Below are positions 1 to 64,000 of a DNA stretch of 64,000 nucleotides, in pieces. Numbering within the stretch: the first letter of the stretch is position 1; every line of letters begins with the position of its first letter. The translations under genes and the position numbers were made by a program. The stretch lies in contig CAZJVM010000004.1 of NCBI GenBank assembly GCA_964549305.1, positions 13,205 to 77,204 on the forward strand, given 5' to 3'. The notes below the pieces were generated by a model. The model worked only from the letters and a program-made list of their open reading frames with translations. It ran no database searches and was not told the origin of the DNA. The DNA is from an uncultured bacterium. Lineage in GTDB: Bacteria > Schekmanbacteria > GWA2-38-11 > J061.

Positions 1-443
1 ACCGATGGGGTGTTTATTAATTTATTTTGCCCCTCTTCTGTGTATATAATCTCAAAACCCGGAATAATAAATACTCCCTCGGTATCGGTTTGGAAATCAT
101 ACCATTTGTTTTTTTCTATTATGCCTTCACGGGACGATTGGACATATTCCCCCGACTCAATTAATTGAAATTCTTCCGGGAATCCCGCAAAATCGGATAC
201 TTCGGCAACTACATTGTCAGGATAACGGACATTCAGCGTAAGGCGTGCTTTTTCCGAAGCGAATATCTGCGTCTTGCTGAGATAACTTTCCGCATATACT
301 TCTTCGCTTATTGACGGTTTTACGCTCCCCGAAGGAAATTTAACTTCGCTCTCACAACCAAAGAGTAAAATTACAGACAAGAGCATAAGGGGGAAAGTCA
401 GTTTCTCTTTAATATTATTCAAAAACTTCATAAGAAATGTCAT
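1..443 (-). CDS. Partial lipoprotein, BatD-like member of MoxR/DUF58 operon (runs off window edge)
   Basis: Manual translation from ATG at 443: MTFLMKFLNNIKEKLTFPLMLLSVILLFGCESEVKF..., lipobox-like LFGC, open to position 1. Directly downstream of DUF58 gene, a typical bat/moxR context. Confidence 0.55.
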   Translation of the reverse strand, partial: MTFLMKFLNNIKEKLTFPLMLLSVILLFGCESEVKFPSGSVKPSISEEVYAESYLSKTQIFASEKARLTLNVRYPDNVVAEVSDFAGFPEEFQLIESGEYVQSSREGIIEKNKWYDFQTDTEGVFIIPGFEIIYTEEGQNKLINTPS

Positions 444-453
444 TGGAGTATAT

Positions 454-1329
454 CTATCTTTTTTTTTCTTTTGCCTTGAAATACTTCATAATGGGATAGA
501 TGTAAGGTTCGTCTGTCCATACTTCAATATGGTCAATATTATTTTTTGCCAGCAACTGAATTTTTTCCCTGTAAATCCTTTCTGTACTCAATTTAAAATT
601 GCGGCGGAATTCTTTGTTTGAAGTGTTTACGGTAACAATTTCCCCCGATTCGGCATCTTCAAAGCTTGCAAAATCTATGTCCGGAATTTCCATTTCCCTT
701 TTATCCCTTACCGATACGCAAATAAGGTCATGCTTCTTACCGCTCAACTTCAATGTCTTCTCAAAATCCTCGGAGATGAAATCAGAAATCAGGAAACAGA
801 TAGTCTTTCTTTTTAGCGTTTGATTTAAAAATACAAGGGCATTGTTTATGTCGGTCCCACGCCTTTGCGGATTGAAATGCAGGACTTCTCTTATTATTCG
901 CCATACATTTGTTCTTCCCTTTTTCGGCGGAATAAAAAGTTCAACTTTCTCAGTAAAAATGAGCAAGCCCACTCTGTCATTGCTTTTTACGGCAAGCCAG
1001 GCGAAAAGAGCGGCAATCTCCGCGGCGGCATCGCGTTTTAACTGAAGCGAACTTCCGAAATTAGCGGAACCGGAAAGATCAACGGCAATTACTATTCTGA
1101 GTTCTCTTTCCTCTCTGAACTCCTTTATATGCGTCTGTCCTATGCGTGCGGTAACATTCCAGTCAATAAGCCGTATATCATCGCCGGGTATATACTCCCT
1201 GACCTGCGTAAACTCTATCCCTCTGCCATGGAACGCTGACCTGTAGCGTCCCGATATGACTGAGTCGACTGTTTTTCTCGCTTTAAACTGAATTCTGTTT
1301 ATTTTCCGCAGTATCTCTTTATCAATCAA
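454..1329 (-). CDS. DUF58 domain protein (vWA-like partner of MoxR)
   Basis: GRGIEFTQVREYIPGDDIRLIDWNVTAR and DLSGS motifs; follows MoxR. Confidence 0.92.
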   Translation of the reverse strand: MIDKEILRKINRIQFKARKTVDSVISGRYRSAFHGRGIEFTQVREYIPGDDIRLIDWNVTARIGQTHIKEFREERELRIVIAVDLSGSANFGSSLQLKRDAAAEIAALFAWLAVKSNDRVGLLIFTEKVELFIPPKKGRTNVWRIIREVLHFNPQRRGTDINNALVFLNQTLKRKTICFLISDFISEDFEKTLKLSGKKHDLICVSVRDKREMEIPDIDFASFEDAESGEIVTVNTSNKEFRRNFKLSTERIYREKIQLLAKNNIDHIEVWTDEPYIYPIMKYFKAKEKKR

Positions 1330-1342
1330 TTACCACTCTCCT

Positions 1343-2329
1343 TTAGGGGACGTTAACCCTTTCGAGAATGCGCTTAACTATGTCGTCGCTTGTGAAGTCT
1401 TCGGCTTCCGCCTCATAGGAAAGAATGATTCTGTGGCGCAGTACATCAGGACAGACCGCCTTGACATCATCGGGAATCACATATCCCCTTCCCTCAAGGA
1501 AAGCATTGGCCCGCGCGCAATTCATTAGATAAATGGATGCCCGCGGTGATGCTCCATACATGATAAAGTCTTTAATATTCCCCCCGTAGGGTGCCGGGTT
1601 GCGTGTGGCAAAAACGATATTTAGAATGTAGTCATAGATTTTTTCATCGATATAAATATCTTCCACGAGCTGTTTAAGTTCTTCTATCTCTTCGGCGCCT
1701 GCCTTTTTTTCAGGTGTGTAATCATTCCTTTGAATTGTATCTTTAATAATTTTCTTCTCCTCCTCCTGAGTGGGGTAGGTAATCTTCAGTTTCATAATAA
1801 ACCTGTCAATCTGCGCCTCGGGGAGAGGATATGTCCCTTCCTGCTCGATTGGATTTTGCGTTGCAAGCACGATGAAAGGTTTCTGCAAGATGAATGTTTC
1901 ATCTCCTATAGTAACCTGATTTTCCTGCATCGCCTCAAGAAGCGCGCTCTGAACTTTAGCAGGCGCGCGATTAATTTCATCGGCAAGAAGTATGTTCGTG
2001 AATATAGGCCCCTTCCTCACTGAAAACTCTCCCTTATTCTGATGGAAAATCTGAGTCCCTATGAGGTCTGCCGGAAGAAGGTCGGGAGTGAATTGAATTC
2101 TTTTAAAATTAAAATCCAGGCACTGTGAAAAAATCTTAACCATAGTTGTTTTGGCAAGTCCGGGGACCCCTTCAATGAGAAGATGTCCACTACATAAAAG
2201 GGCAATCAGCGTTCTGTCCACCATATACTGCTGGCCTATTATAACCTTTCCGACCTCCTCCCTGATTGAAGCAAGAATTCCCTGCTTATCCTCAACTTTT
2301 TTGTTAATGGCTGAAACATCTATATCCAT
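1343..2329 (-). CDS. moxR: MoxR family AAA+ ATPase
   Basis: EGVPGLAKT Walker A, RIQFTPDLLPAD, ADEINRAPAKVQSALLEAMQE, ATQNPIEQEGTYPLPEAQIDRF. Confidence 0.95.
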   Translation of the reverse strand: MDIDVSAINKKVEDKQGILASIREEVGKVIIGQQYMVDRTLIALLCSGHLLIEGVPGLAKTTMVKIFSQCLDFNFKRIQFTPDLLPADLIGTQIFHQNKGEFSVRKGPIFTNILLADEINRAPAKVQSALLEAMQENQVTIGDETFILQKPFIVLATQNPIEQEGTYPLPEAQIDRFIMKLKITYPTQEEEKKIIKDTIQRNDYTPEKKAGAEEIEELKQLVEDIYIDEKIYDYILNIVFATRNPAPYGGNIKDFIMYGASPRASIYLMNCARANAFLEGRGYVIPDDVKAVCPDVLRHRIILSYEAEAEDFTSDDIVKRILERVNVP

Positions 2330-2503
2330 TTTCCGCTCCTGCTTAATATTAATAATTTTTTATTTTCCACGTCATTTTATTTGAAAAGTTATGAATTGAT
2401 TTTCTGATATTATCAAATTTTATAATCTTATGACAATTATATTGGAAGTTTTAAAAATTTTGAATGAGGATTGTTATAAAATGTCTTGATGACGATTACA
2501 GAT

Positions 2504-2534
2504 AAAAAAAGCGGAAGGCATTTGCCTTCCGCTT
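2504..2534 (-). terminator. Intrinsic terminator of groESL
   Basis: Hairpin aagcggaaggca/tgccttccgctt, with an A run on + (U tail on -) downstream of groEL. Confidence 0.8.
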
Positions 2535-2568
2535 ACTTTACAGATTTTTTTCCAACTTAAACTTCGGG

Positions 2569-4212
<1,644 letters not shown>

Positions 4213-4252
4213 TTACATTCACCTCCTGTTAGAGCTGTGTTATCTTAAAATT

Positions 4253-4543
4253 TCATTTTTCAAGAATGCAGAGAACATCGTCTTCTCTCATTATGATATA
4301 TTCTTCACCTTCGATTTTAATTTCATTGCCGGCATATTTGCTGAAAAGAATTTTGTCACCTTCCTTAACATCAAGAGGCACTGTTTTGCCGTCTTCAAGC
4401 AATTTGCCTTTACCGACGTAGATGACTTTGCCTTCCTGCGGTTTCTCCTTTGCCGCATCAGGAATTATAATTCCTCCTTTTGTTTTCTGTTCTTCTTCAA
4501 GACGCTGTACTATGATTCTGTCATGTAACGGGCGAATTTTCAT
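4253..4543 (-). CDS. groS: Co-chaperonin GroES
   Basis: [12 protein letters not shown]...[16 protein letters not shown]; upstream of groEL. Confidence 0.99.
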
Positions 4544-4615
4544 TTTCCCCTCCTTTCTAAAAGTTAAAAAATCACATAAGGTTTAAAATGAGTAACCCGC
4601 TTTGAATGGCGGGAG

Positions 4616-4642
4616 TTAGCACTCACCTTTATTGAGTGCTAA
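4616..4642. promoter_or_regulatory. CIRCE element (HrcA operator)
   Basis: Exact TTAGCACTC-N9-GAGTGCTAA about 70 bp upstream of groES. Confidence 0.97.
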
Positions 4643-4913
4643 TAATATAAATAATTCTATAAAAAATTCAAATGCCAACAGAGCTTAATATAATGATATA
4701 TTAGTTATTATTTGATTATTTATGGATATATTAATATCATATCTTTAATTTACTCAATATATCTCAATATTATTATTTCACATGTTCATGTTTTTTTCAA
4801 CTCAGATAATAGTTGTTTTTATATGTTTTAAAAAAAGAAAAAATCAGGTATATTTCTTAAAAAGCTGTCAGTAATTTGCGTTGTCTGCAGAATTTTTTAT
4901 TTGGAGAGGAAAA

Positions 4914-5192
4914 ATGTTTGGTGGCATTGGTTTTTCCGAGATTTTGATAATATTGGTTATAGCATTGATTGTTATAGGTCCTAAAAGACTTCCCGAAGTG
5001 GCAAAAACAATGGGAAAAGGACTTGCCGAGTTTAAAAGGGCAATGGAAGACATAAAAAATACGGTCAATGAAGAGGTTAAGGAAGATGCCGGCTTCATTA
5101 AAGATGAAATCGAAGATATGAAAAAAATAACTGACCTTTCCGATAAAGATTTGGAAAATCCCGGCAAAAAAGATGACAAATCAGATAAGTAG
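4914..5192 (+). CDS. tatB: Twin-arginine translocase TatA/TatB subunit
   Basis: MFGGIGFSEILIILVIALIVIGPKRLPEVAKTMGK; ATG 4914 after the SD-like ggagagg; precedes tatC. Confidence 0.88.
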   Translation: MFGGIGFSEILIILVIALIVIGPKRLPEVAKTMGKGLAEFKRAMEDIKNTVNEEVKEDAGFIKDEIEDMKKITDLSDKDLENPGKKDDKSDK

Positions 5193-5910
5193 CAAATCCG
5201 GCGAAAGGGAAATGACCTTTCTTCAGCATCTTGAAGAACTCAGAAAGCGGCTCATACATGTCATTTTGTATATAATTGTCGGTTTCACGGGATGCTACGG
5301 TTTTTCAAAGACACTGTTCAATATCGTAATCACTCCGTTAAGCTCGGTTCTCAACGCGGACCAAAAACTCGTTTTTACAAGCCCGACACAACCTTTCATC
5401 GTTTATTTAAAAATAAGCGCCATAATGGGAGCATTTTTTGCGTTCCCCTTTATCTTTTATGAAATATGGAGATTTGTCGCCCCGGGGCTTTATAAAAAAG
5501 AAAAGGTGTACGGTATAGTTTTTCTGATTTTTTCCTGTATTTTTTTTATAGGAGGATCTTCATTCGCATATTTTCTTCTTCTGCCCTACTGCTTTAAATT
5601 TCTACTGAGCTACGGCGGTGATTTCATTCCCATGCTCACGATTAAAGAAGCTCTATCTACAGTGGCAACACTGCTTTTTGCTTTCGGAATTTCCTTTGAG
5701 CTTCCGGTTTTCATTGTAATAATAGCCAAGGTTGGGTTAATCTCAATTGAATCGTTGAAGAAGGGAAGACCTTATGTAATACTAATATTATTCGCTCTCG
5801 CGGCAATGATCACTCCTCCTGATATAATATCACAGATAGCCCTTGCAATACCTATGTACATTCTATATGAATTTAGTATTATACTGGTAAGGTTTCTAGT
5901 TAAAAAATAA
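5173..5910 (+). CDS. tatC: Twin-arginine translocase TatC
   Basis: MTFLQHLEELRKRL, EIWRFVAPGLYKKE, FELP, ITPPDIISQ. Confidence 0.96.
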   Translation: MTNQISSKSGEREMTFLQHLEELRKRLIHVILYIIVGFTGCYGFSKTLFNIVITPLSSVLNADQKLVFTSPTQPFIVYLKISAIMGAFFAFPFIFYEIWRFVAPGLYKKEKVYGIVFLIFSCIFFIGGSSFAYFLLLPYCFKFLLSYGGDFIPMLTIKEALSTVATLLFAFGISFELPVFIVIIAKVGLISIESLKKGRPYVILILFALAAMITPPDIISQIALAIPMYILYEFSIILVRFLVKK

Positions 5911-5931
5911 CTGTTTCCGAAAGAACAAAAA

Positions 5932-7791
5932 ATGAAATATCGCGTAATTATAACTATTCTGATATCAGTAGTTTCATTATTATGTTCCTGCTCAACAGCA
6001 AAGAAAGAGATACCGGCAAGCAAAGAAACGCCTGTCCTGAAGGAAAATACCGTTTATAGTTTTCTGCTCTCTGAAATTTTCTATACCAACGGAGATTACA
6101 AAGAATCTATAAATTCATTGACCGAAGCTTTAAAGAGCGACCCTCTTTCATCATACCTGAACTCAAAACTCGCATATCTTTACGTTGAAACGGGAAACAT
6201 TGAAAAAGCGGGGGAAAAAGCCGATGAAGCATTTACTAAATACACAGACTCCATTAGCGTCCTTTACAACATTGGGGAAGTATATTCACGGATAAACCGC
6301 GTATCGCAAGCTGAAGAAGTATACAAAAGAATTATCCAGCTGAAACCGGATGAAGTTCGCGCTTATATGATTCTCAGTCTTCTTTATAACAGCGTAAATC
6401 AAACCGAAAAAATGGAGGCAATTTATCAAAAACTCATCAAGACAAAACCTTCCATAGGTTATTACTATCTCGGAATCATACAGGCAGAGCAGAAAAAATA
6501 CGAAGAGGCAATGACATCTTTCAGAAAATCGATAGAAATCAATCCCTACTTCGAATCCGCTTTTTATAATCTCGTAAAGACTTATTCCGTTCTCAATTAC
6601 GGCAACGAATCTGAAAGCTTTTATAAAGATCTTTTAAAAATAAATCCCGAAAGTCTTGCCGCGCAAAAATCTCTTGCACTCTTCTATGTAGGAAATAAAG
6701 AATATGACAAGGGACTCAGAATCCTTCTTCAACTTGAATACAAACTTCCCCAAGATCCTTCCGTTTCATCAAATATCGGACTGATTTACCTGAATAAGAA
6801 AGAGTTTGAAACATCGGTAAAATACTTTAAAAACGCGCTTCTCATAAACCCTTTCGACAACGCGACAAGAATCAATCTCATAACATCCCTTGAAGCTCTG
6901 AAGAGATTTGAAGAGGCTCTTTCAGAGGTGAAAAACATACTCGAAGCAAATCCAAGATTTGTAGTGGCGCTTCTGCACGAGAGCTTGATTTACGGAGAAT
7001 TAGAAAAACACGACCTTGCAATTCAATCTGCTGAAAAAGCTCTCGCTGCCGATTCGGGAAATCCCAATATACTCTTCTATCTCGGGCGCGCTCAGTTTGA
7101 CGGGGACAAATATAGAGAAGCTATCGAAACCTTTAAAACCGTCCTGAAAACCGATCCCGAAAATGCAGAGTATCATTTTTATCTCGCCTCTTCATATGAT
7201 AAATTGAAAAATTATGAAGAGACGGTTAAGGAACTTCACAAGGCAATTGAATTTGATGAAAACTTTGCTTCCGCGTATAATTATCTGGGATATCTTTTTG
7301 CCGACAAGGGAATCAACCTTGACGAAGCCAAGTCGCTTATTGAAAAAGCTTTGGATATAGAACCGGAAAACGGATATTATCTCGATAGCCTCGGTTGGGT
7401 TTACTACAGAAAAGGCAATTATGAAAAAGCCCTTTCCCTAATACAAAAAGCAATTGAAATAACTCCCGATGACTCCGTGATTGCCGAACATCTCGGCGAT
7501 ATATATCTTGCGAAGGGAAAAACCAATGAAGCTATTTCAGTATGGGAAAAGAGGTTAAAAGTTGATCCGAAAAATGCGCAAATCAGGAAAAAACTTCTCG
7601 AGATAAAATCAAAAACCAGAAAATATATCGTAAAAGAAGGCGACACGCTTTCATCCATTGCCGCAAAACCGGATGTGTTAAATGACGCCGGTAAATGGAA
7701 AGAGCTTTACGATTTCAACAGTGAAATTATTACCAATCCCGATTCCCTGTCCCCAGGTCTCGAGCTTATGATACCGGGAAATTCTTCCTGA
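5932..7791 (+). CDS. TPR-repeat lipoprotein with C-terminal LysM domain
   Basis: Signal with LLCSC; many TPRs (AYNYLGY..., YYLDSLGWVYY); C-terminal YIVKEGDTLSSIA...W..LY..N...I.NPD.L.PG..L.IP LysM motif. Confidence 0.85.
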   Translation: MKYRVIITILISVVSLLCSCSTAKKEIPASKETPVLKENTVYSFLLSEIFYTNGDYKESINSLTEALKSDPLSSYLNSKLAYLYVETGNIEKAGEKADEAFTKYTDSISVLYNIGEVYSRINRVSQAEEVYKRIIQLKPDEVRAYMILSLLYNSVNQTEKMEAIYQKLIKTKPSIGYYYLGIIQAEQKKYEEAMTSFRKSIEINPYFESAFYNLVKTYSVLNYGNESESFYKDLLKINPESLAAQKSLALFYVGNKEYDKGLRILLQLEYKLPQDPSVSSNIGLIYLNKKEFETSVKYFKNALLINPFDNATRINLITSLEALKRFEEALSEVKNILEANPRFVVALLHESLIYGELEKHDLAIQSAEKALAADSGNPNILFYLGRAQFDGDKYREAIETFKTVLKTDPENAEYHFYLASSYDKLKNYEETVKELHKAIEFDENFASAYNYLGYLFADKGINLDEAKSLIEKALDIEPENGYYLDSLGWVYYRKGNYEKALSLIQKAIEITPDDSVIAEHLGDIYLAKGKTNEAISVWEKRLKVDPKNAQIRKKLLEIKSKTRKYIVKEGDTLSSIAAKPDVLNDAGKWKELYDFNSEIITNPDSLSPGLELMIPGNSS

Positions 7792-8986
7792 ACTTTTTAT
7801 TTTTAGTTACCGATTCCACTTCATCAATTAATGTATGAATGGGAATATCCTTCTTTTTTGCCAGCTTTTTCACGCTCTCGTATTCGGGAGATACTTTAAT
7901 AATATCTTTTCCCGTGATGCCAACCTTCACGTCTACTTTTCCGTATTTGGTCGAAACGGATACAATCTTCCTTTCAAGAGTAATCCTTCCCGCTTCATAA
8001 AAGCGCACACCGAATGTGGTAGTTTCCCTTAGCAATATATCGGCAAGTGAATCAAGCTTTTCCCTTTCACATATGAGAGAAATCTTTATTGCCGGACGGC
8101 TTTTTTTCATCATAACCGCAGTAAACCACACATCGAGAGCGCCTTCTGAAAAAAGCTTTTCCATTACATACTCAAAACTTTGAGGGTCTTGGTCATCTAT
8201 GTTGGTTTCAATAACCATTACCTCGCCGGACAAAAATACATTTTCGTCGCTTTCGCCGGTATCCATTATTACCGCTCTCAGCACATTTGCCCTCTCCCGT
8301 GCATCTTTCGAACCGGCGCCGTATCCCGCAGATATGACTTTACCGGAAGGCATACTTCCGTATCCGCCGCATAACACCTTCAGAAGCGCCGCACCTGTAG
8401 GTGTAGTCAATTCACCGGCATCGTAAGTCCCGTAAGTCGGTATCCCTTTTAGAATTTCCAATGTGGCAGGCGCCGGTACGGGATAAACACCGTGTGAAAT
8501 TTTAATTGTCCCTCCGCCTAAATTAACAGGAGAAGATATGACATTATCAATACCTAAAAATTGAAGCCCCGCGACTGCGGCGGTAATATCCACAATAGAA
8601 TCAATTGCTCCGATTTCATGAAAATGAACTTCATTTATTTCTTTTCCGTGAATTTTCGCTTCCGCCCCGGCAACTGCGGTAAAAATATCCATACACAGGG
8701 AAACCGTTTTCCCGGGCAATTTCGATTTTGCGTAAATCTTTTTTATATCACTCAGAGTTCTGTATTTTTTCCCTTTGACTTTCTCTCTTACATTGAAATT
8801 AACCGAAGAGATTCCGCGTCTCATTACGCGCCTGGACGAAAGCGCAGTTTCCCCCGGAATAACCTTTTCAATTTCGGAGCGAACCTTTCCTATTCCAAAT
8901 CCAAGGTCAATCAGCGCCGCGCAAAACATATCACCGCTTATTCCCGAAAAACATTGCAGATATAAAGTTTTATCAGGTTTTTTCAT
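7766..8986 (-). CDS. larC: Nickel pincer cofactor biosynthesis protein LarC (DUF111)
   Basis: CFSGISGDMF, AEAKIHG..VHFHEIGAIDSIVDI, PVPAPAT, GELTTPTGAA, ETNIDD, MKKSRP, ETTTFGVR, PEYE. Confidence 0.92.
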   Translation of the reverse strand: MKKPDKTLYLQCFSGISGDMFCAALIDLGFGIGKVRSEIEKVIPGETALSSRRVMRRGISSVNFNVREKVKGKKYRTLSDIKKIYAKSKLPGKTVSLCMDIFTAVAGAEAKIHGKEINEVHFHEIGAIDSIVDITAAVAGLQFLGIDNVISSPVNLGGGTIKISHGVYPVPAPATLEILKGIPTYGTYDAGELTTPTGAALLKVLCGGYGSMPSGKVISAGYGAGSKDARERANVLRAVIMDTGESDENVFLSGEVMVIETNIDDQDPQSFEYVMEKLFSEGALDVWFTAVMMKKSRPAIKISLICEREKLDSLADILLRETTTFGVRFYEAGRITLERKIVSVSTKYGKVDVKVGITGKDIIKVSPEYESVKKLAKKKDIPIHTLIDEVESVTKNKKFRKNFPVS

Positions 8987-9008
8987 CAATATCCTCTTTA
9001 TAAGGCGA

Positions 9009-10328
9009 TCAATCTCTGAAAAGATTAAAAAGAAGTCCCGTCAAAAGTTTGGGATAAAAAAATGTGGATTTTTGCGGCATCCTCAATCCCTTACCCGCCA
9101 CAGACTTCACAGCTTCCACAGGCGTTGAATTCATAAGAAATGCCGCCTGATAATCTCCATTTTTCAACAGTCTTATCGCCCTGTCCCAATCCTTGATATA
9201 TTTCACATTACTCTGATTTCTCAAACTTTCCTCGTCAATTCCAAGAAAGGTTTCAAGGATTACCTTATGCAGTATTGAAACATCAAGATTTTTCAGCTCT
9301 TCCGGAAAAGACGATTCAAAGTACTTGTCAATTTCCTTGTGGCTTTTCAGCGTAAGGATATATGCATTGCCCGATTCTCTGAAAACTGCCGCAAAGGATA
9401 ACTGTTTTTTGCCCACTTCTTCAAGATTGCCGGACAGCTCTTTTTCCCATCCTTCGCAATCTGCGGGAACGATATCAAAAGCGCTTTTAATTTTTTCCAA
9501 AAACCCGTCTTCTTCAAAACCATTAACACTGTGCACAAGCCTATGAATTGGAAGCACGGCAAGGCCTTCATTATGAGTATTCACGAACATCATCATCACA
9601 TAGTTATAGGGCTCATCTCCTGTGTGATTGGGGTTTTTCTCCTTCATTTCATTCATATAGTTCACTGCCGTTTCATAGCGATGGTGTCCGTCTGCAATAA
9701 AGAGCTTTTTATCGGACATCTCTTTTTTGATCCCCTTCAGAACATGGGGAGAAGTAATCTGCCAGAGACAGTTTTTGATACCGTTTTCATCTACAAAATC
9801 GAAGACAGGCGCTTCCGGTTTCCCCGATGCCAGAAGCTCGTCAACCTTCTTTTCGCTGTCTGAAAAAAGTGAAAAAACCTGACATAAATTACCACCGCAG
9901 GCGCGCATTAACCTCAATCTGTCTTCCTTGGGTTTGGAAAGCGTATTCTCGTGCGGAAAAATATTTTCTTTTCCCGGTTCTTCCAAAGCCACAAGTCCGA
10001 TAAAACCGCTTCTGTTCATTACCGTGCCGTCTGCAAGAGTAAATTCCTGTTCGTATAAATAAATCGAATCCTCATCGTGTCTTTTAATGACCCCTTCATT
10101 AATCCAGTCGTTTAGAAAAGCCGATGCCCTCGTGTATCTGTTATCAGCATCATTATCGCCTTCAAAAATCTTCCCCAGTACCAGGCGCACTACATTATGC
10201 TCTTCATTGGCATATAAAGTCTCCTGCGACTCATCGTTAATCACATCATAGGGAGGTGCCACTACCTTTGCGATATCAACAACTTTTCCATCATAGTAAA
10301 AACCTCTAAATGCCTTGATTTCAGTCAT
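9009..10328 (-). CDS. DUF1015 family protein
   Basis: APPYDVI, PHENT, IADGHHRYETA, MPQKSTFFYPKLLTGL; start taken at MTEIKAF, overlapping the upstream stop. Confidence 0.9.
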   Translation of the reverse strand: MTEIKAFRGFYYDGKVVDIAKVVAPPYDVINDESQETLYANEEHNVVRLVLGKIFEGDNDADNRYTRASAFLNDWINEGVIKRHDEDSIYLYEQEFTLADGTVMNRSGFIGLVALEEPGKENIFPHENTLSKPKEDRLRLMRACGGNLCQVFSLFSDSEKKVDELLASGKPEAPVFDFVDENGIKNCLWQITSPHVLKGIKKEMSDKKLFIADGHHRYETAVNYMNEMKEKNPNHTGDEPYNYVMMMFVNTHNEGLAVLPIHRLVHSVNGFEEDGFLEKIKSAFDIVPADCEGWEKELSGNLEEVGKKQLSFAAVFRESGNAYILTLKSHKEIDKYFESSFPEELKNLDVSILHKVILETFLGIDEESLRNQSNVKYIKDWDRAIRLLKNGDYQAAFLMNSTPVEAVKSVAGKGLRMPQKSTFFYPKLLTGLLFNLFRD

Positions 10329-12111
10329 TTTCTTCGTTCTCCGGTTTGAACTCCATAAATTGTCCTCCAAATACTTTTATAAAAAAAGGTTGTTTTTCTA
10401 TTTTTCCGTTTCCATACATTGAAAAAAAACCCGAAACTCCTTCATAATCTCTGATTCTTGAAAGCTTTTTTCTTAAATCTTTGCGCCCTCTTACCCTTTT
10501 TTTAAGTTCTTTTAGAATCAACATATATGAATCATATCCCGTTGCCCCATACACATTCGGAGTGGCATCATATAACTGTCTGTATCTGGTTATAAAATCC
10601 TGTCTTTCCGCGTTATCACCCCACACAGAAAAAGAATCGGTAAAAACCGCGCCTTCTATTTCAGCTTTTTCAAGGACTATCTCGAGGAGTCTTTGGGGAT
10701 TACCGCGAGGGTCGTATTTTCCCGAATCCCATCCGTTGCTTCCGTAAATCTGAAATCCTCCCATATCGTTATATGGAAGCTGGGGAATTATAAATCCCGC
10801 TTTGTCAAAATCGCAAGGCAAATAAATTGTATCAATAACACCTCCGCTTTCAAGATAAGAATACAGCTTCTTTACATAAGGTGAAAAATCAGTTGTTGCC
10901 GAAGGGTATGTAATATCGATTTTCACTTTGCTTCCGATTTCCTCTATTTTCTTCGTAAAAAGCTCAGAAAGTTTTTGGCCGTAAAAATCATCGCCGTGCA
11001 AAATCGCGATATCCTCCGCAAGACCGTCTTTTACGGCAAACTCCGCAATGGCAGCAGCTTCAGCTTCGGGCAAAAGGCAGTTTCTGAAAACGTAAGGTGA
11101 CAACCCCTCGATATAATCAGCGTCTGCCGTGGGAGAAATTAAGGGAAGGTCGTATTTATCGGCGAGAGGCGAGCATGCCTTCACGCAGGCACTTCTCAAA
11201 GGGCCTATCACAGCAACTACACTTACATTGTTTGCAAGCTCTTCAAAAGCAGCTGATGCATTTTCGGGAATGCCCGCCGAATCCTTGAAAATTAGCTCTG
11301 TCTGCTGATATCCTTCCATTTCCGAGCGAATAATCTGCGCTGTTATTATTCCGTTTCTAACATATTCGCCGAAGTCTGACAGTTTTCCCGAAAGAGGCAG
11401 AATACATCCTATTGCCGTAACCGTCCCCTTCTTCTGCCTTTCTCTAATGATTTCCCTTAATTCGTCTGCCCTCTTTCTGCCGGGAAAGGCATCATTATAT
11501 CTTTCAAAGGTTTTTCTGCTTCCCGCGATATCTCCGCTTAAAGCTTTCTGCTTTACGAGATTGTAAAGCGCTTCTTCGGCAAAAACGGTCCCTTCATACC
11601 TTTCCGCTATCCCCTTTAACTCCCCTTCGTTGAGTTTCTCCGAAATAACGCCTATTGTTTTCCCTTTGATTTTTTCCTGATATCTCTTTTCATAAAAATC
11701 AAGAGACCTTATATACTTTTCCACGGCTTTCAAATTTTCATCGCCTGAAAGATAAATATCCCCAAGAATCTCGAACTTCCTGCCCGCAATAAAGCTTTCG
11801 GCTTCCGATTCTCTTATTTTTTCGGCAAATGCCCGGGACTTGGTGAAGTTACTCCGTTCTAAATATTCCTCGGCAATGACAATGGTAAGCCTGTCTATTC
11901 TTTTGTCACCGGGTTTGGCGGATTTGAGTCTTGCAAGATAAGATTCTGCTTCTTCGAATTGCCCTTTTCGTGCGGCATCTATGCCTTTGGAGTAGTAAGT
12001 GCGCTCTTTGACCGGTATTATTTTACAGGAATCGAGCATAATTAACGCGGCAAAAAGAGTAAAAACAATCCCTGTTATTTTAAATAATTGTTTTTTCATA
12101 AGATTCCTCAT
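10321..12111 (-). CDS. LpoA/LppC-like lipoprotein (TPR-like N-terminus plus periplasmic-binding-protein fold)
   Basis: Lipobox LDSC; IGCILPLSG, AVIGPL, GYDS..L, YEGVSG motifs. Confidence 0.75.
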   Translation of the reverse strand: MRNLMKKQLFKITGIVFTLFAALIMLDSCKIIPVKERTYYSKGIDAARKGQFEEAESYLARLKSAKPGDKRIDRLTIVIAEEYLERSNFTKSRAFAEKIRESEAESFIAGRKFEILGDIYLSGDENLKAVEKYIRSLDFYEKRYQEKIKGKTIGVISEKLNEGELKGIAERYEGTVFAEEALYNLVKQKALSGDIAGSRKTFERYNDAFPGRKRADELREIIRERQKKGTVTAIGCILPLSGKLSDFGEYVRNGIITAQIIRSEMEGYQQTELIFKDSAGIPENASAAFEELANNVSVVAVIGPLRSACVKACSPLADKYDLPLISPTADADYIEGLSPYVFRNCLLPEAEAAAIAEFAVKDGLAEDIAILHGDDFYGQKLSELFTKKIEEIGSKVKIDITYPSATTDFSPYVKKLYSYLESGGVIDTIYLPCDFDKAGFIIPQLPYNDMGGFQIYGSNGWDSGKYDPRGNPQRLLEIVLEKAEIEGAVFTDSFSVWGDNAERQDFITRYRQLYDATPNVYGATGYDSYMLILKELKKRVRGRKDLRKKLSRIRDYEGVSGFFSMYGNGKIEKQPFFIKVFGGQFMEFKPENEEND

Positions 12112-12140
12112 TACATCTGAAGGATTTTAATGAGAGGTGA

Positions 12141-12460
12141 TTAATACTTCAGAAAAACGCCTATTGTCAATAAAGAATGCGTATTTCGGTCAGGAGAAGA
12201 CTGCGCGCCTCCGGAAGTGCCCGGAAAATCCGTTGAATTTGTAGTACCTGCCACATATGTAAAACCGTCTGATGAAACGGCTATACAGGAAGCCTTGTCT
12301 TTCCTGCTTTCTCCGAAGTATGAAAAATAAGCAACGGCAGGGTCGCCTGTAAGGGAAGATAATTTGCCATAAGGAACAACATTAAAAGCGTAACCGGGAA
12401 ACAACAGCATCAATGAAAAAAATGCTATAAAAAGAAAAAATTTTGTCCACCACTGCTTTT
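12141..12460 (-). pseudogene. Remnant of a secreted SBBP (beta-propeller) repeat protein
   Basis: One SBBP-like unit (YFSYFGESRKDKASCIAVSSDGFTYVAGTTNSTDFPGTSG) then an early stop; the upstream in-frame signal-peptide-like stretch has no ATG. Confidence 0.55.
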
Positions 12461-12640
12461 TTTGTTAAAATTAGTTGACGCCGCCGAGGGGGAAAAAATA
12501 GAAAAACAAACTGTTGTTGTCAACATTAAATATCTTTACGCAGAAGTAAATTCTCTTGCCTTTTGAAAAGACTGTATGATAGTTTGATGCAAATTTTTGA
12601 TGGTTATCTCTCTATTATACGAAACCTTTAAGACACAGAG

Positions 12641-13204
12641 ATGAAGATAGCAAAAGACATTGAAATACTCGATGCCCACGGCCTTAAAAGAACCATCACC
12701 AGAATTACTCACCAAATCCTCGAAAACAGCAAAGGCGCAAAAGAGCTTGCAATAATCGGAATGCGTACCAGAGGAGTGTTCATTGCCGAAAGAATAGTAA
12801 AGTTAATCAAAAAAAATGAAAAAATCGATGTGCCTCTCGGCATCATAGATACGACCTTTTACAGAGACGATATCGGGCTTAAAGGCCCAAATTTCGAAAT
12901 AAAGAAAACTGAAATCGATTTTCCCCTTGAGGGCAAAACCATCGTTCTTGTCGATGATGTCCTCTACACGGGAAGGACAGTAAGGTCCGCTCTCGATGCA
13001 ATAATGGACATAGGACGTCCCGCGTGCATCAGGCTTGCCGTATTGATCGACAGGGGAAACAGGGAATTGCCCATAGAAGCAAACTTTATAGGATGCTTCG
13101 TCCCCACTACGAGGGATGAAAGCATACAGGTAAAACTCAAGGAAACTGATAAAAAAGACAAAGTACTGCTCTGCAGAAACGAAACATATGGCAAGAATAA
13201 ATAA
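12641..13204 (+). CDS. pyrR: Pyrimidine regulatory protein / uracil phosphoribosyltransferase
   Basis: GIIDTTFYRDD, LVDDVLYTGRTVRSALDA, DRGNRELPI. Confidence 0.96.
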   Translation: MKIAKDIEILDAHGLKRTITRITHQILENSKGAKELAIIGMRTRGVFIAERIVKLIKKNEKIDVPLGIIDTTFYRDDIGLKGPNFEIKKTEIDFPLEGKTIVLVDDVLYTGRTVRSALDAIMDIGRPACIRLAVLIDRGNRELPIEANFIGCFVPTTRDESIQVKLKETDKKDKVLLCRNETYGKNK

Positions 13205-14135
13205 AAGAAAGCATTTTCTCGGGATAAAGGAACTTACCAAAAAGGATATTGAAACAGTCCTTCAAACCGCAGAAGCACTAAAGGAAGTTTCGAAAAGAGA
13301 CATAAAAAAAGTTCCGGCACTGAGGGGCAGAACGATAATAAATCTCTTTTATGAACCAAGCACGAGAACAAGGACATCATTCGAACTTGCCGCAAAAAGA
13401 CTGAGCGCGGACTACCTAAGTATTTCAGTTGCCACCAGCAGTGTCCTCAAGGGCGAAACCCTGAAAGACACGGCAAAAAATATACAGGCAATGAACCCCG
13501 ATATTATAATCATCAGACATCCTCATTCAGGCGCGCCGAGAATGCTTACCGAGTGTATAGACGCATCGGTGATAAATGCCGGAGACGGATGGCATGAGCA
13601 TCCCTCACAAGCGCTTCTTGACCTTTTTACAATTAGAGAAAAGAAAAAAAGAATAGAAGGTCTGAATGTTGCCATGGTTGGGGATATTACACACAGCAGA
13701 GTTGCAAGGTCGGATATATACGCGTTGACAAAGATGGGGGCGAAGGTCACTCTTTCGGGCCCTCCCACATTAATTCCCGTGGAAGCGGAAAAACTCGGAG
13801 TGAAAGTTTGTTACGATTTTGAGAAGGTTTTGGAAAATGCCGATGTCATAATTATGCTTAGAATACAGCTTGAAAGAATAAAAGAAAATCTTTTCCCTTC
13901 TCACAGGGAATACGCGAAATTCTTCGGGCTTGACCTCTTGAAAATGAAAAAAGCCAAAAAAGACGCTCTCATAATGCATCCCGGTCCCGTTAACAGGGGA
14001 ATCGAACTTGCCCCTGAAGTTGCCGATTCTACCTATTCCGTAATTCTCGACCAGGTAACCAACGGAATCGCGGTAAGGATGGCAATGCTTTATCTGCTTC
14101 TCGGAGGAAAGGAAGAAGGTGGACTTACTAATTAA
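13188..14135 (+). CDS. pyrB: Aspartate carbamoyltransferase catalytic subunit
   Basis: FYEPSTRTRTSF, NAGDGWHEHPSQ, MHPGPVNRG. Confidence 0.98.
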   Translation: MARINKRKHFLGIKELTKKDIETVLQTAEALKEVSKRDIKKVPALRGRTIINLFYEPSTRTRTSFELAAKRLSADYLSISVATSSVLKGETLKDTAKNIQAMNPDIIIIRHPHSGAPRMLTECIDASVINAGDGWHEHPSQALLDLFTIREKKKRIEGLNVAMVGDITHSRVARSDIYALTKMGAKVTLSGPPTLIPVEAEKLGVKVCYDFEKVLENADVIIMLRIQLERIKENLFPSHREYAKFFGLDLLKMKKAKKDALIMHPGPVNRGIELAPEVADSTYSVILDQVTNGIAVRMAMLYLLLGGKEEGGLTN

Positions 14136-15414
14136 AGACGGGAAGGTAATAGACCCTTCAATTAAAACAGACGCTAAAAGGGATATTCTCGTCTCCGCGG
14201 GAAAAATCAAAAAAATCTCCGATAAAATCAATTCTAAAAAAAGCGGAAAATCCTGTCGCGTTATCGATGCCCGGGGGCATTTGGTCGTACCGGGATTGAT
14301 TGATATGCATACTCATTTAAGGGAACCGGGAAGAGAAGACGAGGAAACGATTGAAACAGCGTCAAACGCCGCTGTTTGGGGCGGATTTACATCAATAGTC
14401 GCAATGCCGAACACCGATCCCGTTAACGACAACCGTTCAACTACGGAATTCATAATTAAAAAAGGCCGTGACATCGCTCTTGCGAATATATTCGCCATGG
14501 GGGCAATAACTAAATCGATGGAAGGCAGACAACTGAGTGATATTGGCGAAATGGCTGAAGCGGGATGCATAGGATTCACGGAAGACGGAAAATCCGTAAT
14601 GAATTCCCGAACTTTAAGACGGGCAATGGAATATATGAAAATGTTCCATCTTCCCGCAATGTCACATTGTGAAGACCAAACTCTTTCAAATGAAGGGGTT
14701 ATGCACGAAGGTTTTATGTCAACTGAGCTTGGCCTGGCGGGAATTCCCCGTGAAGCAGAGGAAATAATAGCGTCAAGAGATATCGCTCTTGCTAAAATGA
14801 CAGGAGTGAACCTTCATATAACCCACGTAAGTTCGGCAGGGACAGTGGAAATAATCCGTCAGGCGAAGAAGAAAGGAATTAATGTTACCGCGGACGCGAC
14901 TCCTCATCACTTCACGCTTTCAGACGACAGACTTAAAACATACAATACCAACCTCAAGATGAATCCTCCTCTTCGCACGAAAAAGGATATAAAGGCACTT
15001 ATAAGGGGGTTCAAAGACGGAACTATAGACGCAATCGCAACCGACCACGCGCCTCATCATTCAGCCGAAAAGGATGTGGAGTTCAACATTGCGCCTTTCG
15101 GAATTTTAGGGCTTCAAACCGCTCTTCCTCTTGCCCTGAAATTATATTATTCAAAAAAGCTTTCCCTAAACAGAGTGATAGAATTAATGACCTCATCACC
15201 TGCAAAAATTCTCAAATTAACCGGCAAAGGATCTCTTCGGGAAGGAAACGACGCGGATATAACGATTATTGACCCGAGTTTGGAGTACACCTTCAATAAA
15301 AGTGACATACAATCCCTCAGTCATAATTCACCGTTTATAGGATGGTCATTAAAGGGCAGGGCAGTGACCACGATTGTTGCCGGCAAAATAGCATACCGCC
15401 ATCCGAAATGCTGA
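14119..15414 (+). CDS. pyrC: Dihydroorotase (type I)
   Basis: PGLIDMHTHLREPG, MPNT, KMNPPLR, IATDHAPH. Confidence 0.97.
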   Translation: MDLLIKDGKVIDPSIKTDAKRDILVSAGKIKKISDKINSKKSGKSCRVIDARGHLVVPGLIDMHTHLREPGREDEETIETASNAAVWGGFTSIVAMPNTDPVNDNRSTTEFIIKKGRDIALANIFAMGAITKSMEGRQLSDIGEMAEAGCIGFTEDGKSVMNSRTLRRAMEYMKMFHLPAMSHCEDQTLSNEGVMHEGFMSTELGLAGIPREAEEIIASRDIALAKMTGVNLHITHVSSAGTVEIIRQAKKKGINVTADATPHHFTLSDDRLKTYNTNLKMNPPLRTKKDIKALIRGFKDGTIDAIATDHAPHHSAEKDVEFNIAPFGILGLQTALPLALKLYYSKKLSLNRVIELMTSSPAKILKLTGKGSLREGNDADITIIDPSLEYTFNKSDIQSLSHNSPFIGWSLKGRAVTTIVAGKIAYRHPKC

Positions 15415-16211
15415 TTCCCATTATATTAAATAAAAAAATTTCTTCCGATACTTTTATAGCATCCCTTGACTACAGAAGTTTGCCTGCCACGAATATTATT
15501 CCGGGACAATTTTATATGATGGGAATTCCGGGCCATTGCGAACTTGTTTTGAGAAGACCCTTCAGTGTCTGTGATTTTGACGGAAAAACCCTTAAAATTG
15601 CCTACAAAGTAGTCGGCAAAGGCACATCGGTTCTTTCAACACTTAAAAAGGGCAGTACCGTTGACCTCCTCGGACCTTTCGGCAACGGATTTCAGTACGA
15701 CAGAGCGGAAGAGAAAGCGATATTCGTCGCGGGAGGAATAGGAATCGCACCATTTCTTTATTTTGCGAAAAAACTCTTAAAAGAATCTAAAGGGAGAAAG
15801 TCCTTAACTCTCTTGTATGGTGGGAGAACCGTAACTGACCTTTCCTTTAAAAAATATTTTAATAAACTTACCGATGAAACAATCATTTCAACTGAGGACG
15901 GAAGCGAAGGAGACAAAGGATTTGTAACCGATGTTCTTGAGAAAAAATTAAAAATACTGTTAAAGAATAAAAAGAGCGATGTCAAAATGTATGCAAGCGG
16001 ACCAAGGGCGATGCTCAAAAAGATTGATGGTATTTCAAGGCAACACATGATTCCATGCCAGTTGTCCGCCGAAACGATAATGGGATGCGGATACGGAATT
16101 TGTCTGGGATGTGTTTTGGAAAAGAACAAGAATAGGCAAAAGAAAGAAAAGAAGCATACCCTTGTCTGCAAAGACGGTCCCGTATTTCAAAGCGGTGAAA
16201 TAGATTGGTAA
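15408..16211 (+). CDS. pyrK: Dihydroorotate dehydrogenase electron transfer subunit
   Basis: LRRPFS, GPFGNGF, AGGIGIAP, MGCGYGICLGC...VCKDGPVF; start at ATG 15408. Confidence 0.95.
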   Translation: MLIPIILNKKISSDTFIASLDYRSLPATNIIPGQFYMMGIPGHCELVLRRPFSVCDFDGKTLKIAYKVVGKGTSVLSTLKKGSTVDLLGPFGNGFQYDRAEEKAIFVAGGIGIAPFLYFAKKLLKESKGRKSLTLLYGGRTVTDLSFKKYFNKLTDETIISTEDGSEGDKGFVTDVLEKKLKILLKNKKSDVKMYASGPRAMLKKIDGISRQHMIPCQLSAETIMGCGYGICLGCVLEKNKNRQKKEKKHTLVCKDGPVFQSGEIDW

Positions 16212-17161
16212 AATCAAAAAATAAAAAAAAACGCTCTGTTACTGAAAAATCCGTAAATCTTTCCGTCTCAGTTGCGGGAATAAAATTCAGTAATCCCGTT
16301 ATCCTCGCCTCAGGCACTTGCGGATACGGAAAGGAAATTTCTGAATTTATAGATCTTAATGAAATAGGAGGAATCACCACAAAAGGGCTTTCCTTAAAAC
16401 CGAGAGACGGCAATTCTCCGCCGAGAATTTACGAAACGTCTTCAGGTGTGCTGAATTCAATAGGGCTTGAAAACGTAGGCGTCGAAAAATTCATTTCCGA
16501 TTACCTTCCATTTCTGAATACCTTTAAAACCAATGTTATCGCGAATATTTTCGGAAATTCCATTGACGAATACAGAGAGATTGCCAAAATCATTTCTTCA
16601 CAAAAGGGAATTTCCGCAATCGAAATAAACGCGTCCTGTCCCAATGTCAAAAAAGGAGGGCTCGAATTCGGGAAAACCGCTTTGGGCGCGGGACATCTCG
16701 TCGAAAAAGTAAAGGCGGTTTCCAAAATCCCCGTAATAATGAAACTTTCCCCCAATGTTTCCGATATCGGCGAAATTGCAAAAGCTTCGCAATCGGCAGG
16801 CGCCGACGCGCTCTCGCTCATAAACACTCTTGTGGGAATGTCAATTAATGCGAAAACAAAAAAACCACGCCTGTCAACGGTTACGGGGGGTCTTTCCGGG
16901 CCTGCCATAAAACCCGTCGCACTTGCAATGGTATGGAAAGTGAAAAATGCGGTTAAAATACCCTTGGTCGGAATGGGCGGAATAATGGACGGCAGTGATG
17001 CCGTTGAATTCCTCGTTGCAGGCGCGTCAGCGGTTGCAATAGGCACCGCAAGCATGGTCAACCCCTATTCGGCAATAGAGATTATCGAAGGAATAAAGAA
17101 TTTTTGTTCAAATAACGATATTCGTTCCGTATCTAAATTGACAGGCAGTTTAAAGACATGA
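16205..17161 (+). CDS. pyrD: Dihydroorotate dehydrogenase family 1B, catalytic subunit
   Basis: ASGTCG, NSIGLEN, EINASCPN, KLSPNV, GGLSGPAIKP. Confidence 0.97.
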   Translation: MVKSKNKKKRSVTEKSVNLSVSVAGIKFSNPVILASGTCGYGKEISEFIDLNEIGGITTKGLSLKPRDGNSPPRIYETSSGVLNSIGLENVGVEKFISDYLPFLNTFKTNVIANIFGNSIDEYREIAKIISSQKGISAIEINASCPNVKKGGLEFGKTALGAGHLVEKVKAVSKIPVIMKLSPNVSDIGEIAKASQSAGADALSLINTLVGMSINAKTKKPRLSTVTGGLSGPAIKPVALAMVWKVKNAVKIPLVGMGGIMDGSDAVEFLVAGASAVAIGTASMVNPYSAIEIIEGIKNFCSNNDIRSVSKLTGSLKT

Positions 17162-17673
17162 AAATTTCCTCGAGAATTCTTGAATTATCTGTCATCATTT
17201 CGGTTCTCATATGCGATCAGATAACAAAGCTGATAGTTCAGAAATATATGTTTCCGTCACAAAGCTTTGACATAATCAAAGGGTATTTCAACATTACATA
17301 TGTTCTTAACAAAGGCGCCGCATTTGGAATTCTTTCGAATCTCAGCCCATCGGTGAGAAAACCCTTTTTCATAACAATCAGCTTGTTGGCGCTGGGGCTG
17401 ATTATATACCTTCTCTTCGATACTGACAAAAAAGAGAAACTATTGAGGATATCCTACGGAATGATTCTTTCCGGTGCATTGGGAAATCTTATTGACCGTA
17501 TTTTTTTGGGAGAAGTAAGGGATTTTCTCGATTTTTACTGGAAATCATACCATTGGCCCGCTTTCAATATTGCGGATTCCGCGATTTGCGTAGGCACGGG
17601 AATTCTCGTAATAGGCATTTTCTTCTCGGAAAAAACGGCTGAAAATGACAGCGGAAAAGCTGAATCCCGCTGA
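17158..17673 (+). CDS. lspA: Lipoprotein signal peptidase II
   Basis: DQITK, NKGAAFG, GALGNLIDR, VRDFLD, WPAFNIADSAI. Confidence 0.96.
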   Translation: MKISSRILELSVIISVLICDQITKLIVQKYMFPSQSFDIIKGYFNITYVLNKGAAFGILSNLSPSVRKPFFITISLLALGLIIYLLFDTDKKEKLLRISYGMILSGALGNLIDRIFLGEVRDFLDFYWKSYHWPAFNIADSAICVGTGILVIGIFFSEKTAENDSGKAESR

Positions 17674-17789
17674 GCAAAATTCTGATAAAGCATTATTTTA
17701 AAAAAATTGCTTGAATTCGTAACAAAATTACTGCAAATGCTCTTCTTTAAACAGAGAAGAAAAAATCCCAGAAACTCGGAGACAAGGTT

Positions 17790-20700
17790 TTGCCAAAACG
17801 TACAGATATTCATAAAATTCTCTTAATCGGCTCAGGCCCCATTGTCATAGGACAGGCATGTGAATTCGACTATTCCGGCACGCAGGCCTGTAAGGCACTG
17901 AAGGAGGAAGGTTACCAGACAGTACTTGTAAACAGTAATCCCGCAACAATAATGACAGACCCCGAAATGTCGGACTCCACCTACATTGAACCTCTTGAGG
18001 CGGAAACACTTGAAAAAATAATCGCGAAAGAAAGTCCTGACGCGCTGCTGCCTACCATAGGAGGCCAGACAGGACTCAATATTTCCGTAGAGCTTCACAA
18101 AAAAGGCATCCTCGACAAATACGGCGTTGAGATGATTGGCGCAAATATCGACGCAATAGAAAAAGCTGAGGACAGAAACCTTTTTAAAAAGGCGATTACG
18201 AATATCGGACTGAACATACCACCAAGCGGATATGTTACATCGGAGAAAGAAGCGCAGGAGGTCATAAAGGAGATAGGTTTCCCAGCTATAATCAGGCCCT
18301 CTTTCACATTGGGAGGCACCGGAGGAAACATTGCCTATAACCGGGAAGAGTTCAGAGAGTATGTCAACTGGGGACTTTCCGCGAGTCCTTTCAGCCAGAT
18401 TCTCATAGAAAAATCCCTCATCGGATGGAAAGAATTCGAATTGGAAGTAATGAGAGATTCCAGAGACAATGTGGTAATTATATGCACTATAGAAAACTTT
18501 GACCCTATGGGAGTCCACACGGGCGACAGCATTACCGTTGCGCCGGCACAAACTCTTACGGATAAGGAATATCAGATTCTGCGGAACGCTTCGATTGACA
18601 TCATAAGGGAAATCGGAGTGGATACCGGCGGATCAAACATACAGTTTGCCGTAAACCCGGAAAACGGAGAAATGTTCGTAATTGAAATGAATCCGAGGGT
18701 TTCAAGGTCATCGGCGCTCGCTTCGAAAGCTACCGGTTTCCCTATTGCTAAAATTGCCGCGAAACTTGCAATAGGTCTGACACTCGATGAAATTCCCAAT
18801 GACATAACAAAAATGACACCTGCGTCATTCGAACCCACTATAGATTACTGCGTAGTAAAGTTCCCGCGCTTTACATTCGAAAAATTTCCCAAGGCCGACC
18901 AAACTCTTACGACTCAGATGAAATCCGTAGGGGAAGTAATGACGATAGGACGGACATTCAAGGAATCCCTGCAAAAAGCAATCCGCTCTCTTGAAATTGA
19001 AATTAAAACACTGGAAATCTACAAAGAGGCAAAACAACTTACCGATGAATTCATAAAAGAGAAGCTCAAAGTGCCAAACTGGCAGAGGGTTTGGTTTATC
19101 GGAGAAGCTATCAGAAGAAAAATTCCGATTAAGGAAATTTATGATATTTCAGGCATAGACCCTTGGTTTTTAAATAATATACGGGAAATTTCGGAATATG
19201 AAACTATGATTCTGGAAAAAATTCCCGCGGAAAAAGAAAATGCTCGAAAATTGAAGCAGGCAAACCCAACCGATAATGACAGAGGCAGTGACCTTGCAAT
19301 GATGATAAGAAGAGGGAAAGAACTAGGTTTCTCGGACGATTTTTTTAGCAAAAAACTCGATATGAGTGAAATCGACTTCAGGGCATTGAGAAAAAAACTT
19401 TCCATTGAAGCCGTTTTCAAAATGGTTGATACCTGCGCTGCGGAATTTGAAGCATTCACTCCCTATCTTTATTCCACTTATGAAAGCGAATGCGAAGCAA
19501 ATCCGTCGCAGAGGAGGAAAATCGTAATCCTTGGAGGCGGACCGAACAGAATCGGTCAGGGAATCGAATTTGACTACTGCTGCGTGCATGCGGCAATGGC
19601 TTTAAAGAAAGACGGCTTCGAAACAATTATGGTTAACTGCAATCCCGAAACGGTAAGCACCGATTATGACACTTCGGACAGACTCTATTTCGAACCTCTC
19701 ACATATGAAGAAGTTATGAATATCGTTGAAAAAGAAAAACCGGAGGGAGTCATTGTACAGTTTGGGGGACAGACTCCTTTAAAGCTTTCGAAAATTCTCA
19801 AGGAGAGCGGAGTCAACATTCTGGGGACCTCTCCCGAATCCATCGACCTTGCCGAAGACAGGGAAAAGTTCAAAGATGTTATTGCCGAATTAAATTTTCT
19901 CCAGCCTCCAAACGGCATTGCAACATCCCTGGAATCTGCCGTAAAGGAAGCCGAAAAGATCGGTTATCCGGTACTGCTTCGCCCTTCGTATGTCCTTGGA
20001 GGCAGGGCAATGGAAATAGTATATGACAAAGAGGGATTGGAAAGATATATGAAGTTTGCCCTTCGCGTCTCTCCCGAGCACCCCATTCTCATAGACAAAT
20101 TTCTTATCGATGCCATTGAAATAGATGTGGACGCAATATGCGACGGGAAACTCTGCGTCATTGCGGGAGTGATGGAGCATATAGAAGAAGCGGGAATTCA
20201 CTCCGGTGACAGCGCGTGCTCACTGCCTCCATATTCCCTGAAAAAAGAAATCATAGAAGAGATAAAAAATCAGACAAGAAGAATGGCATTCAAGCTTAAT
20301 GTGAAAGGACTTATAAATATACAGTTCGCCATTAAAAACGAAGAAATATTTTTACTTGAAGTCAATCCCCGCGCTTCAAGGACAATACCTTTTGTAAGCA
20401 AAACAGTAGGTCTCCCCTTCGCAAAAATAGCGGCAAGAGTAATGGCAGGAAAAACTCTTTCAGAGCTTGGCATTGAATCAGAGGCAAGCATAAACCATAT
20501 CGCTGTGAAAGAAGCGGTTTTCCCGTTCATAAAGTTTCCCGGTGTAGACACTATTTTAGGCCCCGAAATGAAATCTACGGGAGAAGTAATGGGAATCGAC
20601 TCAGATTTCGGAAGAGCGTTTTATAAATCTCAGATTGCCGCGGGGACAAAACTTCCCAAGGAAGGGAATGTATTTATAAGCGTTAAAGACGAGGATAAGG

Positions 20701-21065
20701 GGTTTGCGATTTCATTGGCAAAAAAGCTTGATGATATGGGTTTTCACATAATGGCAACAAAAGGAACTCATGAAATATTTAGAATAAAAGGCATCGAATC
20801 AACATTTGTTAAAAAAGTTCAGGAAGGAAGACCGCATATTGTCGATGTTCTGAAAGACGGTAAAATTAACCTTGTAATAAATACCACATCGGGGAAACAG
20901 TCTGTGGAGGATTCCTTTTCCTTGCGAAGGACAACTCTTGTAAAAAATATTCCTTACTGTACGACTATGGCAGGTGCAACTGCGGCAGTAAGGGGAATTG
21001 AATCACTGCTAAAAGGAAATCTAGCTGTAACATCGCTTCAGGAATATTATAAAAGTGACAAATAA
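17790..21065 (+). CDS. carB: Carbamoyl-phosphate synthase large subunit
   Basis: [32 protein letters not shown]; duplicated ATP-grasp halves; C-terminal MGS domain. Confidence 0.99.
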
Positions 21066-21196
21066 AGTCACTTTTTATGACCTTTAGTGTCACTTTTTTA
21101 CTATTCATTTTTATATTTTTCTTCTTCTTCTATTTCTTTCCCGTTAACATACTGATTAATAGCTTTTTTTAAAATAATCTTAATTTTTTTTCTTTA

Positions 21197-21212
21197 TGGC
21201 ACGATAGTTGCA
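21197..21212 (+). promoter_or_regulatory. Sigma54 -24/-12 promoter of pilA
   Basis: TGGCACGATAGTTGCA matches TGGCAC-N5-TTGCA, 40 bp upstream of the pilin ATG. Confidence 0.9.
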
Positions 21213-21251
21213 TATCTACTTACAAACGAACAATTGAAAGGAGGTGCAGTT

Positions 21252-21701
21252 ATGTTTAGAAGAATCAAGGAAAGAAAAGGTTTTACACTCATTGAGCTGA
21301 TGATTGTTGTTGCAATTATCGGTATTCTCGCCGCAATAGCCATCCCGAACTTTCTGAAGTTTCAGGCAAAAGCGAAACAGTCTGAAGCAAAGAACAACCT
21401 TTCTGCGATATTTACATCACAGATTAGCTATTTTGGTGAGAACAATGCATTCGGATCAACTTTTCCAGCTTTAAACTTTAGCCCTGAAGGTTCGACAAGA
21501 TATGAATATTTCTTGGCGTCAGGTGAAACAACGGGGTCCATATCCGGTGAAACAATGCCTGCAAATGTTGCAGTCGCGACAAATGCCTTTACGGCAGGCG
21601 CATCTGGAAACATTGACACGGAAACCACATACAAAGACGTTTGGGAGATTAATGACGCGAAGAATCTCACAAACACGACAAATGACGTTTCACAAGATTA
21701 A
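21252..21701 (+). CDS. pilA: Type IVa major pilin
   Basis: [26 protein letters not shown] class III signal with E5; SD aaggagg before ATG 21252; sigma54 promoter and terminator. Confidence 0.92.
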
Positions 21702-21717
21702 CATTTAGAAATGTTGT

Positions 21718-21752
21718 AAAGGGAGGATATGAAAAATATCCTCCCTTTTTTT
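21718..21752 (+). terminator. Intrinsic terminator after pilA
   Basis: aaagggaggatat-gaaaa-atatcctcccttt followed by a T run. Confidence 0.85.
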
Positions 21753-21768
21753 ATTTAAATAAAAATTT

Positions 21769-23697
21769 GTGGAAAATACAGACAGAAAGATAATTTCCAT
21801 TCCTTTTGCATTACTTTCAATCATTATTATCATCACTCCTCTGTTTGCAGGCGGGTCAACATACTTACCCGTAGCGCTTGTGAGAATTCTTACCTTTACG
21901 ACATTTGCGGCAATGCTGTTTCGGAAGTACAAAGAAAAAGAAAAAAAGATTGTAAATATATCTTTTGAAGGAATTCTCCTCTTTGCCCTTATTTCATTGC
22001 CTTTAATATATACATTTTACAATACCGCTTGCTTTTATGATTCTCTTCAATGGAGTATCAGCGTCCTGACTTTTTTCTCTCTTTTCTGTGTCTCGTCCTA
22101 TTGCTTAAAAAACTGGAATAACCGCAACCTGATAATAATAATGTTAATAATAATTTCCTCTGCGGAAGCACTGGCAGGAATCATCCAATTTTTCTTTTTA
22201 AGTATGCTGCGGGCAAAAGGGACCTTTTACAACCCTAACCATTACGGACTTTTTCTCGCTGTATGTTCTGTAATAATAATTTCAAATCTTCTGTTTGCTG
22301 AAAAGAAAAGCGACAGAAATTATTCGAAACTTATCCTTGTTGCCGCTCTTATATTAAACATTTCCGGAATTCTTTTTTCCGCGTCAAAGGGCGTATCTTT
22401 AAGCTTTCTTCTGGTACTTCTCATTATGCTGTTTTACCGCTTCAAGGTAAGAGGATTGATAGTGTTTCTCGTCATTATCACCACCATTGTCATCATTCCC
22501 AATCCGCTTTCCCATAGGGTAGAAATTGCCCTCAACTACGACATCTTCGGGCTGAGCCGCATTAACATATGGCAAAGCGCATTGGAAATGTTCAGGGACA
22601 ATCCCCCGGGAATAGGACCCGCAATGTTTAAGTACTATTTCTACCGATATAATTTTCCAGTAAATGAAGGGATTGCAATCTTTGGAAATCACGCCAAAAC
22701 AGCGCATAACGAATATCTTCAGTTTATGGTTGAATCGGGAATACCCGGTGTCATCCTTGCTGCAGCGCTTTTTTTAATCTTTTCCCTAAGATTGTTTCAA
22801 AGAATTAAGAAGGAAAAGAATGCTTTCCTGAAGAATGATTTCGCGGCATTCTTTTTCGCGGCATTACTTATTATGTTTCATTCTGTAACAGATTCCTCTC
22901 TTCACGACTATACTTCTGCCATTATGTTATCTCTCTTTGGTGGTTTAATATGGCCTGTCGAAGACAAAAAAAACTATATTGCATCTTTTCAGATTTCACG
23001 TTTTTTTGCCCCCATTATGCTCATACCGTCAATAGTTGTAATCGCTCTATGCTCTTTCCTTTTTGCGGGCCAATATTATTCCGATTTGGGAGTGAGGCAA
23101 AACAGACTGGCGGATTATGAATCAGCGGAAAAAAATTTAAAAAGGTCGGTTTCTCTAATCCCCTTTTCTCCCTCGAGCTTTAACGCATTGGCAAATGTAA
23201 AAATTAACAGGTTTATTGAATCGGGAAAGTTTGAAGATCTTCAATCCGCTTTTTTATATGAATCGAATGCAATGGCATTAAACCCGATGAATCCTTATTA
23301 TCCCTTTTACTGCGGGAAAATAATGAAAACGATTTTTTTTGAAACTAAGAATCCCCTTTATCTTGAAAAATCACTATTTTTTTTGGAAAAAGCTCAGAGC
23401 ATTAATCCCTATAATCCTTTTTACAAACTTGAAACAGCATCGGTTTATCTAATTGCGCAGAGAAATGAAAAAGCCGTCAAAACGCTTGAAAACACCTTAA
23501 AAATTGAACCTCTCTTCCTTCCTGCAAGTGAAATGCTTTACAATTTATATGAAGACGAAAGAAAAGCTGATATAATTAACAAGATATCGTGGCAAATGAA
23601 AAAATTGGAAGCAAAAAAGAAACAACTGAAAAATCTCACACCTTATGAAAGACTTTTTTTTAAAATTTCTCCGAAAATAAAAAAGAAGATAAAATAA
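21769..23697 (+). CDS. O-antigen ligase/Wzy_C family membrane protein with C-terminal TPRs (candidate pilin O-oligosaccharyltransferase)
   Basis: Many TM helices; NPNHYG, SASKG, RINIWQSA..MF..GIG, AHNEYLQFMVESGIPG Wzy_C signature; adjacent to pilA. Confidence 0.78.
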   Translation: MENTDRKIISIPFALLSIIIIITPLFAGGSTYLPVALVRILTFTTFAAMLFRKYKEKEKKIVNISFEGILLFALISLPLIYTFYNTACFYDSLQWSISVLTFFSLFCVSSYCLKNWNNRNLIIIMLIIISSAEALAGIIQFFFLSMLRAKGTFYNPNHYGLFLAVCSVIIISNLLFAEKKSDRNYSKLILVAALILNISGILFSASKGVSLSFLLVLLIMLFYRFKVRGLIVFLVIITTIVIIPNPLSHRVEIALNYDIFGLSRINIWQSALEMFRDNPPGIGPAMFKYYFYRYNFPVNEGIAIFGNHAKTAHNEYLQFMVESGIPGVILAAALFLIFSLRLFQRIKKEKNAFLKNDFAAFFFAALLIMFHSVTDSSLHDYTSAIMLSLFGGLIWPVEDKKNYIASFQISRFFAPIMLIPSIVVIALCSFLFAGQYYSDLGVRQNRLADYESAEKNLKRSVSLIPFSPSSFNALANVKINRFIESGKFEDLQSAFLYESNAMALNPMNPYYPFYCGKIMKTIFFETKNPLYLEKSLFFLEKAQSINPYNPFYKLETASVYLIAQRNEKAVKTLENTLKIEPLFLPASEMLYNLYEDERKADIINKISWQMKKLEAKKKQLKNLTPYERLFFKISPKIKKKIK

Positions 23698-24569
23698 TGT
23701 CCCTGCTCAAAAACAAAAGACTGTTAACCGCAATTTTAATTATCATCATTTTTCCTGTAATTTATCTGACTCAATTCAGAATTGACGGTTACAAATCCGA
23801 TTTTCAAAAAATCGAAGACTTTGCTTTCACTCCTCCCGCAAAAATACTGACGGCAGTTTCTTTAAACCAAAAAGCCATTATAGCGGATATTCTTTGGCTT
23901 AAAGTAATTCAATATATAGGGGAAAAACAACAATCCGAAAAAGGTTGGAAATGGTTTTACCATAACATAAATGTAATAACGGACATTGATCCTGATTTCT
24001 CCATTGCCTATCAGTTTTCCGGGCTTATTTTTTCCATCTTCGGCAACCGAATCGATGAAAGCATTTCAATTCTTAAAAAAGGCGTAAAAAATAACCCCGA
24101 TAACTGGTATCTCTATTTTCTGTTAGGATATAACTATTTTTACGAATTAAAGGATTACCAGAAAGCCGCTTTTTATATTGAGCGCGCGTCATTTATCAAG
24201 GGTTCTCCAGCGTTTTTAAAATTTTTCACCACACGCCTTTACAGCAGCGCGGGCAGTCCCGAAAACGGAATAATTTTTACGGAAAGCCTTCTCAATAAAA
24301 CTACAAATGAAGATATGAGGGAAAAACTTCTTAACCGGTTGAAGATACTCTATATTGAAAGAGACCTCAATGTTCTCAATTATAAAATATCGGAATATGA
24401 AAAAAAATATGGCACACCCCCGTCTTCATTGGGCGACATCGTGAAAAGAGGACTTCTAAACGCTATTCCCGAAGACCCTTTCGGAAAAAAATACTTCCTT
24501 GACAGAGAAACCGGAAAGACAAAATCCTTATCGGTTAAAGAAACGTTGAAAGTTTTTCGCAGGCACTAA
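23697..24569 (+). CDS. Pilin-locus TPR-like protein (Myxococcus PilG / Geobacter XapA-like)
   Basis: N-terminal TM; ADILWLKVIQYIG, ITDIDPDF..AY, P.NWYLYFLLGYNYFY, C-terminal DPFG; position after pilA. Family assigned from recalled motifs only. Confidence 0.55.
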   Translation: MSLLKNKRLLTAILIIIIFPVIYLTQFRIDGYKSDFQKIEDFAFTPPAKILTAVSLNQKAIIADILWLKVIQYIGEKQQSEKGWKWFYHNINVITDIDPDFSIAYQFSGLIFSIFGNRIDESISILKKGVKNNPDNWYLYFLLGYNYFYELKDYQKAAFYIERASFIKGSPAFLKFFTTRLYSSAGSPENGIIFTESLLNKTTNEDMREKLLNRLKILYIERDLNVLNYKISEYEKKYGTPPSSLGDIVKRGLLNAIPEDPFGKKYFLDRETGKTKSLSVKETLKVFRRH

Positions 24570-24577
24570 AAGCAGAA

Positions 24578-26056
24578 TCAGGATTTTTTCACGAAGAGCT
24601 TTTTGGGGAGAATTGCTTTTACAAATATAAAGAACATCTCTCTGAACATTATTTCCCCCCACGTTGAATAAACAAAGGGTCCCGTAAAGACATAAATCAG
24701 TTTGCTAATCGCAACCGCCTTCTTCCTGATGAGATAATCAAAAAAAGGCCTTAAAAAAGGAATTTTGTTGTAGGCAGGTGTAAGATTTCTCATCGTTTCC
24801 GCAAAAGGTTTATCGTCAATGTTTATAAGTGATGAACCGTGTGTTGTCCCAAGTCCTTCATTTACTCTTTCCATTGTTTCATTGTCGATATAACCGTTTT
24901 TCAAGCCGTATTCACACGCTTCAGTTTCGGGATAGGGAAAAAATATCGACGCGTTCACTCCATCGCATTTTATCTTTTTCAAAAAATCGAGAGTATCGGA
25001 CATTTGTTCGCGATTTTCCCCAACCATTCCGTATATTACATTTACAAAAAGCTTTATTCCGCTTTCCCTGACCATCTTTACAGTTTCGAGAATCTTCTCC
25101 CTGTTAACATTTTTCTTCATTATTTTGTTCCGCACAAAATCATTTCCCGAATCGAGCCCGTAAATCACACATTCACACGATGCATCCTTCATAGTTTTAA
25201 GCACTTTCGGGTTAACCGTCGATGGATGGACCTGACACAGAAAAGGAGCATTTATTTTACGGGCATATTCATCGCAAAAAACCGTAACCCAATCGTGGTT
25301 GAGAGTGAAAATATCATCAGCGAAAAACACCTTTTTGATACGGTAACGCTCATTAAAATAAATCAGTTCATCCATTACATTTTTAATGCTTCTTCTTCGC
25401 AGATGTTTCTCGCTTATACCGTATATTCTTTCCATCTGATTGTTAAAACAGAAGGTACACCTGTAAGGGCATCCTCTGCCCGAAAGCACCGTAAGTATAC
25501 CGGCAAAGGTATAGGGATAAAAAAGGTCTCTGTCGGGAAAAGGAATCGAATCTAAGTCTGTAATCAGCGGTCTGAGAGGGTTTTTTACTATTTCTCCGTC
25601 TTTTTTCATCCACAGATTTGGCACATTGGAATAATCCTCTCCCTTCTCAATTTTATCGATAACTTCAATAAACCCCTCTTCGCCCTCGCCAATATATATC
25701 ATATCTATATCGGGGTTTTTCAAAACATGCTCGGGAACGCTCGTTGGATGAATCCCGCCCATAATAACGGGTATGTCAAAGTTTTTCTTAACAAGTGATG
25801 CCATCTTCTTCGCGTAAGGGTACATAGGGGTAACGCACGACAACGCGACAACATCGGGATTGATAATGCGGATTTGATTGATGAGTTTCTCGTTATTTTT
25901 TTCCCCTTTCAGGGATTCGAGGTTGTAAAACCCCATATAACTGTCGAAACCGGAGTTGAAAATGAGCTCAACCTCATGCCCCTTTTTTTTGAGGGTGCTC
26001 GAGAGGTATTGAATACCCAAACTTTCCTGTTCTTTGTAGAAAAATAATATCTTCAT
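24578..26056 (-). CDS. B12-binding radical SAM protein
   Basis: N-terminal cobalamin-binding region (SLGIQYLSS, MGGIHPT, GEGE); SGRGCPYRCTFC; start at MKILFFY. Confidence 0.9.
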   Translation of the reverse strand: MKILFFYKEQESLGIQYLSSTLKKKGHEVELIFNSGFDSYMGFYNLESLKGEKNNEKLINQIRIINPDVVALSCVTPMYPYAKKMASLVKKNFDIPVIMGGIHPTSVPEHVLKNPDIDMIYIGEGEEGFIEVIDKIEKGEDYSNVPNLWMKKDGEIVKNPLRPLITDLDSIPFPDRDLFYPYTFAGILTVLSGRGCPYRCTFCFNNQMERIYGISEKHLRRRSIKNVMDELIYFNERYRIKKVFFADDIFTLNHDWVTVFCDEYARKINAPFLCQVHPSTVNPKVLKTMKDASCECVIYGLDSGNDFVRNKIMKKNVNREKILETVKMVRESGIKLFVNVIYGMVGENREQMSDTLDFLKKIKCDGVNASIFFPYPETEACEYGLKNGYIDNETMERVNEGLGTTHGSSLINIDDKPFAETMRNLTPAYNKIPFLRPFFDYLIRKKAVAISKLIYVFTGPFVYSTWGEIMFREMFFIFVKAILPKKLFVKKS

Positions 26057-26349
26057 AAATAAAAAAGTTTTTTGCAGATAAATCTCTACAACATTCGGCA
26101 AAACTTTACAAAAAAAAGATATTTAATAAAAACATTTCAAATTACCATGCCTGCAATAACTAATGTGAAATTATGAATTTTAACAATGCGTTATATTGAA
26201 TCACCTAATTATTTAACATTTTTTTTCTGCCTTCTCCCGCCTAAACTTTTGTTTGACAAAAGTTTAAAATTCGGACAAAAGGTTATCTGTGTTCGAAAAA
26301 GAATTTTCCTGCCTTGACGCAGAATACATAAATCTTTAAACAGTTTGAA

Positions 26350-26961
26350 ATGGAAAAGAAATTAAGTTATCCCGAAATCGAGTTTGAAGAAAGATTAAAG
26401 AGACTCAAACAAAAACAAAGGACAAAACTTCCTCATCAGATTGAACTCGAGACCACATCCAGGGTAAACCGAAGCGCACGCAAAAGCATTGGTGATTTGC
26501 CTATTTCCCTTGATTCTCTTACAAAAAGAAAAGACGAGGCAACCGACAAAAAAATCCCCGCGGACCTCTTTAACTTGCAGATTATTTATGATGAAGCGAC
26601 TGACAGTATCAAAATCGAAGGTCCTTCCGGTTCTCCCCTCATAGACGATAACACCTGCCTCATAGAGTTGACAAAAAATCTCGTCAGTTTTTCACAGTCG
26701 GAATCCTGCGGCGAATGCACTTTTTGCAGAATCGGCACAAAAAGAATGACGGAAATTCTCGAACGCATATGCTCGGGACAGGGCAACCCCGAAGACATTG
26801 AAACGCTGAAGGACCTTGCGGAAAAGATAAGGACCACAAGTCTTTGCGAAGTAGGGAAAAACGCCTCAAATCCCGTAATAACAACAATCGAGCATTGCGG
26901 CGAAGACTATGATGAGCATATCAGGTCGCATAAGTGCAAAGCGGGAAAGTGTAATTTATAA
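26350..26961 (+). CDS. Stand-alone NuoF/HydB C-terminal 4Fe-4S domain protein
   Basis: ESCGECTFCRIGT...SLCEVG..NPV..T...Y.EHI....CKAGKC; no FMN/NADH-binding domain. Confidence 0.8.
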   Translation: MEKKLSYPEIEFEERLKRLKQKQRTKLPHQIELETTSRVNRSARKSIGDLPISLDSLTKRKDEATDKKIPADLFNLQIIYDEATDSIKIEGPSGSPLIDDNTCLIELTKNLVSFSQSESCGECTFCRIGTKRMTEILERICSGQGNPEDIETLKDLAEKIRTTSLCEVGKNASNPVITTIEHCGEDYDEHIRSHKCKAGKCNL

Positions 26962-26965
26962 AAAT

Positions 26966-29065
26966 ATGAAGAAGATTAAAATCACCATAGACGGAAAACG
27001 AATCGATGCCTCCGAGGGTCAGACTATCCTTTCGGCGGCAAAATCAAAGGATATTTTCATCCCCACATTCTGTCACCTTGACGACCTTAAACCCGAATCG
27101 TTCTGTTTTATATGCGTAGTGGATATCGAAGGTGAAGAAGACCTTCTTCCCGCCTGCTCGACTGAAGTCGAAGAAGGCATGGTAATAAGCACGACGAGTG
27201 AGAGAGTCCTCGAAGCGAGGCGCACCTGTGTGGAATTGCTTCTCTCCGACCATATGGGCGACTGCCTTGGACCCTGCATGATTGCATGCCCGGCGGGAAT
27301 TGACATTCCCGGCTTTATAAAATATCTCGCCATAGGCGAAACAAGAAAAGCGCTCGAACTAATTAAAAGGAATATGCCCTTCCCTTCCATTTTGGGAAGA
27401 GTCTGCAATAAACCCTGTGAAGATGCCTGCAGAAGACAGCTTGTGGAAGAAGAGCTCTCCATATGCCATCTGAAGCGGTTTGCCGCAGATACAATATCGG
27501 AATCGGATGAAGAATATATTCCCAGGCGTGCTCCCTCTACGGGGAAAAAGGTCGCCATTGCAGGAGCAGGCCCAACGGGACTTTCAACGGCTTATTACCT
27601 TCAGATTCTCGGACACGAATGCACTCTCTTTGAAGCCAACAAAAAACCGGGCGGAATGTTTCAATATGGAATACCCGCATATCGCCTGCCACGAAATGTT
27701 CTTGACAGGGAAATTGCAGTAATAAAAAAACTCGGCGCAAAGATTAAGTGCAATGTTTCTATTGGGGACGATATTCCCGCTGACTCCCTGCGGGACGAAT
27801 ATGATGCGGTCCTCATAGCAACGGGCGCACAGCTTCCCATTAAATTGTCAGTGGAAGGCGAAGACGCAAAGGGGGTAATCGCAGGCATTGATTTTCTTAA
27901 AGATGAAAGCTCCGGTAACGGAAAAGCCAAATTCGATAACAAAAAAGTGATAGTCGTCGGAGGAGGAGACGTTGCAATGGATGCTGCAAGAGTCGCCGTA
28001 AGAAAGGGAGCAAAGTCAGTTGATTTATACTGCCTTGAAAAAAGAGATGAAATGCCGGCAAGCGAAAAGGAAATAAAAGAGGCAGAGGAAGAAGGAATTG
28101 TTTTTCACGACAGATTAGGGATAAAATCCATCAGTTCCGAAAAAGGAAAAGTTGAAGGAATCGTATTTAAGAAATGTACATCGGTTTTTGATGACAGAGG
28201 AGCTTTCAATCCATCATATGATGAAAAGGACACCTCTACCGCACAATGCGACATTCTCATTACGGCAATAGGACAGAAACCCGATGAAATTACCGGCAGT
28301 GACATAGATAAAACCCGAAGAGGAACCATAATAATAAAGGGACACACCCACGAAACCTCCGTGGGTGGAGTTTTCGCGGGTGGAGACTGCGTAACCGGCC
28401 CGGGACTTGCCGTTGATGCCGTTGCCGCGGGAAGGCATTGCGCTGTAGCTATTGACCAGCTTTTAATGGGGGTCAACCTCATCGGCGAAGAACCCCCATA
28501 CAGCGGTTCATACGGAGAACTTGACGAAGTGCCTCCCGAAACCGTTGAAGGCGAAGAAAGAGAACCCCGCGTACCTATTTCTTCTGCAGATGCAAAATCA
28601 AGAGTAAAATCATTTGATGAAATAGAGGAAAATTACACTCCCGAAATGGCTCAGAAAGAGGCGCTCAGATGCCTTGAGTGCGGTTGCAGGGAATCGAGAG
28701 AATGCAAACTCAGAAGCTACGCCATCGAGTTTGACGCCGACGAAGAAAAGTTCAAAGGCGAAACCAAGGAATATGAACTTGATGAATCTCACCCTGATTT
28801 AATTTATGAATCCCATAAATGTATTCAATGCAGAACCTGTGTAAGAACTACCGAAAAAATACTGGGAGAGTCGGCGATGAGAATCGTAGGGCGCGGATTT
28901 ACGGCAAGAGTAAAGCCCGCTGAAGGAGGAAAGCTTGAACTTCTTAAAGGGAAAGAGCTTCACATAATAGCGGACAACTGCCCCGTGGGCGCGCTAAGGT
29001 TGAGAAACAAACCGGTTCAGTCCCTTGACCCGGAATTTAAAAGGAACGACGAGGAACGATGCTGA
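26966..29065 (+). CDS. NuoG-type 2Fe-2S / GltD-like FAD-NAD(P)H oxidoreductase / ferredoxin fusion
   Basis: IPTFCH...CFICVV...PACST; PCMIACPAG, GRVCNKPCEDAC; GAGPTG; GGGDVAMD; FAGGD; RCLECGC; KCIQCRTC; CPVGAL. Start at MKKIKITIDG. Confidence 0.85.
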   Translation: MKKIKITIDGKRIDASEGQTILSAAKSKDIFIPTFCHLDDLKPESFCFICVVDIEGEEDLLPACSTEVEEGMVISTTSERVLEARRTCVELLLSDHMGDCLGPCMIACPAGIDIPGFIKYLAIGETRKALELIKRNMPFPSILGRVCNKPCEDACRRQLVEEELSICHLKRFAADTISESDEEYIPRRAPSTGKKVAIAGAGPTGLSTAYYLQILGHECTLFEANKKPGGMFQYGIPAYRLPRNVLDREIAVIKKLGAKIKCNVSIGDDIPADSLRDEYDAVLIATGAQLPIKLSVEGEDAKGVIAGIDFLKDESSGNGKAKFDNKKVIVVGGGDVAMDAARVAVRKGAKSVDLYCLEKRDEMPASEKEIKEAEEEGIVFHDRLGIKSISSEKGKVEGIVFKKCTSVFDDRGAFNPSYDEKDTSTAQCDILITAIGQKPDEITGSDIDKTRRGTIIIKGHTHETSVGGVFAGGDCVTGPGLAVDAVAAGRHCAVAIDQLLMGVNLIGEEPPYSGSYGELDEVPPETVEGEEREPRVPISSADAKSRVKSFDEIEENYTPEMAQKEALRCLECGCRESRECKLRSYAIEFDADEEKFKGETKEYELDESHPDLIYESHKCIQCRTCVRTTEKILGESAMRIVGRGFTARVKPAEGGKLELLKGKELHIIADNCPVGALRLRNKPVQSLDPEFKRNDEERC

Positions 29066-29571
29066 AGGATTTTAACAAAAAATTCGAAGACTATCTTAAT
29101 GCCGACGGTGAACTTCAGCGAAGGCTAAAAGGATTCAAGACCTTCTCCGGTATGCCTGACGGACATTACCGGAGGGCGCGGGAAGAAGGCGAAAAAGCCA
29201 TTGCGCGCGCCGTAAGATGCTATCCCTACGGCGGGAAAAGTCTTATAGGAAATAACAATGATATTATCGGTATCGATATAAATGACAGCGATGAAAATAT
29301 GTTGATTTCACTTGTTAACGGGAAGTTCAGCGTAAAAAAAAGCAATTGGCAAAAAACCTTTCTCTCAATCAGTCTTCCGCTTGAAAAATTTAAAAAAGCT
29401 ATTCTTGGCAGATACCGTTGGATATGGCTTTTAGGGCTTGATGACGTAGAGGTTTCCTACTGCGAAGAACTTCCGCATTCCGATTGGATTACCATTCTTG
29501 AAATCCTCGTAGCAATGCAGGAATTACCCGAATTCGACAACACGCTAATCGAAAAAGTAGAAGGTTTTTAG
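29059..29571 (+). CDS. Hypothetical protein, possibly SCP2-like fold
   Basis: Overlaps the upstream stop, operonic. Central pattern ISLVNGKFSVKK...LSISLPLEKFKKAILG resembles SCP2 (weak). Confidence 0.55.
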   Translation: MLKDFNKKFEDYLNADGELQRRLKGFKTFSGMPDGHYRRAREEGEKAIARAVRCYPYGGKSLIGNNNDIIGIDINDSDENMLISLVNGKFSVKKSNWQKTFLSISLPLEKFKKAILGRYRWIWLLGLDDVEVSYCEELPHSDWITILEILVAMQELPEFDNTLIEKVEGF

Positions 29572-29589
29572 GACAAAGGGAGAACAAAT

Positions 29590-31011
29590 TTGGACATAGT
29601 AATCGGACAACTTAACTCGATACTCGGCAAGGATAACGTAATCACCGATCCGAATGAGCTTTCCGCATATTCAGACGGAAATCTCACTTTTATTCCTCCC
29701 CGTTCTCCGATTTTTGCCGTAAGACCCTCGAATTCCGAAGAAATAAGAGAAATACTCAAGGTCGCCGCTTTAAACAAGATACCCGTAACTCCTTCGAGCT
29801 CCGCAGGGTCGGGACACGGAGGTTCCATTCCTGCGGTACCCGGCATTACAATTGACCTCAGACGTATGAAGAATATCGAACTTATCGACACATCGAGCAG
29901 AAACGCGATTATAGAACCGGGAGTCACCTTTTCCGAACTTCAGGAGAAAGCGCATGAACAGGGACTGAGAGTATTGACACCCGTTGAAATAACCGCCGGT
30001 TCATCGGTCCTTTCCACATATCTTGATATGGTGCCGCTTTTTTCATGGCCAAGATACGGAACGGAATCAATTCTCACAATGGAAACGCTCATTCCAAACG
30101 GCGAACTGATAAAAACAGGTATAGCGGCAATTCCCGTAATAGACAAACCCTATTTCCCCTTTGGCACAAACCCCTCTTACATCAACAAAATATGGTTCGG
30201 CGCTCAGGGGACTCTGGGCATTGCGACCAAAGCAGTGATAAAACTTAAAACACTTCACAAAACGGTTAAAACTCTCTTCATTCCCGTCAATAGTTTCGAA
30301 GAGTCCTTCCCCGTCTTGAAGGAGTTAAAGAGATTCGGTTATGCTGTTGAATTTTTCCTTGCAAACCCCACATATCTTGCCGGAATGATTGCAGATGACG
30401 AACAGGAACTTTCCGAAATAGCCAAAACTCTGCCTCCTGTAACTGCCGTCATAGTACTTCGCGGTGAAGAGGAAGAGGTTGAATATCAGAGAGAGGACAT
30501 CGCCGAGCTTTGCGCAAAATTCAAACTTGATTGTCTTGAAGAGCTTTCGGGAGTGGAAAATGCCGCTTCTAAAATACTCGATGAAATCGAAAATCCTGGC
30601 GGATATGAAAAGAGAAAAAGCTTCAAGGGAGGTTACTGCGTCATTCCTTTTATCTGTATGCTTCCGCAAATTCCAATGTTCAGACGTGTTTTGGGACAAA
30701 TGACTCAGGCATTCAAGTATAATTCCGCCGATATCGGAGAACTTTTCATACCTGTTGAACCTGCTCGCGGGCATTTTCAGTACAGTTTCCGCTATAATCC
30801 CGAAAATCCTCAGGAGATGATGATAACAAAAAAACTTTTTGAGGTACTGAGCGGAGCGCTCATAAAAATGGGCGGATTTTTTTCGAGACCCTACGGAAAC
30901 TGGGCGGAATTGGTCTATGGGAAAGCAGGTGCCTATAAAACAATGTTAAGAAATATCAAGGAAACAATTGACCCTGAAAATATAATGAATCCCGGAAGGT
31001 TAAATTTGTAG
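29590..31011 (+). CDS. FAD-binding oxidoreductase (VAO/PCMH, GlcD-like)
   Basis: VRPSNSEEI, GGSIP...IDLRRMKNI, IEPGVTF, GAQGTLGIATK, IDPENIMNPGRL; TTG start. Confidence 0.88.
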   Translation: MDIVIGQLNSILGKDNVITDPNELSAYSDGNLTFIPPRSPIFAVRPSNSEEIREILKVAALNKIPVTPSSSAGSGHGGSIPAVPGITIDLRRMKNIELIDTSSRNAIIEPGVTFSELQEKAHEQGLRVLTPVEITAGSSVLSTYLDMVPLFSWPRYGTESILTMETLIPNGELIKTGIAAIPVIDKPYFPFGTNPSYINKIWFGAQGTLGIATKAVIKLKTLHKTVKTLFIPVNSFEESFPVLKELKRFGYAVEFFLANPTYLAGMIADDEQELSEIAKTLPPVTAVIVLRGEEEEVEYQREDIAELCAKFKLDCLEELSGVENAASKILDEIENPGGYEKRKSFKGGYCVIPFICMLPQIPMFRRVLGQMTQAFKYNSADIGELFIPVEPARGHFQYSFRYNPENPQEMMITKKLFEVLSGALIKMGGFFSRPYGNWAELVYGKAGAYKTMLRNIKETIDPENIMNPGRLNL

Positions 31012-31021
31012 GAAACAGAAT

Positions 31022-32221
31022 ATGACTGAAGAATATTGCTACCCATTTACAAGAAAAAAACTCAGCGATTATTACGAAATGCTGTGGCGCTGCGCAAAGT
31101 GCGGTTATTGCCGCAATGTTTTCCCTTCTGATACCGAAGACGAAAGATTCGCAAGGCAATGCCCACCGGGCGAAAGATTCAGATTTGAGGCGTACTACGC
31201 ATCAGGACGTAACGAGATAACCAGAAAAATGATTGAAGGCAAGCAGAGTCTCACTCCTCGCCTCAGGCACATCCTCTACACGTGCACAACCTGTAATGCC
31301 TGCGAAGAATGGTGCGAAGTGACACAGGGCTTGAATACCTTAAAGATAATCAATGCCGTTAGAAAATATTTTGTCGAGCACGGTGGTGAACTTTTGCCTG
31401 GCCACGAAAAAATCATCAAAGGCATCAGGCGAAACCATAACCGCCTCAACAGAAATAACAGGGACAGGCGCGGATGGCTTGAAGATGCGGCATCCGAAAA
31501 AACTGAACAAGCCGATGTCGCCTATTTCGTAGGTTGCAGGTCATCGTTCAGAAGAACTGAAATAGCAAACAACGCCTACGAGCTTTTGACGAAAAAACTC
31601 GGTATCGGCATAACCTTTCTCGAGGACGAAAGATGCTGCGGAAGGCCATTGCTTGAAATAGGGGCGGAAAAGGACGCTTTTAAACTCATGTCCCACAATC
31701 TTGAAGAAATAAAAAAAACCGGCGTAAAAACTGTCCTCTTTACCTGCGCCGAATGTTTCTCTCTCTTCAACGACCTCGAACGCTACGGCTTTGAAAAAGA
31801 TTTTGAAACAATTCATATAAGCGAATATCTTGCAAGAGTGATAAAAGAAAAAGGTGTTTCCTTCAATGAAATGCCAAAAAAAGTAACATTTCACGACCCC
31901 TGCTATCTCGGAAGACATCAGGGCATTTATGAAGACCCGAGAAACGTAATCGCTTCCATTCCGGGCACCGAGCTTGTGGAAATGCCGAGAAACCGCAAAA
32001 ATGCCTGGTGCTGCGGCGCGGGAGGCGTGGTGAAGGAAGCATATCTCGATTACTCTCATTGGATTGCCGCGGAAAGATTCGAGGAGGTCAAAAAAACCGA
32101 AGCACAAATGCTTATTACTTCCTGTCCCGGGTGCAAAGAAAGCTTATGGGGACAGGCTAAAGTCAATAATGTCGAAATCTTTGACCTTGCTGAACTTATA
32201 AACAAACAGATTAAGGGTTGA
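31022..32221 (+). CDS. Fe-S protein with 4Fe-4S dicluster and two CCG domains (GlcF/HdrD/GlpC-like)
   Basis: CAKCGYC, CTTCNACEEWC, FVGC, CCG, CAEC, FHDPCYLGR, WCCGAGG, SCPGC. Confidence 0.9.
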   Translation: MTEEYCYPFTRKKLSDYYEMLWRCAKCGYCRNVFPSDTEDERFARQCPPGERFRFEAYYASGRNEITRKMIEGKQSLTPRLRHILYTCTTCNACEEWCEVTQGLNTLKIINAVRKYFVEHGGELLPGHEKIIKGIRRNHNRLNRNNRDRRGWLEDAASEKTEQADVAYFVGCRSSFRRTEIANNAYELLTKKLGIGITFLEDERCCGRPLLEIGAEKDAFKLMSHNLEEIKKTGVKTVLFTCAECFSLFNDLERYGFEKDFETIHISEYLARVIKEKGVSFNEMPKKVTFHDPCYLGRHQGIYEDPRNVIASIPGTELVEMPRNRKNAWCCGAGGVVKEAYLDYSHWIAAERFEEVKKTEAQMLITSCPGCKESLWGQAKVNNVEIFDLAELINKQIKG

Positions 32222-32224
32222 TAA

Positions 32225-33718
32225 ATGGAAGAGTTTACAAAGGAAAACAGCCGGATTCTCTTTGAGCTGGCCAATATAGTGGGAAACGAGTGGGTGTCAA
32301 ACGAACCGGAAATAATCTATGCCCATTCAAGAGACGTCAATATGTATCCTGACAACCTGTCTTCCGTTTTGAGACCGCCTCATTATGTGGTGCTTCCGGC
32401 AAATTCGGAAGAAGTCCAGAAAATAGTAAGCATAGCAAAAAACCACAAGATACCCATAACGGTCCAGACAACGGGACTGAACATTGCCGGAGTTTGCGTC
32501 CCTCCAAAGGGCGGCATTCTTATGGATATGAAACGACTGGACAAGATTTTGGAAATAGACGAAGTAAATTGCACGGCTACCATACAACCTTACGTAACCA
32601 TAGCTCGCCTTTCCTGCGAACTTCAAAAGAGAAAAATGTTCCTTCCTGTTCCGGGCAACCCCTCAACGGCAAGCGTTATTTCAAACATACTAGTAGGTCT
32701 CGGACTGAAAGTCACTAACCGTGTCGGAAGGCAGGAACAGGGAATCGTAGGGTTTAAAATGGTGCTTCCTGACGGAAGTTTCTTCAAGGTCGGTTCGGGC
32801 GCGGACCCCTTCATACCGAAAGATTTCTGGCCTCACGGACCGGGGCCCGACCTTCAGCTCTTTCCTGTACATTCCATAGGAACAACAGGAATAGTAACGG
32901 AAATGACTATTAAATGCTGGCTTCGCGGAGAAAAATACAAAGAACTCTGGGTGTCCTATGAAGATATAGACAATGCTGGGAAAGCTTTTGCGGAGCTTGC
33001 AAAAAAAGAAATCTGCAAGGGAATAAATCTTTACGGTGGAAATAAATATACTTCTTACGCCACAGACACCCGTGAAGCAATGGAAAGGATGATAAGGGCA
33101 AACCCGGAATTTCAGCTTGTCCTGTCAATGGAAGGCACGCAAAGAAGAATTGATTATGAAGAAAAAGTTGTAAGACAGACGGCTGAAAAAACCGGAGGAA
33201 TAATAATCACTGACAAATTCAAACCTTACGAAAGCTTCGAAGAATCTCACTTAGGAATGTCAGGAAGTTTTTATTCCGACTATTCAATGAAGTACTGGGG
33301 TTCAAGGGGTGCAAACTGGGTTGCAGCAGGTTTCCCGTCTCCTGAAAGAGTTGCTGATATGTACAAGGCATATTGTCAGGCGATAATGGACGACCCCGAA
33401 TATTCAGACCCGGATTTCGGCAACGGTGAATACTGGCGTTCGATTATCGCCTATCCCTATGAAGGAGGACATTATTTCTTTAACGAACACGGAATAGACA
33501 GCCATCCCGGAGACCCTAAATGGCAGGAAGTTGTCAAACGAATAGGTTCTGCAATACCCCGTTACGGAGCACAGCGAGGTCTGCTGATAATGGGATTTAA
33601 CCGCGCACCGAGGGAAGGCCTGCCACGCGTCACCGGTCCCTATTATGATGTCGCAAAGGGAATTAACAGCAAGCTTGACCCTGGGGGAATAATGCAGCCA
33701 GGATTCGTATTTCCTTAA
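32225..33718 (+). CDS. Second FAD-binding oxidoreductase (VAO/PCMH family)
   Basis: VVLPANSEEVQKIV, GGILMDMKRLDKILEID, GTTGIVTEMT, LDPGGIMQPG. Confidence 0.85.
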   Translation: MEEFTKENSRILFELANIVGNEWVSNEPEIIYAHSRDVNMYPDNLSSVLRPPHYVVLPANSEEVQKIVSIAKNHKIPITVQTTGLNIAGVCVPPKGGILMDMKRLDKILEIDEVNCTATIQPYVTIARLSCELQKRKMFLPVPGNPSTASVISNILVGLGLKVTNRVGRQEQGIVGFKMVLPDGSFFKVGSGADPFIPKDFWPHGPGPDLQLFPVHSIGTTGIVTEMTIKCWLRGEKYKELWVSYEDIDNAGKAFAELAKKEICKGINLYGGNKYTSYATDTREAMERMIRANPEFQLVLSMEGTQRRIDYEEKVVRQTAEKTGGIIITDKFKPYESFEESHLGMSGSFYSDYSMKYWGSRGANWVAAGFPSPERVADMYKAYCQAIMDDPEYSDPDFGNGEYWRSIIAYPYEGGHYFFNEHGIDSHPGDPKWQEVVKRIGSAIPRYGAQRGLLIMGFNRAPREGLPRVTGPYYDVAKGINSKLDPGGIMQPGFVFP

Positions 33719-33740
33719 CATAAAAAAAGAGAGGATAAAA

Positions 33741-34505
33741 ATGAGATTTGATCATGTTATTGTCAGACTGACTACTATCACAGGACCTGAATGGCTTATG
33801 GCTTACGCTCTTGTTGACCTGAATGATGATGTTGATATTGACGAATTCAGATTTAAAATGCCTGACCTTCTTGATTACCACCATGAAACAGAAAAGTATT
33901 TAGGTGGTGTCCCGGGAGATCTTTTCCTTGGATTTTTTGCCCACGGACAAACCCATCTGTTTGATGAAATAAGCAAAATTAAATCCTGGAAGGAGATTAA
34001 GCAGGTTAAAGAATGGGCAATCGTCAACTTTCCAACCACAAAGGTGAAGCTTTCAAAGCTTGACTGGAAAATTGTTAAAAGCCTTCGTACCGGCGCAGAA
34101 AAAACCCCGGAAACAATTGCAAAAGAGCTTGGTGAAAATCCTGAAATAGTGGCGAAACAGCTCGACTATATAAAAAATATTCCTCTAACTTTCCACATTG
34201 AACCTCCCAACAACAACAACTGGACATTTACGGAAATACACGTTGACTTCAAGGGAACGACTTTCAAGGAGAAGATGGAAGAACTTTCCAAAATAGGAAA
34301 ACCCTTCGGCGCAACAGGCAGTAATAGCCAGGGTGCCTTAATGGTTCAGCCTGAAACAGTGGAAGAACTGAAAACAATGATAAAGAAGATTTCAGACATT
34401 CCCGGTGTGCGCGTGACCGATTATGCCTTCTGCGAAGATATGATATGGAAACAACCCTGGCTCGATAAATTCATAGATGAACAGATTGAGCAGGCAGAAG
34501 GTTAA
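33741..34505 (+). CDS. Hypothetical protein with central Lrp/AsnC-like HTH
   Basis: LSKLDWKIVKSLRTGAEKTPETIAKELGENPEIVAKQL fits the AsnC HTH pattern; SD gagagga. Confidence 0.55.
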   Translation: MRFDHVIVRLTTITGPEWLMAYALVDLNDDVDIDEFRFKMPDLLDYHHETEKYLGGVPGDLFLGFFAHGQTHLFDEISKIKSWKEIKQVKEWAIVNFPTTKVKLSKLDWKIVKSLRTGAEKTPETIAKELGENPEIVAKQLDYIKNIPLTFHIEPPNNNNWTFTEIHVDFKGTTFKEKMEELSKIGKPFGATGSNSQGALMVQPETVEELKTMIKKISDIPGVRVTDYAFCEDMIWKQPWLDKFIDEQIEQAEG

Positions 34506-34590
34506 CTAAACAATCTTGTCAGATTATTTTTTTCTATATCCTCGTCACTAATAGTTTTTTGCATTCAACCTGTAAAATGAAAGGATTTTT

Positions 34591-35877
34591 ATGGCTGAAA
34601 CAGCAAAGAAGAAGTTCATGGGAGTGGAAATCCCGGAAGGCCTGAAAAAAGCCAATTTTCTTGCTCTTTTTCTGGGTACGACACTTGGAGGACTAGTTAC
34701 AAACTCTATTAACGCAATTCAGCACAGTTATTTGAAAGATTTTCTAAAAGTACCTCAGGAATCCTTCGGCACTGTAAGCGGTACATTAATGACTGTAGGA
34801 GAAATCGCGGCAATTATCTTCCTTTTTCTCTTTGGTGTAATCGCAGACAAGATAGGAAGAAAAACCGTTATTACAATCGGATATATTGGCGCGACATTTG
34901 CCTACCTCTTCTTTTTTCACAGCGTAGATATTGCCAATATGTTAGGCATAAACCCTCTGCCTTTAGCTTATGCAGGAAGATTTCTGATTGTTGCAACTGT
35001 TGCAGCCATCTGGGGCACATACATCATAGTCGCCGCAGACTATACAGATGAAGCAAACCGAGCAAAGGGTATGGGATTGAACGGTATATTCACGGGATTC
35101 GGTATGCTTCTGGCAATGGGAGTTTTTGCTTCTCTTCCAAATCAAATCGGCACAAGAAACACATTTTATTTTGTTGCCTGCCTTTCAGTTGCCTCACTTA
35201 TTTATGCCCGCATAGCACTTGTTGACCGATTTACCGCAGAAGAGAAGAAACCCGGCGATACGGGACAGGTTAGAAAAATAATCGATGCTCTTAAAAACTC
35301 TCCGCCCCTTGTAATGTGTTACGCGGCAAGATTTTTCGTAATGTCGGCGGTTATCACCGTAGGTACATTCATTTTTGTATGGGCAGTTAACGAAGCGCCC
35401 AACCTTGGCGTAAAACCGGAAGCGGCACAGATGAAAGTGGGAATGTTTATCGGGATATCAGGCCTTGTTGCATTTATAGGTTTTCCCGTATTTGCCATAA
35501 TGTGTGACAAACTCGGAAGATACGTTACTTTATCAATATCTCTCGGTCTTGCCGGAATATCACTAATCAGTTTCGGATTGATAGATAATCCGATTTCCTG
35601 GCCAATTCTTTTATGTATGATGGTTTTCTTCTTCAGTCAGGCGGGAATGCTTCTTTCATCGCAGACCCTCGCATCTGACCTTGCGCCAAAGGAAGTAATG
35701 GGAACGGTTCTCGGCGGATTAAATACCGTTGGACAGATCGGCGCCGCTGTTTTTTTCTCAGTTGACGGCATTGCAATGGATAAGATAAGCCCTCAAGCTC
35801 CCTACGTAATAATGGGTGTTTGCTGTATCCTTATGATAATCTGGGTCATGGGAATAGGCGTCAAAGTTAAAAAATAG
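34591..35877 (+). CDS. MFS transporter
   Basis: About 12 TM; GVIADKIGRK and MCDKLGR motif A repeats. Confidence 0.92.
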   Translation: MAETAKKKFMGVEIPEGLKKANFLALFLGTTLGGLVTNSINAIQHSYLKDFLKVPQESFGTVSGTLMTVGEIAAIIFLFLFGVIADKIGRKTVITIGYIGATFAYLFFFHSVDIANMLGINPLPLAYAGRFLIVATVAAIWGTYIIVAADYTDEANRAKGMGLNGIFTGFGMLLAMGVFASLPNQIGTRNTFYFVACLSVASLIYARIALVDRFTAEEKKPGDTGQVRKIIDALKNSPPLVMCYAARFFVMSAVITVGTFIFVWAVNEAPNLGVKPEAAQMKVGMFIGISGLVAFIGFPVFAIMCDKLGRYVTLSISLGLAGISLISFGLIDNPISWPILLCMMVFFFSQAGMLLSSQTLASDLAPKEVMGTVLGGLNTVGQIGAAVFFSVDGIAMDKISPQAPYVIMGVCCILMIIWVMGIGVKVKK

Positions 35878-35903
35878 ATACTTTCATATCAGTATTTTGA
35901 ATA

Positions 35904-35937
35904 AAAAAAGAGGTGAGAATTTTTCTCACCTCTTTTT
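35904..35937. terminator. Bidirectional terminator between MFS and fprA
   Basis: aaaaaagaggtgagaa/ttctcacctcttttt hairpin between convergent genes. Confidence 0.85.
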
Positions 35938-35955
35938 ACTTTTCTTCGGACTTTT

Positions 35956-37143
35956 TTACTGCTGTTTTATTCTGCAGGCAAGAATCTTTCCGATCTCCTC
36001 GAGCTTTTCAAAATCGCCGTTTAACGGAGGGCCGTTAACCTCACAGCTTCCCACAACTTCAACCTTCGCAAGCTCAAGGAGTTTAGTTACTTCCTTAACG
36101 GAACATCCGCCCCATCCGTAGGAACCCACAACAGCGGAATATTTAAGGGGAGGCCTGAATGCCCGAACAAGGCTTGCCGCATACAACGCGAGAGGATGGA
36201 TACCGGCCATAACCGTAGGTGAACCGATTACAATCGCTCTTGAATCGACAAGATCTTTTGCCACATCACCCGAGTCCGTCGCGGTAAGATTGTACATACT
36301 CACTTCAATACCTTCGGACAAGAGCTTTTCTGCCACCGCCTTAGCCATCTTCTCAGTAGACCCCCACATACTTACATAAGCAATAATGGCTTTCTCATCG
36401 GTTTCTCCGGCAGTCCATTTTTTATAAACAGAGATAATTTTGTCAGGGTTTCTGTAAACCGGACCATGGCTTGGGGCAATCATGGATACTTCCATTCCTT
36501 CGAGTTTATCCATCGCCTTCTTTCCAAGGGCCCTGAAGGGCATCATTATTTCACCATAATATTTTTGTGCGCCGCTTACTATATCTTTTACATCAGTATC
36601 AAAAACTCCCTTTGCAAAGTGGCTTCCGAAAAAGTCACAGGGAAAGAGAATTTTGTCTTCAACCAGATAAGTGAACATCGTTTCAGGCCAGTGAAGCCAG
36701 GGAGCATCTATAAATTTCAGGGTCTTGCCGCCAAGGTCAATGGTCTCGCCTTCCTTTACCTTGATAATTCTGTCTGCAGGAGCATTATGCATAACCTCCG
36801 CCATTTTTGCTCCCTTCTCGGAAGTAACGAGCTTCGTTTTGCCGCTCATCTCCAATACATAGGGAATTGCTCCTGCATGGTCCGGTTCGGCGTGATTCAT
36901 TACGATATAATCTATCTCTCCGTCACCGAGAAGCTGTTTTATCTTTCCGCCCAGTTCATCCTGAAAACAGGGTTTGATTGTCTCTATCAAAGCTGTCTTT
37001 TCGCTGCCCTTAACGATATACGAATTATAGCTTGTGCCATAGGGAGTAGGAATCAAAGCGTCAAAAAGCTTTAGGTCCCAATCCCTTGAGCCAACTGCAT
37101 ACACACCTTCCGAAATCTCAGGAATAGAATAGTTTTTCATCAT
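35956..37143 (-). CDS. fprA: Flavodiiron protein (class A, O2/NO reductase)
   Basis: GTSYNSY, NHAEPDHAG, HWPETM, CDFFGSH, PSHG, flavodoxin SMWGSTEKMA and GSYGW. Confidence 0.95.
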   Translation of the reverse strand: MMKNYSIPEISEGVYAVGSRDWDLKLFDALIPTPYGTSYNSYIVKGSEKTALIETIKPCFQDELGGKIKQLLGDGEIDYIVMNHAEPDHAGAIPYVLEMSGKTKLVTSEKGAKMAEVMHNAPADRIIKVKEGETIDLGGKTLKFIDAPWLHWPETMFTYLVEDKILFPCDFFGSHFAKGVFDTDVKDIVSGAQKYYGEIMMPFRALGKKAMDKLEGMEVSMIAPSHGPVYRNPDKIISVYKKWTAGETDEKAIIAYVSMWGSTEKMAKAVAEKLLSEGIEVSMYNLTATDSGDVAKDLVDSRAIVIGSPTVMAGIHPLALYAASLVRAFRPPLKYSAVVGSYGWGGCSVKEVTKLLELAKVEVVGSCEVNGPPLNGDFEKLEEIGKILACRIKQQ

Positions 37144-37173
37144 TTCTCACCTCTGTTATTTAACGATAAATCT

Positions 37174-37190
37174 TATTGGAATTTCCAATA
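37174..37190. promoter_or_regulatory. Palindromic operator candidate upstream of fprA
   Basis: TATTGGAA-T-TTCCAATA, about 30 bp upstream of the fprA start and downstream of a TTGACT -35 (37220-37215, minus strand). Confidence 0.55.
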
Positions 37191-37359
37191 CTTATGAACA
37201 ATAAAAATTTAAAAAGTCAAGGCAAAGCTCACTTTATACAGGAGTTTTTTAGTCCTGTATAAATATAAAAACGAGACATTTCTAATTTGCCTTTACAAAT
37301 TTTAAAAAAAAGTTTGACATTTCTGAGCCATTTATGTAAATGCCACGGAGAAACTGTAA

Positions 37360-37460
37360 ACAACTCCGAATTCAGTTACCTAATGTGCAGTTGCACGATG
37401 GTGCGGAATCGATAGGGTTATGCCGGAAACAGCATAGCCTCCCGTATTTGGAAAGGAGAA
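37360..37460 (+). ncRNA. Moco/Tuco RNA motif (putative molybdenum/tungsten cofactor riboswitch)
   Basis: Landmarks ACUCCGA...CCUAA...GAUGGU...UAGGG...GAAA-tetraloop P4 (37416-37439)...GCCUCCC...UGGAAAGGAG; P1 CUCC/GGAG covers the SD; lies upstream of tungstate transporter genes. Confidence 0.85.
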
Positions 37461-37465
37461 AAAAT

Positions 37466-37492
37466 ATGTTTTTTCACATTAGAAGCCGGTAA
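37466..37492 (+). CDS. Putative 8-aa leader peptide MFFHIRSR
   Basis: ATG 7 nt after the riboswitch SD (AAGGAG 37453-37458); its TAA lies in the 5' arm of the terminator. Confidence 0.5.
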   Translation: MFFHIRSR

Positions 37493-37524
37493 ACTGCTAA
37501 ACAGATTGCCGGCTTTTCTTTTTT
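37481..37524 (+). terminator. Intrinsic terminator/attenuator in the porin-tupABC leader
   Basis: agaagccggtaa (37481-92) pairs with ttgccggctttt (37506-17), followed by ctttttt. Confidence 0.8.
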
Positions 37525-37622
37525 AAGTCCTGCCGTACAAAAAATAATAAACTCACTTTCTGTTATTTCAGTTTTAATTTTAAAACTTACAAACCATTTA
37601 ATGTAAATGAGGAGGACCGTTT

Positions 37623-39110
37623 ATGAAAAGATATTTCAAGGCAGTTTTGTTATCAGCAGTATTCATTATATTATCGCCATTTTCATCATTTGCAGGGCAG
37701 AGCAGTCAGATAGAAGAACTCAAACAGCAGATGGAATCACTTAAACAGGAATATGAAGATAAATTCCAGCTTCTGCTTAACAAAATTGATGAGCTTAAAT
37801 CCCAGCAGGAAGCAAAAGATAATGAAAACAGAGAAAGAATTAAAAAAGAAGTTGAAAATATAAAAGCTGTTGCCGTGCAGAAAGATGAGGAAAGAAAAAA
37901 AGAAATCACAGATCTCAAAACTGCGCTTGAAGAACAAAAGAAAAAATCACTGCTTGCCGGCTTTGACGGAAAACACTTTACCCTTGGAAGTGCAGACGGC
38001 AACTTCAAACTTAATCTCGGCGGATATATGCAGACGGATTACCGCTACTATGAAGGCGGAGAAGACGCAAATAATAAAAACACCTTTGATGTAAGAAGAG
38101 CAAGACTTACTGCAAGCGGCAATATGTCTAAAAACATAAAGTACAAACTTCAGGCGGATTTCTCCGACGAGGTTGACGAGCTTCGCGATGCTTATGTAGA
38201 TTTAAACTACACTCCTTTAGCTGTCGTACGTGCAGGTCAGTTCAAAGTACCTTTTGGCTATGAGCAGGTAACATCTTCGACTACATTTGACTTTATAGAG
38301 CGTTCCGTTGCAGGCAATTTCATCGCCTCAACATCAAGAGATATAGGAGTAATGGTATTCGGTTCAGTCCTTGATAAACGCATTAATTACTACCTCGGAG
38401 CGTTTAACGGAACAGGTGAGAACATGACAGATGACAACGACAGCCTTACTTTCATAGGAAGACTTCTCTTTTCTCCATTTGCGGATAATGAAGATTCCGT
38501 ACTTCAGGGCCTGACATTCGGCGGTTCATTCTCCGGCGGAGACAGAGAAGCACACAGTTCAAGATCAATTACTCTTGCAGCATTAAATAAAATATCCAAC
38601 ACTGTAACCGTCAACGGACAGCGCACGAGAGCAGCAGCCGAAGCAAGATACTTCAACGGACCTTTTTCCCTTAAAGGCGAGTATTACTACCAGAGAGAGG
38701 AAAGAAACAACATTGGTGGCACTGATTTCGAAGATCTCATCACGCAGGGTTTTTACGGCATAGCAACATACGTTCTTACAGGTGAAAAGAAGGTCGACAA
38801 CGCAAATATCGTTCCTACGCACAACTTCAACCCTTCAACAGGCGAATGGGGCGCATTCGAGCTTGCGACAAGATACTCCTATTTTGACCTTGATAAAGCA
38901 AGCGGCACGGACCCTGTGCTTACAGATGAAAATATTGCGGCAAATACAGTTCAGGGCGTCACATTCGCGCTTAACTGGTATTTCAACAAATACCTGAAGC
39001 TTATGGCTGATTATTCCTTCTTCGATTTTGACAGGCAGGAGAACCTCTCACATCCTTCAATCGGAGACTCGACAAATCAGTTTTCCGCGCGCCTTCAGGT
39101 TAAGTTTTAA
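37623..39110 (+). CDS. OprO/OprP-family anion-selective porin with N-terminal coiled coil
   Basis: Signal peptide; FDVRRARL, LRDAYV, GQFKVPFG.E, FIERS, GAFELATRYS, LNWY; ends in Phe (QVKF). Confidence 0.85.
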   Translation: MKRYFKAVLLSAVFIILSPFSSFAGQSSQIEELKQQMESLKQEYEDKFQLLLNKIDELKSQQEAKDNENRERIKKEVENIKAVAVQKDEERKKEITDLKTALEEQKKKSLLAGFDGKHFTLGSADGNFKLNLGGYMQTDYRYYEGGEDANNKNTFDVRRARLTASGNMSKNIKYKLQADFSDEVDELRDAYVDLNYTPLAVVRAGQFKVPFGYEQVTSSTTFDFIERSVAGNFIASTSRDIGVMVFGSVLDKRINYYLGAFNGTGENMTDDNDSLTFIGRLLFSPFADNEDSVLQGLTFGGSFSGGDREAHSSRSITLAALNKISNTVTVNGQRTRAAAEARYFNGPFSLKGEYYYQREERNNIGGTDFEDLITQGFYGIATYVLTGEKKVDNANIVPTHNFNPSTGEWGAFELATRYSYFDLDKASGTDPVLTDENIAANTVQGVTFALNWYFNKYLKLMADYSFFDFDRQENLSHPSIGDSTNQFSARLQVKF

Positions 39111-39141
39111 ACAAACTTAAAATTAAATAAGGAAAATACAA

Positions 39142-39972
39142 ATGAAAATAAGATATAGATTTAATATCTTTTCAATTACTGTAATATTCGTTTTTGCTTT
39201 CGCTCTGCTATTTACTGCGCAGGTCAAGGCGGAAACAAGACTTAAAATGAGCACCACGACAAGCACTGAAAACTCAGGGCTGCTCTCTGTCCTTATCCCC
39301 CCCTTCGAAAAGGATAACGGTATTAAAGTGGATGTAATTGCCGTCGGGACAGGAGCAGCTTTGAAGCTTGGAGAAAACGGAGATGTAGATGTCGTCTTTG
39401 TCCATTCACGCCCTGATGAAGATAAATTTGTCAGCGACGGGTTCGGAGTTTACCGTAAGGACGTTATGCACAATGATTTTGTAGTATTAGGTCCAAAAAA
39501 AGACCCTGCCGGGGTAAAGGGTTCGGTTTCAGCCTCAGAAGCTTTCAAAAAAATCTCTGAAACAGCATCACCATTTGTCTCAAGGGGCGACAATTCAGGC
39601 ACCCACAAGAAGGAATTAATTGTATGGAAAAGTGCCGGAATTGACCCGAAAGGCAAATGGTATATAGAGGCAGGTCAGGGAATGGGTGCCGTTCTTCAGA
39701 TAGCAGATGAAAAGCAGGGCTACACACTTTCAGACAGAGGAACGTATCTTGCCTACAAGGATAAAATAGATATCTCAATAGTTTTTGAAGGAGATAAGGC
39801 ATTATTCAATCCTTACGGGATTATTGCAGTTAACCCTGAAAAACATCCGCATACTAAGTTTGAACTTGCAAAAAAACTGGTTGATTTTATAACCGGTCCC
39901 AAGGGTCAGAAAATTATAAAAGATTTTAAAATTAACGGCGAACAGCTTTTTTATCCCGATGCTGTTAAATAA
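39142..39972 (+). CDS. tupA: Tungstate ABC transporter substrate-binding protein
   Basis: TTTS signature (MSTTTSTENSGLL), AVGTGAAL, SRGDNSGTH, GQGMG, YTLSDRGT. Confidence 0.93.
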   Translation: MKIRYRFNIFSITVIFVFAFALLFTAQVKAETRLKMSTTTSTENSGLLSVLIPPFEKDNGIKVDVIAVGTGAALKLGENGDVDVVFVHSRPDEDKFVSDGFGVYRKDVMHNDFVVLGPKKDPAGVKGSVSASEAFKKISETASPFVSRGDNSGTHKKELIVWKSAGIDPKGKWYIEAGQGMGAVLQIADEKQGYTLSDRGTYLAYKDKIDISIVFEGDKALFNPYGIIAVNPEKHPHTKFELAKKLVDFITGPKGQKIIKDFKINGEQLFYPDAVK

Positions 39973-40007
39973 GGAATTAAACCGGTTCTTCAAAAAAATG
40001 AGCAGAG

Positions 40008-40703
40008 ATGGGTTACTTTACAAAAACGCTTTATTCAGCTTTAAAGCTGATTTTTGAACTTGATAGTGAAACATATATTATAGTCTGGACATCACTGAAA
40101 GTATCCGTCTCTGCCACTTTTTTATCTTCACTCATAGGTATTCCTGCCGGTCTTTTTATCTCTCTTAAACGCTTCAGAGGAAAGCAGTTCATTCATCTTC
40201 TTTTAAATACTCTGATGGCTCTTCCTACTGTTGTTGTAGGGCTTTTCTTTTATGCCCTTTTGAGCAGGCAGGGTCTTTTGGGAAATTTCGGATTTCTGTA
40301 TTCGCAGGCAGGCATCATAATCGGCGAAACATTTCTCGCACTTCCCATAATTGCAAACTACACGGTTTCCGCTGTATCAGGCGCTGACTCGCGCCTTCTT
40401 ACAACCTGCAAATCTCTTGGCGCAACAGCAACTCAGCAGGCAATGTTATTTTTAAAAGAAGCAAGATTTGCAATCGTTGCGGCTGTTGTCGCAGGATTTG
40501 GGCGGGTAATCGCCGAGGTTGGAGTAGCAATGATGCTTGGAGGAAACATAAGGGGATTCACAAGGACAATGACAACTGCAATCGCCCTTCAAACAAGCAA
40601 GGGAGAATTTGAACTCGGGCTTGCTCTCGGAATTATGCTTCTCTCAACTGCATTTGCCGTCAATATCTTTTTATTCTTTTTTCAGAGAAATAAAAATGAG
40701 TGA
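40008..40703 (+). CDS. tupB: Tungstate ABC transporter permease
   Basis: LMALPTVVVGL, GFGRVIAEVG..MMLGGNIRGFTRTMTTAIAL. Confidence 0.93.
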   Translation: MGYFTKTLYSALKLIFELDSETYIIVWTSLKVSVSATFLSSLIGIPAGLFISLKRFRGKQFIHLLLNTLMALPTVVVGLFFYALLSRQGLLGNFGFLYSQAGIIIGETFLALPIIANYTVSAVSGADSRLLTTCKSLGATATQQAMLFLKEARFAIVAAVVAGFGRVIAEVGVAMMLGGNIRGFTRTMTTAIALQTSKGEFELGLALGIMLLSTAFAVNIFLFFFQRNKNE

Positions 40704-41691
40704 TATCTACATATTAAAAAATATCATCTGCAAGTACGGTGAGGAGGTTGTACTAAATATTCCGGCCCTTAAAATTGCGGAAGGAAAAATTACGGCAATC
40801 GTTGGCGCAAACGGTTCGGGGAAAACAACGCTTTTGCGACTCCTGTCCTTTCTTGATTTCCCCTTGTCAGGTGATATTCTGTTTAAAGGAGAAAAGGCGG
40901 AAAAAGAGAATGTATTCGCGTTGAGACGGCGGATTGGACTCCTCCCGCAAAATCCCTATCTTTTTCATTCAACAGTACTTTCCAATGTTGAAACGGGATT
41001 GAAGATAAGAGGCATCCCCTCTGCGGAAAGAAGAAAGCTTGCCGAAGATTCTCTGAAAAAAATCGGACTTTCAGGATTTGAAAAAAGAATGGCTCATAAG
41101 CTTTCGGGCGGTGAGGGACAGAGAGTCGCCCTTGCGAGAACGATTTGCACAAACCCCGAAGTGCTGATTCTCGATGAACCGTCAACTTATATGGACAGAA
41201 ATAATATTATACGTACTGAAAAACTCATCGATGAGTATAACAGGAAGGAAGGCAAAACAGTGGTATTCACCACACAGGATTTACACCGCGCGCAGGCAAC
41301 GGCAGACATAGTACTTACTCTTTTCAGAGGTAATCTCATCACCGCGTCTCTTGCAAATCTCTTCCACGGTAAAATCACAAATAACGGAACAACCTTTGAT
41401 ACGGGAAGGGCAAAAATTGAAATCACCTCACCCAAAGGGGATGAAGGACATCTCAGTATTGACCCCGCAAACATTGTAATATCAACAGAATCTCTCACAT
41501 CAAGTATGAGAAATTCCTTAAGGGGGAGAATCATCGCAGTAATCGAAGAGAGCGGAAAAGTAAGAATTGAAGTTGAAGCAGGAGAAAAGTTCCACGCTTA
41601 TATTACCAAGAAATCTCTCACTCTCCTTAATCTTCATATCGGTGATGAAGCGTGGATATCATTCAAGTCAACAGCAGTTGAGGTTTTTTGA
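40696..41691 (+). CDS. tupC: Tungstate ABC transporter ATPase with C-terminal TOBE domain
   Basis: GANGSGKTT, LSGGEGQRVALAR, LDEP; TOBE SSMRN...ITKKS...L...FKSTAV; ATG 40696 overlaps the tupB end. Confidence 0.9.
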   Translation: MSDIYILKNIICKYGEEVVLNIPALKIAEGKITAIVGANGSGKTTLLRLLSFLDFPLSGDILFKGEKAEKENVFALRRRIGLLPQNPYLFHSTVLSNVETGLKIRGIPSAERRKLAEDSLKKIGLSGFEKRMAHKLSGGEGQRVALARTICTNPEVLILDEPSTYMDRNNIIRTEKLIDEYNRKEGKTVVFTTQDLHRAQATADIVLTLFRGNLITASLANLFHGKITNNGTTFDTGRAKIEITSPKGDEGHLSIDPANIVISTESLTSSMRNSLRGRIIAVIEESGKVRIEVEAGEKFHAYITKKSLTLLNLHIGDEAWISFKSTAVEVF

Positions 41692-41721
41692 GTATTTCCT
41701 TAAAACTCCTGCGATATTTTT

Positions 41722-42396
41722 TCAATCCCTGCCTTTAATACAGGATCTGTATCCTAAATAAATCAGTATAATTCCCGTAAACTCAGTAATGTAGAGCATC
41801 TCAGTATATCCGAAGCGTGTAAATGTTCCGCCTATACCCGGCAGAAAACTTCCTATGGCAATCTCCACATTGCCTAAAAACCTGCTGAAGTGAAGTTCGT
41901 TTTTTCTGTACCGCCACGCAGATAATACAGCGCCTCCCACAAGCAGTACCATCGCGTAGATGTTTATCCAGGGGCTGAAAAGACGCACCCAACTCCAGAC
42001 AATAACCGCGCTGTTTAACCTGTTTGGCTCTACAAGCTCGTAATTAATGGGCGACATTGTAAGAAATAGGGAAGAAATGATGATATAGGGAACAATTATT
42101 CCCGTAAGAATATGAGCCGTTCTCCTTTTAAGTAGAAAATACGCCGTACCCTGCGCAAGAGGCGCACCACCTAAAAACGCTCCCACTATATACCAGCTTT
42201 TAAAAAGCGGCTCATTCCAGCCAAAAAGAGTGACTGACGATTCCGTGAGAGTTCCGAGTCCGAAGGTCAAAATTCCCAGCGACCACCAGAACAGATGAAG
42301 GCCTCCTTTTCTCAAATATCTCTTAAAAACTATGCCTGTAAAAATAAACGAAATTATTGTGGACAATATGGGAATATACGACGCGAGCTCTCTCAA
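41722..42396 (-). CDS. Hypothetical integral membrane protein (about 7 TM)
   Basis: Hydrophobic helices; TTG 42396 follows SD gaggagg. Confidence 0.7.
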   Translation of the reverse strand: MRELASYIPILSTIISFIFTGIVFKRYLRKGGLHLFWWSLGILTFGLGTLTESSVTLFGWNEPLFKSWYIVGAFLGGAPLAQGTAYFLLKRRTAHILTGIIVPYIIISSLFLTMSPINYELVEPNRLNSAVIVWSWVRLFSPWINIYAMVLLVGGAVLSAWRYRKNELHFSRFLGNVEIAIGSFLPGIGGTFTRFGYTEMLYITEFTGIILIYLGYRSCIKGRD

Positions 42397-42618
42397 TTTT
42401 TCATCCTCCTCTTGATTGTTTATCACTGTTATTAATCAGCATCGGACGTATTGAACATATATTTAATTTGTTCAGCTTGCTCTTAGAATGGAATCAGGCA
42501 GGAAAGTCAAGAAAATAAAAAAACCGGAAAAACTATTTCCGGGGAATTGACTATGAAAAGACAAGCATTTATAATTATTTGTAAGCAATCAATACTTTAA
42601 GAGATAGAGGATTTTAAA

Positions 42619-42969
42619 ATGAAAAAAAAATTGTCCGATAAACTTTTCATATTCATCATTACCTGCCTTCTCCTGTTTTTTTCCGCGCTTCCTTTAAGGG
42701 CAGAAACATTCTCTGATTACGGGACATGGGGAAAGACCGGTCTCGTCACGGCAAGTGCCGTAACATCGTTGATTTATTCTCCTTTGAAACTTACTTATGC
42801 TTTTCTGGGAGGTATCACAAGCGGAATGGTGCTTGCCTTTACGGGAGGAAATGCTACGGAAAGCGCCTCGAGAATCGCAAGCCAGGCATCTACGGGAGAC
42901 TGGTATGTACCGCCCGATGTTTTTCTCGGAAGCGAATATCTTGATTTTGTAGGCCCCGACGATAAATAG
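42619..42969 (+). CDS. Hypothetical exported/membrane protein
   Basis: SD gagga, signal peptide ending LRA, Gly/Ala-rich helices. Confidence 0.65.
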   Translation: MKKKLSDKLFIFIITCLLLFFSALPLRAETFSDYGTWGKTGLVTASAVTSLIYSPLKLTYAFLGGITSGMVLAFTGGNATESASRIASQASTGDWYVPPDVFLGSEYLDFVGPDDK

Positions 42970-43099
42970 AAAGCTCACAGGAAAAGCTTCAGCACGGGAC
43001 TTTTCTCAAGCTGTGGCGCATATTGCCTTATGCGCTTCAAAAATTATTTTGCCTTGCAAACATAATCTAAAGAATTTATAAGCAATCCCAAAAAAATCA

Positions 43100-44011
43100 A
43101 TGGACATAGTAAAGACAATTAAAAGCAATTTTTTTAAGATTATTTCTTACGGTCTTTTCGGACTGTTGTGTTTTTTCACGTTTTTTTTCATCAGATTTCC
43201 CTTTGACCTTTTAGTTAAAAACACCATCTCGGCTCTTGAAAGAGAATACAACCTTGATATTTCCGTAAAAGAATCAGGATATTCTTTCCCTTCAGGAATA
43301 AAATTAACGGGTCTTGACATTCGGGATTATGAAGGAAAATCTTTCAGCTATGAAATTGAAAAACTAAAAATCAAATACCCTCTCTCATCCATTTTTTTCA
43401 TCAGGGAAGGATTTGATTTCGATGCAACCGCTTTTGACGGTGAGATATATGGCTCAATCGAATTTGACGAGGATACTATCTTTCTTGACATAAAAACTTC
43501 CGAGGACATTAACCTCCAAAAAACGTTTCCGGAAGTAACGAAAAAGGGATTTTCATTGGCGGGAATGGCTAAAATAAATCTGGAAGGCGATGTAAGTGAA
43601 GAAGATATAAAAACATTTAACGGTTCTGGTAGAGTTGAAATCAGCAAAGGCACCATAAACAATATTTCGCCTCTGCTTCCCGTTATTCCCGTTGAAAAGG
43701 CCATTTTTGAATTTGAATCATCGAGAGGAAGAAATTCCTTTAAAAAAATAGATATTAAAGGCGAAGGTGTTGCAATTAAAGGTCAGGGCAATCTTGATAT
43801 AAGGAAAAAAATCGAAGATACATCCATAAAACTCAAGCTTTTCGGCGAATACGATCCTTCAACGGAAACAGGTAAGGCAATTTCACTTCTCGGATTGAAG
43901 GGCAAAAAAAATATTCCCATCGAGTTAAGCGGACCCCTTCTAAAACCAACGCTAAAAATAGAAGGTAAATCCTTCTGGAATATGCGTTCACGTCAAAGAA
44001 AGAGAAGATAA
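43100..44011 (+). CDS. gspN: Type II secretion system protein N-like (GspN, AsmA-like)
   Basis: N-terminal TM followed by FPFD, beta-rich body, C-terminal IELSGPLLKP as in deltaproteobacterial GspN. Confidence 0.6.
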   Translation: MDIVKTIKSNFFKIISYGLFGLLCFFTFFFIRFPFDLLVKNTISALEREYNLDISVKESGYSFPSGIKLTGLDIRDYEGKSFSYEIEKLKIKYPLSSIFFIREGFDFDATAFDGEIYGSIEFDEDTIFLDIKTSEDINLQKTFPEVTKKGFSLAGMAKINLEGDVSEEDIKTFNGSGRVEISKGTINNISPLLPVIPVEKAIFEFESSRGRNSFKKIDIKGEGVAIKGQGNLDIRKKIEDTSIKLKLFGEYDPSTETGKAISLLGLKGKKNIPIELSGPLLKPTLKIEGKSFWNMRSRQRKRR

Positions 44012-44027
44012 AAGATATCCCCGGAAA

Positions 44028-46757
44028 TCAAAGCTTTTTCGAATATCTCGTAAGGAGCAGAGAGTTGCTTACAACCGAAACCGATGAAAACGCCATTGCA
44101 AGTGCACACCACTGAGGCGGCAATGTGATAGGATAAAAAATGCCTGCGGCAATCGGAATACCGAGAGCATTGTAAAAAAGAGCCCAGAAAAAATTCTGCT
44201 TAATCTTTGTAAGCGTTTTCTTGCCAAGCTTTATCGCCCTATAAACATCAAAAAGGTCGTTTTTCACAAGGACTACTTCTCCCGTCTCCTTCGCTACATC
44301 TGTCCCCGACCCTATGGCAATTCCTATATTCGCCTGTGCAAGCGCGGGAGCATCATTTATTCCGTCACCCACCATCCCCACATAGAACCCTTCGGACTGA
44401 TATTTTTTTACGGCAGTGATTTTATCTTCCGGCAAAACTTCCGCCTCAAAAGAATCTATGCCCACGCTTTCCGCTACGATTGAAGCGATTTTTCTGTTGT
44501 CACCGGAAATCATACAGGTCTTGATTCCCAAAGAATGGAGACTCTCTATCGATTCTTTCGCGTTCTCCTTAACGACATCGGATATTCCGAAAACTCCCGC
44601 GGCTTTTCCGTCTTCAGCCACATATACGAGAGTATTGCCCCGCGCCTGCAGATTTTCCGCATCTGACGCAACGGGAGTTATGTCAACATCGTTTTCTTCC
44701 AGAAAAGCCCGCTTTCCCACAAGTATTTTAGAGTCCCTGATTTTACACCTTACGCCCTTACCGCTTTCTTCCCTGAAAGAGCTTGCGGCAAGAATATCGC
44801 TGTTTTTTTCTTTTCCGAAGTCCACTATCGCGTCTGCGAGAGGATGAGTTGACAGTTTCTCGGCGCTCACTGCCTTTTTCAGCAATTCTTCACCTTCTAT
44901 TCCCGGGGCAACACAGTATTCGGTAACCTTCGGCTCGCCTTTCGTAAGAGTGCCTGTCTTGTCAAATATCACCATCCCAAGCTTTGATATATTTTCAAGT
45001 ATGCTTGCCTTTTTAAACAATATTCCCCTGTTAAGCCCTATCCCGCTGCCAACCATAATGGCAGTGGGGGTTGCAAGTCCCAACGCGCATGGGCAGGCAA
45101 TTACAAGAACGGAAATCATAATTGTAAAGGCAAAAATAAAGGGCATTCCTTTTACAAGGTACCATATGCAGAAACTAATAATGGAAATTGTGACAACAGT
45201 GGGCACAAAATAGTTTGACACGGTGTCGGCAAAGCGCTGTATGGGCGCTTTATCCGCCTGCGCTTCCTGCACCATACTGATTATTTGCGAAAGCACGGTA
45301 TCCCTGCCTATCTTTGTGGTCTTTATTTTAAGATGCCCTGATTTATTTATGGTAGCGCCCGTAACATTGTCGCCTGTCTGTTTCTCCACGGGTATCGACT
45401 CTCCCGATATCATAGATTCATCCACGCTTGACGCGCCTTCCAGAATTTCTCCGTCAACAGGAATTTTTTCACCCGGTTTTACAACGACAATGTCACCTAC
45501 CTTCACATAGGACGCGGGCATTTCCTTTTCTTCTCCGTCAACAATAACTACCGCCCTGTCTGCCTGCAATTCAAGAAGTTTCTTCAGAGCCTGTCCCGCC
45601 TTGCCCTTTGCGCGAGCTTCCATCATTTTCCCCAGAAGAATGAAAGTTAAAAGTTCGGGAGCAACCTCGAACATAAGGTGATGCATAGCACCTCCGGAAC
45701 CGGAAGCCATTTCACCGGACATTCCTTCCATTCCCGTACCTATAAAGAAGAGAATCATCACACTGTAAAAATACGACGCGCTGATTCCAAGTGAAACAAG
45801 AACATCCATATTCGTGGCTTTATTTTTTAAAGAATAATACGCGCCTCGGTAAAAGGGAAATCCCCCCGTAACCTGAACCGCCGTAGCGATTGCAAAGAGA
45901 ATGTAATCCTGAATGCCTCCAAAGGGGCGAAAATCTATGCCAAGCTGAGGCAGATGAACAAGAAGCGCGACTGGGATTGTAAGAAAAGCCGTAAGAAGAA
46001 ACGCTCTTTTTTCCTTATCAGCGGTACTCTTATCTTCACTTTCCTCACCTTCTTCAATGGCGGTATATCCCGCGTTTTTAACAAGACTGAAAATATCCGC
46101 CGGGTTAATTTCGCGGGGGTCATATTCCACAACGCCCTCTTCCATGGGAAAATTCACGGATACATTCTTTATTCCCTGAGCTTTTGCAACGACCTTTTCG
46201 ATTGTTTTTGAGCAATTGACACAACTCATACCCTCAATTTTAAAGCGTATATTTTCGGCATCGCCGGAGTATAGGGAGCGCGCTTCATAACCGAGGTCTT
46301 TAATCTTTGCGATAATCTCCTCTTTCCCGAGAGTTTCGAGGTGTTCCACTGTCAAGGTTTCAAGGGGAAAATTCACCACTGCCCTGCTTACCGCATCAAC
46401 TTTGTTCAAACCTCTTTCGATTGTGCCCGCGCAATTCACGCAGGACATTCCGCCTATTTTAAAAGATGAAGTTGCGGTTTCTCCTCTCTGTTTTTCCTCG
46501 TCATCATCTGTAAAATTGTCTTCTCCGGGCGCGTCACCTGCCGGCGTTTCTCCTGCATTATATCCCTCATTGACGATTGCCTCTCTCATTTTAACTTCAT
46601 CCACAAGACTGTCGTCATAGGAAACACGGGCAAGTTCCTCTTCAAGGGAAACTTCCGCGCCGAGAACTCCTTCGAGTTTACTCAACGCTTTCGTCACAGC
46701 CCGTACGCAATGCTCACAGGACATACCTCCAACCTTTATCCGGCAAGTTTTTTCCAT
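44028..46757 (-). CDS. copA: Cu(I)-exporting P1B-1 ATPase with three N-terminal HMA domains
   Basis: GMSCxxC x3, [27 protein letters not shown] and MAFSS. Confidence 0.96.
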
Positions 46758-46837
46758 AATTTCACCTTAAAAGAAAATTTAACGGCACAATCAAAGAAGC
46801 AAAGGAAAGTTATAATTGACTGCTTCGCAACAAAGAG

Positions 46838-47050
46838 CTATTTCGCTGATGCTTCATATCCCGCTTCGACAATCGCTCCTACTATATTGTCAATACTGTC
46901 AACTGCAGGGTCATAGGAAAATGTCGCTTCCTTTGCATCGAGGTCAACATTGATATCGCCTGCGCTCGCAAATCCCTCTATTGCCTTCTTTACGTGCTTA
47001 ACGCACATCTGACAAGTCATTCCGGTTACTGCAAGTTTTCCCTCTGACAT
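46838..47050 (-). CDS. copZ: Copper chaperone
   Basis: GMTCQMC HMA motif, EAGY. Confidence 0.92.
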   Translation of the reverse strand: MSEGKLAVTGMTCQMCVKHVKKAIEGFASAGDINVDLDAKEATFSYDPAVDSIDNIVGAIVEAGYEASAK

Positions 47051-47112
47051 AATCCTTCTCCTTTTTTAAAGTAATTAAACAATCCCTTCCCTGCATTTTC
47101 CGCAAGGGCTTC

Positions 47113-47382
47113 CTATTTTTTAAACTTGAAAAAAATATTCATTAACTCCTCAATCTTTTCCTTCTCTCTTCCGTCCCGTATTGCATCGGTAACACAGGTT
47201 TCAACGTGTTTTTTAAGGACAATTTTTGCCACATTCGACAGCGCCGAAGTTGCCGCGGAAATTTGAGTCAATATATCTATGCAATATTGCTTTTCATCAA
47301 CCATTTTGCTGATGCCTCTCACCTGCCCTTCGATTTTCTTCAGTCTCGCAATGGCTTTATTTTTGGAAATTTCATCAAGCAT
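47113..47382 (-). CDS. csoR: Copper-sensing repressor CsoR family
   Basis: RLKKIEGQVRGI, YCIDILTQISA, HVETCV (C-H-C ligands). Confidence 0.93.
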   Translation of the reverse strand: MLDEISKNKAIARLKKIEGQVRGISKMVDEKQYCIDILTQISAATSALSNVAKIVLKKHVETCVTDAIRDGREKEKIEELMNIFFKFKK

Positions 47383-47399
47383 TTTAGCTCCTTGTTACC

Positions 47400-47440
47400 A
47401 TACCCTGGTAGGGTATAATTCTTTTTATCTTAATTGTCAA
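47400..47440 (-). promoter_or_regulatory. CsoR operator overlapping a sigma70 promoter
   Basis: ATACCCT-GGT-AGGGTAT palindrome (47400-47416) with C/G tracts; on the minus strand TTGACA-N17-TATACC overlaps it. Confidence 0.88.
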
Positions 47441-47614
47441 GGTGATAAACATGCTAAAATCTTAAATAAATATGGATTATTTCATCTGAAAAAGATATAA
47501 AGCATTAAACCTTAACCTGAAAGAAGGCAATACAGACTGAAGCGGTTATAACTTTTTTTTCTGAAACTGTCTTTCCTAATTTAAATTCATTTAGAACTGA
47601 GCAATGAGTAACTT

Positions 47615-49027
47615 ATGAAAAAATACAAATCCATACTCTGTATATATCCATACAAAAAAGAACTCTCCTCCACAGGTTTTATGCCTCCTTTGGGGCTTGA
47701 AAGCATAGCCACTTCAATAAAGGACCTTTGCGAGGAAATAAACATTATTGATCTTCGCTTCGAAAAAAAAGGGGTTGATTTTTATCTGTCAAAAAAGCCC
47801 GATGCCGTTTTAATAAGCGTTAACTGGTATTATGAAAAAAACAGCACAAAAAAAATAATACGTTCTATTCCCCCTGAAACCTTTACCATCGTAGGCGGGA
47901 GGGAGGCTACGCAAAATGCCGATAAATTTCTCACTGACTGCCCCAACATCGATATTATAGTTAAAGGGGAAGGTGAACAAACAATCAGAGAAATTCTCCT
48001 GAATAAACCGCTGAATGAAATCAAAGGAATAAGCTATCGAAACGGCAAATCAATTGTAAACAATCCGCTGAGAAATATTTCAGAATTGAACCACTTCTAC
48101 GATATTGACAGAAATCTGAGAAACTATAATTACACATTCATAATCGACGGCCTAAACCTCGGACACACTGTTGACGGCATCTTTTCATCACGCGGTTGTC
48201 CTTACAACTGCAAATTTTGCTCATTCAATTTTACTCCCACGGGTGAAAAAATAAAATGGAGAGGAAGAAAACCTGAGGACGTGGTTGAAGAAATCAAAGA
48301 AATTAAATCAAAGACAATAATATTCCTCGATGAAAACTTTACCCACGATACCAAAAGAGTTGAAAGCATATGCGATCTCATAATTGAAAATAAAATTAAA
48401 AAACTTTTCGTTGCCAATGCGAGAATTGAAATTTCAAAAAATCCGGAAGTTTTGTCTAAAATGCACAAAGCAGGTTTCAGAATACTTACTCTTGGTATCG
48501 AATCATCACAGGATCACGTGCTAAAAAACCTCAGAAAAGGGTTCAACAGAAAGCAGTTGGAAGACGCATTCAAAGTGTTTGCAAAATTCAAGATACTAAC
48601 TCACGGATACTTCATTATAGGAAACCCCGGAGAAACAAAAGAGGAAATGCTTGATATTGGCGTTTTTTCGAAAAAAATCGGACTTTACTCCATAGGGGTA
48701 AGCAACCTGAGATGCGCTTCGACAACTCCTCTCTATTCGGAAATAATGAACCTTGACGGATACCATATTGATAAAAAAGAAAGAGTTTATTCGGAAAAGT
48801 ATTCCGTTAAGGACATTAAAAAAATCAGAAAATCTATTTATAAAATTTTCTATACCCCTTCAACTTTCAGAAAAATCTTTCTTTTCTTCGTAGGAAATAA
48901 TTTGCTTACACCAAAACTCTTTTTTAATATTGCCAAATCTTCAGGTACGGCATTTGGACGATATTTACGAAAAAGAAATAGGAAAAAAGAGAAACAATTG
49001 CGAAAAGCTCAGGCAAATTACAATTGA
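47615..49027 (+). CDS. B12-binding radical SAM protein
   Basis: PPLGLESIA, VGG, GEGE, SSRGCPYNCKFC, DENFT, GIES. Confidence 0.88.
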   Translation: MKKYKSILCIYPYKKELSSTGFMPPLGLESIATSIKDLCEEINIIDLRFEKKGVDFYLSKKPDAVLISVNWYYEKNSTKKIIRSIPPETFTIVGGREATQNADKFLTDCPNIDIIVKGEGEQTIREILLNKPLNEIKGISYRNGKSIVNNPLRNISELNHFYDIDRNLRNYNYTFIIDGLNLGHTVDGIFSSRGCPYNCKFCSFNFTPTGEKIKWRGRKPEDVVEEIKEIKSKTIIFLDENFTHDTKRVESICDLIIENKIKKLFVANARIEISKNPEVLSKMHKAGFRILTLGIESSQDHVLKNLRKGFNRKQLEDAFKVFAKFKILTHGYFIIGNPGETKEEMLDIGVFSKKIGLYSIGVSNLRCASTTPLYSEIMNLDGYHIDKKERVYSEKYSVKDIKKIRKSIYKIFYTPSTFRKIFLFFVGNNLLTPKLFFNIAKSSGTAFGRYLRKRNRKKEKQLRKAQANYN

Positions 49028-49188
49028 TTCTCCGCTTTTCACATTTCTGACAGTCTCTAAAAAACATCGCATAATTTTTTTATTCTGCTTTACAAATCAA
49101 ATCTTGTTATATAGAGAATTCATACTTTCTTTACAAAAATAATCTAAATAATTTCAAAAAAAGTTACATAAAAAAGGAGGCAGCAGTT

Positions 49189-50811
49189 ATGCAAAAATTC
49201 TTTGAAAAAAAAGATTTAAAGAGCATCGCGGTTTTCACGGGTACGATACTTTTATCAATCCTTTGCATTATCCCTGTCGTAAAAGCCGAAGTGGAAAGTG
49301 CCGAAATGTCATTCTCCGGACAGGGCAAAAAAGTGGATCTTTCCCTGAAGCAGGCGATTGAAATGGCAGTGGAGCGAAATCTCGATGTAATGTTTGAGCG
49401 TGTCAATCCACTCATAAAACAGCAGGATATAAGAAACGAAAAATCTAGATTCGACCCAAGCTATTATCTTAAATCAAACTTTGAAAAAACAATCAAACCT
49501 ACCGGAACCGACCTTGCAGGTACTCCTACGGCAGTAAACAAAAATTTTAGATGGGATACGGGATTTAAGGGCGAAATAGCAACAGGCACGGATTACAGTC
49601 TCGATTTTACAAATATCAGGCAAAAAACGAACTCCAGCTTTACAAACCTCAATCCAAGTTACACCTCAGAAATCAAACTAAACATAACTCAACCTTTGCT
49701 GAAAGATTTCGGACTGTCCGTAAATAAAACGAATATTGTAATTGCAAACAATAACAGAACAAAATCCGTTCACAAGTTGAAAGATTCAATAATCAGGGTT
49801 GTTTCCGATGTGGAAGAAACATATTGGGATCTTGTTTACAGCCGGAATGACTTGAGAGTTAAGGAACTTTCACTCAAACGCGCCGACGACTTTCTTGAAA
49901 GGACACAGAAACAGGTTGATGTGGGAACCCTTGCTCCTATAGATATCGTTCAGGCCGAGGCTGAAGTAGCAGCAAGAAAGGAAGGCGTTATCGTTGCGGA
50001 AACAAACATAAGGAATGCTGAAGACCGGCTTAAACAGCTTATAAACATTGTCGATGCGGAGGGTTGGGATGTCCAAATCATACCTCTTGACAAACCGCAG
50101 TTTAAGGCAATTCCTATAGACCTCAATGTGACAATCCAAACCGCTCTTTCCAAAAGACCGGACATTAGTCAGGCAAAAATTAGTCTCGAAAACAGCATTA
50201 TCTCCAAGAAGTTCGCCAAAAATCAGCTTCTCCCCACTCTTAATTTCGTGGGCTCTTTCGCAATTAACGGATTGAGCGGACAAAAAAGGCCTTCGAGTTT
50301 CGGCGCACAGGACCCTACTGTTGTCTTTGACCGCTCTGACAATCCGCTGGGCGAAAGTTATGAAGAAACACTCCAGAGAATAGGTACAGGAAATTATTAC
50401 AGTTGGCTTGTGGGAATAGAACTTGACATACCCCTGGGAAACAGGGCAGCAAAAAGCAGATATGTAAAAAGCTCTCTTGAAAACGAACAGGCGGTCATCA
50501 ACCTTAACAATACACGGCAAAAAGCTATCGTAGACATAAGGACGGCAGTGAGAAATGTCCAGACAAATATCAAGCGAATAAACACCACCACAAAAGCTTC
50601 TGAGCTTGCCCGGGAAAAACTCGAAGCAGAGGAAAAGAAGTATGAAGTCGGAATGTCAACTGCGCACGATGTCCTCGAGTTTCAGGAAGATGTTGCAACT
50701 GCTGAAAGCAATAAACTGAAAGCGATAATTGACTACAATAAGTCACTTGTCTCTCTAGATAAGGCAAGCGGCACAACACTTGAAAGCAATCAGCTCGTTT
50801 TTCAGGAATAA
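49189..50811 (+). CDS. TolC family outer membrane efflux protein
   Basis: LSLKQAIEMAVERN, ITQPLLKDFG, RPDI, LLPTLN, IPLGNR, EEKKYEVG. Confidence 0.88.
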   Translation: MQKFFEKKDLKSIAVFTGTILLSILCIIPVVKAEVESAEMSFSGQGKKVDLSLKQAIEMAVERNLDVMFERVNPLIKQQDIRNEKSRFDPSYYLKSNFEKTIKPTGTDLAGTPTAVNKNFRWDTGFKGEIATGTDYSLDFTNIRQKTNSSFTNLNPSYTSEIKLNITQPLLKDFGLSVNKTNIVIANNNRTKSVHKLKDSIIRVVSDVEETYWDLVYSRNDLRVKELSLKRADDFLERTQKQVDVGTLAPIDIVQAEAEVAARKEGVIVAETNIRNAEDRLKQLINIVDAEGWDVQIIPLDKPQFKAIPIDLNVTIQTALSKRPDISQAKISLENSIISKKFAKNQLLPTLNFVGSFAINGLSGQKRPSSFGAQDPTVVFDRSDNPLGESYEETLQRIGTGNYYSWLVGIELDIPLGNRAAKSRYVKSSLENEQAVINLNNTRQKAIVDIRTAVRNVQTNIKRINTTTKASELAREKLEAEEKKYEVGMSTAHDVLEFQEDVATAESNKLKAIIDYNKSLVSLDKASGTTLESNQLVFQE

Positions 50812-50919
50812 GAAAGTTTTTAAGCAGAAGAAATTTCAGGATTAATTTAGATTAGAGGCTTTTTCTGCTCATTGCTTTTATCCCTCTTCTGTGATTATAT
50901 AGCTTCAAGCATAAAAATT

Positions 50920-50966
50920 TGTTCAAAACATGAACTATATTTTTAAAAATGTTCATATTTTGAACA
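50920..50966. promoter_or_regulatory. Paired enhancer-like palindromes upstream of glnA
   Basis: TGTTCAAAACATGAACT (50920-36) and TGTTCATATTTTGAACA (50950-66), centres 30 bp apart, upstream of the sigma54 promoter. Confidence 0.65.
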
Positions 50967-51028
50967 TTATATTAAAAGCACACTATATAATCTTCTGCGA
51001 ATTCAATGACTTATAAATTATCACTTCT

Positions 51029-51044
51029 TGGCATATTTATTGCA
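51029..51044 (+). promoter_or_regulatory. Sigma54 -24/-12 promoter of glnA
   Basis: TGGCATATTTATTGCA. Confidence 0.85.
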
Positions 51045-51108
51045 TAAGTATTGAATGTTTTTGTTGAGAAAAGAAAAAGCCGTTTAATCAATTGTAAGGA
51101 GATAAACA

Positions 51109-52521
51109 ATGAGTCCAAAAAAAGTAGTGGATATTATCAAGGAAAAAAATATCCAAATGATAGATTTGCGTTTTATGGATTTTCCCGGCGTATGGCAGCA
51201 CTTTTCAGTACCTGTTTCGGAGTTTGACGAAAGCAGTTTTGAAGATGGTTTCGGTTTTGACGGTTCAAGCATAAGAGGATGGCAACCAATCAATGCCAGT
51301 GATATGCTCGTTATTCCCGATCCCTCAACAGCGATGATAGACCCTATTCTCCAACATCCCACACTTGTCCTTATCTGCAATATAGTTGACCCCATAACTA
51401 AGGAAAAATATTCGAGAGATCCGAGAAATATAGCTCAAAAAGCCGAAAGCTATCTTAAATCCACACAGATAGGTGACACTGCATATTTCGGTCCGGAAGC
51501 GGAATTTTTCATTCTCGACGATGTAAGGTTTGACCAGAATGAACATCAGGGATTTTACTACCTCGATTCCTCTGAAGGCAGATGGAATAGCGGAAAAGAG
51601 GAAAATCCGAACCTCGGTTACAAACCGCGCTACAAGGAAGGCTATTTCCCCGTACCGCCAACGGACAGCCAACAGGATTTAAGAACCGAAATCGTGCTTG
51701 AAATGCAGAAAGTGGGATTGCAAATAGAATGTCAGCACCACGAAGTTGCAACTTCCGGCCAGGCGGAAATAGATATGAAATACAACACCCTTACAAAAAT
51801 CGCCGACGATCTGATGTGGTACAAATATGTAGCGAAGAATGTTGCAAGAAAGCACAACAAAACAGTTACATTTATGCCGAAACCAGTTTTTCGGGACAAT
51901 GGTTCGGGAATGCATACCCATATTTCCATATGGAAGGACGGCGAACCTCTTTTTGCCGGAAATGAATACGGCGGAATGAGTGAAATGGCAATGTACTTCT
52001 TAGGCGGCATTATAAAACACGCGTCTTCGCTTTGTGCTTTCGTGGCACCTACGACAAATTCTTACAAGCGCCTTGTCCCCGGTTATGAGGCACCAGTGAA
52101 TCTGGCGTATTCAAGCCGTAACAGAAGCGCAAGCCTGAGAATTCCAATGTATTCGCCAAGCCCCAAAGCAAAAAGAGTGGAAGTACGTTTCCCTGATCCC
52201 TCTTGCAACGGATATCTGGCTTTTTCGGCTCTTCTGATGGCCGGTCTTGACGGCGTAGAGAACAAAATGCATCCCGGCGACCCTCTTGATAAGGACATTT
52301 ACGAGCTTGAACCCGAAGAACTTGCAGGCGTTCCCTCAGTGCCTTCTTCACTTGAAGAAGCAATCAACGCGCTTGAAGAGGACAATGAATATCTTCTCAA
52401 AGGAGATGTCTTCACTCAGGATGCAATTGACAAGTGGATTGAATATAAAAGAGTAAACGAAGTTGATGCGCTGAGATTAAGACCTCATCCTTATGAATTT
52501 GCTCTTTACTTTGACATTTAA
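51109..52521 (+). CDS. glnA: Glutamine synthetase type I
   Basis: [48 protein letters not shown], adenylylation-type DIYEL. Confidence 0.99.
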
Positions 52522-52581
52522 TTACGTTAAAAGATATTCCATATTTCTGTGGATGTTTCATTAACAACATTCAGGCAATCA

Positions 52582-52617
52582 AAAACTAGCTCATCCTCCA
52601 AGAGATGAGCTAGTTTT
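52582..52617 (+). terminator. Terminator after glnA
   Basis: aaaactagctcatc/gatgagctagtttt 14-bp stem. Confidence 0.8.
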
Positions 52618-52759
52618 GTCCGCGGTATCGTTGACTGCCGTCAGGTGTATTAAAGCATTTTCTACCATTGCAACCACCTTGTACACGCTTGACAACTGTC
52701 ATTTTTTAATTTACCAATTACTGGGGTATTTTAACTATTTTTTAACGGGAAGGACATCT

Positions 52760-54127
52760 ATGTCTTTAAATGCAGTATTTTGGGGATGCCAGATACCGGC
52801 AAGATATCCTTTTATAGAAAAGTCTCTGAGAAGAGTATTCGAAGAGCTTGAAATTTCTCTAATGGATATCGACGGTTTTACCTGTTGTCCCGAAAAGGCA
52901 CTGGTGCATAATATGAGCGAAGATGTCTGGTACCTCACTGCGGCAAGAAATCTCGCCGTTGCTAGGGAAGGCGCGGGTAGCAAACCCCTCACTCTTATTC
53001 AGGCGTGTAATGGTTGTTTCAGCACACTGAAAACCGTTAAGGAAAATCTTGACCACGATTTAAAGGTTAAAGAAAAGGTCAACAAGGGGCTTGCTAAGGT
53101 TAATCTTGAATATAAGGGCGGCGTGGAAGTCAAACATATCGTTGAGTTTCTGCACGATGTAATAGGTGCTGATACGATTAAACATAAAGTTAAAACCGCG
53201 CTAAACGGTATGAAAATTGCCGTGCATCCCGGATGCCATATGACAAGACCTTCTTCCTCCATAGATTTTGACGACCCCCTTGTACCGAAGAAATTTGACC
53301 AGCTGATTAAAGTGCTGGGAGCGACAAACGTAAACTATCCGAGCAAAATGCTCTGTTGCGGCGGCGAACTTACAAACATAGGAAATATGGATGAAGGAAT
53401 TGCCGTAACGCGCCAGAAACTTCTCGAAACGAAGGGCCTTAAAGTTGATGCAATAGCCGTTGCCTGCCCCAACTGTTTCAAGCAGTTTGACAACCAGCAG
53501 TTTATGATGCAGAGAAACGGAGAAGAATTCCAGATACCGGTTTTCTATATCTCGGAATTAGTGGGATTGGCGCTCGGAATTCAGCCAAAGGAGTTGGGAA
53601 TCGAGGGACACCGCATAAAGACTGACAGTTTTTTTTCAAGACTGAGCGAAGAAGCGGAAAAAGCCGGCAAAGTGGAAGAACATTTTGACCTTGAAGCGCT
53701 CAGAAAGTGTTATGAATGCCGCGCCTGTATGGATGACTGCCCGTCGGTGAAACTCCTCGACAAATACGACCCAATCACAATAATGGAAAAAGTGCTCGAC
53801 GGAAAAATCGAAGAAGCAGTGGAAGACCAGGCCGTTTGGGAATGTCTCGAATGTCATACGTGCAGTGAATTATGTCCGCAGGGTTTCGGTATGGAAAAGG
53901 TATTTACCACATTGAAGCATCTTGCGGGGGAAAAAGGCAACAGACCAGCGGCAGTCAAAAAAGGGCTTGATATGTTTTCAAAAACAAGCAAAATCGGTGA
54001 ACCTTCAGTTGCTCAGCGAAAAAAATTTAATCTTCCCGAGCCTTCTTCAAGCGGATTTGCTCAGTGGAAGGAGATGATAGAATCAATGGAATCTGAAGCC
54101 CCAGAGCAAGGAGAGGAAAATACGTAA
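52760..54127 (+). CDS. Heterodisulfide reductase B-C fusion protein (HdrB CCG domains plus HdrC 2x4Fe-4S)
   Basis: FWGC, TCCP, ACNGC, HPGCH, LCCGG, ACPNC, then CYECRACMDDCP and WECLECHTCSELCPQ; ATG 52760 after ggaagga. Confidence 0.88.
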   Translation: MSLNAVFWGCQIPARYPFIEKSLRRVFEELEISLMDIDGFTCCPEKALVHNMSEDVWYLTAARNLAVAREGAGSKPLTLIQACNGCFSTLKTVKENLDHDLKVKEKVNKGLAKVNLEYKGGVEVKHIVEFLHDVIGADTIKHKVKTALNGMKIAVHPGCHMTRPSSSIDFDDPLVPKKFDQLIKVLGATNVNYPSKMLCCGGELTNIGNMDEGIAVTRQKLLETKGLKVDAIAVACPNCFKQFDNQQFMMQRNGEEFQIPVFYISELVGLALGIQPKELGIEGHRIKTDSFFSRLSEEAEKAGKVEEHFDLEALRKCYECRACMDDCPSVKLLDKYDPITIMEKVLDGKIEEAVEDQAVWECLECHTCSELCPQGFGMEKVFTTLKHLAGEKGNRPAAVKKGLDMFSKTSKIGEPSVAQRKKFNLPEPSSSGFAQWKEMIESMESEAPEQGEENT

Positions 54128-55224
54128 TGAACCATAACTACCAGAAAGACATATCGGGATGCGGTTTATCAGGGCTTATAAGTCGTTCGAAAAAAAGAAT
54201 TCCCGGAGAAGTCATAATTAATTCTATTTGCCCTATGAGAGACAGGGGTAACGGTCTTGGCTCGGGTTTTGCCGCATATGGAATTTACCCTGATTATGCC
54301 GATTATTACGCGCTTCATATTATGTTTGACCACGAAACGGCAAAAGAACTTGCCGAGGAATTTATCGAGTCAAATTACGAAATCGCCAAACAGGAAAGAA
54401 TTCCCCACAAGCCCACTGAAAACATTATTTACCATCCAATCTTATTCAGATATTTCGTAAAACCGAAGGAAAACAGGCCCGATGCCCAGTTTGCCGAGCT
54501 TGGAGACGATGATTTCGTAGTAAGAAGCGTTATGAATATCAACTCGACCATCGAAGGCGCATACGTCTTTTCAAGCGGCAAGAATATGGGCGCATTCAAG
54601 GGAGTGGGATTTCCCTCTGAAATCGCGGAATTCTATATGCTCGAAGAATATTCCGGATATATATGGACTGCACATAACCGATTCCCCACAAACACACCCG
54701 GATGGTGGGGAGGGGCACACCCTTTCACTCTTCTTGACTGGTCAATAGTGCACAACGGAGAAATATCCTCTTACGGTATAAACAAAAGATATCTTGAAAT
54801 GTTCGGGTACAGTTGTACCCTTTTGACTGACACTGAGGTCGTAGCCTATCTTTTCGACCTGATGATAAGAAAACACGGATTGAGCTACGATATTGCCTGC
54901 AAAGCGCTTGCATCACCTTTTTGGAAGGATATCGATGATTTGCCGGAGGATGAAAAAGAAGCGATGACATGGCTGAGAATGGTCTATGGAAGCGCACTTC
55001 TAAACGGCCCCTTTTCCATTCTTTTCGGGCACAGTAACGGCCTCATCGGCTTGAGTGACAGGATTAAACTGAGACCTCTTGTCTGTGCCGAAAATGAGGA
55101 TATCGTATATATGGCTTCGGAGGAGTCTGCTATAAGGGAAATTTGCCCCAAACCTGAAAGGGTTTGGTACCCCCGGGCAGGAGAACCAGTAATTGTTAAT
55201 TTGAATAATACAGAGACCAATTAA
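54127..55224 (+). CDS. Split glutamate synthase, glutamine amidotransferase subunit (GltB1-type)
   Basis: Ntn Cys in ISGCGLSG, RGNGLGSGFA, AHNRFPTNT, AHPF, VHNGEISSY, TDTEV. Confidence 0.9.
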   Translation: MNHNYQKDISGCGLSGLISRSKKRIPGEVIINSICPMRDRGNGLGSGFAAYGIYPDYADYYALHIMFDHETAKELAEEFIESNYEIAKQERIPHKPTENIIYHPILFRYFVKPKENRPDAQFAELGDDDFVVRSVMNINSTIEGAYVFSSGKNMGAFKGVGFPSEIAEFYMLEEYSGYIWTAHNRFPTNTPGWWGGAHPFTLLDWSIVHNGEISSYGINKRYLEMFGYSCTLLTDTEVVAYLFDLMIRKHGLSYDIACKALASPFWKDIDDLPEDEKEAMTWLRMVYGSALLNGPFSILFGHSNGLIGLSDRIKLRPLVCAENEDIVYMASEESAIREICPKPERVWYPRAGEPVIVNLNNTETN

Positions 55225-56730
55225 ATGAGAAAAAGCTATCTTATCCCGGAATTTAAAGTTGAAATAGATCATACCAGATGCAGAAGATGCAAACGATGCA
55301 TTATGAACTGCAGTTATGAGGCATTGAGCTTCAGTGACAGGGTGGTTGCAGACCATTTTAAATGCGTTGCCTGTCACAGGTGCGTTGTTTTCTGTCCGGA
55401 AAATGTAATCACAGTGAGAGAAAATCCCTTGGATTTCAAAAGCAGTTACAACTGGACAAACAGGCATCGCCTCGACATCTGGAAACAGGCGGAAACAGGC
55501 GGAATTCCCCTTACGGGAATGGGAAACGATCTCCCCTATCAAATTCTGTGGGACCATATGGTTCTCGATGCCTGTCAGGTAACAAACCCGTCCATCGACC
55601 CTCTGAGAGAACCGATGGAATTACGGACATATCTGGGGAAAAAACCTGACTTTCTGGATTTCGAAAAAGACAATAAAGGTAAAATCAAGCTAAAGGATAC
55701 GATGCCCAAAAACATAAAGCTTGAAATGCCCTTAGTCTTCTCGCCAATGTCTTACGGTTCGATTAGTCTCAACACCCATAAGGCAATGGCAATGACCGCA
55801 AAGGAGATGGGCATCGTAATGCACACCGGCGAAGGGGGACTTCACAAGGATTTATACGATTACAGCGATTACACCATAGTTCAGTGCGCCTCAGGACGTT
55901 TCGGAGTACACTCCGAATATCTCAAAATGGGAATTGCCGTAGACATTAAAATCGGACAGGGCGCGAAACCGGGTATCGGCGGACACCTTCCCGGCGAGAA
56001 AGTGGGACTTGACATATCAAAAACACGTATGATACCTATTGGCACAGATGCATTGTCGCCTGCGCCCCATCACGACATTTACTCAATCGAAGATTTGCGG
56101 CAGTTGATATATGCAATCAAGGAAGCAACCGATTACAAACCGGTATCAGTCAAGATTGCCACCGTTCATAATGTCGCCGCTATCGTAAGCGGCATAGTGC
56201 GTGCCGGCGCAGATATTGTTTATCTTGACGGCTTCAGGGGAGGAACGGGAGCATCACCTAAAATAATCCGCGACCACGTGGGCATACCTCTGGAATTAGC
56301 GCTTGCCGCCGTTGACGACAGATTGAGGCAGGAAGGCATCAGAAACCACGCATCGATTATTGCGGCAGGAAGCATAAGGTCAAGCGCGGATGCAGTAAAG
56401 GCAATTGCACTTGGAGCAGATGCCGTGGCAATAGGCACAGCGGCACTTGTTGCCGTGGGATGCCGTGTATGCCAAACTTGCCATATGGGAAAATGTGCCT
56501 GGGGAATAGCGACTCAGCGCCCTGAATTGGCAAGGAGGCTTGATCCTGAAATTGCGGCAGAGAGACTTATGAATATGCTTCGCGCCTGGAATCTGGAAAT
56601 AAAAGAGGTGCTCGGAAGTCTCGGACTCAATGCAATAGAATCACTCAGAGGAAGCAGGGAAAGGTTGAGAGGCATAGGCCTCGATGCTCAGACTCTTGAT
56701 ATTTTGGGCATAAAACCGGCAGGCAAATAG
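55225..56730 (+). CDS. Split glutamate synthase, FMN subunit with N-terminal ferredoxin (GltB2-type)
   Basis: CRRCKRC/CVACHRC, VTNPSIDPLREPME, MSYGS, TGEGG, KIGQGAKPGIGGHLPGEKV, GCRVCQTCHMGKC. Confidence 0.93.
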   Translation: MRKSYLIPEFKVEIDHTRCRRCKRCIMNCSYEALSFSDRVVADHFKCVACHRCVVFCPENVITVRENPLDFKSSYNWTNRHRLDIWKQAETGGIPLTGMGNDLPYQILWDHMVLDACQVTNPSIDPLREPMELRTYLGKKPDFLDFEKDNKGKIKLKDTMPKNIKLEMPLVFSPMSYGSISLNTHKAMAMTAKEMGIVMHTGEGGLHKDLYDYSDYTIVQCASGRFGVHSEYLKMGIAVDIKIGQGAKPGIGGHLPGEKVGLDISKTRMIPIGTDALSPAPHHDIYSIEDLRQLIYAIKEATDYKPVSVKIATVHNVAAIVSGIVRAGADIVYLDGFRGGTGASPKIIRDHVGIPLELALAAVDDRLRQEGIRNHASIIAAGSIRSSADAVKAIALGADAVAIGTAALVAVGCRVCQTCHMGKCAWGIATQRPELARRLDPEIAAERLMNMLRAWNLEIKEVLGSLGLNAIESLRGSRERLRGIGLDAQTLDILGIKPAGK

Positions 56731-56752
56731 GTTGGGAAAAGAGGTACTTGGA

Positions 56753-57568
56753 ATGGATATTAATACAATCGTAGACAGGGAAAATAAAACTCCTGGTAAC
56801 GGAAAAGGTAAAATGACAAACTCTGAAAAAATAGTGATAGATGCCAAAGGGGTTTATTACAGAGAGCTTAACGAGCAAATCCGCGACGCTATTCTTAACA
56901 GGGGAGTCAGGGAAGTAGAGCTCAATAATGTAAACGGTCAGCGTTACATAGGCGACGGAATTAAAGCCAAAGCCACAATTATTATAAACGGAGTGCCGGG
57001 AAACGACCTCGGGGCATTTATGAACGGACTTACAATTTTAGTTAACGACAATGCTCAGGATGCCGTAGGCAACACAATGAATACTGGAAAAATAGTCATT
57101 AACGGCCATTCAAGCGATGTAATCGGTTACGGGATGAGAGGCGGTAAAATTTTTATCAAGGGAGACGTGGGATACAGAGTTGGTATTCATATGAAAGAAT
57201 ACAAGACGACTGTTCCTTATATAATCTGCGGCGGAAGAGCGGGAGATTTCCTCGGAGAATATATGGCAGGCGGAATTCTTGCAGTACTCGGACTCGATGA
57301 AGATGACCCTCGCCCCTTAACGGGAGATTATCTCGGCACAGGAATGCACGGGGGGATAATATACGTGCGCGGCAAAGTCAATGAAAAGACTCTTGGCAAA
57401 GAAGTGGGAATCGTCGATTTTACTGACAAAGACTTTGATCAGCTTGGCAAAGCCCTGAAAGAATATGCCGAAGACCTCAATCTTGACTTTGATAAAATTA
57501 TGTCAAAACCATTCACTAAAATAATACCCACCAGCCACAGACCTTACGGCAGGCTTTACTGTTATTGA
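56753..57568 (+). CDS. Split glutamate synthase, GXGXG beta-helix subunit (GltB3-type)
   Basis: GQRYIG, GVPGNDLGAFMNG, GYGMRGG, GEYMAGG, GTGMHGG; start ambiguous (56732/56753/56813). Confidence 0.9.
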   Translation: MDINTIVDRENKTPGNGKGKMTNSEKIVIDAKGVYYRELNEQIRDAILNRGVREVELNNVNGQRYIGDGIKAKATIIINGVPGNDLGAFMNGLTILVNDNAQDAVGNTMNTGKIVINGHSSDVIGYGMRGGKIFIKGDVGYRVGIHMKEYKTTVPYIICGGRAGDFLGEYMAGGILAVLGLDEDDPRPLTGDYLGTGMHGGIIYVRGKVNEKTLGKEVGIVDFTDKDFDQLGKALKEYAEDLNLDFDKIMSKPFTKIIPTSHRPYGRLYCY

Positions 57569-57996
57569 TTTCTGCCACAATAGAAGTATTTTTAAGGGCG
57601 CCGGCAGAAGGTCAAATACTTTTTTTCAACTGTCATAATAAAGAGCTTAACATTTGGCATCACTTGCAGGAATTAAGCGTAGCCAGTATGTTATGAGGTA
57701 AAACTACTTTTTAGCTTGAATCTTCATTTCATGTTCGTGTCGTTTCGTCGTTGGGTCTGTTATTGACTTGATGCTTCTGATTATTTCGACTTATCCGCCC
57801 GGCAGCCTATTTTCCTGAGTACCTGCTAACGCAGAGCGCTTATACAGTTGGTAATTTAACGCAATTCAAGGATACGAATAAGCTCTACGATATGTTACAA
57901 AACAGGCATTGAGGCAGGCTTCATTTAACTTACTTTCAAGGTTGATTTTCCTTTTCTTTTTATATATTAATATCCAACATTTAATGAGGACAAAAA

Positions 57997-58854
57997 TTGA
58001 AATTTAACTACTTATCCCCTACTTCTAAGGAAGAAGCACTTGAAGTACTTGCCGTAAAAGGAAAAGATGCCGCAATACTTGCAGGCGGCACAGACCTTCT
58101 CGTTGCATTGAAGGACAGGGCAAAGTCATTTACTTATGTGATTGATTTCAACAAGGCAGATGAACTGAACGAAATCAATTTTGACAATGACGGAAATCTT
58201 TTCATCGGCGCATTTACGAAAATAAGCCAAATCGAAAAATCAGCGAAAATAATTTCAGAATATCCCTTTTTATCAGATTCCGCGGCACTTCTCGGCTCGA
58301 CTCAAATAAGAAACCGTGCCACAATAGGTGGAAATATCTGTAATGCTTCTCCCTGCGCCAATCTTGCATTGCCTCTTCTCGCACTCGACGCGGAGTTAAC
58401 ACTTGAAAAAAGAGGAAGTTCGAGAAAAGTCAAAATAGAAGATTTTTTCAAGAATAACGGAGTTACCTGCAGAGAAAGCGATGAAATACTTACGGAAATC
58501 CACATTAATAAGCAAAAGGGAAAAGGAGTTTTCTACATTCATTCAAAACGCCGCGCGATGGATATTGCATCAGTGGGAGTATGCATAAAAATAGATTTAG
58601 ATAAAGATAACAAAATAGAAAACGCGCGTATCGCTTTGGGTTCTGTCGCGCCTGTCCCTCTCAGAGCAAAAAAAGCTGAAGGACTTCTTGCAGGAAATAA
58701 TTTAAGCGATGAGCTAATCGCAAAAACAGCGGAAAAGGCTTCTGATGAGGCAACGCCCATTGACGACGGCAGAGCATCGGCATGGTACAGAAAAGATATT
58801 GTAAAGGCGTTGGTTTCAAGAGGACTCAAATCTTTAAAAAAAAATATTAAATGA
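57997..58854 (+). CDS. Xanthine dehydrogenase family FAD subunit (CoxM-like)
   Basis: AGGTDL, IRNRATIGGNICNASP, RIALGSVAP, DDGRASAWYR. Confidence 0.92.
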   Translation: MKFNYLSPTSKEEALEVLAVKGKDAAILAGGTDLLVALKDRAKSFTYVIDFNKADELNEINFDNDGNLFIGAFTKISQIEKSAKIISEYPFLSDSAALLGSTQIRNRATIGGNICNASPCANLALPLLALDAELTLEKRGSSRKVKIEDFFKNNGVTCRESDEILTEIHINKQKGKGVFYIHSKRRAMDIASVGVCIKIDLDKDNKIENARIALGSVAPVPLRAKKAEGLLAGNNLSDELIAKTAEKASDEATPIDDGRASAWYRKDIVKALVSRGLKSLKKNIK

Positions 58855-59321
58855 AAAAAATTTTAAATTTTACGGTAAACGGCGAGACTCAGGAGGTTTT
58901 AGTCGAAGAGTCGGAAACCCTTCTTTCGGTGCTTAGAGACCGGCTCAACTTAAAAGGCACAAAAGAGGGTTGCGGAGAAGGAGAATGCGGTGCCTGTACC
59001 GTGCTTCTTGACAACACTCCCGTAAACTCCTGCCTCGTGCTTGCCCTTTCGGCATCGGGCTCGCAGGTTACGACAATAGAAGGACTTGAAGAAAACGGTA
59101 AACTTCATCCCATTCAAAGCGCTTTCATAGATAACGGGGCTATTCAATGCGGTTTCTGCTCCCCAGGAATGATTCTTATGACTAAAAGCCTGCTCGATGA
59201 ATATGACAATCCCACTGACGAGCAAATCAGGCACCACCTTGCGGGAAATATATGCCGTTGCACCGGTTATGACAGCATTATGAGAGCCGTTAAATCGCTT
59301 ATTGAAAGCGGAAAAAAATAA
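58851..59321 (+). CDS. Xanthine dehydrogenase family 2Fe-2S subunit (CoxS-like)
   Basis: GCGEGECGACTV, QCGFCSPG, NICRCTGY. Confidence 0.95.
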   Translation: MKKILNFTVNGETQEVLVEESETLLSVLRDRLNLKGTKEGCGEGECGACTVLLDNTPVNSCLVLALSASGSQVTTIEGLEENGKLHPIQSAFIDNGAIQCGFCSPGMILMTKSLLDEYDNPTDEQIRHHLAGNICRCTGYDSIMRAVKSLIESGKK

Positions 59322-59335
59322 AGAGGTAAATCTAA

Positions 59336-61546
59336 GTGATAGGAAAATCCGTTCCAAGAATCGAGTCGAGAGATAAAGCGACCGGGCGTGCCGTATATAC
59401 GGGCGATGTCGTACTTCCAAGAGAAATTCTAGTTGGAAAAATTCTTTACAGCCGCGTTGCCCACGGCGTGATAAAGAGCATCGATTGTTCCGAAGCCCTG
59501 AAGGTTCCCGGCGTAAAAGCCATAGTGACTTCCGAAGACTTCAAGGTTAAAAGAACGGGACTCATAATGGAAGATGAAATGGTTCTCGCAACGGGAAAAG
59601 TCAGATTCATAGGCGAAAAAATAGCGGCAGTTGCCGCGATAAGTGAAGACGCGGCAGATGAAGCGTTGAGTAAAATTAAAGTGGAGATAGAGGAAATACC
59701 ACATCTCTCCGACCCGCTCGAGGCTTTGAAGGATGACGCTCCCCTTGTCCATAATGACCTCATTGATGAAGGAAAAGCCGAATCGATGGGAATCGAGGGA
59801 AATCTCTGTTCTTCGATGGAGTTATGTCAGGGAGACTTGGAAAAGGGTTTTGAAGAGGCCGATGCAGTAGTTGAAGATACATTCAAAACCTCGAAAGTTC
59901 ATCACTGCTTCATCGAGCCTCACGTGAGCGTGGCAAATTACAACGACGAGAAAGGATTCAATGTCTGGACATCGACGCAGGGATATTTTTTCATCCAGCA
60001 GAAGCTTGCCGCCATATTTTCTCTGCCCATAAGCAAGATCAAGGTTATGCCTGTGGAAAGTGGAGGCGCTTTCGGCGGGAAAGTTTCTATTTCCGTAGAG
60101 CCGCTTGTTTGCGCGCTTTCCATGAAGGCGGGGCTTCCCGTCAGGATTGCTATGGGAAGAAACGAAGAATTTCTCTATGGAAAACCAAGGTTCCCGGCAA
60201 CCATATCGATTAAACTCGGATTTAAAAACGACGGGAGCATGACGGCAATACATTCAAAGCTTTACTATGATCTCGGCGCATATTCCGATTTCGGGCCGAT
60301 TCTTATGTATGCGGCAACTAATAATGCTTGCGGTCCCTATAAAATACCCAATGCGAAGCTCGAGGGCTTTGCCGTTTATACAAATAAAATAAGCGGTACA
60401 TCCTTCAGAGCGCCCGGAGTGCCGCAATACTGTTTTGCTCTTGAATCGCTTGTCAACAGGGCGGCTGTAAAATTAGGATTAAATTCACTGGACATCAGAA
60501 AGAAAAACGCAGTTGAAGACCAGTATGTGAGAATTTCGGGAGAACCGGTTAACGGCAATTCTTTTCTTTCGGTGTTGAATAAAGCAGAAGAAATTCTCGA
60601 TAAAAACACAAAGAAAGATGAAGTGGGCATTGCCGCCTGCATATGGGAAACAAGGGCAGGTCCTTCGTCCATTCTTCTTCGCTTAAACGATGACGGAAGA
60701 ATTCTCATCGTTACCGGAGTCTGCGACCTAACGGGCGCAAGAACGGTTTTCATTCAGATTGTCTGCGACATATTATCCGTCAATCCGGAAGACGTTGAAA
60801 TCATATATCAGGACAGCTCTACCGCCCCTGTTACACCGCCCTCGACGGGGAGCGGAACAATTTACAATGTGGGTCATGTGGTAAAAAGTGCGGCGGAATC
60901 GATAAAAGCTGAAATAGTCAAAATCGCGATGGAGCGCCTTGAATGCAAAGATGAATCGGAAATAGGATTATCGGGCGGAAAAGCCGTAAAGAAAGGCACC
61001 GATAAATTCGTATCATTTGCCGACATTTCAAAGTATTCAAGGCATAAACTCGGAAGAGTCTTAATGAAGGAGGCATCATCGGTCGCCGAGTACAATGCAA
61101 CGCTATTCGGTCTTCAAATGGCTGAAGTCGATGTTGACACTGATACGGGAAAAATTGACGTTAAAAAAATTACCGCCATACACGATGTGGGAAAAGTTAT
61201 GAATCCTATGCTGCTCAAAGGCCAGGTGGAAGGCGCAATCCTTCAGGGTACGGGTTTTGCTGTCTCGGAAGAAATCGTTTTTGACGATGTAAGGGCAGTA
61301 ACGGACAATTTTTCCGATTACGCGGTGCCCACCATAAAAGATGTGCCGGAAAAGGAGATTGTCATACTTGAAGGCGACCTTTCGAAGGACGGGCCTTACG
61401 GAACCAAAGGCATAGGGGAACCACCCGTTGTGCCTACTGCGCCTGCTATTGCAGATGCCGTATTCAGAAAAACCGGCGTTACCATTTCACATCTGCCACT
61501 TTCACCCGAACGGGTTTTTAAAGCGCTTAAAGAAAAATCATCTTAA
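59336..61546 (+). CDS. Xanthine dehydrogenase family molybdopterin-binding subunit
   Basis: STQG, GGAFGGK, SFRAPG, GQVEGAILQG, KGIGEPP (catalytic Glu). Confidence 0.92.
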   Translation: MIGKSVPRIESRDKATGRAVYTGDVVLPREILVGKILYSRVAHGVIKSIDCSEALKVPGVKAIVTSEDFKVKRTGLIMEDEMVLATGKVRFIGEKIAAVAAISEDAADEALSKIKVEIEEIPHLSDPLEALKDDAPLVHNDLIDEGKAESMGIEGNLCSSMELCQGDLEKGFEEADAVVEDTFKTSKVHHCFIEPHVSVANYNDEKGFNVWTSTQGYFFIQQKLAAIFSLPISKIKVMPVESGGAFGGKVSISVEPLVCALSMKAGLPVRIAMGRNEEFLYGKPRFPATISIKLGFKNDGSMTAIHSKLYYDLGAYSDFGPILMYAATNNACGPYKIPNAKLEGFAVYTNKISGTSFRAPGVPQYCFALESLVNRAAVKLGLNSLDIRKKNAVEDQYVRISGEPVNGNSFLSVLNKAEEILDKNTKKDEVGIAACIWETRAGPSSILLRLNDDGRILIVTGVCDLTGARTVFIQIVCDILSVNPEDVEIIYQDSSTAPVTPPSTGSGTIYNVGHVVKSAAESIKAEIVKIAMERLECKDESEIGLSGGKAVKKGTDKFVSFADISKYSRHKLGRVLMKEASSVAEYNATLFGLQMAEVDVDTDTGKIDVKKITAIHDVGKVMNPMLLKGQVEGAILQGTGFAVSEEIVFDDVRAVTDNFSDYAVPTIKDVPEKEIVILEGDLSKDGPYGTKGIGEPPVVPTAPAIADAVFRKTGVTISHLPLSPERVFKALKEKSS

Positions 61547-61550
61547 TACT

Positions 61551-62132
61551 ATGATTTCCACTATCCTTTTATGTGCTGGAAAGTCGAGAAGGATGGGAAG
61601 GTCAAAGTTGCTGCTTCCTTTCAAAGGAAAAAGAGTAATCGACATCGTTTTAGATAATCTGCTGAATTCAAAAACGGAGAGAGTCGTCATAGTCGCAAGA
61701 GAAAATGACAATGACCTTTTAGAGCGAATCCCCGATGATGATAGAATAAGCGTAACCTTTAACAATGCCGAAAATGCCGATATGTTCTCCTCAGTTGTAT
61801 GCGGGACCAGGTTTTTTAAAGATGACACATCTTCGTTGATGTTTTTTTTGGGAGAACATCCTCTTATCGACTACAAAACAATCAATACCATAATAGACGC
61901 TTTCGAAAATAACGATAACAGAATCGCCCTTCCCGTCTATGAAAAGATAAAGGGACATCCGGTAATCATTGATAATTCCCTGAAAAATGAGATATTCTCT
62001 TCCCAAACACATTGCCTTAAAGATATAATGCGCAAATATGAAGGCGAAATCCTTGAAGTAGAGGTTGAATGCAGAGGAATTGCGATTGACCTGGACACTG
62101 AGGAAGATTATAAAAAATTGTTGGAGGAATAG
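61551..62132 (+). CDS. mocA: Molybdenum cofactor cytidylyltransferase
   Basis: LLCAGKSRRMGRSKLLLPF, GHPV, DLDTEEDY; ATG 61551 follows the Mo subunit. Confidence 0.82.
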   Translation: MISTILLCAGKSRRMGRSKLLLPFKGKRVIDIVLDNLLNSKTERVVIVARENDNDLLERIPDDDRISVTFNNAENADMFSSVVCGTRFFKDDTSSLMFFLGEHPLIDYKTINTIIDAFENNDNRIALPVYEKIKGHPVIIDNSLKNEIFSSQTHCLKDIMRKYEGEILEVEVECRGIAIDLDTEEDYKKLLEE

Positions 62133-62136
62133 TTAA

Positions 62137-62904
62137 ATGGATATTTATGACGAAATACAAAATCTAAAAAAAGAAGGCAAGGCAGGTGCTTTGATAACGG
62201 TTATCGAAACGAAAGGCTCTACTCCTCGAGAAGAGGGCGCAAAAATGATTGTTGTCGAAGACGGCACCATAAGAGGCACTATTGGCGGTGGATGTGTTGA
62301 AGGACAGGTATGGGAAGAAGCAAAGGAAATAATTAAAAAAGGGGGGCTTAAAACTCTGGAATTTGACCTCCTCGATGATGAGCTCGAAGGAGAAGGACAG
62401 GCATGCGGAGGGAATATGAAAGTTTTAATAGAATCTTTATCTCCTCAGAAAAAGGTCATCATCTTCGGAGCAGGCCATATTTCCCTCTATCTTGCAAACC
62501 TGTGTAAAATGCTGGATTTCAATACAACTGTTATCGATGACAGGGAAGAATACGCATCGACGGAGAGATTCCCCGATGCGGATGAGGTTATCGTAACGGA
62601 ATTTGCCGAAGCTTTTCAGAAATGCAAAGTAAACGAAAACACCTTCATTGTAATCGTAACGCGAGGTCATAAATACGACAAGATGATGCTTGAAGAAAGT
62701 CTGAAGACAACCGCATACTACATTGGAATGATAGGAAGTAAATCTAAACTAAAGGGTATCTTCGACTCTCTCAAAGAAAAGGGATTCACCAATGATGATA
62801 TCAAGCGAGTCCACTCCCCCATAGGAATTCCCATTCACAGCGAATCACCGCAGGAAATCGCGGTGAGCATTGCCGGAGAATTGATAAAGAAAAGCAGGGA
62901 GTAA
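62137..62904 (+). CDS. xdhC: XdhC/CoxI-family Moco insertion chaperone
   Basis: GSTPREEGAKM, GTIGGGCVE, CGG, FGAGH, TRGH, YIGMIGS, SPIG, EIAVSI. Confidence 0.92.
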   Translation: MDIYDEIQNLKKEGKAGALITVIETKGSTPREEGAKMIVVEDGTIRGTIGGGCVEGQVWEEAKEIIKKGGLKTLEFDLLDDELEGEGQACGGNMKVLIESLSPQKKVIIFGAGHISLYLANLCKMLDFNTTVIDDREEYASTERFPDADEVIVTEFAEAFQKCKVNENTFIVIVTRGHKYDKMMLEESLKTTAYYIGMIGSKSKLKGIFDSLKEKGFTNDDIKRVHSPIGIPIHSESPQEIAVSIAGELIKKSRE

Positions 62905-62967
62905 AATCCAACACCCCACATCCCTCACTATTGAAATCGGGAATGTTTAAAAAACGTCTTTTGCCGA

Positions 62968-63273
62968 TTACCGGGAATTTACTTTAAGCAGAGGAATCAA
63001 TTGCTTGATGCTCTTTCTAATAAGCGTATTCTCTCTGTTTATATTGAGTCCCACCTGCCATTTTTTCAGAGCTTCTTCAAATTTTCCCATTTCGTAATAG
63101 GCAGAACCTAGATTATAGTATCCGTTATCAAAATTCGGATTTAAAGAGATAGCTTTTTCATACTCTTCAATGGCTTTTGTATAAAAACCGCGATTTTTAA
63201 AAAATATACCGCGATTGTTATAAAAAAGATATCCTGACATTTTTCGTTTTTTGTTTCTTTCTGTTTCTTTCAT
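62968..63273 (-). CDS. Small TPR protein
   Basis: YNNRG...AIEEYEKAISLNPNFDNGYYNLGSAYYEMGKFEEA; SD aagga. Confidence 0.8.
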   Translation of the reverse strand: MKETERNKKRKMSGYLFYNNRGIFFKNRGFYTKAIEEYEKAISLNPNFDNGYYNLGSAYYEMGKFEEALKKWQVGLNINRENTLIRKSIKQLIPLLKVNSR

Positions 63274-63321
63274 CGTTCCTTCCCCATCATTTTTTTGTTA
63301 TTGTTTTTATTCAACTTAATA

Positions 63322-63337
63322 TGCATTTTGCGTGCCA
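63322..63337 (-). promoter_or_regulatory. Sigma54 -24/-12 promoter candidate of the TPR gene
   Basis: Minus-strand TGGCACGCAAAATGCA about 50 bp upstream of the ATG. Confidence 0.65.
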
Positions 63338-63527
63338 TATTTCAAAAAAAAATACTGTTTAAATAATTCCGTAAATTCAAGAAGTTAGGTGTGAATTCAC
63401 CTTTTGACACTTATCGTTTATTGACATTTTTACAAAAAATTATGTCAATTTTGACATCATTTTTTCCAAGTCTGGAAAGAAACTATGAAATTTGGTGTAA
63501 TTTTTCAAATAAAAAACGGACGTACCC

Positions 63528-63570
63528 AAAAAAAAGGTTCCGCATTAAAAAAAATGCGGAACCTAAAAAA
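63528..63570 (-). terminator. rRNA operon terminator
   Basis: aggttccgcatt/aatgcggaacct hairpin flanked by A runs immediately 3' of 5S. Confidence 0.85.
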
Positions 63571-63572
63571 GA

Positions 63573-63687
<115 letters not shown>

Positions 63688-63727
63688 AAGCTGTACATAA
63701 TATAATTTTAATTTGTAAAAAAAAGAG

Positions 63728-64000
<273 letters not shown>

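What the first reader, a model, noticed from the sequence alone, without database searches (positions are those of the whole stretch)
37360..37622. Moco/Tuco riboswitch wired to an 8-codon leader ORF that overlaps an intrinsic terminator
Seen: the motif's P1-sequestered SD (AAGGAG 37453-58) is not the porin's SD, since the porin has its own gaggagg at about 37609-15. It sits 7 nt before ATG TTT TTT CAC ATT AGA AGC CGG TAA (MFFHIRSR*, 37466-92), whose last four codons form the 5' arm of a 12-bp terminator with a U tail (37481-37524). Known: Moco RNAs usually carry the SD of the downstream gene in P1. Inference: without cofactor a ribosome loads on the mini-ORF and blocks the terminator; with cofactor the SD is occluded and transcription stops. 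This would convert a translational switch into attenuation of the whole porin-tupABC operon.
Basis: partly seen in the sequence, partly recalled or inferred. Interest (0 to 1): 0.8.

Follow-up and report, generated by a model that had tools for sequence, protein, structure and literature searches.

The report
Tungsten riboswitch, leader mini-ORF, terminator
A tungsten-cofactor-sensing RNA switch ahead of a tungstate-uptake operon is followed by a tiny reading frame, kept in its closest relatives, that runs into a transcription stop signal, so ribosome loading may decide whether the operon is transcribed, though this is not yet shown.

Summary
Rfam RF01055 (Moco) matches 37352-37474 at 75.3 bits against a cut-off of 36, and the P3 stem is missing, which marks the Tuco type. 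AAGGAG lies at 37453-58 and ATG at 37466. The frame MFFHIRSR* ends at 37492. A -20.1 kcal/mol hairpin with a U-tract spans 37481-37524 (z -5.6). Downstream lie a porin and tupABC-like genes.

All 4 Moco leaders of this bacterial family (3 genomes) keep an ATG 5-8 nt after GGAG. Each has a 5-8-codon frame that ends at or inside the 5' arm of the terminator. None of 58 terminator-type leaders from other lineages has this geometry, and the 8 leaders of the sister family have no ATG there. The four leaders also score weakly on two computed proxies for an RNA antiterminator.

Three points weigh against it. The four leaders are related by descent. No RNA data exist. In E. coli a terminator 30 bp after a start codon largely escaped ribosome repression (PMC4824070), so an unshown RNA polymerase pause would be needed.

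I put ribosome-gated attenuation at about 0.45. It would be a new variant of a known kind.

The parts
37314..37342 (+). Likely promoter: TTGACA (37314-19), 17-nt spacer, TAAATG (37337-42). The transcript would start near 37349, just before the aptamer.
   Evidence: Read. TTGACA with a 17-nt spacer and a TA-starting hexamer sits at the same place in all 4 family leaders (sequences printed). The scan did not call it, because the second hexamer lacks the final T.
37352..37474 (+). Moco/Tuco riboswitch aptamer without P3. P1 pairs CUCC 37364-67 with GGAG 37455-58.
   Evidence: RF01055, 75.3 bits, E 2.2e-16, model positions 1-135, P3 columns deleted; consensus fold of the 4 family leaders gives P1, P2, P4 and P5.
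37453..37458 (+). AAGGAG. It is the 3' strand of P1 and a Shine-Dalgarno-like sequence 7 nt before the leader ATG.
37466..37492 (+). Leader mini-ORF of 8 codons plus stop (MFFHIRSR*).
   Evidence: Relatives have ATG frames of 5 codons: MFLLN*, MFSPS*, MDISI*.
37481..37524 (+). Intrinsic terminator. Stem 37481-92 pairs with 37506-17; U-tract 37514-24.
   Evidence: -20.1 kcal/mol, z -5.62; the helix is conserved, with changes on both sides of pairs.
37609..37615 (+). The porin gene's own Shine-Dalgarno sequence, GAGGAGG.
37623..39110 (+). Outer-membrane porin (Porin_O_P family) with a coiled-coil N-terminal part.
   Evidence: PF07396, E 1.1e-44.
39142..39972 (+). TupA-like tungstate-binding protein.
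   Evidence: PBP_like_2. NF041772 TupA at 269 bits, the best match but below the 400-bit equivalog cut-off.
40008..40703 (+). TupB-like ABC permease.
   Evidence: NF041773 at 199.5 bits (cut-off 320); NF038017 at 227.9 bits (cut-off 100).
40609..41691 (+). ABC ATPase with a TOBE domain (TupC/WtpC-like). The listed TTG start overlaps tupB by 95 nt, so the true start is probably further downstream.

Best explanation
This is a P3-less (Tuco-type) Moco riboswitch that acts as an OFF switch for the porin-tupABC-like operon, using a hybrid expression platform. When cofactor is scarce, P1 is open and the GGAG at 37455-58 is free. A ribosome loads on the leader AUG at 37466. As it translates and then terminates on the 8-codon frame, it covers 37481-92, the 5' arm of the terminator. 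The hairpin cannot form, and RNA polymerase reads on into the porin and transporter genes. When cofactor is bound, P1 closes on the GGAG and no ribosome loads. The hairpin then forms and transcription stops near 37520. What is shown: the aptamer, the ORF, the terminator, the gene content, and the conservation of this geometry within the family. What is inferred: that the mini-ORF is translated, that the ribosome arrives in time (which needs a polymerase pause), and that it suppresses termination.
For: (1) The aptamer and terminator are real.

(2) All 4 Moco leaders of this family, from 3 genomes and 3 different downstream gene contexts (porin twice, tupA-like, a surface protein), have an ATG 5, 7, 7 or 8 nt after GGAG. 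Their frames have 5-8 codons. The stop lies 1 nt before the computed stem start, at the stem start, or at the top of the 5' arm.

(3) The two paralogous leaders of genome G002 share about 4 of 12 bases inside the frame, by my reading. They still keep the ATG, the frame length and the in-frame TAG.

(4) The ATG sits where true gene starts sit. In 22 of 28 Moco leaders with a long ORF the start is 5-8 nt after GGAG.

(5) Among 58 terminator-type leaders from other lineages, 5 have an ATG at 5-8 nt. That is 8.6%, against a background expectation of 7.7%. None of the 58 has the family's geometry.

(6) Antiterminator proxies are weak in the family. The gain from pairing the 5' arm upstream is -4.2, -6.3, -1.7 and -0.7 kcal/mol, against a median of -7.7 in 39 start-less leaders (Mann-Whitney p 0.009, but the four are kin). 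The duplex of the P1 3' strand with the 5' arm is -3.1, -2.4, -5.9 and -4.7, against a median of -9.95 (n 40). The consensus fold of the four finds no conserved alternative helix.

(7) Two sister-family leaders with a strong anti-P1 sequence (CCUUUUC) in the 5' arm have no ATG.

(8) In E. coli a terminator a few bp after a stop codon is almost fully repressed by the terminating ribosome (PMC4824070, abstract).

(9) Engineered devices that link a translational riboswitch to a leader peptide do control transcription (PMC13285474, passages read).
Against: There is no RNA, 3'-end or ribosome data for this organism.

The sample is 4 leaders from 3 related genomes, and three of them share AAUGUUUU, so there may be only about two independent observations.

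The sister family runs the same aptamer with terminators and no ORF (0 of 8 leaders with an ATG).

Timing is the main objection. The U-tract ends only about 55-60 nt after the AUG. In E. coli a terminator 30 bp after a start codon lost only about 10% of its efficiency to translation, because initiation takes 1-2 s (PMC4824070, section 12). A polymerase pause is therefore required, and I could not show one.

The antiterminator proxies are imperfect. By the duplex measure 13 of 62 non-family leaders are as weak as the family's. Sister-family leaders L019 (-1.6) and L018 (-4.4) are weak too.

The peptides are not conserved. That fits a role of pure ribosome occupancy, but it also fits chance.
Confidence: 0.45

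Rival explanations
1. This is an ordinary RNA-only transcriptional OFF riboswitch. Ligand-dependent closing of P1 decides between the terminator and an alternative fold that my proxies do not detect. The ATG and short frame are an inherited by-product of an A/U-rich spacer.
For: Terminator-type Moco platforms are known (PMC2408646, passages read) and are the commonest type in my sample, 62 of 138. The sister family uses them without an ORF. By the duplex measure 13 of 62 non-family leaders also lack clear complementarity between P1 and the 5' arm, yet presumably work. A 6-bp pairing between the tip of P4 (UGCYGG) and the CCGG core of the 5' arm can be drawn in all four leaders; I did this by hand and did not test it. 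The kinetic data favour RNA-only decisions made close to the start codon (PMC4824070, section 12).
Against: The ATG at 5-8 nt occurs in 4 of 4 leaders against a rate of 8.6% elsewhere, and it persists through spacer indels and a scrambled frame body. The ensemble gain from pairing the 5' arm is -0.7 and -1.7 kcal/mol in the two G002 leaders, weaker than in 38 or more of 39 start-less leaders. No conserved alternative helix appears. Using P4 would require unfolding a stable hairpin that forms with or without ligand.
Confidence: 0.3
2. The riboswitch and the terminator are uncoupled. The terminator is a constitutive partial attenuator. The riboswitch controls only ribosome binding at the leader SD, and that binding acts on mRNA stability or serves as a standby loading site, as proposed for the metA SAM-II leader of Sinorhizobium meliloti.
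For: In the S. meliloti metA leader a translational riboswitch SD and AUG1 are followed by a validated terminator, and no riboswitch-driven antiterminator could be predicted. There the SD acts at a distance and ligand binding alters mRNA stability (PMC9373788, abstract and discussion read). This route needs no tight timing.
Against: The porin has its own strong SD about 150 nt further on. This model does not explain why the stop codon lies at the stem base or inside the 5' arm in all 4 leaders.
Confidence: 0.15
3. This is a 'tug-of-war' riboswitch, in which the ligand-stabilised aptamer sterically blocks a terminator placed directly behind it, giving an ON switch.
For: There is no sequence overlap between the aptamer and the terminator, which is also true of tug-of-war designs (bioRxiv 10.64898/2026.06.17.733018, abstract).
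Against: That mechanism needs spacers of about 0-4 nt, and longer spacers give 'always OFF' (same preprint, passages read). Here the computed stem starts 22-27 nt after the P1 GGAG. The sign would also be wrong for a tungstate importer.
Confidence: 0.02

Closest known systems
Moco/Tuco riboswitch (Rfam RF01055; Regulski et al. 2008, PMC2408646)
   Same: The aptamer is a clear member at 75.3 bits. It lacks P3, as the variants linked to tungsten cofactor genes do. It sits upstream of tupABC-like genes. Both the P1-embedded RBS and the intrinsic terminator are described expression platforms for this class.
   Different: Here both elements occur in one leader. The P1-embedded RBS serves a 5-8-codon frame rather than the regulated gene, and that frame runs into the terminator. 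The passages I read do not mention such a leader ORF. The supplementary alignment (Fig. S4) was not available to me and could hold similar cases.
Leader-peptide (ribosome-mediated) transcription attenuation, such as the pyrBI, trp and his leaders (named in PMC4824070, section 12; details recalled)
   Same: A short translated frame next to an intrinsic terminator, where the position of the ribosome decides whether the hairpin forms.
   Different: There are no regulatory codons and no 2:3 antiterminator hairpin. The signal would be riboswitch-gated initiation rather than elongation speed. The pause site those systems need is not identified here.
Riboswitch-controlled uORFs in Mycobacterium tuberculosis (B12 ppe2/metE, PMC11260477; Mbox pe20, PMC12810186; abstracts read)
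   Same: A translational riboswitch platform gates a small upstream ORF, and its translation state sets expression of the downstream operon.
   Different: Those act through Rho-dependent termination or termination-reinitiation. Here an intrinsic terminator overlaps the ORF, and the ORF peptide is not conserved.
Sinorhizobium meliloti metA SAM-II riboswitch (PMC9373788)
   Same: A riboswitch SD and AUG are followed within tens of nt by a Rho-independent terminator, and no antiterminator can be predicted.
   Different: There AUG1 is in frame with the gene and is not used, and the SD works at a distance. Here the frame is closed by a stop at the terminator, and the gene has its own SD.
Synthetic translation-to-transcription converters (RATEX, PMC13285474; passages read)
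   Same: A translational riboswitch (theophylline or B12) is placed before a leader peptide to turn translational control into transcriptional control.
   Different: They are engineered and mostly tnaC/Rho-based, with longer peptides that stall the ribosome.

Membership tests
Moco RNA motif (RF01055) | Covariance-model score above the curated gathering score | tested here: met
   75.3 bits against 36, E 2.2e-16, full model 1-135. One search gives the same hit in the whole genome.
Moco RNA motif (RF01055) | Conserved helices P1, P2, P4 and P5 supported across relatives | tested here: met
   consensus fold of the 4 family leaders gives 43 pairs, 7 of them with changes on both sides. Only 4 related sequences were used.
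Moco RNA motif (RF01055) | Association with molybdenum or tungsten cofactor or transport genes | tested here: met
   TupA/B/C-like genes lie downstream; relatives' leaders precede TupA-like, ModA and 4Fe-4S genes, and one precedes an exosortase-dependent surface protein.
Moco RNA motif (RF01055) | Selective binding of Moco or Tuco | not testable with these tools
   Needs in-line probing or genetics.
Tuco-type (P3-less) subclass | Absence of the P3 stem, together with tungsten-related genes | tested here: met
   the alignment shows the P3 hairpin columns deleted; tup-like genes. The link between P3 loss and Tuco is a correlation reported in PMC2408646.
Leader-peptide transcription attenuator | Short ORF with an SD and start codon in the leader | tested here: met
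   Searches show it in sequence only. Translation was not tested.
Leader-peptide transcription attenuator | ORF overlaps or abuts the terminator or its competing hairpins | tested here: met
   the stop lies 1 nt before the computed stem start, at the stem start, or inside the 5' arm in 4 of 4 leaders.
Leader-peptide transcription attenuator | Regulatory codons, or a conserved peptide that senses a signal | tested here: not met
   the peptides MFFHIRSR, MFLLN, MFSPS and MDISI share only the initial M, plus F in three of them.
Leader-peptide transcription attenuator | RNA polymerase pause that synchronises the ribosome and the polymerase | not testable with these tools
   U-runs follow the AUG in 3 of 4 leaders, but pausing cannot be inferred from that.
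Classical transcriptional riboswitch platform | Antiterminator that shares sequence with P1 and with the terminator 5' arm | tested here: inconclusive
   weak in all four (-0.7 to -6.3 and -2.4 to -5.9 kcal/mol). Some leaders without an ORF are equally weak by these proxies.
Tug-of-war riboswitch | Aptamer within about 0-4 nt of the terminator stem | tested here: not met
   the computed stem starts 22-27 nt after GGAG; the spacer requirement.

The most novel reading that the evidence does not exclude
One small bacterial family has replaced the RNA antiterminator of its Tuco riboswitches with a natural translation-to-transcription converter. The aptamer gates initiation on a 5-8-codon frame of arbitrary sequence, and the terminating ribosome masks the 5' arm of an intrinsic terminator. 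This would be a riboswitch that controls transcription through the ribosome, with no sequence overlap between the sensor and the terminator.
Probability: 0.4. Interest if true: 0.7.

Novelty: new variant of a known kind. Interest (0 to 1): 0.55.

Why it matters
If the coupling is real, it is a third way for a riboswitch to reach an intrinsic terminator, alongside sequence-overlap antiterminators and steric 'tug-of-war' designs. It would also be a natural counterpart of engineered converters that turn translational control into transcriptional control. It would show that a translational riboswitch platform can be turned into operon-wide transcriptional control by adding only a start codon and a stop codon next to a terminator. 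It would also mean that leaders annotated as 'riboswitch plus terminator' cannot be assumed to work without ribosomes. If the coupling is not real, the locus is an ordinary Tuco riboswitch with a terminator, upstream of a tungstate-uptake operon that unusually begins with a porin.

Tried and rejected
- **More relatives from metagenomes.** A DNA pattern that all four family aptamers share found 0 stretches. The porin protein matched 172 pattern hits, and tblastn confirmed none. The comparative set therefore stays at 4 leaders.
- **Expression data.** No RNA holder was listed. The four DNA runs I laid gave only short contigs. Those covering the leader are nearly identical to the window: X2 has 0 other letters over 37458-37610, and X1 has 2 over 37316-37474. 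The rest are other organisms' aptamers. This says nothing about 3' ends.
- **An extended outer P1 that would also bury the AUG.** The duplex between the 5' flank and the AUG region does not differ clearly from shuffles. The fraction of shuffles at least as good was 0.066, 0.544, 0.092 and 0.294. I dropped the idea.
- **A general link between a weak antiterminator and an ATG outside the family.** The table suggested one. On inspection, L024, L031, L124, L132, L136 and L138 carry anti-P1 sequences of the CCUCCUUU or CUUUCC type in the 5' arm. They are ordinary platforms, so I dropped this too.
- **The same design at other riboswitch classes in this genome.** There is no TPP match. The two cobalamin riboswitches have ordinary platforms.
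- **Tug-of-war mechanism.** Rejected on spacing and on the sign of regulation.
- **A small hairpin around the AUG (37456-37475).** It folds at only -3.3 kcal/mol, and 16 of 200 shuffles fold as well. It is not a convincing element.
- **Supplementary files.** The supplementary alignment of PMC2408646 could not be consulted.

Full report
**Observation**

- AAGGAG lies at 37453-58, followed by a 7-nt spacer.
- The frame ATG TTT TTT CAC ATT AGA AGC CGG TAA runs 37466-92.
- Its last four codons (37481-92) are the whole 5' arm of a hairpin whose 3' arm is 37506-17.
- The U-tract TTTTCTTTTTT lies at 37514-24.
- The porin has its own GAGGAGG at 37609-15 and ATG at 37623.

Rfam's RF01055 model matches 37352-37474 at 75.3 bits (gathering score 36, E 2.2e-16). 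The P3 hairpin columns are deleted. It is the only Moco match in the 2.94-Mb genome. The hairpin folds at -20.1 kcal/mol with z -5.62, and 0 of 200 shuffles fold as well.

Downstream lie a Porin_O_P protein, a TupA-like binding protein, a TupB-like permease and an ABC ATPase with a TOBE domain. The Tup matches are the best hits but fall below NCBIfam's equivalog cut-offs. The upstream gene is a divergently transcribed flavodiiron-type protein. A TTGACA-17-TAAATG promoter-like site at 37314-42 would start the transcript just before the aptamer. The same TTGACA-17-TA arrangement is present in the three related leaders. The scan found no + strand promoter-like site between 37525 and 37620.

**Relatives**

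The phylum holds only 5 genomes in the collection. All five have Moco matches, at 12 places in total. The window's family (3 genomes) has 4 leaders:
- the window's own leader;
- its ortholog in the same genus, also before the porin;
- two in a second genus, one before a TupA-like gene and one before an exosortase-dependent surface protein.

All four have an ATG 5, 7, 7 or 8 nt after GGAG. All four have a frame of 5-8 codons (MFFHIRSR, MFLLN, MFSPS, MDISI). All four have a terminator of -13.8 to -19.0 kcal/mol. In the three relatives the stop lies 1 nt before the computed stem start or overlaps its first bases. In the window it lies at the top of the 5' arm. The spacers differ in length and sequence. 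In the two paralogs of the second genus the frame body is essentially randomised, at about 4 of 12 identical bases by my reading. The ATG, the frame length and the in-frame TAG are nevertheless kept.

The sister family has 8 leaders and no ATG at that position; one has a TTG that reads through the terminator. Two of its leaders carry CCUUUUC in the 5' arm, which is complementary to the P1 3' strand GGAAAGG. That is a classical antiterminator.

**Wider survey**

My regular expression found 139 leader instances in these and the earlier loci, 138 of them unique. I did not re-verify these instances with the covariance model, so a few may be chance matches. They fall into four groups:
- 62 are terminator-type, meaning the stem starts within 45 nt of GGAG and there is no long ORF;
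- 24 have a long ORF starting 4-12 nt after GGAG;
- 4 have both;
- 48 have neither.

True gene starts lie 5-8 nt after GGAG in 22 of 28 leaders with a long ORF, which is where the family's ATGs lie. Among the 58 terminator-type leaders outside the family, 5 have an ATG at 5-8 nt. That is 8.6%, against 7.7% expected from the local ATG frequency of 52 in 2610 positions. None of the 58 has the family's geometry. So the mini-ORF is not a general feature of terminator-type Moco riboswitches. It is specific to this family.

**Antiterminator test**

For each terminator-type leader I folded the RNA up to the terminator loop. I then measured the ensemble free energy gained when the 5' arm is allowed to pair upstream.
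- Start-less leaders (n 39) have a median of -7.7 kcal/mol, and the partner is usually the P1 3' strand and the next few bases.
- The four family leaders give -4.2, -6.3, -1.7 and -0.7, with scattered partners or none.
- With the upstream context cut to the aptamer, they give -3.8, -3.8, -2.8 and -3.6. The sister family gives -10.5, -8.5, -7.5, -4.4 and -1.6.
- Direct duplex energy between the P1 3' strand and the 5' arm plus loop is -3.1, -2.4, -5.9 and -4.7 for the family. The median is -9.95 in 40 start-less leaders.

The consensus fold of the four finds the aptamer and the terminator but no shared alternative helix. These proxies are imperfect. By the duplex measure 13 of 62 non-family leaders are as weak as the family's, and two sister-family leaders are weak by the ensemble measure.

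**Mechanism**

P1 gates ribosome loading on the mini-ORF. A ribosome on its last codons or at its stop covers the 5' arm. Read-through into the porin-tup operon follows when cofactor is low.

The geometry fits. The stem starts 17-20 nt after the A of the AUG. A ribosome with the stop codon in its A site should therefore cover most or all of the 5' arm. The footprint size I used here is recalled, not measured. In E. coli a terminator a few bp after a stop codon is almost completely repressed (PMC4824070, abstract).

The main objection comes from the same paper. A terminator 30 bp after a start codon lost only about 10% of its efficiency to translation. Initiation takes 1-2 s, and the polymerase is already 20-40 nt ahead by then. 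Natural leader-peptide attenuators solve this with pause sites (section 12). Here the U-tract ends about 55-60 nt after the AUG, so a pause is needed. U-runs follow the AUG in 3 of 4 leaders, but that does not show a pause.

**Rivals**

- An RNA-only switch whose alternative fold I cannot detect remains plausible (0.3).
- An uncoupled design like the S. meliloti metA SAM-II leader is possible (0.15). There an SD, an AUG and a terminator coexist with no predictable antiterminator, and the SD acts at a distance (PMC9373788, abstract and discussion). It does not explain the conserved position of the stop at the stem.
- The tug-of-war mechanism needs 0-4 nt spacers and would give an ON switch (bioRxiv 10.64898/2026.06.17.733018). 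The spacing here is 22-27 nt.

**Comparison with what is known, and novelty**

The aptamer is a known class, and P3-less variants linked to tungsten genes were described in 2008. That paper also describes P1-embedded RBS platforms and terminator platforms (PMC2408646, passages read; its supplementary alignment was not available to me). Riboswitch-gated uORFs are known in M. tuberculosis, where they work through Rho or reinitiation (PMC11260477 and PMC12810186, abstracts). Engineered converters from riboswitch to leader peptide also exist (PMC13285474, passages).

My five literature searches turned up no natural riboswitch shown to control an intrinsic terminator through translation of a leader ORF. 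That is a statement about those searches only. I therefore rate the locus as a possible new variant of a known kind, with the coupling unproven.

**Verdict**

Confidence in ribosome-gated attenuation is 0.45. Interest is 0.55.

Noticed in passing
window 37514-37524 with 37452-37462: The terminator U-tract carries one C (UUUUCUUUUUU). This makes it complementary, with G-U pairs, to AAAGGAGAAAA of the P1 3' strand and spacer. The full-leader minimum-energy fold pairs the two. The same tail with an embedded C occurs in both leaders of the second genus, L008 and L017. It could sequester the leader SD after the termination decision, or stabilise the terminated RNA. It cannot act before termination.
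   Followed up: partly
L017 (G002:C6), about 230 nt downstream of the riboswitch and terminator: One family leader precedes an XDD4-family exosortase-dependent surface protein (NF045504, 172.7 bits). That is an odd target for a tungsten-cofactor riboswitch.
   Followed up: partly
L020/L021 (G004:C41:3629-3943): Two Moco aptamers in tandem lie upstream of a TupA-like gene in a sister-family genome. The first has GGCG instead of GGAG in P1. Part of the region is masked with N.
   Followed up: no
L019 (G004:C41:554-679): A sister-family riboswitch with a terminator but no ORF precedes a homolog of the coiled-coil porin. The link between porin and Tuco riboswitch is therefore older than the mini-ORF.
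   Followed up: no
window 63573-64000, minus strand: A 5S rRNA (63573-63685, 95.8 bits) and the 3' end of the 23S rRNA (63728-64000) lie at the window edge.
   Followed up: no
whole genome G000: No TPP riboswitch match was found in a genome rated 100% complete. Two cobalamin riboswitches lie on contigs C147 and C115, one with a terminator and one with an SD-type platform.
   Followed up: partly
window 41722-42426, minus strand: A 234-aa ORF right after the transporter genes has no Pfam or NCBIfam match.
   Followed up: no
window 37340-37492, plus strand: The mini-ORF frame stays open upstream to an ATG at 37340, giving a listed 50-aa ORF across the aptamer. That ATG lies inside the putative -10 element, so it is probably not transcribed.
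   Followed up: partly
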